Under the pieces are notes generated by a model, which worked only from the letters and a program-made list of their open reading frames with translations, did not search any database and was not told the DNA's origin. 64,000 nt of DNA from Eledone cirrhosa (Eukaryota), in NCBI GenBank assembly GCA_964016885.1, contig OZ024756.1:6820001-6884000 (forward strand). The letters run 5' to 3'. A program made the position numbers and the translations under genes. Shown piece after piece: positions 1-64,000 of this stretch. Position 1 is the first letter of the stretch, and the number at the start of each line of letters is the position of its first letter.

Positions 1-58
<58 letters not shown>

Positions 59-140
59 ATACTCACAGACACACACACACACACACACACAAAGAGACAC
101 ACAGGCGTACACACGTCTGTATTTGTGTGTGTGTGTATAT

Positions 141-188
<48 letters not shown>

Positions 189-235
189 TTAAAAAAATAT
201 ATATAGTGAAAGACTGAAAAAATAATATGGTCAAC

Positions 236-886
236 AGTACAAAAAGGGTTTCATTTACAGTATTAACAATTGTTTCACTGATTAAGTTGTTTAAAAATTG
301 CTAATCACTTGAAGTCGTGTCACTCAATTTTAAATACGATGTATACTTAACAAAATCATCAGAGAAACTGATGATTTGGTTAAGTATACATTTGTATTTA
401 AAATTGAATGACACAACTTCAAATGATTATCAGATTTTAGACAACTTAATCAGTGAAACAATTGTTAATACTGTAAATAAAACCCTTTTTGTACGATAAA
501 ACCCTTTTTGTGTGTATGACTGACACTCATACACACACACACACATATATACACATATATATGTGTATATAAATACACATATACACATACATATACACAT
601 ACATACATACGCACATAAATATCAACACATCCATACATACACATATACAAGCACACACACATATATACACACATATATATATGGAAAAATAAATATATAT
701 ATATATACACTCTTTCACTATTATTACTCCAAGATTAACTTGCATAGGAATTCCCGACAACTCACGAACTCGCTACCTAAGGAAAACCTCTTGTTGAGTC
801 AAACAACGCCGTACGCTAAAACTATCCAGAATACGGAGTATTCACAACGTCTAACTGGATTACCTATAACGATAATTTGTTACGCC

Positions 887-887
<1 letters not shown>
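236..887 (+). mobile_element. Penelope-like palindromic element (arms 236-361/368-494) with hammerhead core and 3' tail (710-887), interrupted by an insertion
   Basis: gtacaaaaagggtt...aaccctttttgtac inverted arms; CTGATGA at 368 and GAAAC-AATT-GTT at 455; 710-887 is homologous to the reverse complement of the tail at 29853-30040. Confidence 0.7.
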
Positions 888-952
<65 letters not shown>

Positions 953-1219
953 GAAGTAATTCCGTCGGAAAAGTCCAGGAAAAAAGAGTGCTCTATGTAG
1001 GTAACAGAGCTTAATAGTTATGTAATAAACAACATAAAGCAATTATTACATTTACCAGTGGTTTCTTAAAAGCAAAAAAATTTGCTTTCATTCCTCAGAA
1101 GGAAAAAATCCTGGTCTGTTTATTAAATTTGGATTTTAAAAACAAAAATGCAATCTATATGAAAGTGAGGCTTGAGAAAGAAGAAGGAAAGGAAAAATGA
1201 AATAAAACCACACATGCAA

Positions 1220-1250
<31 letters not shown>

Positions 1251-1259
1251 CAAAAGCAT

Positions 1260-1319
<60 letters not shown>

Positions 1320-1323
<4 letters not shown>

Positions 1324-1851
1324 AAATAACGAAACGAAATTAAATTTCGTTTCGCTTCTAACTCACTTTTGTATGACTGACGCTTAAACAATTAAGTTAA
1401 AGTGTACATCTACATATGTATACGGAAGTACTAGTATGCATATAAATACACACATGTATACATATGTACATGTACCGAGTTTTTCACTAGACACTTTACA
1501 GTGAGTGTCCAGCTAGTCTGTATGTAAACAAACAGACGAACCGGGTTTTAAAGTCATACGAGTGTTCAAGGAAACACACTTCCTCTATTCTCCAGAGAGC
1601 CAGACAGGAATATTGGACTAGTTTCGATGTTATTACATCTCATCAGCAATATTTACCTATCTTCCGGCTTCTCTGGAGAATTGTAAAAGCACATATCGTT
1701 ATATGCTTTTTCTATGAAAATCAGTAGTGGGCAGACTAACTTGCATAGAACGTGAGTCATTGTACGCGCCGGTTCAGCGGAAACGATAAAAACAAATAAC
1801 GAAACGAAATTAAATTTCGTTTCGCTTCTAACTCACTTTTGTATGACTGAC
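1320..1851 (-). mobile_element. About 470-bp hammerhead-containing unit with terminal direct repeat (pLTR/retrozyme-like)
   Basis: aacaaataacgaaacgaaattaaatttcgtttcgcttctaactcacttttgtatgactgac at 1321 and 1791; internal hammerhead; homologous to 24250-24760. Confidence 0.7.
1609..1653 (-). ncRNA. Minimal type I hammerhead ribozyme
   Basis: Minus strand: aatattg CTGATGA gatgt-aata-acatc GAAAC ta GTC caatatt; perfect stems I and II, GUC triplet; stem I extends via tctccagag/ctctggaga. Confidence 0.9.
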
Positions 1852-2041
1852 ACTCATACACACACACACACATATATACACATATATATGTGTATATAAA
1901 TACACATATACACATACATATACACATACATACATACGCACATAAATATCAACACATCCATACATACACATATACAACCACACACACATATATACACACA
2001 TATATATATGGAAAAATAAATATATATATACATATATATAT

Positions 2042-2119
<78 letters not shown>

Positions 2120-2348
2120 GCATACACATACATAGCTATACACACATACATATACATACATACATACATGCACGTCGGGGTCAAACAATTTCCTATATAC
2201 ATATATAATATACACATATATATAAACCGATTACGCACACACGTGTCCCTGTGTTTAACTATTATTAACTTTGCCTTTAATTATTGAGGGGTCGACTAAA
2301 TAAAGTACCAGTAATAAACTGTCCTTGTGTCTAGAGGAGAAATCATTG

Positions 2349-2409
2349 CTAGTAGTAGAAGTGGTAGTAGTATTAGTAGTAGTAGTAGTAGCAGTATTAG
2401 TAGTAGTAA

Positions 2410-2462
<53 letters not shown>

Positions 2463-2517
2463 ATGGTGGTGGTAGTAGTTGTAGTAGTAGAAGTAGTAGT
2501 AGTAGTAGTAGTAGTAA

Positions 2518-2570
<53 letters not shown>

Positions 2571-2685
2571 ATGGTAGTAGTGGTAGTAGTAGTAGTAGTA
2601 GTAGTAGTAATAGTAGTAGTAGTAGTAGTAGCAGTAGTATTAGTAGCAGTAGTATTAGTAGTAGTAGTAGTAGTAGTAATAGTAA

Positions 2686-2717
<32 letters not shown>

Positions 2718-3190
2718 CTAGTAGTCGTAGTAGTAGTAGCAGCCATTTTCTACTTACCCACCACGACAATGTCACCAGTAGCCAACTCTACCACTACCAC
2801 TACCACCATCACCACCACCAACACCACTCCCCCTACCCCAACCACCACTACTACCACCACCACCACCACCACCCAAATACTATCCCCCCCCAACACCACC
2901 ACCACAATTTCAGCAGTAGCCAACTATACCACCACCACAATATTACCAGTAGCCAACTCTACTACCATCACCATCACCACCACCACCACCACCACAATGT
3001 CACCAGTAGCCAAATCTACTACCACCACTATAACTACCACCACCAACACCACCAACACCAACACTACCACCACCACCACCACCACCACCACCTCCACCAC
3101 TATTACTACCACCACCACTACCACCACTACCACCGCCATCACTATCCCCACCGCCCTCACCCCACCACCACCACCACCACCACCACCATT
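2349..3190. repeat. (TAG)n followed by (CAC)n trinucleotide low-complexity tract
   Basis: Direct inspection; explains the poly-T/V/S/H ORFs. Confidence 0.95.
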
Positions 3191-3663
3191 ATCTAGTTAC
3201 CCATCACTCCCAGTAAATATATTTTATGAAGGTTTATCAACTTGACAATCTGCAGTGGTTCAGTTTATATAAATCTACGTTAAAACCCTTCATTTATAAG
3301 AGCTACTTGTTCCTTACCGGGAATCTAGTCTAAATAAACACTGTGTGGTCCCCTCAATATAACAAACATTTTAGACTGAACGATGGCTTCTAAGAGAGAA
3401 GACCCCTGAGATGGTTCCTTCCGTTTTAATTAGATTTTGATAATCAGCGGAATTTTTATAGTTAAGTGGTTTTACTAAAACAGACTCAAAATAGCTAACA
3501 AACAAATATAAGGAATATATGAATACGGTACTTTGGGTAACGGTGTATGTGTTGTAGTTTGTGTATACACATACATATAGAGTTATACACACGTAGACTC
3601 ACACACACACGCATGCATATACACACATACACTCATACAAGCACACTATACCCGCCACGCCTG

Positions 3664-3700
<37 letters not shown>

Positions 3701-3771
3701 GCACACGCTCGCCCACATATTTTAATCATATATATATACCCGAAACAAACCCATACAAACACACACATATT

Positions 3772-3818
<47 letters not shown>

Positions 3819-3834
3819 ATATATATTTATATAT

Positions 3835-4014
3835 ACGGGATAGCAAATTATTGTTATAGGTAGTCCAGTTAGGGTACTCCGAGTAGTGGATAGTATTAAG
3901 GCTTGGAGTAATAATTAATCAAGAAAGAAGCGTGACATGGTTTGCTATAAATAAGGGCTTTATTCAATAAAGCCCTTATTGTATAGCAAACCTTATCACT
4001 CTTCTTTCTTGATT

Positions 4015-4020
<6 letters not shown>
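3835..4020 (-). mobile_element. Short palindromic PLE-like element (hairpin about 3910-4020, tail on the left)
   Basis: aatcaagaaagaag...ttctttcttgatt inverted arms; same family as 29853-30625. Confidence 0.7.
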
Positions 4021-4072
<52 letters not shown>

Positions 4073-4952
4073 TAATAAAATAATGAATAAACAAAGAAAC
4101 AGTTCCTTATATTAAAAAAATTCATCATTTTACGATCGTTTCTAGGATATATATGTGTTAGAGTTGGTATGCATATTCTATAGATCTATGTACAATATTT
4201 ATACAAACTATCCGAGGGAATATACATACCTACACATATATATGCTGTCTTCAGAAATAATGATATTTGTTTATTGAAAAAAACAAAGATTCAATACAAT
4301 AGGTCTGTTTGGGAACAGGTTTTGAATTGACCAATAGAGAGATAGTGAGGGTCAGGATAGTCATATAGTAGTAGAAGAACCTTAAATTATGGGTAGAGGA
4401 AGGTAGATTTCAGTTTTGGATGGAAAAGAATATTATCAATGAAGGATTATTTTAGGGAAGAAATAGGTCTTATGCTGACCTCAGAAATAATTTTATTTTT
4501 TCATTGAATAAAACCAACAAAGATCTAATATATTCTGTCTGTTTGGTAAGAGGTTTAGAATTAACCAATAGAAAGTTAATAATTGGCCAAATGGTAAAAT
4601 AGTAGTAACTGAAGCTTATTTTAGGGGTGAAAATAGGTCAGGTGGTCAGTAAAAGTTATACAAGCAGTTGCTGTTATAAAATAGTAATGCTAATACAAAT
4701 ATCAAAGGTGACTAAAGTTTTAAGATGAGAATGTTAGTGAAAAAAATACATCTATGAAAAGAATATAAATTAATTTAATTGATGGGTATATTTATATTGA
4801 TAAAATTATACTAATACATATAGATATGATAAATAAGAGTTAAATGCAGTTGAAAAGTGCTGTTAAAGATGAGGGGAAATTAAAAGAATATAAAAATAAT
4901 ATATATATATATATATACTTATACATATATATATATACATATATATACACAT

Positions 4953-5004
<52 letters not shown>

Positions 5005-5088
5005 TTATATATATATACATATATACATATATATACATATACAGACACACACATACACACATATATATATATACATATACATATAGAT

Positions 5089-5129
<41 letters not shown>

Positions 5130-5746
5130 GACATATACATGCATATATACATACATACACTTACATATACACAAACATATACACTTATATATACACATAT
5201 AATTATTGGGGGGCGGGATTAAATTTATTAGTGAGAAATAGTAAATATATATAGTTTTCAAGGAACATAGAGTCATAACCTGAAGTTAAAGCATTATATA
5301 TGTTTACTTAATGGCATCAGTTTTAGGAAATGATATTTGTAAGAAGGAAAGCAAAATTATGTAGTTCATGAGTAGTAGAATATTAATTATAGGTTGACTA
5401 AATTAAAAATAGTTTATATATTAATTTCTAAAGTGTATATTAATTAGGTTTATAATTTTTAAAGCAGAATTATGTAGTTCATCAGTAGTAGAATATTAAT
5501 TATAGGTTAACTAAATTAAAAATAATTTATAAATTAATTTCTAAAGTGTATATTAATTAGGTTTATAATATTTAAAGGTTTTTCTCAGTTTATGATTACA
5601 CGATATTATTAATTCTTGTCGCTTATTTAATAGGATATCCTTAGATTTCATTATTTCAAAAACTTCTTGGGAACATAATCTACATTCATTTCTACTATTT
5701 TGATAAGGGGTGGCCCTTTTGAGCACACTCCAGGTCAGGTCATATT

Positions 5747-6299
5747 TAAATTCTCCTACTCAACAACCAAAAACATAAAACAAAATATAAGTGCCTATAA
5801 TGCATATAAATGTAAAAAAACCATGAGTATACCACCAGTACATCAAACTAACCATAATATCTCCTCAGATACAGGATTCACGAAAAGTTGTAACTGTAGA
5901 AACAAGGCAACCTGTCCATTAAAAGGAAATTGCCTTGTTAATAACATAGTATATATATGTAAAGTTAACACTAAGCACTCAATTTATTCATATATAGGAG
6001 CTACCTCTAACACATTTAAGGTAAGATTTAATACCCACAAACATAGTTTTAAAAATGCCGCACTAGCTAATACAACATCTCTAGCTGAAATAATAAATAG
6101 TTATAGAAAGAGGAATATAGAATATGACCTGACATGGAGTGTGCTCAAACGGGCCACCCCTTATCAAAATAGTAGAAATGAATGTAGATTATGTTCCCAA
6201 GAAGTTTTTGAAATAATGAAATCTAAGGATATCCTATTAAATAAGCGACAGGAATTAATAATATCGTGTAATCATAAACTGAGAAAAACCTTTAAATAG
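5747..6299 (+). pseudogene. C-terminal GIY-YIG endonuclease fragment of a Penelope-like element
   Basis: CNCRNKATCPLKGNC, IVYICKV...YIGAT, FKVRFNTHKHSF, CRLC..E, LLNKRQEL motifs of PLE GIY-YIG domains; the ORF N-terminus derives from the inverted arm. Confidence 0.88.
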
Positions 6300-6736
6300 T
6301 ATAAACCTAATTAATATACACTTTAGAAATGAATTTATAAATTATTTTTAATTTAGTTAACCTATAATTAATATTCTACTACTGATGAACTACATAATTC
6401 TGCTTTAAAAATTATAAACCTAATTAATATACACTTTAGAAATTAATATATAAACTATTTTTAATTTAGTCAACCTATAATTAATATTCTACTACTCATG
6501 AACTACATAATTTTGCTTTCCTTCTTACAAATATAATTTCATAAAACTGATACCATTAAGTAAACATATATAATGCTTTAACTTCAGGTTATGACTCTAT
6601 GTTCCTTGAAAACTATATATATTTACTATTTTTCACTAATAAATTTAATCCCCCCCCCAATAATTATATGTGTATATATAAGTGTATATGTGTGTGTATA
6701 TGTAAGTGTATGTATGTATATATGCATGTATATGTC

Positions 6737-6779
<43 letters not shown>

Positions 6780-6830
6780 ATGTATATGTATATGTATATA
6801 TATATATATGTGTGTGTATGTGTGTGTCTG

Positions 6831-6897
<67 letters not shown>

Positions 6898-7586
6898 ATG
6901 TGTATATATATGTATATATATATATGTATAAGTATATATATATATATATATTATTTTTATATTCTTTTAATTTCCCCTCATCTTTAACAGCACTTTTCAA
7001 CTGCATCTAACTCTTATTTATCATATCTATATGTATTAGTATAACTTTATCAATATAAATATACCCATCAATTAAATTAATTTATATTCTTTTCATAGAT
7101 GTATTTTTTTCACTAACATTCTTATCTTAAAACTTTAGTCACCTTTGATATTTGTATTGGCATTACTATTTTATAACAACAACTGCTTGTATACCTTTTA
7201 CTGACCACCTGACCTATTTTCACCCCTAAAATAAGCTTCAATTACTACTATTTTACCATTTGGCCAATTATTAACTTTCTATTGGTTAATTCTAAACCTC
7301 TTACCAAACAGACAGAATATATTATATCTTTGTTGGTTTTATTCAATGAAAAAATAAAATTATTTCTGAGGTCAGCATAAGATCTATTTCTTCCCTAAAA
7401 TAATCCTTCATTCATAATATTCTTTTCCATCCAAAACTGAAATCTACCTTCCTCTGCCCATAATTTAAGGTTCTTCTACTACTATATTACTATCCTGACC
7501 CTCACTATCTCTCTATTGGTCAATTCAAAACCTGTTCCCAAACAGACCTATTGTATTGAATCTTTGTTTTTTTCAATAAACAAATA

Positions 7587-7728
7587 TCATTATTTCTGAA
7601 GACAGCATATATATGTGTAGGTATGTATATTCCCTCGGATAGTCTGTATAAATATTGTACATAGATCTATAGAATATGCATACCAACTCTAATACATATA
7701 TATCCTAGAAACTATCGTAAAATGATGA
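7587..7728 (+). ncRNA. Type I hammerhead-like motif in the PLE 3' region (mirror copy on the minus strand at about 4122-4263)
   Basis: tcattattt CTGAAGA ...long stem II... GAAAC tatc GTA aaatgatga; the base of stem II is imperfect. Confidence 0.65.
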
Positions 7729-7914
7729 ATTTTTTTAATATAAGGAACTGTTTCTTTGTTTATTCATTATTTTATTAATTTATCTTGACTCTGTTTTCCG
7801 TTTATTTTTCACCGAAAGCAGTTTTTGAATGCATCTTCTCTTTTCATGATATCCGAATTACATTGAGTTCTTCATACGGATTGGACACTACCGTAAACTT
7901 TTGGTAGATTTATC

Positions 7915-8030
<116 letters not shown>

Positions 8031-8096
8031 TATATATGTATATATATATGTATATATATATATATTTATTCAGACTAGATTATTATAATAATGCTT

Positions 8097-8746
8097 TAAT
8101 TATAATTAGTATATTTCATTCTAGCTAACTTAATTTCTTTTACAATATAAACACAGATATGTTGGTATTTGTGTTTCATCATATATATTAATTTATATTT
8201 ACATGTATTATTCGGCTCAGAAATATTTTTTTCTTTGAGCTTTTTCATTGTAAAGCAATGCTTGAGTTCTGAACTCAATACACTTAATATAATTGCTCCT
8301 TAGGTTGAGCTGATAGTAGCCCAATATATACGGCTGTTATTTCTAGCCGTACGAGTATGGAGCTGGCTAGAAACTGTAAAACCATGTGCGTTAAACAGTC
8401 TTTTAAAATATTTTGATGTGAAGCATATCAATTTGTTCTGGGTGTTTACTGATGTGAACAGGACAAGATATCCTACACTTATTTATCTCGAAACAGATTT
8501 GGATTTTAAAGTTTAAACTTATCTACGGAACAGGTTTGATTTTGAAATTTAAATTTGTCTAAACACCATGGCCATTTGCCAATACTGTTTGTTTTTGTTG
8601 ATTTATTATTTTAAATCCATATAGGCAAGCTGTAATATTATAATTAGTACATTTCATTCCAGCTAACTTAATTTCTTTTACAATATAAACACAGATATGT
8701 TGGTATTTGTGTTTCATCATATATATTAATTTATATTTACATGTAT
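8097..8746 (+). mobile_element. About 538-bp unit with about 105-bp terminal direct repeat (pLTR-like), related to 21840-22509
   Basis: tataattagta...tttacatgta at 8101 and 8639; degenerate ctgatg...gaaac inside. Confidence 0.6.
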
Positions 8747-8770
8747 AAATATATATATATATATATATAC

Positions 8771-9097
8771 TAATAAAAGGAATTCTAACTTTGTCTGATT
8801 TACTCGTTTTATTTACAATCCTTTAAAATTATAATGATATTATAATGAAATAGTATGGTAGAATATTAAATGTTAAGTGTTAATTGAACAAGTACTTTCA
8901 TGTTTCGCAAACTTCAGGTTCATTTCAGATTGCGAAACATGAAGTACTTGTTCAATTAACACTTAACATTTAATATTCTACCATACTATTTAATTATAAT
9001 ATCATTATAATTTTAAAGGATTGTAAATAAAATGAGTAAATCAGACAAGGTTGGAATTCCTTTATTATCTTCTATACACAATCTTACACACGCGTCT
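8771..9097 (+). mobile_element. Palindromic PLE-like element (arms 8771-8911/8934-9067, short tail)
   Basis: taataaaaggaattc...gaattcctttatta inverted arms; 3' hammerhead half GAAAC..GTA. Confidence 0.7.
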
Positions 9098-9217
9098 ATA
9101 TTTATATTTATATATAAGTGAGGAAAAAACTTCGACAATGGATGGGGTCCGCTTGGATTAATATTCTCCAAAACCCGTATGACTCCACGAGAGTTACGAA
9201 ATCATGTATATATATAT

Positions 9218-9815
9218 AATAAATGTAATCTGAGTTTTTCGAATATTAATAATTCTTTCTTATACAAGGCCAGCAATTTTGGGGGAGGGGAAAGTCGAGT
9301 AAATCGACCCCAGTGCGATGAAAGGCAAAGTTAACCTCGGCGGGATTTGAACTCAGATCATAAAGGGGCTTAAATCTATGCTGCAAAGCATGGCGGCTGA
9401 CCTTATACCGATACTGCCAATCCACCGCCCTTCGAATATTAATAAAAACATTCGATTTGTTTACAATTATGCAAACAAGCCTCAATTTTTTAGCCATGTC
9501 AGCAGAATGAACACTTCATTCTTGCTCTTATGTTGGCATGCGAACAGAACTGCAGACACTAATATTTCATCAGTACAGCTCACTATTCACCGGCCAAACA
9601 GTGACAGATCGGCATGATTTGCATATTAGCAGACTGGCTGATCATTCAGATCTGCATATTAGCAGATCCACTGATCAGCTAGACTTGCATATCAGCAGAC
9701 TGGCATGGCTATAACATTGAGGCTTGTTTGCATAATTGCAAACAAATCGAATGTCATTATTAATATTCGAAAAACTCAGATTACATTTATTGTATTCAGC
9801 CATGTAGAGCGAACA
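9218..9815 (+). mobile_element. Palindromic element with a SINE inserted in the left arm
   Basis: ataaatgtaatctgag...ctcagattacatttat inverted arms, tail 9791-9815. Confidence 0.7.
9253..9430 (-). mobile_element. tRNA-derived SINE (family A) with 15-bp TSD
   Basis: A box tggcagtatcgg, B box gagttcaaatcc; TSD ttcgaatattaataa at 9238 and 9431. Confidence 0.9.
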
Positions 9816-9857
9816 TTTTTTTTATATATATAAGTTAATGCCATGATGGCGATATAT

Positions 9858-10036
9858 ATATGTTTGTGTCTATATTATATCTGTATTTTTGACCGTTGGT
9901 CAGTCAATGGTAAACACAGAGGACCGAATAAATTAACTGATATAAAAGATACAGAAGCGAAAACCAACCAAACAGTGAGTTGTTCTGTTATTAATTCTGG
10001 CAATATTATTACAACAATATGACCCTCCCCAAGTAT

Positions 10037-10041
<5 letters not shown>
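9858..10041 (+). mobile_element. Interspersed repeat 3' end (other copies 30645-30820 minus and 60925-61178)
   Basis: Shared sequence ending in atatgaccctccccaagtataacaa, adjacent to (TA)n. Confidence 0.7.
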
Positions 10042-10090
<49 letters not shown>

Positions 10091-10099
<9 letters not shown>

Positions 10100-10634
10100 T
10101 AAACAAATAATGAATAAACAATTCCTTATATTAAACAAAAAAAGTTCATTATTTAACGATCGTTTCTAGGATATATATGTGTTAGAATTGGTATGCATAT
10201 TCAACAGATCTATGTACAAAATTATACAAAATTATACAAATTATCAAGATTAAATATACATACCAAACACATATATACGCCGTCTTCAGAAATAATTATT
10301 ATTTCTGAAGACGGCGTATATATGTGTTTGGTATGTATATTTAATCTTGATAATTTGTATAATTTTGTATAATTTTGTACATAGATCTGTTGAATATGCA
10401 TACCAATTCTAACACATATATATCCTAGAAACGATCGTTAAATAATGAACTTTTTTTGTTTAATATAAGGAATTGTTTATTCATTATTTGTTTAATATTT
10501 TATCTTGACTCTGTATACCGTTTATCTTTCACCGAAAGTGATTTTTCATTACATCTCTTCTTTCCATGATATCCGGAATACATTGAGTTCTTCATACGGA
10601 TTGGACACTACCGTAAACTCTTGGTAGATTTATC

Positions 10635-10638
<4 letters not shown>
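10091..10638 (+). mobile_element. Perfect hairpin (centre 10297) plus tail; short copy of the 4067-7918 Penelope 3' end
   Basis: About 205-bp arms with a 1-nt loop; CTGAAGA at 10305, GAAAC-GATC-GTT at 10428; tail matches 7784-7918. Confidence 0.88.
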
Positions 10639-10711
<73 letters not shown>

Positions 10712-10712
<1 letters not shown>

Positions 10713-11158
10713 CAATATTAATAAATGGAAACTATATTTATAAAATCATAATTATTTTATATATATTTCAAGGGCGACCAAGGTAAATTATGGTGTGCTT
10801 TCATCAGATAAAATACAGATTCGTTTTATTAATAAATATTGACTTACCCGGAAAAAGGAAAACCTCAACGGTTGAAATTCGCTGACTATCCCGCGAATTT
10901 CAACCGTTGAGGTTGTCTTTTTTCCGGGTATGTCAATATTCATTTATAAAACAAATCTGTATTTTATCTGATGAAAGCGCACCATAATTTACCTTGGTCG
11001 CCCTTGAAATATATATAATAAAATAATTATGGTTTTATAAATATAGTTTCCATTTATTAATATATTGTATATTTACTCCACTAAAAGTTGAGTGCTTTAT
11101 ATCAGTTATAAAAATGTTTAAGCTTGTTGAATCCCAACAAATTAAATATAACACCTTC
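10712..11158 (+). mobile_element. Palindrome + tail PLE-like element (family G)
   Basis: Arms about 10715-10882/10892-11063; homologues at 24867, 28993, 60243 and 63870. Confidence 0.85.
10960..11025 (+). ncRNA. Minimal type I hammerhead ribozyme (family G)
   Basis: tattttat CTGATGA aagcgcacca..tggtcgccctt GAAA tatat ATA ataaaata; 8-bp stem I. Confidence 0.8.
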
Positions 11159-11257
11159 ATATATATATATGTATATATAACAATATATATATATATCCGT
11201 ATGTGGTTGATGCCTTAATATCCTTAATATAAGGAATATATATACACGTACAACATA

Positions 11258-11433
11258 ATTGTTTCTATTTTAGGCACAAGGCCAGCAATTACCCAGTACA
11301 TTACTGGTACTTTATTTTATCGACCCCGTAAGGATGAAAGGCAAAGTTAACCTCGACTGGATTTGAACTCAAATCGTAAAGGGACGTAACTATGCTGGAA
11401 AGCATGTCCGACGCTCTACCGATACTGCCAAAT
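11258..11433 (-). mobile_element. tRNA-derived SINE (family A)
   Basis: Reverse complement of the 45215 copy; A and B boxes. Confidence 0.88.
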
Positions 11434-12212
11434 CACATCATAATGAGCCACGCTGGATATTTAAAACGATATACGCATCTTCTCAAGAGGCGTGTGTTGA
11501 TTTTTTTGTGTTGCTGTGTTTCAATGTATAAATGTGATACGTATGTAGTAAGTAGCAACATGTAAGTCGAGCGGAATTGTGGAATTAGCTCTCTTTAGCA
11601 GAAAGGTGGTCTTTACCAGTCTTATTACACACACACACACACACAGAGATATATACACACACAGACACACAGACATGTACACACACAGACACAGACTCAC
11701 ACACACACACACACAAACACACACACAGAAGGATGCTAAAATGTGGTAGAAAATGGAAGACTAAAAGAGATTTAGTAGACCGAAGAAAGGGTAGTTGTTA
11801 TTTGGAGAAGCGGTCTCGTATTATTTGAAATATTGCACATTCTTGCAAGTCTTGATTAATGTCACTGCTGACAATTATTTGCCAGTTTCGAATTTAGGAA
11901 GAACTACTAAGCAATTTGCTGCCCCGTTTATGTTTTATATAAATGGATTTTCACGAAAAGATACGTTACGTTGTAAGGCTCTTATAAGCCATTTCTTAGA
12001 AGCCGACAACCCCAACTTACCGAAATAAAAAAAAATGCTACTTACCTTGGTCGTTAGAGCTCAGTTCTGTAATCCATGTAATCTTTTGAAAGATTCTTCA
12101 TGATAGGTCATAGGAAGTTGTCAGTACGGTGGAGTATTGAGTTAGGACGTTAGTAGGATATTATGTAGTATATATAGATGGATAGAGAGAGAAAGAGAGA
12201 GAGAGAGAGAAA

Positions 12213-12265
<53 letters not shown>

Positions 12266-12909
12266 AAAAAAGAACGACAGAAAGAAAGAAAAAAGATAGA
12301 AAGAAGGAATTAAAGAAAGAAAGAGAGAATGAAAGTAATAAAGAAAGAGAGAAAGAGAGATAAAAAAAAGAGAGAAAGAGAGAGGGAGAGAAAGAAAGAA
12401 AGAGAAAGAGAGAGGGAAAGACATGATCTATGTGTATTACGTGACGCACGTTTCTACAACGCTCAGGATTACGTAACACTATGTAACAAAAGAGCTTCAC
12501 CCCTTAGATAATAGCGCTCAGACTATAGAAAACACTGACTGTATTAAAACCTATCTGTCGAGAAAAGGAATTAGTTTCAATCTATATATTCTATTCACCA
12601 ATATTCGACCAGGCATAGAAAGTAGTACTCGAAAGATGTCTGAAGAGGGTTTAACTGTTCTGCTAAGAACACTTCACGTTTGGCATAAACATGTAACCAG
12701 AATTTTATGTATTGAAAAAATGGCAAAAATAAAATATCTATAGAATGTTAAGATTTCGAATAGACACAATTATTATTATCATACGTATTTAAGTCTCATT
12801 AAATATTGGAATTGAAATGGCATTACTCCAAATTTTTATTTAAGACATCAATCTGAAGTGCCTGGAAGTAAGTTTCTTCTAGCATATGTGTGTGCGTGCG
12901 CGCTAATGT

Positions 12910-12962
<53 letters not shown>

Positions 12963-13619
12963 GGAGGTGAAATGCGCATAATAAAATACTTGAAACTCTT
13001 TTAACCATCTTTTGATCTTATATATATATATGTATATAAATACGTATGTATGTGTGCGCGTATGTACCTATGTATGTATGTATGTATATATGCATACATA
13101 TATGTGTATGTTTATATATATGTGTATATATATGTGTGTGTGTATGTATGTAAAATGGCTGCTGAGAGACAAGTTAAGTTCAATTGACATAGTGGAAGAT
13201 AAACAATGAGGAAACAAACAAGAAATTCATTGAGATATCTTGTCGATTTAATAATTAATAATCGGGAAAATGTGCAGACGACATAACTTTAATTTCGTTA
13301 GTTTAAGTGTCATTGAAGTATTAAACAAATATCCGGTTTACCGGAAGTTGAAATAATTGGGTTATTTTTACATCATGTATTCATTGCTTATAAAGAGTGA
13401 CAAAAGAGATCGTACTAGATTTAAAGATATTGGACGAGATTTAAAAACATTGATAGACCTTGAAAGGATCCTTAGAATACAATGCCACGTCGATCTCTTC
13501 CTTCACTGTGTATGGAAACAAGTTCAGTCTAATAAGTAAAGGTATTTTGGGTTAATATTCTATGATAAAAACGTCACTTGTTTGTGTACCTGTAAATGGA
13601 GCGGGCAGTGCTTTATTCG

Positions 13620-14030
13620 AGCGAAATCTGGAAGAGCACGGCAAAGATAGAAAGACGGTTGAACACAGACTACCAACGGTACCTGTGAAGGACCCTTCGT
13701 TTGTCTTGGCGCGACCGAGTATGAAATGAGGAAATCCTGCGAAAGGCAGAATCGTGGAAGCTACAATACATGGTCAAGTAGAGCAGGTGCCGGCTGGTTG
13801 GACACATTCTGTGCCTGCTCAAAGAGCGACACTCGAAAACAGAGATGAACTGGACTCCCCCTGACAGCAAACGGAAGCGGGTTGCCCCAGGATTACTTGG
13901 CGACGAACGTTCCAAAAAGACCTGGTGGAAGTCATTATGACTTGGCACGGAGGCGGAAAAACCGTCGCTAATCGTGATCGTTGGCCACCACTTACTGCTC
14001 GATGGACAAAAGGCGCGGAAGTACCTAACA
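13620..14030 (+). mobile_element. Degenerate RTE-clade LINE 3' fragment
   Basis: Translates QRYL*RTLRLSWRDRV*NEEILRKA, then LVGHIL and KRKR-G-PR-TWRRT, the typical RTE C-terminus. Confidence 0.75.
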
Positions 14031-14396
14031 CTGAAAGTAGGAAATGGAATATTGAATCGTTGCTCAGGAGACGCTTTATAAGTAAGAATGAACAGTAAAA
14101 TGTGAGCCTCATTTCAAACTCTTCATTAAGTGTTGTATGTTAGTAATGAAACATAAATATATATGATTTATGTATGAGTCACGGATATATAAATATATAT
14201 ATATATATATATTAGAATTGTTGCTCTGAAATAGCTATATATATATGAATGTATATATAGTGTATTTTGCAATACATTGTATGCTTCATAAAAAGCATTT
14301 TGAAGACCTTATGCTATTGTCTTAGAGAAGTGACAGACTCACTTACTTTAATTTCAGCAAACAAGGGGAGATAAAGCTGATATATATATATGTTAT

Positions 14397-14482
<86 letters not shown>

Positions 14483-14492
14483 ATAACATATA

Positions 14493-14557
<65 letters not shown>

Positions 14558-14586
14558 AACATATATATATGTATATATATATATTT

Positions 14587-14713
<127 letters not shown>

Positions 14714-14780
14714 ATGGAATACTGTTAGCTTCTCGCTACAACAATTTCCATACTTTTCATTTATATATATATATATATAT

Positions 14781-16597
14781 ATAAAAGTAGCGAAACAAAC
14801 GGTTATTAAACAATTTTCTAAATAAATTAAAAAATGATTAAATAATCACCTGTTCAGATGCTGTTACCGACAGTTTCATCATTCCGAAAGATTGGAAATC
14901 CAACGAATTTCCAATGGAAAGAAATGAATCTTCAGACAGCCCTATTTCCACGCTATAAGGTATAGCAAGTAAATATTATGCTCCCTGCCCAACGCATGCG
15001 GTCAAGCCGTTAAAGTGACACACACGCAAATCAGGTCGCTGATAAAAGCTGGATATTATAAACATGTCGAATTGCCACTAAAATTAGCGGCATTATTCAA
15101 CGTTTTGTTCTCTACGTAAGGAGAATAAATTATAGAAGTGGATGGATACTTCAACAGGTACAATGTACTTGTAGAAATATTCAAGTTGTTTATAATACAT
15201 GTGGTTCAATGGCACTAATTCGAGATACCAGAACAATATAAAAGTAGCGAAACACATGGTTATTAAACAATTTTCTAAATAAATTAAAAAATGATTAAAT
15301 AATCACCTGTTCCGATGCTGTTACCGACGGTTTCATCATTCCGAAAGATTGGAAATCCAACGAATTTCCAATGGAAAGAAATGAATCTTCAGACAGCCCT
15401 ATTTCCACGCTATAAGGTATAGCAAGTAAATATTATGCTCCCTGCCCAACGCATGCGGTCAAGCCGTTAAAGTGACACACACGCAAATCAGGTCGCTGAT
15501 AAAAGCTGGATATTATAAACATGTCGAATTGCCACTAAAATTAGCGGCATTTTCAACGTTTTGTTCTCTACGTAAGGAGAATAAATTATAGAAGTGGATG
15601 GATACTTCAACAGGTACAATGTACTTGTAGAAATATTCAAGTTGTTTATAATACATGTGGTTCAATGGCACTAATTCGAGATACCAGAACAATATAAAAG
15701 TAGCGAAACAAACGGTTATTAAACAATTTTCTAAATAAATTAAAAAATGATTAAATAATCACCTGTTCAGATGCTGTTACCGACGGTTTCATCATTCCGA
15801 AAGATTGGAAATCCAACGAATTTCCAATGGAAAGAAATGAATCTTCAGACAGCCCTATTTCCACGCTATAAGGTATAGCAAGTAAATATTATGCTCCCTG
15901 CCCAACGCATGCGGTCAAGCCGTTAAAGTGACACACACGCAAATCAGGTCGCTGATAAAAGCTGGATATTATAAACATGTCGAATTGCCACTAACATTAG
16001 CGGCATTATTCAACGTTTTGTTCTCTACGTAAGGAGAATAAATTATAGAAGTGGATGGATACTTCAACAGGTACAATGTACTTGTAGAAATATTCAAGTT
16101 GTTTATAATACATGTGGTTCAATGGCACTAATTCGAGATACCAGAACAATATAAAAGTAGCGAAACAAACGGTTATTAAACAATTTTCTAAATAAATTAA
16201 AAAATGATTAAATAATCACCTGTTCAGATGCTGTTACCGACGGTTTCATCATTCCGAAAGATTGGAAATCCAACGAATTTCCAATGGAAAGAAATGAATC
16301 TTCAGACAGCCCTATTTCCACGCTATAAGGTATAGCAAGTAAATATTATGCTCCCTGCCCAACGCATGCGGTCAAGCCGTTAAAGTGACACACACGCAAA
16401 TCAGGTCGCTGATAAAAGCTGGATATTATAAACATGTCGAATTGCCACTAAAATTAGCGGCATTATTCAACGTTTTGTTCTCTACGTAAGGAGAATAAAT
16501 TATAGAAGTGGATGGATACTTCAACAGGTACAATGTACTTGTAGAAATATTCAAGTTGTTTATAATACATGTGGTTCAATGGCACTAATTCGAGATA

Positions 16598-16600
<3 letters not shown>
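14781..16600 (-). repeat. Tandem array of 4 x 457-bp units, each with a hammerhead motif (retrozyme-like)
   Basis: Unit periods 457/456/457, near-identical, flanked by (TA)n. Confidence 0.95.
14860..14940 (-). ncRNA. Type I hammerhead ribozyme (copies at 15317-15397, 15773-15853, 16230-16310)
   Basis: gctgt CTGAAGA t-tcatttc..attggaaat-loop-atttccaat..ggaatga-t GAAAC cgtcg GTA acagc. Confidence 0.78.
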
Positions 16601-16682
<82 letters not shown>

Positions 16683-16759
16683 TATATATATATACATATT
16701 TGAGATCTAGTTGTCGAAACGGTCAGGGCTCAACCGTGGGTGTCCTGACTATTTTCCAT

Positions 16760-16792
<33 letters not shown>

Positions 16793-16806
16793 ATGGGTGT
16801 GAGTGT

Positions 16807-16849
<43 letters not shown>

Positions 16850-17014
16850 TGTATGTGTCTGTGTGTGTAGGTGTGTAGGTGTAGTGTGTAGGATATACTT
16901 GTAAGTACCAGAGAAGAAGAAAAGAACCAGCTTGGCTTTTATGTAGGTAACTTTTACGAAGGACAACAATGAAGTCGACTGGATGACTACATGATTACTT
17001 CTTCTTCTACGTCG

Positions 17015-17530
17015 TCTTCTTCTTCTTCTTCTTCTTCTTCTTCTTCTTCTTCTTCTTCTTCTTCTTCTTCTTCTTCTTCTTCTTCTTCTTCTTCTTCTTC
17101 TTCTTCTTCTTCTTCTTCTTCTTCTTCTTCTTCTTCTTCTTCTTCTTCTTCTTCTTCTTCTTCTTCTTCGCCCACTTATTCCTGAGAGGATCCTGGGGCA
17201 AAGTCTTCAAACATTCCTTCCAGTGGGTCGTGTCCAAAGCAACCGTCTCCAACTTATCCGGCTGGATCCCCAAGCGAGACCAGCCAAGCAGATGGATGTT
17301 ATCCAACTATCTTGCTCAGGATATACTCCTCAGTCTCCTGCCAGGTCATAAAACCTGTCCCGCGATTCTTTCCTGAGACATCCTAACCACATGACCATAG
17401 TATCGGCGTTGTGATCTCTCAATTCAGAGAAGTATCTGCTCTACCTGGAGTGACTCTCTCATCTCCTAGTTAGGTACTTTATCGAGTAACGTTACTCCAA
17501 AGGCCCTTCGAAGGGACCCCATTCTCATCA
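17015..17530 (-). mobile_element. RTE-clade LINE 3' fragment ending in a (GAA)n tract (17015-17168)
   Basis: Minus strand LRRAFGVTLLDKVPN*EMRE...RRYYGHVVRM; second small fragment at about 17755-17840. Confidence 0.7.
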
Positions 17531-18337
17531 TCATCATCATTCGTCGACTACTGTCGAGATGATGGATCTCACTCTCATGCCCCAGAATTCCCTGTCCCCC
17601 ATCGCCGCTCCCAGGTCCTGTCTACTGATTCCCGTATCCCTAGAGATAACGTCAGGGAATGACAGCTTCCTACTCCTAGTCAGGCTGGATTCAGGGTTCC
17701 AGAGCAAGAGAGCGGATATGATTTCATTGCTGACCCCATTCTAACAATATGCCCATAGAATCGGAGCTGTGATCTTTCAATTCGGAGAGGTGGCCGCTGT
17801 ACCTGGAGTGACTCTACGAGCTACGCACTCTATCGAGTAAGTGATAATTTATTTTACCCAATAGGAAGGAGTCAAACCAGGCGAGAGTTTGTCTCAGAAG
17901 AAACGCGGAGTAAGATGGTAAATACAGATCCGTGTGTGCTACAAACTTGTCGGTAGTATCTGTTTAGTCCACCAGTCATACATACACATTCAACATGAAA
18001 TGTTTATCATGGGAATATGAAAACAAAGCGAGAGTGAGGTTTATCCCATTCAGTCTATATTTGTGGCTAAGATCCTCAATAATAAAATATTAAATGTTAG
18101 AAGCAATACGTTCTAAATATTCTGCAAGAAAATTGCTTTCTATTCAAGCTACTACGAGATCTCGTCTATTCAACATCATGGGAAAATACGAAAGAGAAAA
18201 CTTTCAATAATTTCAAAAGACTTTCCCTATCATAATAATGTAAACTACCTCCTGTATGAATTAAGATAAAAAGGTGATGTGGTTTATATATATGTTTCTT
18301 TAATATGATGGAGAATAGATTTAATGATCTGACATTA

Positions 18338-18368
<31 letters not shown>

Positions 18369-18892
18369 GGGAGAGAGAGAGAGAGGGGGAGAGAGAGAGA
18401 GACAGGGAGAGAGAGAGAACGGCTACAGAAATCCTTGGATATGACTCTACTCTGCAGAGTTGCCTTAAAGCACAGATTTGATGGCTGAAGATAATTTACA
18501 GAACGACGAGAGATGACATTCTAAACTCTAAGGAAAAAAGCCGAGCATAAGAATTTGAAAGACTGTTGCGGCGGGCAAGGACGAGAAAAGTTTACAAAGA
18601 AGATCAATTGAAAAGATGGCGAGTTTGGGGAATTTTTTTGAAGTTGGAATCGACGTACAAGTGCACAGAATAATATCAACAACAACAACAACAATAACAA
18701 TAATAATAATAAAATAATGATGATAATAACAACATCGCTAACAACAACGGCAAAAAAAATTTTAAATTAATAATAATAATAATAATAAATATAATAATAA
18801 TAATAATAATAATGATTTCTTTATTTATTCATTATTTATTTATTCATTTATTCTTTATTATTTATTTATTTATTCATTATTTATTCTTTATT

Positions 18893-18943
<51 letters not shown>

Positions 18944-18944
<1 letters not shown>

Positions 18945-20533
18945 GCGTGAAGATCAAGAGAGGTATCTTCCAGGGAGATAGCCTGTCCCCTCTGTTGTTT
19001 GTCCTTGCCCTGATGCCCTTGACCATTATGCTGCGAAAAGTGAGAGCAGGATACAAGTTGGGAAGGGGAGAGCTTACCATCAATCACCTCCTCTTCATGG
19101 ACGATCTTAAGCTCTTCGGGAAAAGTGAGAAGGAGTTGGATGTGCTTGTTGACACTGTCCGTATTTTCAGCAGTGATATATGTATGCAGTTTGGTATTGG
19201 TAAATGTGGAGTCATTGTGATGAGGAGGGGTAGGTTGAGCAGAAGTAACGGGATCCAGATACCAACAGGTGAGATGATAAAGGAAATTGACTCTGAGGAA
19301 GGATACAAGTATTTGGGCGTTCTGGAGGCTGATGGCATAAAGAACAAAAAAATGAAGGAATTGTTAAGAACTGAATACATTCGGAGAGTAAGGAGCGTAT
19401 TGAAGTCACATCTGAACAGCAGAAATGCCATAAGCGCAGTAAATTCCCGAGCTGTGTCTATTATTAGGTACAGTGCGGGAATTCTGAGATGGAATGTTGC
19501 TGAACAAAAAGAAATGGATAGGAAGACTAGGAAGCTATTGACTATCTACAACATGTTCCACAAGAGGAGTGATGTCGATAGACTCTACCTAAGGAGATCT
19601 GAGGGTGGAAGAGGTCTTATCAGCATAGAGGACTGTGTTCAGATGGAGAAAAACAACCTATACAAATACGTGACCTATAGTAAGGAGCCAATGCTCAGAG
19701 CTGTACTGAAGGAGGGGACAGTAGGCCAGGGGATACCCAAGGAGGAAATAACATCAAGGAGGAAGAGCAGCCTTAAGGGAAAATCCCTTCATAGTACCTT
19801 CTTTGAGAAAACTGAATTTAGAGATCCACAGACATGGAACTGGTTGAGAAGAGGAGACCTCAAAAAGGCTACAGAAGGAATGCTAATGGCTGCGCAGGAG
19901 CAGGCCCTCAAAACGAAGTGGTTGAAGCACCATATCTACAAGGAGGAGGCTAGCCCACTGTGCAGGATCTGTGGAGAGAGAGAGGAGACTGTGGCTCACA
20001 TTGTGTCCGAGTGTAAACACCTAGCCCAGACCCACTATAAGGGCTGGAGACACGATGTGATGGGCAGGGTGATCCACTGGCACCTGTGCAAAGTAAACAA
20101 CCTACCACATTCTGAGAAATGGTATGAGCATAGGCCAGAGGCGGTGATGGAGAACAATCAGGTGAAGGTGCTGTGGGATTTTAGGATACAGACGGACAAA
20201 AAACTGGAACACAATAGACCTGACCTGGTGGTTGTGGACAAAGAAAAAAGATCGTGCCTGATTGTGGATGTGGCCTGCCCGTTCGACACGAGAGTGCAAG
20301 AGAAGGAGAGGGAGAAAATTAACCGATACCAGGACCTAAAGTGGGAGGTGAAAAGGATTTGGAACTGCCATGAAGTCAAAGTGATCCCGATTGTCATAGG
20401 CGCACTGGGGACTATCTCCAAAGGTTTCCAGGGATGGTTAAAGAAAATCGGCCCCTTCACGCTTTTTGGAACGCTTCAAAAGGCATGCTTGCTTGGAACG
20501 GCAAGAACCCTCCGATACGTCCTGAATATCTGA
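18944..20533 (+). CDS. Partial RT, zinc finger and restriction-like endonuclease ORF (no native start)
   Basis: RGIFQGDSLSP, LLFMDDLKL, YKYLG, CRICGEREETVAHIVSEC, RHD, RPDLVVVD..IVDV, KINRYQDL; uninterrupted frame. Confidence 0.9.
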
Positions 20534-20612
20534 GGCTGCAGGTAGTGGCTTGATATTCAATCCAACGGACTTTCCAGTTAACCAACATCAATGACTGAGA
20601 TTCAAGGAATAA
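18944..20612 (+). mobile_element. 5'-truncated R4/Dong-clade non-LTR retrotransposon inserted in (TAA)n
   Basis: Sharp composition change; (AAT)n on both sides; RT + CCHC + RLE ORF. Confidence 0.92.
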
Positions 20613-20619
20613 CAATAAC

Positions 20620-20651
<32 letters not shown>

Positions 20652-20930
20652 TAATAATAATAATCATCATCATCATCACCATGATCGTCATAATGATTAA
20701 TCATCACATCACGCATGATTTTATCGATTGGGTCAACGTGGTTAAAGGTAAAAACAGGTGTGTTTGACAAGACATAAGGCATGCTTTAGATGTTGGCGTC
20801 ATCCCCGAATCTGTATTCTTCAATATACTTTATATGTTTATGTTTTTTCTTTGATTTAGTTGAAGGCTCTTACATTTGAATCACTATCCCTGTGTCTATC
20901 TGTCTATCTATCTATCTATCTTTCTATCTT

Positions 20931-20973
<43 letters not shown>

Positions 20974-21199
20974 TTCTAGCTATCTATGTGTCTTTCTGTC
21001 TGCCTATCTATCTATCTATCTATCTGCATATGGATCGATCTATCTGAGTCTCAACTGATCTGTCGATCAATCTATTTATTCATTTATTCATTTATCAACC
21101 TATGAGTCCATCCACTTATCTGTCTGTCTATTCATATATCCATATTCCATTCTAGCCTATATACTTACCTACCTACCTATCAATCTGACAATCTATTCA

Positions 21200-21253
<54 letters not shown>

Positions 21254-21282
21254 TCACTCACTCTCTCTCTCTCTGTATGCAT

Positions 21283-21348
<66 letters not shown>

Positions 21349-21733
21349 GGAGGAAGTTATAGTTCACTTGAAGCGTTGTGTAATGAGGTATAAACGTTTG
21401 TATTTGTAAAGCCAAACAATGCAGGTATGGACATAGAATATAAATGCAAATGCAAAAGATATTGTTGACAATTAGTCTTTTACCTTAAATTTATTTAAAT
21501 GTCCTTAATTTTCGAGATAATATCTCTTCTTCGTTCTAAATAGCTTGACTTGGCAAGCTATTTAGAACCCTGGTTTAACCGTTTTACTTCCCTCCGAAGA
21601 AGAGATATTATCTCGAAAATTAAGGATATTTAAATAAATTTAAGATAAAAGACTAATTGTCAACAATATCTTTTGCATTTGCATTTATATTCTATGTCCA
21701 TACCTGCATTGTTTTGGCTTTACAAATACAAAC

Positions 21734-21740
<7 letters not shown>
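21349..21740. mobile_element. Palindromic element (arms 21389-21532/21595-21740) with nested hairpin 21533-21568
   Basis: Inverted arms; ccgaagaagagat-att-atctcgaaa hammerhead-like remnant. Confidence 0.7.
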
Positions 21741-21806
<66 letters not shown>

Positions 21807-21875
21807 TTGGAGATTAAACTCATAGTCGTTTACAATTAATCAGCTCAAAGAAAGAGGCATTTCTGAGCAGTGAAA

Positions 21876-22509
21876 TACAAGCTATATATTAATATATATG
21901 ATAAACACAAACATGTTTGTATTGTAACAGACAAAGTTAGCTAGCATGTACCGGATTGAATGTAGCAAATGTAAGGAGTTCTATATTGGTAGCCGGATCC
22001 GACCATTCCACACACTTATTAAAGAAAACTAATTAAAGTGAATACAATTTGTCTGTCTCGATATAAATCAATAAAGACAAGCTTATATTGGCAAAAGCCG
22101 TGATTCCTGGACAAATTTTAATTTCAAAATCCAAACCCGCTCCGTAGATGAATTTGAACTTCGAAACCCAAATATGTTTCGCAACGATGGTACATGAATT
22201 GAAAAATAAAGAGAATCGAAATGAAATTGAATATTTCACTTTTTATTTCAATTTCATTTCGATTCTCTTTATTTTTCAATTCATGTACCATCGTTGCGAA
22301 ACATATTTGGGTTTCGAAGTTCAAATTCATCTACGGAGCGGGTTTGGATTTTGAAATTTAAATTTGTCCAGGAATTACGGCTTTTGCCAATATAAGCTTG
22401 TCTTTATTGATTTATATCGAGACAGACAAATTGTATTCACTTTAATTAGTTTATTTCATGCTAGCTAACTTTGTCTGTTACAATACAAACATGTTTGTGT
22501 TTATCATAT
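21876..22509. mobile_element. Palindromic element (centre about 22239) with an 83-bp foreign insert in the left arm
   Basis: Near-perfect inverted arms; explains the mirror ORFs 22124 (-) and 22148 (+). Confidence 0.85.
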
Positions 22510-22532
22510 ATATTAATATATAGCTTGTATAT

Positions 22533-23230
22533 ATATATAGGAAAGCCGCAAGCAGAGACCCGTTTGTGCATTATATATCAGCACTTCCCCTTGGTGCTAA
22601 AACCGGATAGATAAGAAATGAACTTACGAGTATCCGAAATAAATGTAGCAAGACAGAGGACCAGATTACTCACACTGCACACTTCATAGATGTACTGAAG
22701 ACAAACAGATGCCCAACATTTACTGTGAATTGTCTTAAGAATCGAAGGCACCGTAGCGCAAGACCTCCTCTAACACCTGCTTCCTGAAATTACCACTCTT
22801 CAGCGAAGCCATAACCACAGCTCTCCGCAGAGCCGTCCGCAACTAAGAACTGGACATACCATTAGCACACTCCGGCCCTTCACTCTGTGGATACCTATCT
22901 AAAACCTAATCTAGAGACAACAACAACCAATGCTCGCTGACTAACTGCCCTATTCGCGATACAGGTATGTGCAAGTGGACACATGTAGTGTACCGGATTG
23001 AATGTAGCAAATGTAAGGAGTTCTATATTGGTAGCCGGATCCGACCATTCCACACACTTATTAAAGAAAACAAATACACCTTTATTCAAAAAACACATTA
23101 TCAAATGCAGAAACACCAACAAGATTTAACTGTCAATATTGAAGCCAGAGAGAGAAATGTGGGCATTTTAAGAATTAAGGAAGTCTTGCTAAAACATAGA
23201 CTCAACCCACAAAAAATAATAGATTAGAAC
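22533..23230 (+). pseudogene. Degenerate Penelope-like ORF 3' part (RT thumb to GIY-YIG)
   Basis: IYRKAASRDPFVHYISALP (YRK..D..H..S..P motif); VVYRIECSKCKEFYIG; LRIKEVLL..RLNP. Confidence 0.8.
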
Positions 23231-23322
23231 CCAGCACACAATACTTAACTAAAAAAAGACACACGCACGCACATAACCTAAACAACATCTCATGCAAAAG
23301 AAATATGATTCCATGAAATAAT

Positions 23323-23447
23323 TGTTTTTACTTTTGGCACAAGGTCAGCAATAACCCAGTTCATTACTGGTACTTTACTTTATCGCCCCCGTAAGGATGA
23401 AAGGCAAAGTTAACCTCGGCGGGATTTGAACTCAGATTTGAACTCTA
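23323..23447 (-). mobile_element. 5'-truncated SINE (family A) with 18-bp TSD; further fragment at 23598-23738 (+)
   Basis: TSD atgattccatgaaataat at 23305 and 23449. Confidence 0.82.
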
Positions 23448-23734
23448 AATGATTCCATGAAATAATACATCGGCAATTGACGTCATTCTCGTGAATACCG
23501 AAATAACCAACAAAAAGCGCTTGAAAACGGTTTAAGAAATTTAAATCTAAATCAAATCCCAAAGAGAAGATACCGGAGCATTATATATATATATATAATG
23601 CATAGTTACGCCCCTTTACGATCTGAGTTCAAATCCCGCCGAGGTTGACTTTGCCTTTCATCCTTACGGGGTCGATAAAATAAAGTACCAGTAATGCACT
23701 GGGTAATTGCTGGCCTTTGGCCTGATGTAGAAAC

Positions 23735-23768
<34 letters not shown>

Positions 23769-23967
23769 TCAAGGTTTAGCAAATAGGAAAAAGTTTTTAA
23801 ATAAATTTTAAAAAATTCGCTTATTTTGAAACTTTTTCTTATTTGCTAAACCTTGATTATATATGTTCTGGCTCATTAATTTATTAACCTGCCATTGAAC
23901 CACATTAGCATATGGTTGGACAATACATGTGGCCCTAGACGCTTTTTGCGTGTAGGATTATATACTT

Positions 23968-24011
<44 letters not shown>

Positions 24012-24016
<5 letters not shown>

Positions 24017-24086
24017 TATAAGTATGTATACGTAAATACATATATGTATGCAGACGTACAGTAGTATGTATATATATAAATACATG

Positions 24087-24143
<57 letters not shown>

Positions 24144-24571
24144 GTATGGATTTACCGAACATTTATTATAATCTTCGATTTGTTTGTAAACAAACATCCC
24201 GAATTAAGCTGTATACATATATGTATGTATGTATACATACTTATATTTAAGTAACAGCCGTACTAAGATTGAGAAATGAAATTTCTTTTCATTTTTTCCA
24301 TTTATCGTTTTGGTGCGCCCGGCCGATTAACTCACTCGATATGCAAATTAGGCTGCTCAGCCGTTAATATGCATAAGGAAAGTATATACTTTCATCTAGC
24401 AGGAAGGTATACGGTGCTGACGATAGCTAATAAGCTTGAAACTAGTACACTGTTCCTTTGTCAGTGTTGAACAAGTGAGCAACGATGGTTGCTAAAGACT
24501 GTACGGCCTAATTCGGGATGTTTGTTTACAAACAATCCGAGCATTATAATAAATGTTCGGTAAATCTCTTC

Positions 24572-24632
<61 letters not shown>

Positions 24633-24762
24633 CATGTATGTATATATATACATACTACAGTACGTCTGTATAAATATATGTATGTACGTATACATACTTA
24701 TAGTTAAGTAACAGCCGTGCTAAGAGTGAGAAATGAAATTTCGTTTCATTTTTTCCATTTAT
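24012..24762 (+). mobile_element. PLE-like unit combining inverted (24012-24207/24509-24701) and direct (about 457-bp period) repeats
   Basis: gtaacagccgt at 24251 and 24708; internal hammerhead. Confidence 0.75.
24411..24453 (+). ncRNA. Minimal type I hammerhead ribozyme
   Basis: acggtg CTGACGA t-agct-aata-agct-t GAAAC ta GTA cactgt. Confidence 0.82.
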
Positions 24763-24866
24763 ATATATATATATTTCTATTCCGATGATTTGATCAGAGA
24801 CACTCACTGTATTTAAGGTCGAGTGACGCAACTTCGAGTGACTAGCGGCCTTTAGACTCACCTGAT

Positions 24867-25081
24867 CATATAGGTTAGTTTTATAAATAAATATTGACAT
24901 ATCCAGGAGATTCCAACCAGAATGGTTGCATTTTTTCAGGGAATGTCAATATTTATTTATAAAACTAACCTATATTATATTTTATCTGATGAAAGCGCAC
25001 CATAATTTGCCTTGGTGGCCCTTGAAATATGAATAATGAAATAAATATAGTTTTCTAAATATAGTTTCCATTTGTTATTAT

Positions 25082-25086
<5 letters not shown>
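24867..25086 (+). mobile_element. Family G element with short hairpin and hammerhead (about 24978-25045)
   Basis: tattttat CTGATGA aagcgcacc...ccctt GAAA. Confidence 0.78.
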
Positions 25087-25178
<92 letters not shown>

Positions 25179-25384
25179 TGGAAATGTTATTATCCGGTGA
25201 AACATACAGAAAAAGAAAACAATATTGGAAAGGAATATAAATGCCATAAATGAGAGGAAAAGAAGGGAAAGACAAGTAGTATTAGACAACGGAATACAGT
25301 GACTAACTCTAGACCTACAACGGTGTTTCAACAGCTACCCACCCTCGTTGACGAAATGGCAACACCACATGAGAATAGGGAAAT

Positions 25385-26155
25385 ATACACTGCAAGCGAA
25401 TATATCTTCTACAAGGCAATATATCTTCTAGCAATTAATATATCTTATAACAGTGAATATATCTTCTACCAATCGCTATATATTCTACCGATCGATATAT
25501 CTTCTACCAGGGAATATATCTTCTACCAGTGAATATATTTTCTGCCAGTCAATATATCTTCTACCAGTCAATACATCTTCTGCCAGTGAATATATCTTCT
25601 GCCAGTCAATATATCTTCTACCAGCGAATATATCTTCTGCCAGTGAATATATCTTCTGCCAGTCAATGTATCTTCTACCAGTGCATATATCTTCTACCAG
25701 TCAATATATCTTCTACCAGTGAATATATCTTCTGCCAGTCAATATATCTTCTACCAGTCAATATATCTTCTACCAATCAATATATATTTGTACCAGTGAA
25801 TATATCTTCTGTCAGTCAATATATCTTCTACCAGTCAATATATCTTCTACCAATCAATATATCTTTGTACCAGTGAATATATCTTCTGCCAGTCAATATA
25901 TCTTCTACCAGTCAATATATCTTCTACCAATCAATATATCTTTGTACCAGTGAATATATCTTCTGTCAGTCAATATATCTTCTACTAATCAATATATTTT
26001 CTGCCAGTCAATATATCTTCTACCAGGGAATATATCTTCGCCCGGTGAATATAACTTCTACCAGTGAATATAACTTCTACCAGTGAATATATCTTCTACC
26101 AGTTAATATATCTTCTACCAGGGAATATATCTTCTACTGATCGATATCTTCTAAC
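25385..26155. repeat. About 20-bp minisatellite (aatatatcttctaccagtc/g)
   Basis: Direct inspection. Confidence 0.93.
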
Positions 26156-26299
26156 AGGCCATATATAATGTGGTATGTTATAGTACAGAAGTGAGTATGA
26201 CTAAGTGTATTACAGATATAGTCTTACTGTATGTACTACATAATAATTAAGATGGTAAAGATAGAGACAATGGAGATGTCTATGATGTTGCTGATGGCG

Positions 26300-28250
26300 T
26301 CCATTGTCATTATAGTAATCATCATCATCATCGTTATTATCATTTTCCGTCTCCTCGTCATCACCATCATTATCTTCCCTTACTCGTTATTATCAGCATC
26401 ATTATCCTCTCTTTCTTCCTCACCTTTACCAATTCTACCACCATCACCTCCCGCTCCTCCTTATCATCTCCGCCACCACCATCACTCAACTCCCATCTCA
26501 TCACCCTCCTCACCCTCCTCCCCATCATCATCATGACCGTCATCCCCCTTCCTCCTCATCATCATCCTTGTCATCGTCATCATCATCATCATCATCATCA
26601 CAATCAACATCATTATCCTCTCTCTCTCTCTCCCCCCTTTCTTCACCTTTACCACTTCCACCACCACCACCTCATCATCTTCATCTTCACCACCGCCATC
26701 GCCCACCTCCTTCTCATCCCCCTCCACCTACTCCCTATCATCATCATCGTTCGCCCCCCCCCCCCCCCACCTCGCCCCCCCCCATCACCATGCTGCTATT
26801 GTCAATAATGTTAAAGGATCTGAATTACATTAATAGAAACAACTATTACGGGTGTAGAAGGTGGGTCAGGGGGTGGGGGTGGAGAGGGGGGTCAGGTGGG
26901 GGGGGGGGGTACGTGCGGAGAGTTGAGGAGGGGGGTGTAAGGTGGTAAAGGAGGGGAAACGTGGGGGAATGTGGTGTAATGTGGGGGAAAGGTGGGGAAG
27001 GTGCGATGGGAAGGGTGGAGCATGTTGGGAGAGAGTGGGGGGGAAGGTGACGGAGGTGGGATGGGGAGGGGGAGCAGGGGAGGAGAGAGTGGGGTAAGGT
27101 GGTGGAGGTGGGGGAGTTGGGATGAGGAGGGTGGAGCAGTGTAGGAGAGAGTGTGGTAAGATGGTGGAAGTGGGGGTGGTGTTGTGAGGTGGGGCATGTG
27201 GGATGGGGAGGGTGGAGCAGGGTGGGAGAGAGTGTGGTAAGATGGTGGAAGTGGGGGAGGTGGATAATTCAACAAAGGGAGTGGAGTAAGGTAGTGGCGG
27301 TGGGGGAGGTGTTGTGAGGTGGGGCAGGTGGGATAGGGAGGGTGGGATAGGGAGGGTGGAGTAAGGTGGGGGAGGCGTTGTGAGGTGCGGCAGGTGGGAT
27401 AGGGAGGGTGGAGTAAGGTGGTGGCGGTGGGGGAGGTGTTGTGAGGTGGGGCAGGTGGGATAGGGAGGGTGGAGTAAGGTGGTGGCGGTGGGGTAGGTGT
27501 TGTGAGGTGTGGAAGGTGGGATGTTGAGAATGGAAGCAGGATACACCTGGATAATTCAACAAAGAGAATCTAAAGGTAGATAAACCTGCAAATATCTTCA
27601 CATCACACAGGTAAATATGTACAGAGTGCACGTGTCTGTGTGAATACCTCTTTATTTCTCAATCCCACTCTCTCTCGTCACATCTTATATATCTTTCCTT
27701 TACCTCTCTCTCACCCACTCTCTCATACATACCCTCTCCTCCTCCTTCCACTCTTTCCCTCACACTTCCACCACTCTCACGGTATTCTCCTTGTTCCTCT
27801 CTCTCTCTCTATTGCACCCTTCACCCGCCTCTATCTCTTACACCCTTCACCCCCCTCTCTCTCATACACATAATCTTCTCCTACTCCTTCCTCTCTATCT
27901 CTGTTCCTCACACTTCCACCAGTATTCTCTTTCTTTTTCTCTCTCTCTCTTACACCATTCCCCCTCTCTCTCTTTCTTTTTACTCTTCTATTTATTTCCC
28001 TTTCCCTCTTACTATTCTCTTTCTTTCTCTCTCACACCTTACCCTCTCTTTCTCTCTCTTTCTATCTTCCTCTTCACTTCCTTCCGCTTCACTTTCTTCC
28101 CCTTTCTCTCTCACACCTTCCCCCTCTCTCTTTCTCTTTCACACCTCTCCCTCTCTCTTTCTGTCTCACACCCTTCGCCCTCTTTCTTTCTCTTCCTCTC
28201 TCTCATTCTCCCCTTCCTCTCCCTCCCCAAAACACCCACCCCACCCTCTC
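26300..28250. repeat. Low-complexity block: (CAT/CCT)n, G-rich roughly 60-bp tandem repeats (27050-27520), CT-rich tract
   Basis: Direct inspection. Confidence 0.85.
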
Positions 28251-28651
28251 CCTGTTATAAATTATTTAGACATTATAGCCCAGCCATGTTTGTTGTATAT
28301 ATCTGATATCAGTTGCTAGTGTTCCGGTTTTGTTATGTCCTTCATAAATATCTCCATATGGATATTTCCTTTCATCTTTCACATCTTCAAAGGAAATGAT
28401 AAAAGAAAAAAGTGATTCTTATAATTACGTGAATGTGAAACATATATACACACACAGATGGGAAAATTAAACAAAATACACACACACTAACACACAGACA
28501 CACACACACACACACAGACACACACACACACAAACACAAACACACACACATACCTACACACACGCAATCATACATATCTCTGTGTATATGTGTTTCCATC
28601 TGTGTGTGTGTGTGAGTGTATGTATGTACGTTTGTATTGAAATTTTAAATA

Positions 28652-28753
<102 letters not shown>

Positions 28754-28992
28754 AGTAAAAATTAGCGAGAATCGAATTTCAGCTTATGAAATAACGAAAA
28801 AACACTTTCGAATTGTGAGGCAAGCACTCAATAATTCAAAAGAATTAGAACTTACGTTAAAGGCCAAACACACTGAGATGGTGGTTAAACTAATTATCCA
28901 CACAGCGAAGATTCGATCTACTATTTCGGGTCAAACAGATATACAGATATAAAAATACATGAAAGCATAAATGTTTTATATATATTTATATA

Positions 28993-29550
28993 TACAATAT
29001 ATTAACAAATGGAAACTATATTTATAAAACCATATTTATTTCATTATACATATTTCAAGGACACCAAAGCAAATTATGGTGCGCTTTCATCAGATAAAAT
29101 ATAATATAGATCAGTTTTATAAACAAGTATTGACATACCCTTAAAGAATGCGACCATGTCGGTTGGAAGCTGCCAGTACATTTAAATTAAGCCGTTGGCT
29201 TAATTTAAATGTACTGGGATTTAAACCTCTCCGAGACTAATTTGCATAATAAACCAATTATAAAATTAGTAACCCCACTATCCGGGAGCTTCCAACCGAC
29301 ATGGTGGCACTCTTTAAGGGTATGTCAATATTTGTTTATAAAACTGATCTATATTATATTTTATGTGATGAAAGCGCACCATAATTTGCTTTGGTGTCCT
29401 TGAAATATGTATAATGAAATAAATATGGTTTTATAAATATAGTTTCCATTCGTTAATATATTGTATTTTTACTCCAATAATTTGTTGAGTGCTTTTATCA
29501 GTTATAAAAATATTTGCTTGTTGTATCCCAACAAATTAAATATAACTTCT
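28993..29550 (+). mobile_element. Family G palindrome + tail
   Basis: Inverted arms ending near 29465; left-arm hammerhead intact, right-arm core mutated to GTGATGA. Confidence 0.85.
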
Positions 29551-29634
<84 letters not shown>

Positions 29635-29681
29635 ACACATATATATATATAAAATCAAAAGATGCTTAAAAGTGTTCCATG

Positions 29682-29752
29682 TATTTTATTATGCGCATTT
29701 CAAAAACAAATATCATCATGGGATGATATTTGCGTTCTCATCAGATAAAATA
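29682..29752 (-). ncRNA. Type I hammerhead ribozyme (second copy 39850-39920)
   Basis: tattttat CTGATGA gaacgcaaatatcatc..gatgatatttgttttt GAAA tgcgc ATA ataaaata. Confidence 0.8.
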
Positions 29753-29852
29753 GGGAGACATGATATGAAGCTTAAAAACACTTGCGAGCAGTGAAGGGTT
29801 AAATCAATATATATATATATATATATATAAATATTTATATATATATATATAT

Positions 29853-30625
29853 ACGGGGTAACAGATGATTGTTATGGGTAGTCCACTTAAGTGTAGTCCA
29901 GTTATGGTACTCCGGGTAGTGGATGATATCAACGCTTGGCTAAGTTTGACTCAACAAGGCGTTTCCATAGTGATGTTGCGAGTAGGCTGTAATTCCTATG
30001 TTGTAAACACTTGGAGTAATGATAAATCAGGAAAGAAGAGTGACACGGTTTGCTATACAAAAAAGGTTTTTAATCTCATTGCTGACAATTGTTTCTCTGA
30101 ACTGGTAGGTCTAGAGATCGCTACCCGCTTGTTTTCACGTTATTCGATCACCAATACAAAGTTATAAGCAGTCAATTCATCGGAGCTTGTGAGAATGAAA
30201 GGAATATACAGGCATGGCTACTATATATAGTAGTAATGGCATTCAATCAGAACAATAACAACAATAACAACAATACTGACAATGCTCAGCTAGTTTTACA
30301 CGCTAAAATCGTAGATATACTATATTTCCCACCTAGATTGATGTTGTGATTATTTCAAATAATTTATTGCTAGCATTGTTAGTATTCTTGTTATCGTTCT
30401 GATTGAATGCCATTACTACTATATATAGTAGCCATGCCTGTATATTCCTTTCATTCTCACAAGCTCCGATGAATTGACTGGTTATAACTTCGTATTGGTG
30501 ATCGAATAACGTGAAAACAAGCGGGTAGCGATCTCTAGACCTACCAATTCTAAACAATTGTCAGCAATGAGATTGAAAACCTTTTTTGTATAGCAAACCG
30601 TGTCACTCTTCTTTCCTGATTTTTA
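29853..30625 (-). mobile_element. Palindrome (30022-30623) + left tail, PLE-like, with a variant CCGATGA...GAAAC-AATT-GTC motif
   Basis: Inverted arms; family shared with 3835 and 236-887. Confidence 0.8.
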
Positions 30626-31091
30626 TATATATATATATATATATATACTTGGGGAGGGTCATATTGTTGTAATAATATTGTCAGATATAATAACAGAACA
30701 CACTCAATGTTATGTTGGTTTTCGTTTCTGTATCTTTTATATATTCATAGTTAATTCATTTGGTCATCAATGTTTATCACTGAATGACCAATGGTCAAAA
30801 ATACAGATATAAATACATATATATATTCTAACAAAGTTCTTTCGTTGCACATCTGCAACATCATCTATATCTCTCTATCTATCTATCTTGATAGAGTAAG
30901 ACACGCTTCACATCGGCTCCGCTATTCCATCGGGATTTACCCTTACTATAGTAAGTACCAAATAAACTTTTCAGTGCAACACATTTGGAACACTAACCCC
31001 TGTTATTTAGGGAAGCATTTTTGCATTTACCCCCTTTTTAGGGGGTAAAATAAATATCTATTTTTTGCCGAAAAATTTCTTTCTTGGCAGC

Positions 31092-32917
31092 ATGGCGGAA
31101 AAGATGGCAGACATGTCTGCCATTAGCTCTGCCACGCCCCCCAAGTCTGAAGAACAAAAAATAATTACAACAAAATTAGACAACGAAACAAACAAGGAAA
31201 ATGAAAAAACAAATGTTAAGAAAAATGAGCAAACGGAAAACAAACAAACAGAAAATAATACAAATAACAACAGGGCAACATTCGCCCAGAAAACAAAACA
31301 ATCCATAACATACACACCAATTGACTTAACTGCCGCCAGAGAAAAACTGGCCGAAGCGAAAAAACAAATAGTCTTGGGGGAGAACGGAATGTTTTCCATT
31401 AACCCCCCCCCCCCCCAGAATTCAAGAAAGCCAGAACAGAGAGCACAGTTCTCTTCAGAACTATATTGAACCAAACAAGAAAGCCAGCACAGCCCAGCCA
31501 AATGGAAATAGAGTTGGTCCTAAAAGACTATATGAAGAATATTCTCTTCATACGAAAGGACCGACTCTATGGCAGCATTTCGGTCTTAACAAAAGACAAG
31601 GAAACGGCGGAGAAGCTTTCCCTAAGCCCACTCTCATCGACAACATACAGCTTCTATCCCTCCTACATGGGTAGAAGAACACAGAGAGTAAAAGTAAAAA
31701 CAATGCTGCCCACAATGGACTTCTGGTGGGCTATTGCTGGCTTCATAGACATGGGCGAAGACACAATGCTGTCAATGGGGAAGGCAACTGGAGCTGCGTT
31801 CCTGGGAATGGGCCTCGACATACTAGTCCAAATGAGGCCCGAAAGAATAGCACAAATCCCGGATCGCATCTGGCTGGATGACCTCACCCCTATAGATATA
31901 ATTGTAGAGGGGAGAAGACCAGCATGCTATTTATGCACGGAAAGGGGACACGTTAAGGCTAACTGCCCGAAACGTATCCCCCAAAAAGGACTATTGCCCA
32001 CACCCACCACAAACAGTACACCAACACCACCCACCTCCAAAAATACACTAATACCACACACAGCAAACAAAATACAGACACCACCAACCACAAACACAAC
32101 ACAAACATCACCACCACCAAACACAAGCACGACACAAAAATCACCACCACCAACCACAACACAAACATCACCACCACCAATCACAAGCACGACACAAACA
32201 TTACCACCACCACCACCACCACAAAACCCATTCCAAACAAATAATTAAAAAAACAGTAACAAATCTACCCCTCCCGCAAAAAAAAAACAACCACACAACA
32301 CGTCCCTCCCACCTAGCGCTGAAGAGTTTCCCCCAACTTCTGAAGAAGAAGGAGGAGAAGCCTTCAGACAAGTTAAAAGAAAACACACACCCAGCACACC
32401 ACAAATAACCCACACACAAACACCAACTCCAATCAAAAACACCCCACCCTCAACAAACAAAAATAAATCTGCGCCTCCCCTCTCCGAAACATTGACAGCA
32501 TCACAAAAAAAGACCTTGCAATACACATATATAAATAAAGAAAACAAAAAACTGGTTAAATTAATAAACAATAACCCTATGGTGCAGACCGAAGGGCCAA
32601 ACTTTATCTCAACAGAGAACTTCACCCATTTAAAAATGATAAAGGTCCCTCTGGACCTTTATCGTTCCTTAAAAGAACAATTTAGATGGGACGTGACCCC
32701 CCCCCCCTGTTTAAAACCGTTAAATCGCGTCCTCTTGAAAGATTTCCCCATAACCGCCCCTCTCCCTGACACAACTCCAAATACCCCAACCCCGCCACAC
32801 ACGGGTACCCCCACACCACCACAAAACATCCCTCCACCCAACACACCTGATGCCATCGAAATTACACAACCCGGAGAGGTAGGTGCTTTTCTTTCTTCAC
32901 TTTCAACACCAAAATAG
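31092..32917 (+). pseudogene. ORF1 gag-like protein with CCHC knuckle, frameshifted
   Basis: GRRPACYLCTERGHVKANCP; Pro/Thr-rich C-terminus; split over frames. Confidence 0.82.
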
Positions 32918-35900
32918 ATCAATTGAGAGTTGGCTGTTTGAACGCGCGTGGCCTGGGCTCAGCTTGGAAGCAAGCAAAGCTTCTAAGTGACCTCAGGTCA
33001 CAAAGTATAGATGTGATGGTTGTTTGCGAGAGTCGGATCAGCAGCGTGAGACAGCTGGCGCCCGCCTTCGATGACTTTGAGATGCACGCATCTCTCTGTC
33101 AACCCGGAGGCAGGGGAGGGGGGGGGGGGTGTTGCCGTACTGCTGGATAAACGTCTGGCTCTCGACGTACAGATTGTTCACTAGGACCCGGGGGGTGGAT
33201 TACTGGTGCTGGACGTCGGAGGCGGTGAAGGCGGGGCTTTCAGACTGGTCGGTCTTTATGCCCCCTTCGGGGCGGAAAGAGCCGACTTCTTCCAGCGTCT
33301 GGAGACTTTTCTAGGAACGTCGCGTTCCCTGCTTTTAGTGGGGGACTGGAATGGAATCCTAGATGCGCGTTGGGACTATGCAGGGGCATGTCCCGATAGA
33401 GGGGGGTGTAGCAGCCTCAAGGGGTTACTCGATCGATTCGACCTGGTCGATAAATTTCGACTAGATTGTCCAACTGCGCCAACCTGGACCTGGGAAAACC
33501 GCAGTGGACAATGTAGATCGTACCTAGATAGGTTTTTGGTGGTTAGGAGTAAGGATAGGGACGTATTTAGTTGTCCAGAACTGATCATGGTTGGCTATTC
33601 AGATCACAAATTAGTGACCTGCGTGGTCAACCTTGATAGAACGCATAGACAGGGTCCCGGTTACTGGAAGATGAACTTGTCCTTGCCGGCAAAGAAAGAT
33701 TACAGGAACCGGATTAGTAGCTTAGTTAAGATGCGGTTGACGGGAGCGATCGTCAACAGCAGGTGGTGGGTATCTCTAAAGAGAGAGATTAGAGTAAGTT
33801 CGATAGGTTACAGTAAGGAACTAGCGGCAAATAGAAATAGGAAGGAAAGGGAGTTAACAGATAAACTAGAAGAGGCGATTAGGAGCGGAGACGTGGCCAG
33901 AGTGTTAGCGGCGAGAACGGCGTTGAGCCAGTTCTTTGACGCGAAGCACGAAGGCTGCGTTGTCCGAAGTAAAATACGTGCTTTAGGAAACGAGGGGACC
34001 AAAGCTGTTAGCTGGGCCCGCGTGACAGAAGCCAAGAGTGGGATTAAATCCACCATTCGGTCTTTGCGAGACCAGGATGGACGGGTGATCCTTGAACCTG
34101 AGCGGATGTGCGAGGCCTTTCATAGGCACTTTGTTCGACTGTTCGGAGGGGGCGGGGGGCCGGACGGGGATGTGGACTTCGGTCCATACCTCGACGGTCT
34201 ACCGCGTCTTTCGAGAGGCGAAGCGGAGTGCTGCGAAAGGCCAATCACGGCCACTGAAATCGGGGAAGCGCTCAGCCAATGCAGCAGACGATAATCTCCG
34301 GGTCTCGATGGTCTACCATACGAACTTTATTTAGCTATGCCGGTCTTGTTCTCCGAAATCCTCGAGGCTGTCTATTGCAACTGGCAACAGAACGGGAGAA
34401 TTCCCTGTTCTGTGACCAAGGGCGTGGTCACGATAGTGAGGAAGGACGAGAGCAAAGGGGACGACTTAAGTAACTTTAGGCCCATAACTCTGCTAAATGC
34501 AGAGTTACAGATTTTGGCCAAGGTGTTGGCGAAGAGGTTGGCGCTTGTGGTGGGTGGTTTGGTGGGAGACGCGCAGACATGCGCTATCCCGTTCAGGTCC
34601 ATTCACGACAACCTCCACCTCATGCGATACATCGTAGAGAGGGTTGGCAACGAACCCGGCTTTGGTGGGGCCCTGATCAACTTGGTTCAATCTAAGGCGT
34701 TCGATAGGGTCGACCATGGTTACCTGGATGCGGTGCTAGCGGCGGCGGGCTTCGGACCCGTTTTCAGGGGCTGGATTTCTGCCATGCACAGTGGCAACAT
34801 CTACTCTAGGATTAAAGTAAACGGCTACCTCTCGGAGCCGTTTCAAATCACCCGGTCCATCAGACAGGGGTGCCCCCTCTCCTCCCTTCTGTACGTATTG
34901 ACTCTCGAGCCACGGCTGCGGAAGTTGGAGTTGCTGCGGGGCATACCCCTGGGACCGGGATTGCACAAAACGGTCTCGGCCTATGCCGACGACGTAACAG
35001 TAATGGTGGCGGACGCCTCGGAAATCGGGGCGATCGCCACCCTACTGGAGGAATACGAAAGGCTGACGGGGGCTAAGCTGAACCAGGACAAGTCAGTCGG
35101 TTTGCAACTCGGAACGTGGAGGGGCAAACCGATGCCGTTAGACGGTGTCGTCGGGCGGTGGACAGAGGGCCCGGTGAAGCTGCTCGGGGTCTGGTTCGGA
35201 CCGGACCTCCAGGTGGAGAAGAATTGGGGCGAGGTGACGAGCAGGGTGTTTGCGCTGACCCAGAAGTGGGCCAAGTGCAAACTATCACTGAAAGGTCGGG
35301 CGGAGGTGACGAACGCTTACATAGCGTCTGTCATCTACTACTGCCAGACCGTCGTGCCTTGCCCCAAGGAAAAGCTCACCATCATGGAACGCATGCTCTT
35401 CCAGTTCCTCTGGAAGAAGCGGCCTCCCATGGTGAGGAGATCCATCTGCTGCCAGCACCCTTCGAAAGGAGGGCTGGGTATGCCGTGGCTGTTGATGCGT
35501 AGGCACGCATTGAGGCTACGGCATCTACAGGTATTCCTCAACGGTCAGCCGGTGTGGGCCCCGTTTGTGAGGCGAGCCTTCCCACAGCTCGTCTCGCTCA
35601 CCGAACTGCAATCCTGGGTGAAGCAAAGACCGAGAAAACTGAGCAACTGGCACACCGAGTGTGCCCAGGCGCTCACGGCTATCTGGCAAGCGGACCCGAC
35701 TGTCAGTGGAGAATCCACCTCGACATTCTATAGAGGGTTGGTGGCTAGCAAGGGCGACGATACCCTTGGAGAGTCGCTAGGCATGGAGGAGGACGAACTG
35801 GCCAGCCTGTTCGGCAGAACTTTCGGCCCGGGACCCATGGACAACTTCCAGAGGTCCCTAGCCTGGCAGTGTTACCGGGGGGCTCTGCCCGTTCGAGAAA

Positions 35901-36364
35901 AGCTCTACAGACACGGGCGCCCGGGGAGGGATCCCGCGAAAAAGATCTGTCCCAGATGCGTGCGCGACGAGGAAACGGTTGCGCATGCACTGGTACACTG
36001 CCCGGGAGTTGCCGATCTGTGGGGCTACGTCGAACGACTGCTGTCGCGTGTGGCGCCGATTCGATTAACCGCCGAGTCTGTGGTGAACATCAAGCCGCCT
36101 CCTCTCTTTAGAAATGAAGCAGAGGCGGTCTTTCTGTGCGTAATAGCCATGATGATAGAGGTTGTGTGGTGGACGCGCCTGAAAGGTCTGTGGTCGGGTG
36201 ACTTTCTCTCCGGCCATCACCTGGTTTACTTCTTCCGATACCACTTCGGAAGAAGGATCAGGATGGAGAGAGAAGTGCTTGGCCCCAGACAGTTTTATGA
36301 AAGGTGGGTGAAAGAAGCGAGAATGGCCCGTGTAAATGGGCCTTCTCTCTACATTGTTCTGTAG
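32914..36364 (+). pseudogene. ORF2 APE endonuclease, reverse transcriptase and C-terminal zinc finger, two frameshifts
   Basis: LNARGL, GDWN, SYLDRFLV, SDHKLV, WKMN, NFRPITLLN, KAFDRVDH, RQGCPLS, AYADD, CPRC...HALVHC. Confidence 0.92.
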
Positions 36365-36598
36365 GTGAAGAAGTGAAGAGGAAAGGGGGAGCGCCTCCTC
36401 TCTGGGCTTCCCCCGCGAAAAGAGTTGCACACTTTTCGGGGGTATGTGCAATCCCCAACACGCCCCCTCACTTTTGAGGACTTTTTATTGTTATATTATT
36501 ATTGTTATTCCTTTTTTCTTTACTCGATTTATGTAAACTCCCCCACTGTGTAAATGTACCCTTCTTTTGTGCCCTCGTGGCAAATAAATAGAAATCTA

Positions 36599-36667
<69 letters not shown>

Positions 36668-36669
<2 letters not shown>

Positions 36670-36862
36670 CGAAGGAAACGTTGTAAGGAACCAGATGGAC
36701 CATAGCGCACCAAAGTACTCAATACGTAGGGTAGTAGAGTGGGTAATAGGCCCCCTACGGCTGAGCTCAGGCCGTTTCTACGGCTAATTCTGGACTAAAA
36801 TTTGAGTCCGGAATTAGCCGTCGAAACGGCTTGAGCTCAGCCGTAGGGGGCCTACTCGTTCC
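36668..36862 (-). mobile_element. Short palindrome + tail family V (copies 37253-37430, 62075-62240; fragments 16700-16760, 42235-42300, 54510-54555, 61950-62030)
   Basis: Shared ggaaccagatggaccat..agtactcaat tail; GAAAC-ggct..agcc-GTA/GTC hammerhead 3' half. Confidence 0.78.
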
Positions 36863-36894
36863 TATATATATATATATATATATATATATAACAA

Positions 36895-37176
36895 GTCTAA
36901 AGTCTGCCTTGAGCCAGAAGGCTCATTTGGGAGGTGCTTATCCCGGTTTCATGGCGTGAAGCGACCGAGAGTACAAGACTCCCCCTGGACAGGACGCCAG
37001 TCCATCGCAGGATTAAACCTCCAGCTATTGTTGGTACTCATTTTCAGCTGAAGAAACTGGAGCATCGTGAAATAAAGTGTCTTTCTCAAGGAAGCAATAC
37101 ATCACCGGTCCGAGAATTGAACTCACAACCTTTCGATTGCAAGCCTACTGATCTAACCACGAAGCCATGCGCCTTC
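36895..37176 (-). mobile_element. tRNA-derived SINE (family B)
   Basis: A box tggcttcgtggtta, B box gagttcaattc, ccttgagaaagacacttt, ctgcgatggactggcgtcctgtccaggg. Confidence 0.88.
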
Positions 37177-37214
<38 letters not shown>

Positions 37215-37427
37215 GAACACACACACACACATATATATATATATATGTATATAAGAAAGGAATTGTGGTAAGGAACCAGATGGACCATTAACGCACTAGA
37301 GTACTCAATACCTAGGGTAGTAGAATGGGAAATAGGAAAATGTATGACCCCGACGGCAGAGCTAAACCCGTCTCGACGGCTTAGCCATCGAAACGGCTTG
37401 AACTCTGCCGTCGGTGTCATACGTTTT

Positions 37428-37496
<69 letters not shown>

Positions 37497-37540
37497 GTAT
37501 ATATAAGAAGAAATTAAAAGATGGTTAAACAAGTTCATAT

Positions 37541-38148
37541 GTCAGGTCACCAGTTGGTGCTACTGGTAACATGTATCCCAGTACAACCTGTCCCATGGTC
37601 GGGTCGTTGGCGACTAAACTGGCAACCCCACCAAGGTTTCTTGGTGAGGAGGGTGACTTTGGACATCCTGCAGGACTAAAAACAAAACCTGTCAAAGGGC
37701 AAAGGAGCTCTTAAGAGTCAATAGCCATCCAAAATCACCGGGAGAGATGACCCCTTAGCCTTTGTCAAGGCAGAATTCTAGGAGAAGGAAAACTCTGATA
37801 TAACACCTGCAACCCTGATGGTATCCAATGATGTTGACTTGTTCTTCTTTTTGGTAAATATCATCTTGGTTAAGAGAGTGGGACTGGCTTTGTGCAGTGC
37901 CTTGGCTCACTATAAAAGCTTCACGGCACAGGCATTGCTTTATATCTGGAGATCTCTCTGCACTTGTCGTCACATGGTACCATGGGCCCAGCACTATGTG
38001 TCAGTATTTGTCACAGGTGTAGTGTTTGTACCAGAGTTCTCAAGTCGCTGGCTGGACTAAAAAGTCACACGCGTTCAGCGCATCGGTAGGGGTTCTCCTA
38101 CATGGATATAAAGTAGTGGCCGTACTCGAAAACGAGTTGGCAGCCACC
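37541..38148 (+). mobile_element. About 600-bp interspersed repeat resembling an RTE 5' region (copies 39343-39752 and 46510-47075)
   Basis: Three highly similar copies with a common right end (gagttggcagccacca); tctaggagaaggaaaactctga motif recalled from RTE 5'UTRs. Confidence 0.7.
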
Positions 38149-39342
38149 ATGTATATATATATGTGTATGTATGTGTGTATATATATATATGTATGTATGT
38201 GTGTATGTATATGTATGTATGTATATGTGTATATATATATATGTATGTATATGTGTATATATGTGTATGTATGTATGTGTGTATATATGTATATGTATGT
38301 ATGTGTGTATATGTATATATGAATGTATGTGTGTATGCATATGTATGTATGTGTGTATATATATATATGTATGTATGTGTGTATACATATGTATGTATGT
38401 GTGTATATATGTATATGTATGTATATGTGTATACATGTGTATGTATATGTGTATATGTATGTGTGTATATGTGTATATATGTATATGTGTATGTATGTGT
38501 GTATATGTATATATATGTGTATGTATGTGTATATATGTATGTATGTGTGTATATGTATGTATGTATGTATGTGTGTATATATATGTATGTATATGTGTAT
38601 ATATATATATGTATGTATGTATATATATATATATGTATGTATGTATGTATGTGTGTGTTTATGTGTATATATATATGTATGTATATGTGTATATATATGT
38701 ATGTATGTATGTATATGTATATGTATGTATGTATGTGTGTATGTATGTATATGTGTATGTATATGTGTATATAAATATGTATGTATGTATGTATGTGTAT
38801 GTGTAAGTATATATGTATGTATGTATATATATGTATAAGTATATATGTATGTATGTATATGTATGTATATATGTATGTATATGTGTATGTATATGTATAT
38901 ATATGTATGTATGTGTGTATGTATGTATGTATGTATGTATATATGTGTGTATGTATGTATGTGTATATGTATGTATATATATATATGTATAAGTGTATAT
39001 GTATGTATGTATGTATATGTGTATATTTGTGAATATATATGTATGTATGTATGTATATATATATATTTGTGAATGTATATGTATGTATGTATGTATATGT
39101 GTGTATTTATAAGTATATATGTATGTATGTATATATGTATATTTGTGAATATATGTGTATGTATGTATGTATATGTGTATATTTGTGAATATGTATGTAT
39201 GTATGTATATATATGTATTTGTAAATGTATATGTATGTATATATGTATATATATGTATATATGTGTGTATTTATGAATGTATGTGTATGTATATATATAT
39301 GTTTATAAGTATGTATGTATGTATGTATATATGTATATATAT
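38149..39342. repeat. Degenerate (TATG/TA/TG)n microsatellite
   Basis: Direct inspection. Confidence 0.95.
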
Positions 39343-39752
39343 GGGGCAAAGGAGCTCTTAAGAGTCAATGGCCATCCAAAATCAACGGGAGAGATGACCC
39401 CTTAGCCTTTGTCAAGGCAGAATTCTAGGAGATGGAAAACTCTGATATAACACCTGCAACTCTGATGGTATCCAATGATGTTGACTTGTTCTTCTTTTTG
39501 GTAAATATCATCTTGGTTAAGAGAGTGGGACTGGCTTTGTGCAGTGCCTTTGCTCACTATAAAAGCTTCACGGCACAGGCATTGCTTTATATCTGGAGAT
39601 CGCTCTGCACTTGTTGTCACATGGTACTATGGGCTCAGCACTGTGTCAATACTTGTCACAAGTGTAGTGTTTGTGCCAGAGTGCATCGGTAGGGGTTCTC
39701 CTACATGGATATAAAGTGGTGGCCGTACTCGAAAACGAGTTGGCAGCCACCA

Positions 39753-39805
<53 letters not shown>

Positions 39806-40006
39806 GTATATATAAGAAGAAATTAAAAGATGGTTAAACAAGTTCCATGTATTTTATTATGCGCATTTCAAAAACAAATATCGTCCTGGGACGATATTTG
39901 CGTTCTCATCAGACAAAATAAGGAGACATGATATGATGCTTAATAAAAACACTTGTGAACAAGGTAGTGTCTAATCAACATATATTATATATATATATGT
40001 CCATTA

Positions 40007-40044
40007 CGAGCTGAGGATCCGCTAAGGTGAAACCATTGTTCTCG
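40007..40044 (+). ncRNA. Very small hammerhead motif in a repeat family (copies 54439-54476 and 60739-60776)
   Basis: cgag CTGAGGA t-cc-gctaa-gg-t GAAAC (a/c)att GTT ctcg. Confidence 0.7.
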
Positions 40045-40139
40045 GTATGGTGAACTAACTGTTGTGTAACCACTTCTACCTAACTCGTCCCATGGACTGA
40101 GTGCTCTACCACTACGGATATTACCTTCCAGTGTTCTAC

Positions 40140-40177
<38 letters not shown>

Positions 40178-40263
40178 CAAAATATTAACAAATGAAAAAT
40201 ATTCTCATAATCAAAATATATACTTTATTATATATAGTTCAAAGGTACTTTACAGTACGTCCT

Positions 40264-40358
<95 letters not shown>

Positions 40359-40394
40359 TATACATACATATATATAATACATATACATATAATT

Positions 40395-40680
40395 TTACCA
40401 CCTTTCATGAGCTGCCTTCCTTGGTCAAAGTGGTTCCTAGGTACTTGGAATTCAACTTATGTATTTGGTCAAGTGAGAAAGAAGTGGAGTCCCTCTGGTC
40501 CTTTATTTATCAGGGGCACCGAATTTTGTGCGAGAATATATCCATTATTAGAGACCTGGCTTCACTGCTCCAAATAGATGGAGCTCCTTTAGACACAACC
40601 AAGATCTAGGTGCTGGTCTGAAAACTGGCACCAGATTAGTTCTACCAAGGAAGTACGTCACTGTGGGATTTGAGCTCGAA
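40395..40680 (-). mobile_element. Degenerate LINE (RTE-like) RT fragment
   Basis: Minus strand [13 protein letters not shown]. Confidence 0.5.
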
Positions 40681-40819
40681 GCTCAGACCCTCTCGTAATT
40701 CTATAGAAACGGCGCTATACATACACGCATACATACGTACACTTTATATATACACTCACACATATACGTATAAATATATATCTATGTGTTTGTGTTTGTC
40801 TGTATATATAGATATAGAT

Positions 40820-41668
<849 letters not shown>

Positions 41669-42099
41669 TGTAGACTGGTACATTACGAACTTAGCAATGG
41701 CGTGCACATTTTATACGGAATACTTTCAAATATATTTTATTGTATTAGCGATAATTTCTGTTGTAAGCAATTAATGTAATAAAATAGTAGGTATAAAATT
41801 GCAGAGGGGAACTGTAAACTTGAGCCGTTCTCAAACACTTCCTTCTTAACATTGTTAGTTTGATCGCTGAAATCCTATATACAGATGTCAACCCATTTGC
41901 TAGCTTTGAGTTGTTGAGTCATCCTTAGATAATTTATAGATTCATTTCCTATGTATGTGTGTGTCTGTGTCTACTGTGTGTGCTTGTATATGAATATGTA
42001 TATATATGTGTATATATATATATATATATACACATAAATATATATTTATGTATCTGTGTATGTGTGTTTGTGTATGATTTTATATATACATATTATACA

Positions 42100-42210
<111 letters not shown>

Positions 42211-42341
42211 ATGTATATATATATATACACATAATATGAAAAGCTTCAGGACTCCGACGGCTGAGCTCCGGCCCTTTCGACAGCTAGATCTGAACTAAAA
42301 TAATACGTATATCTATATATGTGCGTGTGTGTTTGTCTGTT

Positions 42342-42372
<31 letters not shown>

Positions 42373-42685
42373 GTGTGTGTGTATGCGTGTGTGTGTGTGC
42401 GCGTGTGTGCGTGTGTGTGTGTGTGTGGAGGTAATGTTTGTGCGCCTGCATTGGATCTCTGATGCAAGTGATACTGCATTAAAAAGCGCGTGTACTCTAA
42501 ATATAGTTACAGAGCCGGGCACTTGTTCTCGTTCTGAGTTGACCCTACGTCGAGGTTAATTTAGTCTTTCATGCTTACGGGGTTCATAAAATCATGTATC
42601 CGTCGAGCGGTGAGATCGATTTAATCGATTTACAAACAAGAAATAACTTCTTTAGGGGCAAAACTAGAATCTATTACTGTTGTTT

Positions 42686-42895
42686 GGATTGGCAGTATCG
42701 GTAGAGCGTCGGACAACATGCTTCGTACCACAGAGCTATGGCCCTTTACGTTCTGAGTTTAAATCATGACAAGGTTAGCATAGCCTTTTATCCTTACGGG
42801 ATCAATAACATAAAGTACCAGTAATGCATTGGGATCGATTTAAATCGACCTTTCTCTCCCCTTCAAATTGCTGGCCTTGTGCCAAATGTAGAAAA
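42686..42895 (+). mobile_element. tRNA-derived SINE (family A, diverged)
   Basis: ggattggcagtatcggtagagcgtcgg...gagtttaaatc. Confidence 0.85.
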
Positions 42896-43420
42896 CACTA
42901 CTGTTGTTAGAGTAATGTAGTTAAAACGAATCATTGTGAGAAGATGTAATATAACGACTGAGCTTTTTAAAGTCGATAGAGAGTGGTAGAATATACGAAG
43001 GCCAAATGATGGCAAATTAAACAAAACAATGTAATGTTTTGCCCAGTATATTTTACCATGATATTTCAGGTCTAATATCCTCTTTTCAGTTGCGAAGCTG
43101 AAAATGTTCAAGACAAAACAAACGAGCGATCAGAATTGTGTACTATTTCATTTTAGCATCTGAAAAGAGGATGAAAGCCCCGAAATATCTAGGTAAAATA
43201 TCATGTGTAAAAACATTTCTTCTTTGTTTTAATTTGTTTCATATATAATTATTTGCCCTTCGTATTTTCTATCGCATTGTACCAGCTTAAGAATAAATAT
43301 ATTGTTGTTATTTGTATCTGGTTTAAACCAGTGGTCGCCAACATTTCAGAACTCACGGACCACGAAATTCATAATTTTAAATCCCTCTGACCACTAATAT
43401 GAATTAATGGTCAATGGTCA

Positions 43421-45009
43421 AAACAATACTGAAGCATACGTGTGTCATATTGTCGATAGATGATATATATGTGTAAAATAATGATCAGAGAACTTCTATT
43501 TTATTAAACAATACTGAAGTGTACCTGTGTCATATTGTCAATAGGTGATATATAGGTGTAACATAATGATCAGAGAACTTCTATTTTATTAAACAATACT
43601 GAAGCATACGTGTGTCATATTGTCAATAGGTGATATATAGGTGTAACATAATGATCAGAGAACTTCTATTTTATTAAACAATACTGAAGTGTACCTGCGT
43701 CTTATTGTCAATAGGTGATATATATGTGTAAAATAATGATCAGAGAACTTCTATTTTATTAAACAATACTGAAGTGTACCTGCGTCTTATTGTCAATAGG
43801 TGATATATAGGTGTAAAATAATGATCAGAGAACTTCTATTTTATTAAACAATACTGAAGTGTACCTGCGTCTTATTGTCAATAGGTGATATATATGTGTA
43901 AAATAATGATCAGAGAACTTCTATTTTATTAAACAATACTGAAGTGTACCTGTGTCATATTGTCAATAGGTGATATATAGGTGTAAAATAATGATCAGAG
44001 AACTTCTATTTTATTAAACAATACTGAAGTGTACCTGCGTCTTATTGTCAATAGGTGATATATAGGTGTAAAATAATGATCAGAGAACTTCTATTTTATT
44101 AAACAATACTGAAGCATACGTGTGTCATATTGTCAATAGGTGATATATATGTGTAAAATAATGATCAGAGAACTTCTATTTTATTAAACAATACTGAAGT
44201 GTACCTGCGTCTTATTGTCAATAGGTGATATATAGGTGTAAAATAATGATCAGAGAACTTCTATTTTATTAAACAATACTGAAGCATACGTGTGTCATAT
44301 TGTCAATAGGTGATATATATGTGTAAAATAATGATCAGAGAACTTCTATTTTATTAAACAATACTGAAGTGTACCTGCGTCTTATTGTCAATAGGTGATA
44401 TATAGGTGTAAAATAATGATCAGAGAACTTCTATTTTATTAAACAATACTGAAGTGTACCTGCGTCTTATTGTCAATAGGTGATATATAGGTGTAAAATA
44501 ATGATCAGAGAACTTCTATTTTATTAAACAATACTGAAGCATACGTGTGTCATATTGTCAATAGGTGATATATATGTGTAAAATAATGATCAGAGAACTT
44601 CTATTTTATTAAACAATACTGAAGTGTACCTGCGTCTTATTGTCAATAGGTGATATATAGGTGTAAAATAATGATCAGAGAACTTCTATTTTATTAAACA
44701 ATACTGAAGCATACGTGTGTCATATTGTCAATAGGTGATATATATGTGTAAAATAATGATCAGAGAACTTCTATTTTATTAAACAATACTGAAGTGTACC
44801 TGCGTCTTATTGTCAATAGGTGATATATAGGTGTAAAATAATGATCAGAGAACTTCTATTTTATTAAACAATACTGAAGTGTACCTGTGTCATATTGTCA
44901 ATAGGTGATATATAGGTGTAAAATAATGATCAGAGAACTTCTATTTTATTAAACAATACTGAAGTGTACCTGTGTCATATTGTCAATAGGTGATATATAG
45001 GTGTAAAAT
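43421..45009. repeat. 85-bp tandem satellite, about 18.7 copies
   Basis: aaacaatactgaag... recurs at 43421, 43506, 43591, 43676 and onward. Confidence 0.97.
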
Positions 45010-45214
45010 TCTTTCATGGATGTTAGTTCTTTACTTGAGGAGAAACATTTTTTAGGGGCGATATAGAATATATTTAACCGAATATTATTTTTGTTTATTT
45101 ATTATTAATAAAGATTGCACCAGCAATGTACTAGGGTCGATTTAATCGAATGTCCCTCTCACCAAATGACTGGCCTGGTGCCTATACTAGAAATCATTAT
45201 TAATAAAGGTTAAT

Positions 45215-45400
45215 GGGCGGTGGATTGGCAGTATCGGTAGAGGGTCGGACGCCATGCTTTCCAGCATAGTTACGTCCCTTTACGATCTGAGTTCAAATCC
45301 CGCCGAGGTTAACTTTGCCTTTCATCCTTACGGGGTCGATCAAATAAAGTACCAGTAATGCACTGGGTAATTGCTGGCCTTGTGTCAAAAGTAGAAATAA
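45215..45400 (+). mobile_element. Full-length tRNA-derived SINE (family A) with TSD attattaataaaggtt
   Basis: A and B boxes; TSD at about 45196 and 45400; extra SINE 3' fragment 45120-45195. Confidence 0.9.
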
Positions 45401-45992
45401 TTATTAATAAAGGTTGCAAATAATGTCCATATTTTTCTGTGAACCAGCAACATTTTCTCTTGGACCACCAGTGATCGCGGGCCACCTGTTGGTGACCGCC
45501 GTCTTAGACAGTGGTGAGTCGTCTCACTCTCATAGAATTAGAGATTTTGCCACACTTACTGAATAAAGTAGTTCCTTTTACGGATTATTTTCAAACAGAA
45601 TTTTCTGAAAGTATAGAGTTAACCCATACTCGTACTAGACAGAAAATGTTTATCTTGTAATTATTTTTTATCAATTGTTTATTTACAAAGTTGTAAAGAA
45701 AATTTCTTGTTCGTCTTGCCCAACCCCAGAAAAAAATAATGAAGAAATAAATACAAGAAAAGTAGTTTTTTTCCTTAAATTCGAAAATGGGAAATATTTT
45801 GGAAATTGTGAAGATATATAAACACAGATTGCAAACAAAGACAACGAAAAATGATGACATTTAAATAAACAGACGCAATTACAAATAGAAACAGAAACAT
45901 TGACACTTAGAAACATACACAGAAAAAACATAAACGGACACATTAGTAACATAAACATAGACGATAGATACGTATATCTGATGAAAAACTAG

Positions 45993-46028
<36 letters not shown>

Positions 46029-46029
46029 C

Positions 46030-46133
<104 letters not shown>

Positions 46134-46134
46134 G

Positions 46135-46211
<77 letters not shown>

Positions 46212-46329
46212 ATATATATATATGTGTGTATATATATATATATATGTGTGTATATATATATATATATGTGTGTGTATATATATATATATATGTATATATA
46301 TGTATATATATATATGTATATATACACAC

Positions 46330-46429
<100 letters not shown>

Positions 46430-47090
46430 ATATATATATATGTGTGTGTATATATATATATATGTATATATATGTATATATATATATGTATATATATATG
46501 TATATATACGTCAGGTCACCAGTTGGTGCTACTAGTATACTAAACTGGCAACCCCACCAAGGTTTCTTGGTGCGGAGGGTAACTTTGGACATCCTGCAGG
46601 ACTAAAAACAAAACCTGTCAAAGGGCAAAGGAGCTCTTAAGAGTCAATGGCCATCCAAAATCACCGGGAAAGATGACCCCTTAGCCTTTGTCAATGCAGA
46701 ATTCTAGGAGAAGGAAAACTCTGATATAACACCTGCAACCCTGATGGTATCCAATGATGTTGACTTGTTCTTCTTTTTGGTAAATATCATCTTGGTTAAG
46801 AGAGTGGGACTGGCTTTGTGCAGTGCCTTTGCTCACTATAAAAGCTTCACGGCACAGGCATTGCTTTATATCTGGAGATCTCTCTGTACTTGTCGTCACA
46901 TGGTACCATGGGCCCAGCACTATGTGTCAATAATTGTCACAAGTGTAGTGTTTATACCAGAGTTTTCAAGTCGCTGGCTGGACTAAAAAGTCACACTCGT
47001 TCAGCACATCGGTAGGGGTTCTCCTACATGGATATAAAGTAGTGGCCGGACTCGAAAACGAGTTGGCAGCCACCACCATATGTATATATG

Positions 47091-47217
<127 letters not shown>

Positions 47218-47252
47218 CTAAATATATATATAAATGTATATATGTATATACC

Positions 47253-47288
<36 letters not shown>

Positions 47289-47337
47289 ATACAATATATA
47301 TATATATATATGTATATATGTATATACCATATATATG

Positions 47338-47413
<76 letters not shown>

Positions 47414-47416
47414 TAC

Positions 47417-47509
<93 letters not shown>

Positions 47510-47539
47510 TATACATATATATATATATAAATATATATA

Positions 47540-47721
47540 ATTGTTTCTACTTTTGGCACAAGGCCAGCAATTGCCCAGTACATTACTGGTACTTTATTTT
47601 ATCGACCCCGTAAGGATGAAAGGCAAAGTTAACCTCGGCGGGATTTGAACACAGACCGTAAAGGGACGTAACTATGCTGGAAAGCATGGCGTCCGACTCT
47701 CTACTGATACTGCCAATCCAT
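47540..47721 (-). mobile_element. tRNA-derived SINE (family A)
   Basis: Reverse complement of the 45215 copy. Confidence 0.88.
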
Positions 47722-47724
47722 ATA

Positions 47725-48330
47725 ATACATTATGAAGAGAGAAGAAACATTAGATATAATTAATAATAAGATGTACCATACCTAAAGTCCTTCTTTACTC
47801 CTCGACTACGTAGTTTCGTGGCATATTATGCAAAAACACTACATCACAGAGATATAGAATTTTTGTTGTGTGTTTCTATATATTGTTTATAACTCCCTTT
47901 GGTCGAGTAACCTTTGAAGTGTAGTGACTGCTGGAAAGCTACCATTTCTCATACTTCTCGCCACCTTAGCCACCTCTTCTACGGCATTGATATAAATACT
48001 CCCTCCGCCCCCGTGGTACTTTTTTCATGGTTATAAGAGGCTTAGCTCTGTTTCTTGACCGCTGTGTCGCGTGATTGATTCCCACTCCCCCCTCTCTGTG
48101 ATGTAGTGTTTTTGCAAAATATGCCACGAAACTACGTTGTCGAGGAGTAAAGAAGGAGTTTAGGTATGATATATCTTATTACTAATCATATCTAACGTTT
48201 CTTCTCTCTTCATAATGTATTATATAGCTCTGATACTGAATCAATCGAATCCATTCGGATTATTTTGTCCCAGTTATTCATTTATTCATAGAGCAACATC
48301 GGTTGAGGTTGGTACCACTAACTCAGGGAT
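47725..48330 (+). mobile_element. Palindrome (47725-47851/48094-48221) + tail, PLE-like
   Basis: Inverted arms; GAAAC-tacgta-GTC-gaggag with variant core ctgtga. Confidence 0.75.
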
Positions 48331-48377
48331 ATATGTGGATATATTCATGTATATGTATGTGTCCGCATGTATCTGTG

Positions 48378-48492
<115 letters not shown>

Positions 48493-48577
48493 TTATATAT
48501 ATATTTATATATATATAAATATATATATATATTTATATATATATTTATATATATATTTATATATATATTTATATATA

Positions 48578-48627
<50 letters not shown>

Positions 48628-48629
48628 CA

Positions 48630-48687
<58 letters not shown>

Positions 48688-48769
48688 GATAGAGAGAGAT
48701 GTGTGTGCGATATATATACTATTATAGTTTTGAGTACTTAGTACACTACGTGTGTATATATATATATAT

Positions 48770-49678
48770 AAGAAGAAGAAGAAGAAGAAGAAGATGAAGA
48801 AGAAGAAGAAGAAGAAGAAGAAGAAGAAGAAGAAGAAGAAGAAGAAGAAGAAGAAGGAGAGTGTTATTATTTTGTCTTCTCATCACGGGAGTAATTAAAA
48901 TGAATTAAAATTAATCATTTTTGAACCGATTTCCCTAAAATATAAATGTTTAACTTTTAAAGGGTTTTGGAAGGGGCCCAGATCTAGGAGGTTGATAGAG
49001 AAGGGCGCTACATCAATTATTTCAAACCCTGTATGTTCGCATCTAATACTCTGACTTCCGTTATTTCAAGGGAAAATATAATGATGGTGGTGGTGATGGT
49101 GGTGGTGGTGAAGTGGTGGTGGTGGTGGTGGTGGTGATGATGATGGTGATGTGATGGTGATGTGGTGGTGATGGTGGTGGTGGTGATGATAATGGTGATG
49201 TGGTGGTGGTGGTGGTGGTGATGGTGGTGGTAGTGGTAGTGTTGATGACGGTGGTGATGGTGGTGGTGGTGATGGTGGTGGTGGTGGTAGTGGTGAAGTG
49301 GTGGTGGTGGTGATGATGATGGTGATGTGGTGGTGGTGGTGGTGGTGGTGGTGGTGGTGATGGTGGCGTCGAGGACAATGAAGGTAACAACAACAATAAC
49401 AACAACGACAACAATAATATTCATAATAACAATGATGAGTATGATGATGATGATGATGAAGATAATGAGGTTAACAACGACAACAATAATATTAATACTA
49501 TTGATGATGATGATGATGGTGATAAGGAGGAGGGGTAAGTAGAAGGAGGCGGAGGGTGAAGAAGGAGGAGGTAGAGACTAGTCCCAGTTCATTGCCAGAA
49601 GAAATTAATTTTTAAGTTGCCAAATGTACATATACTTCCGGTGTTAACAAAGTAGCGAATTCTTTCAATGATGTAATA

Positions 49679-49729
<51 letters not shown>

Positions 49730-49730
49730 T
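48770..49730. repeat. (GAA)n, (TGG/TGA)n and (AAT)n simple repeats
   Basis: Direct inspection. Confidence 0.9.
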
Positions 49731-50074
49731 GGAAAGGGGGGCAGGGACAGAAAAAGGATATTTCAAGCACTAAATTATCAGGGAATTTAGAAAATTACTC
49801 CTCAGACCAGACGGCATTTCTACCTTAGACTGTTTAATTATAAGGAGTTTAGTTAGATGAAAAGCTAGAAAGAGTAAATTGGTTTGCAGACAGCTTGGCC
49901 ATTAGAAGCTATCATGGGAAAACAGGGACGGCTTGTAAGGGAACATGTTAAATTTATAGAATGAACATATAAATAAATACTTCGTTTTTGTATTTACTTT
50001 GCAAGATTTCTTACATACAACAAACTAAAACGTGATGTAGGACAGAAGAAAAGAGAGTCACAAAATAACAAATT

Positions 50075-50119
50075 TGTCACTGAGGAGGTCACAGAATGTG
50101 TGACGAAAGAGCTTTGGCA
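50075..50119 (+). ncRNA. Hammerhead-like motif in a PLE-type 3' end (to about 50228)
   Basis: tgtca CTGAGGA g gtcac-agaatgt-gtgac GAAA gag CTT tggca. Confidence 0.6.
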
Positions 50120-50487
50120 ATATATAAACAACCTTCCAACCAATTGGAAATGTATAATAAATTGAAGTGAAAACCAACAGGTGCGTGTGTTTTTATTGGC
50201 AACATGACCCTCTCAAAGTATAACAATACAAATACATATTTAAACGTATAGAGCTATGCCAAAAACACGAGGGATTTTTTAAGTAATTTTATTTTTTTAG
50301 ACTGATTTAACTATTGATGTAAAAGTGAAACTTTCGGTTATTTTCTAGTTAAATGTTTTGCTAGGAACTATTACATGGAGCGAGGGCTAAAATACTACAA
50401 TTCACAATATTTTACTAAAAATCCGAAACACAGACTTTAGACGAATAAAACAATGGATTACAGTTTCTATGAATGAAAATAGACTTT

Positions 50488-51005
50488 ATCCTGCTAAACC
50501 AAATACACACGGTTACATAGCTCTCTTATATTACCTACTAAACCAAATAAACACGGTTAAGTAGCTCTTATATATATTTCCTACTAAACCAAATAAACAC
50601 GGTTACATAGCTCTTATATATATTTCCTACCACACCAAATTTACACGGTTACATAGCTACCTTATATATTTCCTACTAAACCAAATAAACACGGTTACAT
50701 AGCGTCCTTATATATATTTCCTACTAAACAAAAAAAAAAACACGGTTACATAGCTCTCTTATATTTCCTACCACACCAAATTTACACGGTTACATAGCTC
50801 CCTTATATATTTCCTAGTAAACCAAATAAACACGGTTACATAGCTCCCAGCTCCCTTGTAAATATTTCTTACTAAATCAAATAAACACGGTTAAATAGCT
50901 CTTATATATATTTCCTACTAAACCAAATAAGCACGGTTAAATAGCTCTTATATCTATTTCCTACTAAACAAAATAAACACGGTTACATAGCTCGTATAAA
51001 TATTT
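50488..51005. repeat. About 43-bp minisatellite (cctactaaaccaaataaacacggttacatagctc...)
   Basis: About 12 diverged units. Confidence 0.92.
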
Positions 51006-51007
51006 CG

Positions 51008-51567
51008 AAGACGCGTGGCTTTGTGGTCAGGGTATTTGGCTCAAGTTCGTGAGTTCGATTCCAGGTGGTGCGCTGGCTCCTTGAGCAAGGCACTTTATTT
51101 CCCGTTGCTCCAGTCCACTCAGCTGGCAAAAATAAGTTGTACCTGTAATTCGAAGAACCAGCCTTGTCACATTCTGTGACACGCTGAATCTCCCGGAGAA
51201 CTACATTAACAGTACACGTGTCTGTGGAATGCTCAGCCATTTGCACGTTAATAGATGAACTGTGCCTGTAATTCGAAGAGCCAACCTGGTCACATTCTGT
51301 GTCACGCTGAATCTCCCTGAGAACTACGTTAACAGTACACGTGTCTGTGGAATGCTCAGCCATTTGCACGTTAATAGATGGACTGTGCCTGTAATTCGAA
51401 GAGCCAGCCTGGTCACATTCTGTGTCATGCTGAATCTTCCTGAGAACTACGTTAAGGGCATGTGTGTTTGTGGAATGCTCAGCCATTTACACGTTTATTT
51501 CACTAGCAGGCTGTTCCGTTGATGGATCAACTGGAACACTCGTCGTAGTAACTAATGGAGTGCCCTC
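51008..51567 (+). mobile_element. tRNA-derived SINE (family C) with an internal roughly 122-bp triplication
   Basis: A box tggctttgtggtca, B box gagttcgattcc, ccttgagcaaggcac; cctgtaattcgaag repeated three times. Confidence 0.88.
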
Positions 51568-51961
51568 CTATAAATATTTCCCACCAAATTAAGTGAACAC
51601 GAATACGTAGTAGTTATCCATATGTCCTCCTCTTTGTGTACACCAGGACATAATATCGCAATAAAACATTTCTACATCTTAACATTTATGTTCAAGTTAA
51701 TGCATTGATTAACATAGGTTAATTATTCATGAATAACTAAGGGCGACAATTACATGGGATCTAATTAGCTTTTACAGGAATATATACGGCACAACAGTCG
51801 TTGGATATGTGGATGACTGTATATAAAACACATTCCTAGACGGTTATTAAACAAAAGTTATGTTTCAAACATGACAGGCTCTATCACTTTCTTACATTCA
51901 AATATTACATGTCGACTATATTTTTCCCTCACACACTCTCTCCATATATATATATATGTAT

Positions 51962-52030
<69 letters not shown>

Positions 52031-52043
52031 GTATATATATATG

Positions 52044-52096
<53 letters not shown>

Positions 52097-52105
52097 GTAT
52101 ATATG

Positions 52106-52160
<55 letters not shown>

Positions 52161-52167
52161 GTATATA

Positions 52168-52363
<196 letters not shown>

Positions 52364-52816
52364 GGTGTAAGTGCACTATATCCCTTTCTATCAATCTCCC
52401 CTCTCCTACCGACCACAGGGAGCTATATGTACGTATATTGCTTCCACCCCCTCACTGACCAGCAGCTGGCCATCTGGCCATTGTTAAATCTGACCTTTAT
52501 AAAAATAACCCACACCGCCAAATAACTTCTCATTCACTACCAGAAGCAGTCAACTTGCGGCTAACAATATGAAAACTACTATGAAATCCCACAATGAATT
52601 TTATACTTGAATTTTCAAATCTCAAATTTTAACTCTTCTTATTATTAATTTTTCTTAATATTAATCAACATTTGAAAAGATGGCTTTTGCAGACCCATCG
52701 AAACCGGTCATTTTTTACACCCTTTATTATTTCCTTACCTTATAAAATTATATGTTTTTTCACAAAAAAGTATTCTGTCTCTTATATATTCCATGTGCCA
52801 TTACCAACCTCAATTT

Positions 52817-52893
<77 letters not shown>

Positions 52894-53139
52894 CTATATA
52901 TATATATAAATATATATATATAGTGTGTGAACACTTGGATGGGAACAAAAAAAGGAGGTAGACAAATAAAGGTTTATTAGGTTCACGCTCTTGAGAGTGT
53001 GGGGGGGGGCGTTTCGGGGATAAGCCCTTCTTCAGGAGAAAATTGGGCAGGAAGAGAGTTCTGAGGGTGTGTAGAGTAGTGGTGGAAAGCCATTTAGAAA
53101 CGAAATTGTTTTCAATCCCTGAGTCAATAACAAACAAAC

Positions 53140-53220
53140 GCTCGATTTTTTCGGTTATAAAGAATTTTTCGTTACAACGAATTTGTTATACCCTCTGAAT
53201 TCCCTTATAAGGGGATTTCA

Positions 53221-53273
<53 letters not shown>

Positions 53274-53300
53274 CAGGTGAAATTCCCTTATAACGTCACT
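53140..53300. mobile_element. Pogo/Tigger-like TIR ends facing across a (TA)n tract
   Basis: cccttataaggggatttcagtgTA and TAcaggtgaaattcccttataacg. Confidence 0.45.
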
Positions 53301-54144
53301 TGCCAATTACGTCACTACATTAAAAGACGCCAACATCAGCTTCTCCACACACTGGGATATTGTCGGTCGGGCTGCATCCTACAATTTCAAGAGGAAGCGC
53401 CAGCTTTGCCTCATGGAGCTTTCCTACATTATAAGAACACCCCACAAGGTCATAAACATCAGGGCAGAATCAGTCATAAACTGTAGGCACCGAATGCAGG
53501 CGTCTTATTTCGGGTGGGAAGCGACTGCGGCATGAAAACTATAAACTGGGTCCCCCTGCCCAAACCATAACACTCCGGTTGGCAGGGGATGTAAACAAAC
53601 ATCAGTAAACTAAATGTACATCCCAGACCCGGCTCGAACCGGCATTAGTAAAACAACACCCATAAAATAATAACACAAAACACCATCATGTGAATGGGTA
53701 ATAAATCCAGTGGGACAAGATTATTCGAGCACCGGCCATAGTTACTTCCCCTGCTCTGCGGTAATAACCACAAATGTACTTAAGCGAAGAATGAACTCTG
53801 ATGTGAATTTAACCTTAAAACCCCTCCTGCGTCGCGTATTGATCATTTTTTTGTTTTCCATGCCCTTGATAATCCCATTCTGGGCGAAACGTACGTAGGC
53901 GCATTGTTATATAAACATGTTTTAACGTTTATACTTTTTGTATTCATTTCTTTTATAATCGCTCTGCTTATTTTCTCGCCCAATAAATATTAACGCTTTT
54001 AATATTTAACTCTGTAGGCACGAGTATTGAGCACATTTGCGCAAACTATTGGCAACTAAATATATGTATCGCTTATCTTTCCTTTTTACACTCTCTCGAT
54101 ACTTAAACATTCTCTCTCTATATATATATATTAAAGAAATTATA

Positions 54145-54234
54145 TTAAGAACCCTCGGAGAAATGGAAAAAGATGAGTATTGACGTACATGTACGTCAAT
54201 ACTCATCTTTTTCCATTTCTCCGAGGGTTCTTAA
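54145..54234. repeat. Perfect 90-bp palindrome with no loop; second hairpin element at 54366-54502
   Basis: ttaagaaccctcggag...gtacatgtac...ctccgagggttcttaa. Confidence 0.92.
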
Positions 54235-55679
54235 CCCACTATCAGGGTAAATAATTTCTTTAATTTATTTAGTCAAAATACGGCAATAGCTTACATTTCT
54301 AATAATTTCAAACCCACTCGCGGTCTCGAAAATATTCTTACTTGATATATATATATATAGAAGGGGTTACACAACAGTTAGTTCACCATACCGAGAACAA
54401 TTGTTCCACATTAGCGGATCCTTAGCGATTAGCGATTACGAGCTGGGGATCCGCTAAGGTGAAACAATTGTTCTCGGTATGGTGAACTAACTGTTGTGTA
54501 ACAAGCAGGACCCAAACGGCTGATGTCCCGCCGTTTCGACAGCTAGATCTGAGTATAACCGAAGTTGCAGCTGCGAGTAGCAGATTCACAATCGATTTTC
54601 CGAGGCTTTGATAACGCACTCAATGAGAGATTAATCAATAAATTACTCCTCAGAGTAATCACAATAAGTTAGATAATAGTGTCACAATGTAAAATGCGAC
54701 CAAATGCATGTTGCCACATTAATACTGCAACAACGAAAAATACATACAGGTTAAAGACGAACCTGGACCTGATCGATAGATATTAGATATTAATCGATAA
54801 TTATCTTTGATAGGTTTCATGGAAATCCGGAAGCTACTCTCTAAGTTGCGTAATGTATATGCAAGTAGGTAATGTATCCTAAGATGGAACGGTGATTTCC
54901 ATTCGTCAACAGGTCTTTTGTTCCAGTATCCTCTTTCCACGGAATATGAGACAACATTGCCTTTCGACCGTCAAGTGTATTTTCTCAAAAAGAGGAAGGT
55001 CACAGCCGGGTTTTGGCGGGTTCATTCAAACGTGTGATCAAAACAATTTATTTACAGCCTCGAAGTAATCTCTGAACTAGGTTTTCAAACAAACAATTAA
55101 ACAATCCATTATCTAATTAATGAATTAATTAATTATATAGTTTAAGAGAAAATTGCAAGAAATGTCACATATCAAGCAATGCCTGTGGTTGAAGCTTTTT
55201 TAAGTGAAGAAAGTCTTTGCACGGAGCCAATCCCTGAACATCAAATGTATTTGACGAAAAAGAATAACAGTTGTACATCCTTGGATACAAACGAAGTCGC
55301 AGGTTTTATATCAGAGTGACCTTCTCCTAGAGAGATGTCTTAATGAAGATAACTGGGTTGGAACAATCTGAAAAATTAATAAGAGGGAGTGGGGGGTGGA
55401 CGATTATTCAAGACTTCAGAGTATATGAAACATTAACAAAATGTTTATAAACTATTTTGACGTCTGTACGTATCTGTATGTTAGGCTCGTTAATGAGATA
55501 TCCCCTGGGGGTATGTATATGAAGTATAAGACAACCCCTCATATCTTACTAGTGTCGACGTGGGTAGAAGGAAATTATAGCAATTAACTAACGGGTATTC
55601 AGTAAGGGAAACACCGTATCAAAATGGCGAATGTACAAGTGGAAGGGGAGGGGAAATAGAGTTTGAAATGGAAAAGTGG

Positions 55680-56147
55680 GGAAGAGAGGAAGAGAGAGGT
55701 TGGAGGATAGAAGGAGAGAGAGTTTGGAGGAGAGGAAGAGAGAGTTTGGAGGAGAGGTAGAGAGAGTTTGGAGGAGAGGGAGAGAGAGTGTGGGGGAGAG
55801 AGGGAGAAAGAGTTTGGAGGAAAGATGGAGAGAGAGAGTTTGTAGGAGGGAGAGAGAGAGAGGGTTTAGAGGAGAGAGAGAGAGGATTTAGAGGAGAGGG
55901 AAAGGGAACATGGAGGAGAGGGGAAGAAAGATAGAGAGTTTGGAGGGTTGGCATACAGAGAGAGAGAGAGAGAGTTTAGAGGAGAGGGTGATAGAGTTTG
56001 GAATAGAGACAGTTGAAAGAAGAGAGAGAGAGAGTTTAGAGGAGAAGGAAAGGGAGCTTGGAGGATAGAGAGAGAGATAGGGAGAGTTTGGGGGATAGAC
56101 AGAGGGAGAGAGACTGATTGAGAGAAAAGAAGCTTGGAGGATAGAGG

Positions 56148-56180
<33 letters not shown>

Positions 56181-56226
56181 TTTGGAGGATAGAGGGAGAG
56201 AGACTGAGTGAGAGAAAGGAAGCTTG

Positions 56227-56280
<54 letters not shown>

Positions 56281-57930
56281 GCAGAGAGAGAGAGTTTGGA
56301 GGATAGAGGGAGAGAGACTGAGTGAGAGAAAGAGAGAGGTAGAAAGATAAAGAGATAGAGTGTCTGTGGTGATGTATTCTTCCTTTGCAACATGTCTACT
56401 TTGATCAAACGATCATCCCATATGCCTACCGCTGTAGTAACTATAAAATTAGCCCCACCAAACTATCAACTAATATCTTTCGCCATTCTTCCATTGCTTA
56501 GCTTTCATATAGAATTCCCTTTGAATTACAAACAACCCGTCAGATTCGGATTGTCGACTTGAAATGTATTCGTGTTCACATCATAGAAAAGATTATATTT
56601 TTCCTCCATTTTTTTTACCCTTTCCTTTTGTTTGTTTTTTCCTTTTATTTTCCCTTCTCTTTCAAATATATATTGAATTACTCACTCCGTTTTCTACATG
56701 TCTAGTTTTAAAGCAATAAAGCTTCTAGACGGCATTGCCTCTTACAAGCATGTCTGTTAGTCAACCATTTATTCAACTAGCTCCAGGCACATGGCAAACA
56801 GCAATGCTCTGACGAAGCCATGTGTCACAGTTTACCTGACATAATACCAAAATTGACGATATATATCCCACTCTCTCTCTTTCTCCCACACTCCCAGTCT
56901 CTCTCTTTCTCTCCCAACCTCAGTCTCTCTGTTTCTCTCCCTGTCTCTCTCTTTCTCTCCCACTCCCAGTCTCTCTCTTTCTCTCCCACTCCCAGTCTCT
57001 CTATTTCTCTTCCACTTCCAGTCTCTCTCTTTCTCTCTCACTCCCAGTTTCTCTCTTTCTCTCCCACTCCCACTCTCTCTCTCTTTCTCTCCCACTCCCA
57101 ATCTCTCTCTTTCCCTCCCACTCCCAGTATCTCTCTTTCTCTCCATATCTCTCTCTTTCTATCTCACTCCCACTCTCTCTCTTTCTCTCCCACTCCCAAT
57201 CTCTCTCTTTCCCTCCCACTCCCAGTCTCTCTCTTTCTCTCCCACTCCCAGTCTCTCTCTTTCTCTCCCACTCCCACTCTCTCTCTTTCTCTCCCACTCC
57301 CAGTCTCTCTCTTTCTCTCCCACTCCTACTCTCTCTCTTTCTCTCCCACTCCCAGTCTCTCTCTTTCTCTCCCACTCCCAGTCTCTCTATTTCTCTCCCA
57401 TTCCCAGTCTCTCTCTTTCTCTCCCACTCCCAGTCTCTCTATTTCTCTCCCATTCCCTGTCTCTCTCTTTCTTTCGCTCACTCCCACACCTTCCTTGTCT
57501 CTCTCTTTCTCTTCCTCTCTCACAATCTCCCCCTGTCTCTCTCTCTTTCTCTCCCTCTCTCACACACTCTCCCTGTCTCTCTCTTTCTCTCTCTCTCACA
57601 CACTCTCCCTGTCTCTCTCTTTCTCTCCCGCTCTCTCACACTCTCCCACACTCCACACTCTGCCTGTCCCGCTCTTTCTCTCCCTCTCTCCCACACTCTC
57701 CCTGTCTCTCTCTTTCTCTCTCTCTCCCACACTCTCCCTGTCTCTCTCTTTCTTTCGCTCACTCCCACACCTTCCTTGTCTATCTCTTTCTCTTCCTCTC
57801 TCACAATCTCCCCCTGTTTCTCTCTCTTTCTCTCCCTCTCTCACACACTCTCCCTGTCTCTCTCTTTCTCTCTCTCTCCCACACTATCCCTGTCTCTCTC
57901 TATCTCTCCCTCTCTCTATCTCTCATATCA
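55680..57930. repeat. GA-rich (55680-56345) and CT-rich roughly 25-bp minisatellite (56870-57930) tracts
   Basis: ctctctctttctctcccactcccagt units; explains the S/L/P ORFs. Confidence 0.9.
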
Positions 57931-58219
57931 ATATCACACCCTCAAACAATTCCCCACTCCTTTCACACCCAATCTCTCCCTCATTCTCACATCCCCCACC
58001 ATCCCAGACAGTCACCCACACATACCCACGCAGTCACCGCCACCACCCCAGTCAGTCACCCCCACCCCCACACCACCCCATACACTCTACACTGGGTATA
58101 TACAAATATATACATACATCCCACTAAACCTATTAGTTTTAAATAAATGCTGATGTTTGTTTCAAAGTCTTATTTACACATAAATCTCACTGCACCTCCT
58201 GTGACAGACTGAGAACACA

Positions 58220-58531
58220 CGTACATACACATACTTGCATATACATACACATTCATACACATATACATACACATATACAGACGCATACTTGCATATACAT
58301 ACAAATACATACACATATACATACACATATACATACACATACTTGCATATGCATACACATACATACACATATACATACACATATACAGACACATACTTGC
58401 ATATACATACAAATACATACACATATACATACACATATACATACACATACCTGCATATACATATACATATACATATACATATATGTATACTTGCATATAC
58501 ATACACATACTTGCATATACATATACATACT

Positions 58532-58591
<60 letters not shown>

Positions 58592-58653
58592 CTTGCATAT
58601 ACATATACATGTAAATATACATACACATATGTGCATATACATACACATACTTG

Positions 58654-58684
<31 letters not shown>

Positions 58685-59333
58685 GTACACATACTTGCAT
58701 ATACATACACATACTTACATATACACATACATATACATATACATACACATACTTGCATATACATACACATACTTGCATATACACATACATATACATAGAC
58801 ATACACATACTTGCATATACATACACATACTTGCATATACACATACATATACATACACATACTTGCATATACATACACATACTTGCCTATACATACACAT
58901 ATACAAATACATACACATACTTGCATATACATACACATATACATACACATACGTGCATATACATACACATATACATATACATACTTGCATATACATGTAC
59001 ATATACATACATACACATATATATACTAGCATATACATACATAAACTTGCATATACATATATATATATATATATATACTTGTATATACATATACATATAC
59101 CTACATACACATATACATACTTGCATATACATACACATACTTGCATATACATATACATATACATACACATACTTGCATATACATACACTTATACATACAT
59201 ACACATATACATACTTGCATATACATATACATACTTACATATACATATACATATACATATACATACACATACACATACTTGCATATACATATACATATAG
59301 ATGCTTGCATATACATACATATATACATACTTG

Positions 59334-59367
<34 letters not shown>

Positions 59368-59930
59368 CATACACGTGCACCCAAATATGCATATACATAA
59401 ACACATACATACACATACATACGTATACATACACGTTCACACACATATTAATATACAGACATATATACATACATACGTATACATACACGTACACACACAT
59501 TTGCATATACACATGCACGTACACACACACACATATGTATACATATACATAAGCATACACACGCGAACATACACATAATCATACGTATACATACATGTAC
59601 ACAGAGATATGATAACACGCACCTGCACACACAAACATACATTCACATATACGCTTACACATATACGCTTACACATATGCATACACACACGCACATACAG
59701 ACAAACATACATACACTTGCATATACATATACATACATATACAAACACAAATGCATACGTACATAAGCATGCATACACCTACACATCGACATAAGAATAC
59801 ACATAGACATACATACACGTATGCATACACAGATAAACATATACACATATGCATACATGTACGTACACATACATAAACATACATACATACATACAGACAC
59901 ACATACATACATACACACACACATACAATA
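58220..59930. repeat. Degenerate (CATA)-based repeat with a tacttgcatatacatacaca subunit
   Basis: Direct inspection. Confidence 0.92.
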
Positions 59931-60181
59931 ACTGACGTTGACACTTCTCTCTGTGTACTAATGTTGTACAAAGTCATACACGCGTCGTCAAACAATAGGA
60001 ATAATACAGAAACGTGTTTACACCTCGCTTTCTCTCTCTCTCTCTCTCTCTCTCCCTCTCTCTCTCTCTCTCTTTCTTTCTCTCTTTCTCTCCCTATTTC
60101 TCTCTCTCTCCCTCTCTCTCTCTCTGTTTTTCTAATTCTCGATATCTTGCTCTTTAGCTGACATTTACACTGTTCTTTTGT

Positions 60182-60240
<59 letters not shown>

Positions 60241-60242
60241 AA

Positions 60243-60635
60243 AGTTCTATTTAAAATTGTTGGGATACAACAAGTAAATATTTTTATAACTGATATAAAG
60301 CACTCGACAATTTTTGGAGTAGATATACGATATTAATAAATAGAAACTATATTTATAAAACCATATTTATTTCATTATACATATTTCTGGGATACCACAT
60401 TAAATTATGGTATGCCTTCATCAGACAAAATACAACATATGACAGTTTTACAAATAGGTTTGACAGCCTCCAAAAGTAATGGTTGTATTTAAAGGGTACG
60501 TCAAACCTATTTGTAAAACTGTTATATATTGTATTTTGTCTGATGAAGGCATACCATAATTTAATGTTGTATCCCTGAAATATGTATAATGAAATAAATA
60601 TGGTTTTATAAATATAGTTTCCATTTATTAATATC

Positions 60636-60637
<2 letters not shown>
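60243..60637 (-). mobile_element. Family G palindrome (60327-60637) with left tail, hammerhead motif in both arms
   Basis: tattttgt CTGATGA aggcatacc...ccct GAAA tatgt ATA atgaaata. Confidence 0.82.
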
Positions 60638-60688
<51 letters not shown>

Positions 60689-60868
60689 ACGCCGGGCTAA
60701 ACTGGTAGTATGATATATAGAGATATGATATTTGATTACGAGCTGAGGATCCGCTAAGGTGAAACAATTGTTCTCAGTGTGGTGAACTAACTGTTGTGTA
60801 ATCACTTCTACCTAACTCGTCCCATGGAATGAGTGCTCTACCACTACGGATATTACCTTGCAGTGTTC

Positions 60869-60933
<65 letters not shown>

Positions 60934-61239
60934 ATACTTGGGGATCTCAAAACGAAAGATTTATGATAAACTATATATATGTGTTTGTGTCTATATTGTA
61001 TCTGTATTATTTTTGACCGTCGGTCAGTCAATGGCAACATTGAGGACCGAATAAATTAGATAAGCGATATAAAAGACACAGAAGCGAAAAGCGAAAACCA
61101 ACCAAACAGTGAGTGTGTTCTGTTATTAATTCTGGCAATATTATTACAACAATATGACCCTCCCCAAGTATAACAATATTTGTTTCGACACACGATTTCA
61201 TATCAAAAACCTCGCAAAACTAATTCATCGCCGCTACAG

Positions 61240-61352
61240 TCCGAGTTCAAATCCTGCCGAGGTTAACTTCACCTTTCATCCTTACAGGGTCGATAAAATA
61301 AAGAACCAGTAATGTACTGGATAATTGTTGGCCTTGTGCCTAAAGCAGAAAC

Positions 61353-61355
<3 letters not shown>
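61240..61355 (+). mobile_element. 5'-truncated SINE (family A)
   Basis: gagttcaaatcctgccgaggttaac... Confidence 0.8.
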
Positions 61356-61411
<56 letters not shown>

Positions 61412-61489
61412 GGAATACTGTTGGCTTCTTGCTACAATAATTTCTATACTTTTTATTTTTATATATATATATATAAGCTATTAATTTCA

Positions 61490-61878
61490 CAATGATAATA
61501 ATAAAAAAAAAGGCAAGATATTTTACATATTCATTTCATTGTTTTACGATCGTTTCGGAGGGTTAATCATATTGATATATTGACTGATCTATAATAGTGT
61601 CTGATAGTATACGGTTCTCTAATTACTATAGATCAGTCAATTTATCAATATTATCAACCTTCCGAAATGATCATAAACACAATGAATGAGATATTTAAAA
61701 TAACTTGCCTTTGTTATTATTGTTAAACTAATATGTAATATATTAGACTCTGTATCTAAAAGATTGACTCAGCGAAACACGGAGCTAATCTCAGGATCTC
61801 ACTGAACTACTTGATAACGGATTACATTGAGTTCTAACTACGGTAGAGTCCCTACAACGGGAGATAAACCACATTGAA
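61490..61878 (+). mobile_element. Diverged palindrome + tail PLE-like element
   Basis: Inverted arms about 61490-61597/61624-61725; tail ...gattacattgagttct like 7784-7918. Confidence 0.7.
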
Positions 61879-62237
61879 ATATATATATATATATTAGATA
61901 GGGGGCGGAAACAAACAACTAGACCATGACCCAACAGACTCCTCGATACCTGAGCTAGTAGAGTGGGTAATATGAAAAGATTCAGGAGCTCTACGGCTGG
62001 AGCTCAACCGCTGAAGTCCTGAATCTCTTCACACACACACACAAATATATATATATAAGTGTATATATATATATAACGAAGGAAATCTGGTAAGAAACCA
62101 GATGGAGCATAACGCACCAAAGTACTCAATATTTAGGGTAGTAGAGTGGGTAATAGGAACGAGTAGGACCCCGACGGCTGAGCTCAAGCCGTTTCGACGG
62201 CTAATTCTGGACTAAAATGTCAGGGGTCCTACTCGTT

Positions 62238-62282
<45 letters not shown>

Positions 62283-62532
62283 GAGAGGTATAGAGATTGT
62301 TTTAGCAAGAAGCTAACGGCATTCTATAACATATATGCGACTATAACGTCAAGATGGGAAAAGTAGTTAACGAAAGATTTAGGAAAAATAACTCAGACTC
62401 ATCTCAAAAGAGAATCAGGATATAAATTCATCCACAGAATTTAGTAAAATCCATGGAAAAATCTATAGACCTTTAACACATGATAAAATAAAGTTTGAAA
62501 CACTCATCCTTCAATTTGGAATAACATCAAAT

Positions 62533-62613
62533 GCTCTGTATAGTCTTAAAAGACTATTTCATGAAAACTTTCAGTGGAGATGGTCACGGTTGGATTTCAT
62601 TCATCAGCAGAGC
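62533..62613 (-). ncRNA. Canonical type I hammerhead ribozyme
   Basis: gctctg CTGATGA atgaaa..tttcat GAAA t-agtct-ttta-agact ATA cagagc; all three stems perfectly paired. Confidence 0.9.
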
Positions 62614-63160
62614 TCAACAGAAACCAGGGCTCTCACAGTAATATAATCCGAAAAAGGGAATTCTAAAACTGGCTAGTTCACCTTCATGTGTATTTATGAA
62701 AAAGCACATGAGGAAAAAACGGGGCTAGTGACGTCAGGGTGGAAGTGAATGTTTATTTACAAGAAATAGCAGTCAAATACATTCTGAAAAAAACTCTACA
62801 AAGGAGTTCAGCAAAATAGCAATAATTATCACAGTTTTTATGAAAAAAACCGGGATTAGTCACAGATAGTTTAAGCACTCTAGGAAAAGAATCCGAGTAT
62901 AAATATAAATGAGAGGTATAGAGATTGTTTTAGCAAGAAGCTAACGGCATTCTATAACATATATGCGACTATAACGTCAAGATGGGAAAAGTAGTTAACG
63001 AAAGATTTAGGAAAAATAACTCAAACTCATCTCAAAAGAGAATCAGGATATAAATTCATCCACAGAATTGAGTAAAATCCATGGAAAAATCTATAGACCT
63101 TTAACTCATGATAAAATAAAGTTTGAAACACTTATCCTTCAATTTGGAATAACATCAAAT

Positions 63161-63241
63161 GCTCTGTATAGTCTTAAAAGACTATTTCATGAAAACTTTC
63201 AGTGGAAATGGTGACGGTTGGATTTCATTCATCAGCAGAGC
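63161..63241 (-). ncRNA. Canonical type I hammerhead ribozyme, second copy
   Basis: Identical core and stems; two substitutions in loop II only. Confidence 0.9.
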
Positions 63242-63552
63242 TCAACAGAAATGTATATATAATATGATACGAAACAAAAGGAGTTGTGTGGTTACTAAAA
63301 ACAAGGTTTAGGATGGTGGTTTGGTCGGAACAAGAGGAGAAAAGAAGAAAGAATCCTTCGTCAGCTGTAAACCTGCGATCCAGATGTTTCGGCGCTTATT
63401 TACGAGACAAAAGGAAGGAAAAAGAGGGAAAAGGGGAAGAAGAAAAAAGGGGAATAGGTGGTGAGGAGAAAAGAAGAAAAAGAAAAGGGAAAAAGGAGAA
63501 TAAAACAGGTGAACAGATCCCATCGTATACATGTATGTATGTGTTTGTGTGT

Positions 63553-63589
<37 letters not shown>

Positions 63590-63592
63590 TAT

Positions 63593-63642
<50 letters not shown>

Positions 63643-63869
63643 AAAGTGCAATTGGATAGCGTTCACAGGAGCTATGCCAAGATGAGTATTCGATGGTATT
63701 GGGGAGTAGAGTATCAATAATAATAATTAGGGAACAAATCAGTATATGATACAATACTGATTCCTTGTTCCCTAATTATTATTATCAGTTGAAGTATTCT
63801 TTGACTATGCAAGGAATACTTCAACTGATAAGGTATGTTCCTTGGCTATGCCAAAATTTATAAAACACA

Positions 63870-64000
63870 CTTTGTATTTTATCTGATGAAAGCGTACCAA
63901 AGTTTTTGGTACCCTTGAAATATATATAATAGAATAAATATGGTTTTATAAATATAGTTTCCATTTATTTAATATCATTGAATATTTACTCCAGAGAACT
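63870..64000 (+). mobile_element. Family G 3' end with hammerhead (63875-63936)
   Basis: tattttat CTGATGA aagcgtacca-aagttt-ttggtaccctt GAAA tatat ATA atagaata. Confidence 0.8.

What the first reader, a model, noticed from the sequence alone, without database searches (positions are those of the whole stretch)
14781..16600. 4 x 457-bp non-coding tandem array with one hammerhead per unit: candidate retrozyme/circRNA source
Seen: near-identical head-to-tail units with no listed ORF, inserted in (TA)n, each with a minus-strand hammerhead (GUA triplet, short stem III) at 457/456/457-nt spacing. Known: animal retrozymes are tandem hammerhead repeats processed into monomeric linear and circular RNAs, and minimal hammerheads cleave as dimers. 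Inference: a young insertion copied from a circular RNA template by rolling-circle reverse transcription.
Basis: partly seen in the sequence, partly recalled or inferred. Interest (0 to 1): 0.85.

Follow-up and report, generated by a model that had tools for sequence, protein, structure and literature searches.

The report
Four-copy hammerhead retrozyme in TA repeat
This is a young four-copy insertion of a small non-coding mobile repeat carrying a predicted self-cutting hammerhead RNA, a known kind of animal element; its fixed insertion point makes it a handy case for testing whether such elements are copied from RNA circles.

Summary
14779-16600 is 4.0 head-to-tail copies of a 457-bp non-coding unit (99% alike) inside (TA)n, each with a minus-strand type I hammerhead (cuts after 14865/15322/15778/16235). 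Family variants in public runs respect the fold: 5 of 7 listed hammerhead changes are unpaired, the other two are one compensatory pair. It fits the published definition of an animal non-LTR retrozyme, with a Penelope (PLE)-type hammerhead. New detail: the array does not begin or end at the ribozyme cut. All four insertion ends seen (two here, two in public contigs) lie within 12 nt of the unit's only ATATA, 82-86 nt 3' of the cut, just after a long hairpin, like the internal reverse-transcription start of the anole PLE (85-92 nt). A cleaved linear monomer could template only those ~85 nt, so the template was more than unit length. Circle versus uncleaved read-through transcript is not resolved; rolling-circle copying is plausible, not shown. 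No RNA run and no genome were available; no partner PLE protein was found in the window. The hammerhead has a U-U pair at the base of stem II and may cut weakly. Verdict: new member of a known kind.

The parts
14779..16600 (-). Whole insertion: four head-to-tail 457-bp units (5-6 nt short of four whole units); hammerhead-sense strand is minus
14779..15235 (-). Unit 1 (3'-most in sense); one private change at 14873 turns a stem III C-G into U-G
15236..15691 (-). Unit 2 (456 bp; three substitutions, one deletion)
15692..16148 (-). Unit 3 (one substitution at 15995)
16149..16600 (-). Unit 4 (identical to the majority sequence; lacks the last 5-6 nt of the unit)
14860..14940 (-). Type I hammerhead, cut after 14865
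15317..15397 (-). Type I hammerhead, cut after 15322
15773..15853 (-). Type I hammerhead, cut after 15778
16230..16310 (-). Type I hammerhead, cut after 16235: 5-bp stem I, long stem II (7+11 bp), near-palindromic stem III
   Evidence: variants mapped
16159..16232 (-). Long hairpin between the cut and the insertion point (same in every unit); candidate signal for the PLE protein
   Evidence: z -2.54, 3 of 200 shuffles as good; its apex 16175-16209 is shared with a sister hammerhead family
16149..16153 (.). ATATA, the unit's only 5-nt alternating TA stretch (also 14779, 15236, 15692): the register of all four insertion ends seen; inferred priming and resolution site
14762..14782 (.). (TA)n target, left side; follows the 3' end of another hammerhead-like repeat family at 14705-14763
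16600..16699 (.). (TA)n target, right side

Best explanation
A non-autonomous, hammerhead-bearing element of Penelope-like (PLE) ancestry, i.e. an animal non-LTR retrozyme, recently inserted as a multimer. Shown in DNA: four near-identical units, one hammerhead each, a dispersed and diversified family, ends at a fixed ATATA inside (TA)n. Inferred: the minus strand is transcribed; a PLE RT/endonuclease supplied in trans nicks (TA)n and primes reverse transcription internally, at the UAUAU just 3' of a long hairpin and 82-86 nt 3' of the ribozyme cut; copying then runs through the cut site and round several units, so the template is longer than one unit; the second end is resolved at or near the same ATATA by microhomology with the target. 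The template is either a ligated monomeric circle (dimer-type hammerheads excise a 457-nt RNA) or an uncleaved read-through multimer; I put these at about even odds. Later unequal crossing-over may have changed the copy number.
For: Array and hammerheads. Selection on the fold: 5 of 7 listed variant sites in the hammerhead fall on the 19 of 81 free positions (P about 0.01) and the other two form a U-A to C-G compensatory pair, both at the depth of one contig; none hits the core. A sister family keeps stems II and III but has an unrelated 26-bp stem I and a GUC triplet (loose ends, read by eye). Stem III is unstable alone (+0.4 kcal/mol) but stable as a duplex (-11.3), as for dimer-acting PLE hammerheads (PMC4209133). 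Cut-to-cut monomer folds far better than shuffles (z -5.04, 0 of 100; circular z -4.4). Dispersed family: 5754 reads laid in one run, of which 2012 are 99+% alike and 2387 under 95%; an X1 contig has the same left end after a different flank, another (about 90% alike) ends at the same site before a TA run. End geometry matches the anole PLE: cut 26 bp and RT start 111-118 bp into its ORF (PMC11167929). The three internal junctions contain a 5-6 nt linker absent from the array's right end, so the units were not copied from the terminal unit. 9 of 14 hammerhead-like sites in the window have (TA)4+ 30-150 nt 3' of the cut, against 20% of random sites (P 4e-4).
Against: No RNA evidence could be examined, so transcription, cleavage and circles are untested. 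The base of stem II is U-U, not the conserved G10.1-C11.1, and the hammerhead helices have low predicted probability in a two-unit transcript (stem I 0.14-0.28); 8 of 9 predicted Xenopus retrozymes showed no cleavage in vitro (bioRxiv 2026.07.22.740005). No PLE RT or GIY-YIG frame was found in the window, so PLE partnership is inferred. A rolling circle does not by itself predict a 5' end in register with the 3' end. Only 40 of 79 variant rows were shown. The closed 486/487-nt contigs in X2 and X3 could be this same locus collapsed, and the diverged X1 contig crossing the junction has only about 22 nt on one side, under the tool's 31-nt rule.
Confidence: 0.75

Rival explanations
1. Local DNA-level amplification: one monomer (or a dimer) of a PLE-derived repeat inserted in (TA)n and was then multiplied in place by unequal crossing-over or slippage, as a minisatellite.
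For: Near-whole number of units; this route is proposed in print for retrozyme arrays (bioRxiv 2026.07.22.740005 discussion); the closed contigs in X2 and X3 may be this one locus.
Against: The internal junctions carry a linker that the right end lacks, which needs an extra small deletion if the start was a monomer; no (TA)n spacer lies between units; the six differences are all private, with no shared derived change; a diverged contig appears to cross the same junction (short overlap). Expansion from an inserted dimer is not excluded.
Confidence: 0.15
2. The unit is simply the pseudo-LTR of an active autonomous PLE, and the array was built by template jumping or by repeated homing of the element into its own AT-rich junction, with no independent retrozyme cycle.
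For: PLE-type hammerhead architecture and end geometry; the anole PLE nicks AT-rich DNA in its own pLTR; one X1 contig (1256 nt, depth 19.9) carries 866 nt beyond the unit's end that I could not read; an ATG ATG inside stem II followed by a donor-like CAG/GT could be a remnant ORF start (by eye).
Against: That contig's extension starts with a TA run, as a target site would; no coding sequence adjoins the array; the whole unit is strongly self-paired, as retrozyme RNAs are.
Confidence: 0.08
3. Assembly artefact or chance motif: a monomer expanded by the assembler, with a fortuitous hammerhead.
For: The array sits between microsatellites in a repeat-rich window; Rfam does not detect the ribozyme.
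Against: Units carry private differences; the unit-to-unit junction is bridged by contigs in two other runs (X2 record 7, X3 record 10) and variants respect the fold.
Confidence: 0.02

Closest known systems
Animal non-LTR retrozymes (Cervera and de la Pena 2020, PMC7229834; Li, Clavereau and Pollet 2026, bioRxiv 10.64898/2026.07.22.740005)
   Same: Non-coding tandem units with a type I hammerhead in each, low GC (35%), highly self-paired predicted RNA, four units (75% of families reach at most seven), unit length inside the 51-972 bp range.
   Different: Hammerhead is of the PLE type (long stem II, 5-bp stem I) rather than the canonical loop-loop type of coral retrozymes; unit slightly over the 150-450 bp first reported; RNA not examined; a fixed insertion register in (TA)n is not described in the parts of those papers that I read.
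Pseudo-LTR hammerheads of Penelope-like elements (Cervera and de la Pena 2014, PMC4209133)
   Same: Larger helix II, short helix I, small palindromic helix III, dimer-type fold, head-to-tail arrangement; the circle-template model was already proposed there.
   Different: No ORF here; G10.1-C11.1 replaced by U-U; stem II is much longer than the 7-8 bp described.
Poseidon element of Anolis carolinensis, PAc (Frangieh et al. 2024, PMC11167929)
   Same: Element 3' end set internally, about 85-92 nt 3' of the hammerhead cut, at a stem-loop; AT-rich target.
   Different: PAc is autonomous and starts at a site not homologous to the target; here the end coincides with a 5-nt TA microhomology and the element is non-coding. 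No sequence comparison was made.
Axolotl retrozyme HHR_Amex2 (PMC7229834)
   Same: U-U mismatch at the base of stem II, short stem III, better cleavage expected as a dimer.
   Different: 350-bp unit, canonical-size helices, RNA circles demonstrated.
Non-autonomous Chlamys PLEs such as MRC1, and (TA)n-targeting Naiad/Neptune PLEs (Craig et al. 2021, PMC8557442)
   Same: Multicopy head-to-tail non-autonomous insertions; microsatellite targets that hide target-site duplications.
   Different: Naiads and most Chlamys lack canonical hammerheads; the partner clade here is unknown.

Membership tests
Animal non-LTR retrozyme | Tandem repeat with a complete type I hammerhead in at least two consecutive units (fold below -5 kcal/mol) | tested here: met
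   4 of 4 units; hammerhead fold -20.5 kcal/mol; criterion
Animal non-LTR retrozyme | Non-coding unit of a few hundred bp, GC under 50% | tested here: met
   457 bp, GC 35.4%, longest stop-to-stop frame 81 aa, no Pfam hit
Animal non-LTR retrozyme | Highly self-paired monomer RNA | tested here: met
   z -5.04 linear, z -4.4 circular, 66% paired
Animal non-LTR retrozyme | Dispersed, mobile family | tested here: met
   Two X1 contigs end at the same site with flanks unlike the window's or in a diverged subfamily; many haplotypes in X13 reads
Animal non-LTR retrozyme | No LTR, PBS or PPT; TSD long when present | tested here: inconclusive
   No LTR-internal structure in the array; PBS and PPT not searched; a TSD cannot be read inside (TA)n
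Animal non-LTR retrozyme | Self-cleavage, and accumulation of linear and circular monomer RNA | not testable with these tools
   No RNA holder listed; needs bench work
Animal non-LTR retrozyme | Homology to the pLTR of a co-resident PLE | tested here: inconclusive
   No genome held; no PLE ORF in the window
Autonomous Penelope-like element | ORF with RT and GIY-YIG endonuclease between pLTRs | tested here: not met
   No such frame in or beside the array; the window's RT frames are LINE-like
PLE-type (minimal/variant) hammerhead | Long helix II, 4-5 bp helix I, small palindromic helix III able to pair as a dimer | tested here: met
   against PMC4209133
PLE-type (minimal/variant) hammerhead | Conserved G10.1-C11.1 pair | tested here: not met
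   U opposite U at the base of stem II
PLE-mobilised element | 3' end set internally a short way past the hammerhead cut, in an AT-rich or microsatellite target | tested here: met
   82-86 nt, in (TA)n against 85-92 nt for PAc; two 3' ends seen
Rfam hammerhead families | Reaches an Rfam hammerhead model score | tested here: not met

The most novel reading that the evidence does not exclude
This family keeps the PLE's internal priming site (hairpin plus UAUAU, about 85 nt past the ribozyme cut) on a 457-nt RNA circle, and its genomic multimers are direct rolling-circle, target-primed copies of that circle into (TA)n. Because priming sits so close to the cut, only a re-ligated circle or an uncut transcript can be copied in full, so the hammerhead and ligation would act as the gate for transposition. 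That would join the retrozyme circle model to the PLE internal-initiation mechanism, a link that I did not find stated in the papers returned. A side possibility: near-identical units under three organism labels reflect recent spread between species.
Probability: 0.35. Interest if true: 0.6.

Novelty: new member of a known kind. Interest (0 to 1): 0.33.

Why it matters
As an element it is ordinary: animal genomes hold from a few to thousands of such arrays. Its use is as a test case. How retrozymes enter new sites is proposed, not shown. Here the insertion point is fixed, lies at the PLE internal-initiation distance from the cut, and rules out a cleaved linear monomer as the template, so circle versus uncut multimer becomes a sharp, testable choice in a young family with clean ends.

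Tried and rejected
Own genome: none held, so no genome-wide census or partner search. Rfam: no hammerhead hit at either threshold. RNA: no RNA holder listed; this says nothing about expression. Metagenome pattern scan gave 2 loci that share only the 20-nt pattern: chance. Viral contigs: 0 matches. Other copies of the unit in the window: none beyond the array. PLE protein in the window: Pfam on 14 frames and on 96 of 126 complex frames of 62 aa or more (of the other 30, 10 were, 19 overlap the LINE frames, 1 lies in a tandem repeat) found no GIY-YIG or PLE RT; a scan with recalled PLE motifs printed nothing. Read piles in X13 at 16365/16368 sit on a GCATGC site and the loose ends at 16276, 16443 and 16455 on AATT sites: library cuts, not biology (enzyme reading recalled). 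The joint 16456 to 16000 arises from my permuted reference and is no evidence for tandems or circles; only pieces that cross 16142-16153 count. Uneven spread of differences among units (4 of 6 in unit 2) is not significant by hand calculation (about 0.15). Earlier scan notes held nothing on this sequence or genome.

Full report
Observation. Tandem Repeats Finder gives 14779-16600, period 457, 4.0 copies, 99% matches, with (TA)n on both sides. The four units differ at six places, each private to one unit: one in unit 1, four in unit 2, one in unit 3, none in unit 4, about 0.3% of sites, so the array is young. No other copy lies in the window. A motif scan finds one minus-strand type I hammerhead per unit, cutting after 14865, 15322, 15778 and 16235, the 457/456/457 spacing reported. 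The unit is 35.4% GC; its longest stop-to-stop frame is 81 aa with no Pfam match. Rfam does not see the ribozyme.

The ribozyme. Stem I has 5 bp, stem II has 7 plus 11 bp around an internal loop, and stem III is ACCGUCGGU. Stem III costs +0.4 kcal/mol as a hairpin and gains -11.3 as a duplex with a neighbour, the dimer-type design described for PLE hammerheads (PMC4209133, parts 1-2 of 4 read). Against activity: the base of stem II is U opposite U rather than G10.1-C11.1; in a two-unit transcript the helices have modest predicted probability (stem I 0.14-0.28, own stem III 0.05, cross stem III 0.14); and unit 1 has a weakened stem III. The axolotl Amex2 ribozyme has the same U-U defect, cleaves better as a dimer and yields circles (PMC7229834, parts 2-4 of 6 read), but 8 of 9 predicted Xenopus retrozymes did not cleave in vitro (bioRxiv 10.64898/2026.07.22.740005, parts 1-3 of 5 read). 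For selection on the fold: among the 40 of 79 variant rows shown when four public runs were laid on one unit, seven lie in the hammerhead; five are on the 19 of 81 free positions (P about 0.01), the other two are a U-A to C-G compensatory pair, and none is in the core. Loose ends in X1 and X2 show a sister family that keeps stem II, stem III and a 35-nt piece downstream but has an unrelated 26-bp stem I and a GUC triplet (read by eye). The cut-to-cut monomer folds at z -5.04 (0 of 100 shuffles), and as a circle at z -4.4 against 60 shuffles, better than the opposite strand (-118 against -97 kcal/mol).

The family. Nine of 15 listed runs hold the stretch or part of it, seven with half or more of its words, in five studies; none is on record as RNA. 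I laid 4 of the 15. In the raw-read run X13, 5754 reads were laid: 2012 at 99% or more, 1355 at 95-99, 1587 at 90-95, 800 below 90, so the family is dispersed and has subfamilies. X2 and X3, under other organism labels, each hold a 486 or 487 nt contig that is the unit closed on itself with one or two differences; these bridge the unit-to-unit junction, but at depth 3-6 they may be this same locus collapsed, and they may be close relatives or traces, so I do not count them as new loci or as horizontal transfer. A diverged X1 contig (12 changes and 2 gaps in 124 nt) also crosses the junction, with only about 22 nt on one side.

The ends. The array does not start or stop at the cut. Its left end (3' in hammerhead sense) joins (TA)n at the unit's only ATATA, 82-86 nt 3' of the cut, just after a hairpin that spans nearly the whole interval (z -2.54; pair probabilities mostly 0.6-0.98 in the two-unit fold). 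Of four listed family variants at paired sites of that hairpin, three keep or strengthen the pair and one breaks it; three more fall in an unpaired linker and one beyond the hairpin. X1 record 5 has the same left end after a different flank, and X1 record 2, about 90% alike, has its right end at 16153 followed by a TA run. The window's right end is 5-6 nt short of that point. So four of four ends seen lie within 16142-16153 in unit numbering. In the anole PLE the cut lies 26 bp and the reverse-transcription start 111-118 bp into the ORF, i.e. 85-92 nt apart, at a stem-loop, with AT-rich targets; uncut RNA was the main substrate and hammerhead mutants still inserted (PMC11167929, parts 1-2 of 4 read). 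The window shows the same habit widely: 9 of 14 hammerhead-like sites have (TA)4 or more 30-150 nt 3' of the cut, against 20% of random sites (P 4e-4; the motif scan itself had no shuffle control), and some lie in inverted pairs, as PLE insertions do (PMC8557442, passages read).

Mechanism. Shown: structure, family, register, target. Inferred: a PLE protein in trans nicks (TA)n and primes internally at the UAUAU after the hairpin. A cleaved linear monomer would then template only about 85 nt, so whole units need a circle, an uncut multimer or template jumps. The three internal junctions hold a 5-6 nt linker that the array's right end lacks, so duplication of a monomer in place needs an extra deletion; at least a dimer was most likely inserted. 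A rolling circle does not on its own explain why the far end is also in register; capture of the cDNA at the only TA microhomology would, for either template. The DNA cannot tell circle from read-through transcript, and I give them about even odds within the best explanation (0.75). Rivals: local amplification 0.15, pLTR of an autonomous PLE with homing or jumps 0.08, artefact 0.02. No PLE ORF was found in the window and no genome is held, so the partner is unknown.

Comparison and novelty. The array meets the published working definition of an active non-LTR retrozyme and the sequence features given in PMC7229834; RNA-level features were untestable. It is not an autonomous PLE. Retrozymes as non-autonomous PLE derivatives, the circle-template model and (TA)n targeting by PLEs are all in print. 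I did not find a statement that retrozyme insertions have a fixed register at the PLE initiation distance in the papers I read or in the listings of searches; supplements of these papers, including the retrozyme life-cycle figure of PMC7229834 and the tables of the 2026 preprint, were not seen and may bear on that. An earlier scan note (e1-7810660) reports a TA-targeted tandem repeat of similar habit in another genome; I did not check it and do not count it as support. That the host is an animal is my inference from the microsatellite-rich sequence and LINE-like frames.

Verdict. Real, young, well formed, and of a known kind. Interest 0.33; up to 0.6 if a circle is shown to be the template.

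Noticed in passing
window 1616, 11017, 24447, 25035, 29045, 29690, 39858, 50114, 60376, 60588, 62539, 63167, 63928: Thirteen further hammerhead-like motifs in several families; most end in (TA)n 38-141 nt past the cut, one family at two alternative distances (about 48 and 140 nt), and some lie in inverted pairs (10705-11075, 28992-29466, 60320-60644). A few may be chance; no shuffle control was run on the scan.
   Followed up: partly
window 14661-14779: The left flank is the end of another repeat (matches 61357-61475, 62258-62336, 62898-62964), the 3' end of the hammerhead-like pair at 62270-63251; the array inserted into that element's TA tract.
   Followed up: partly
window 16700-16772: The right flank holds what looks like the 3' half of another hammerhead element ending in TA, 77% like 36820-36879.
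   Followed up: partly
window 16217-16252, minus strand (each unit): ATG ATG inside stem II opens a 14-codon frame through the cut site with a donor-like CAG/GT; possibly a remnant PLE ORF start with an intron. Seen by eye, untested.
   Followed up: no
window 16000-16456 laid on runs X1, X2, X3: The unit is 99% or more identical under three coded organism labels in three studies, while diverged subfamilies were seen only under one label; close relatives, trace DNA or recent transfer cannot be told apart.
   Followed up: partly
window 16175-16306 laid on runs X1, X2: A sister hammerhead family with a 26-bp stem I, GUC triplet and the same stem II, stem III and downstream hairpin apex.
   Followed up: partly
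window 18713-20530 and 33185-36361: LINE-like frames: RT with zf-RVT, and endonuclease plus RT with zf-RVT split over two frames.
   Followed up: no
window 43421-45009, 25399-26137, 51138-51495: Other tandem arrays: 85 bp x 18.7 (95%), 19 bp x 38.7, 123 bp x 2.9; no hammerhead motif hit in them.
   Followed up: no
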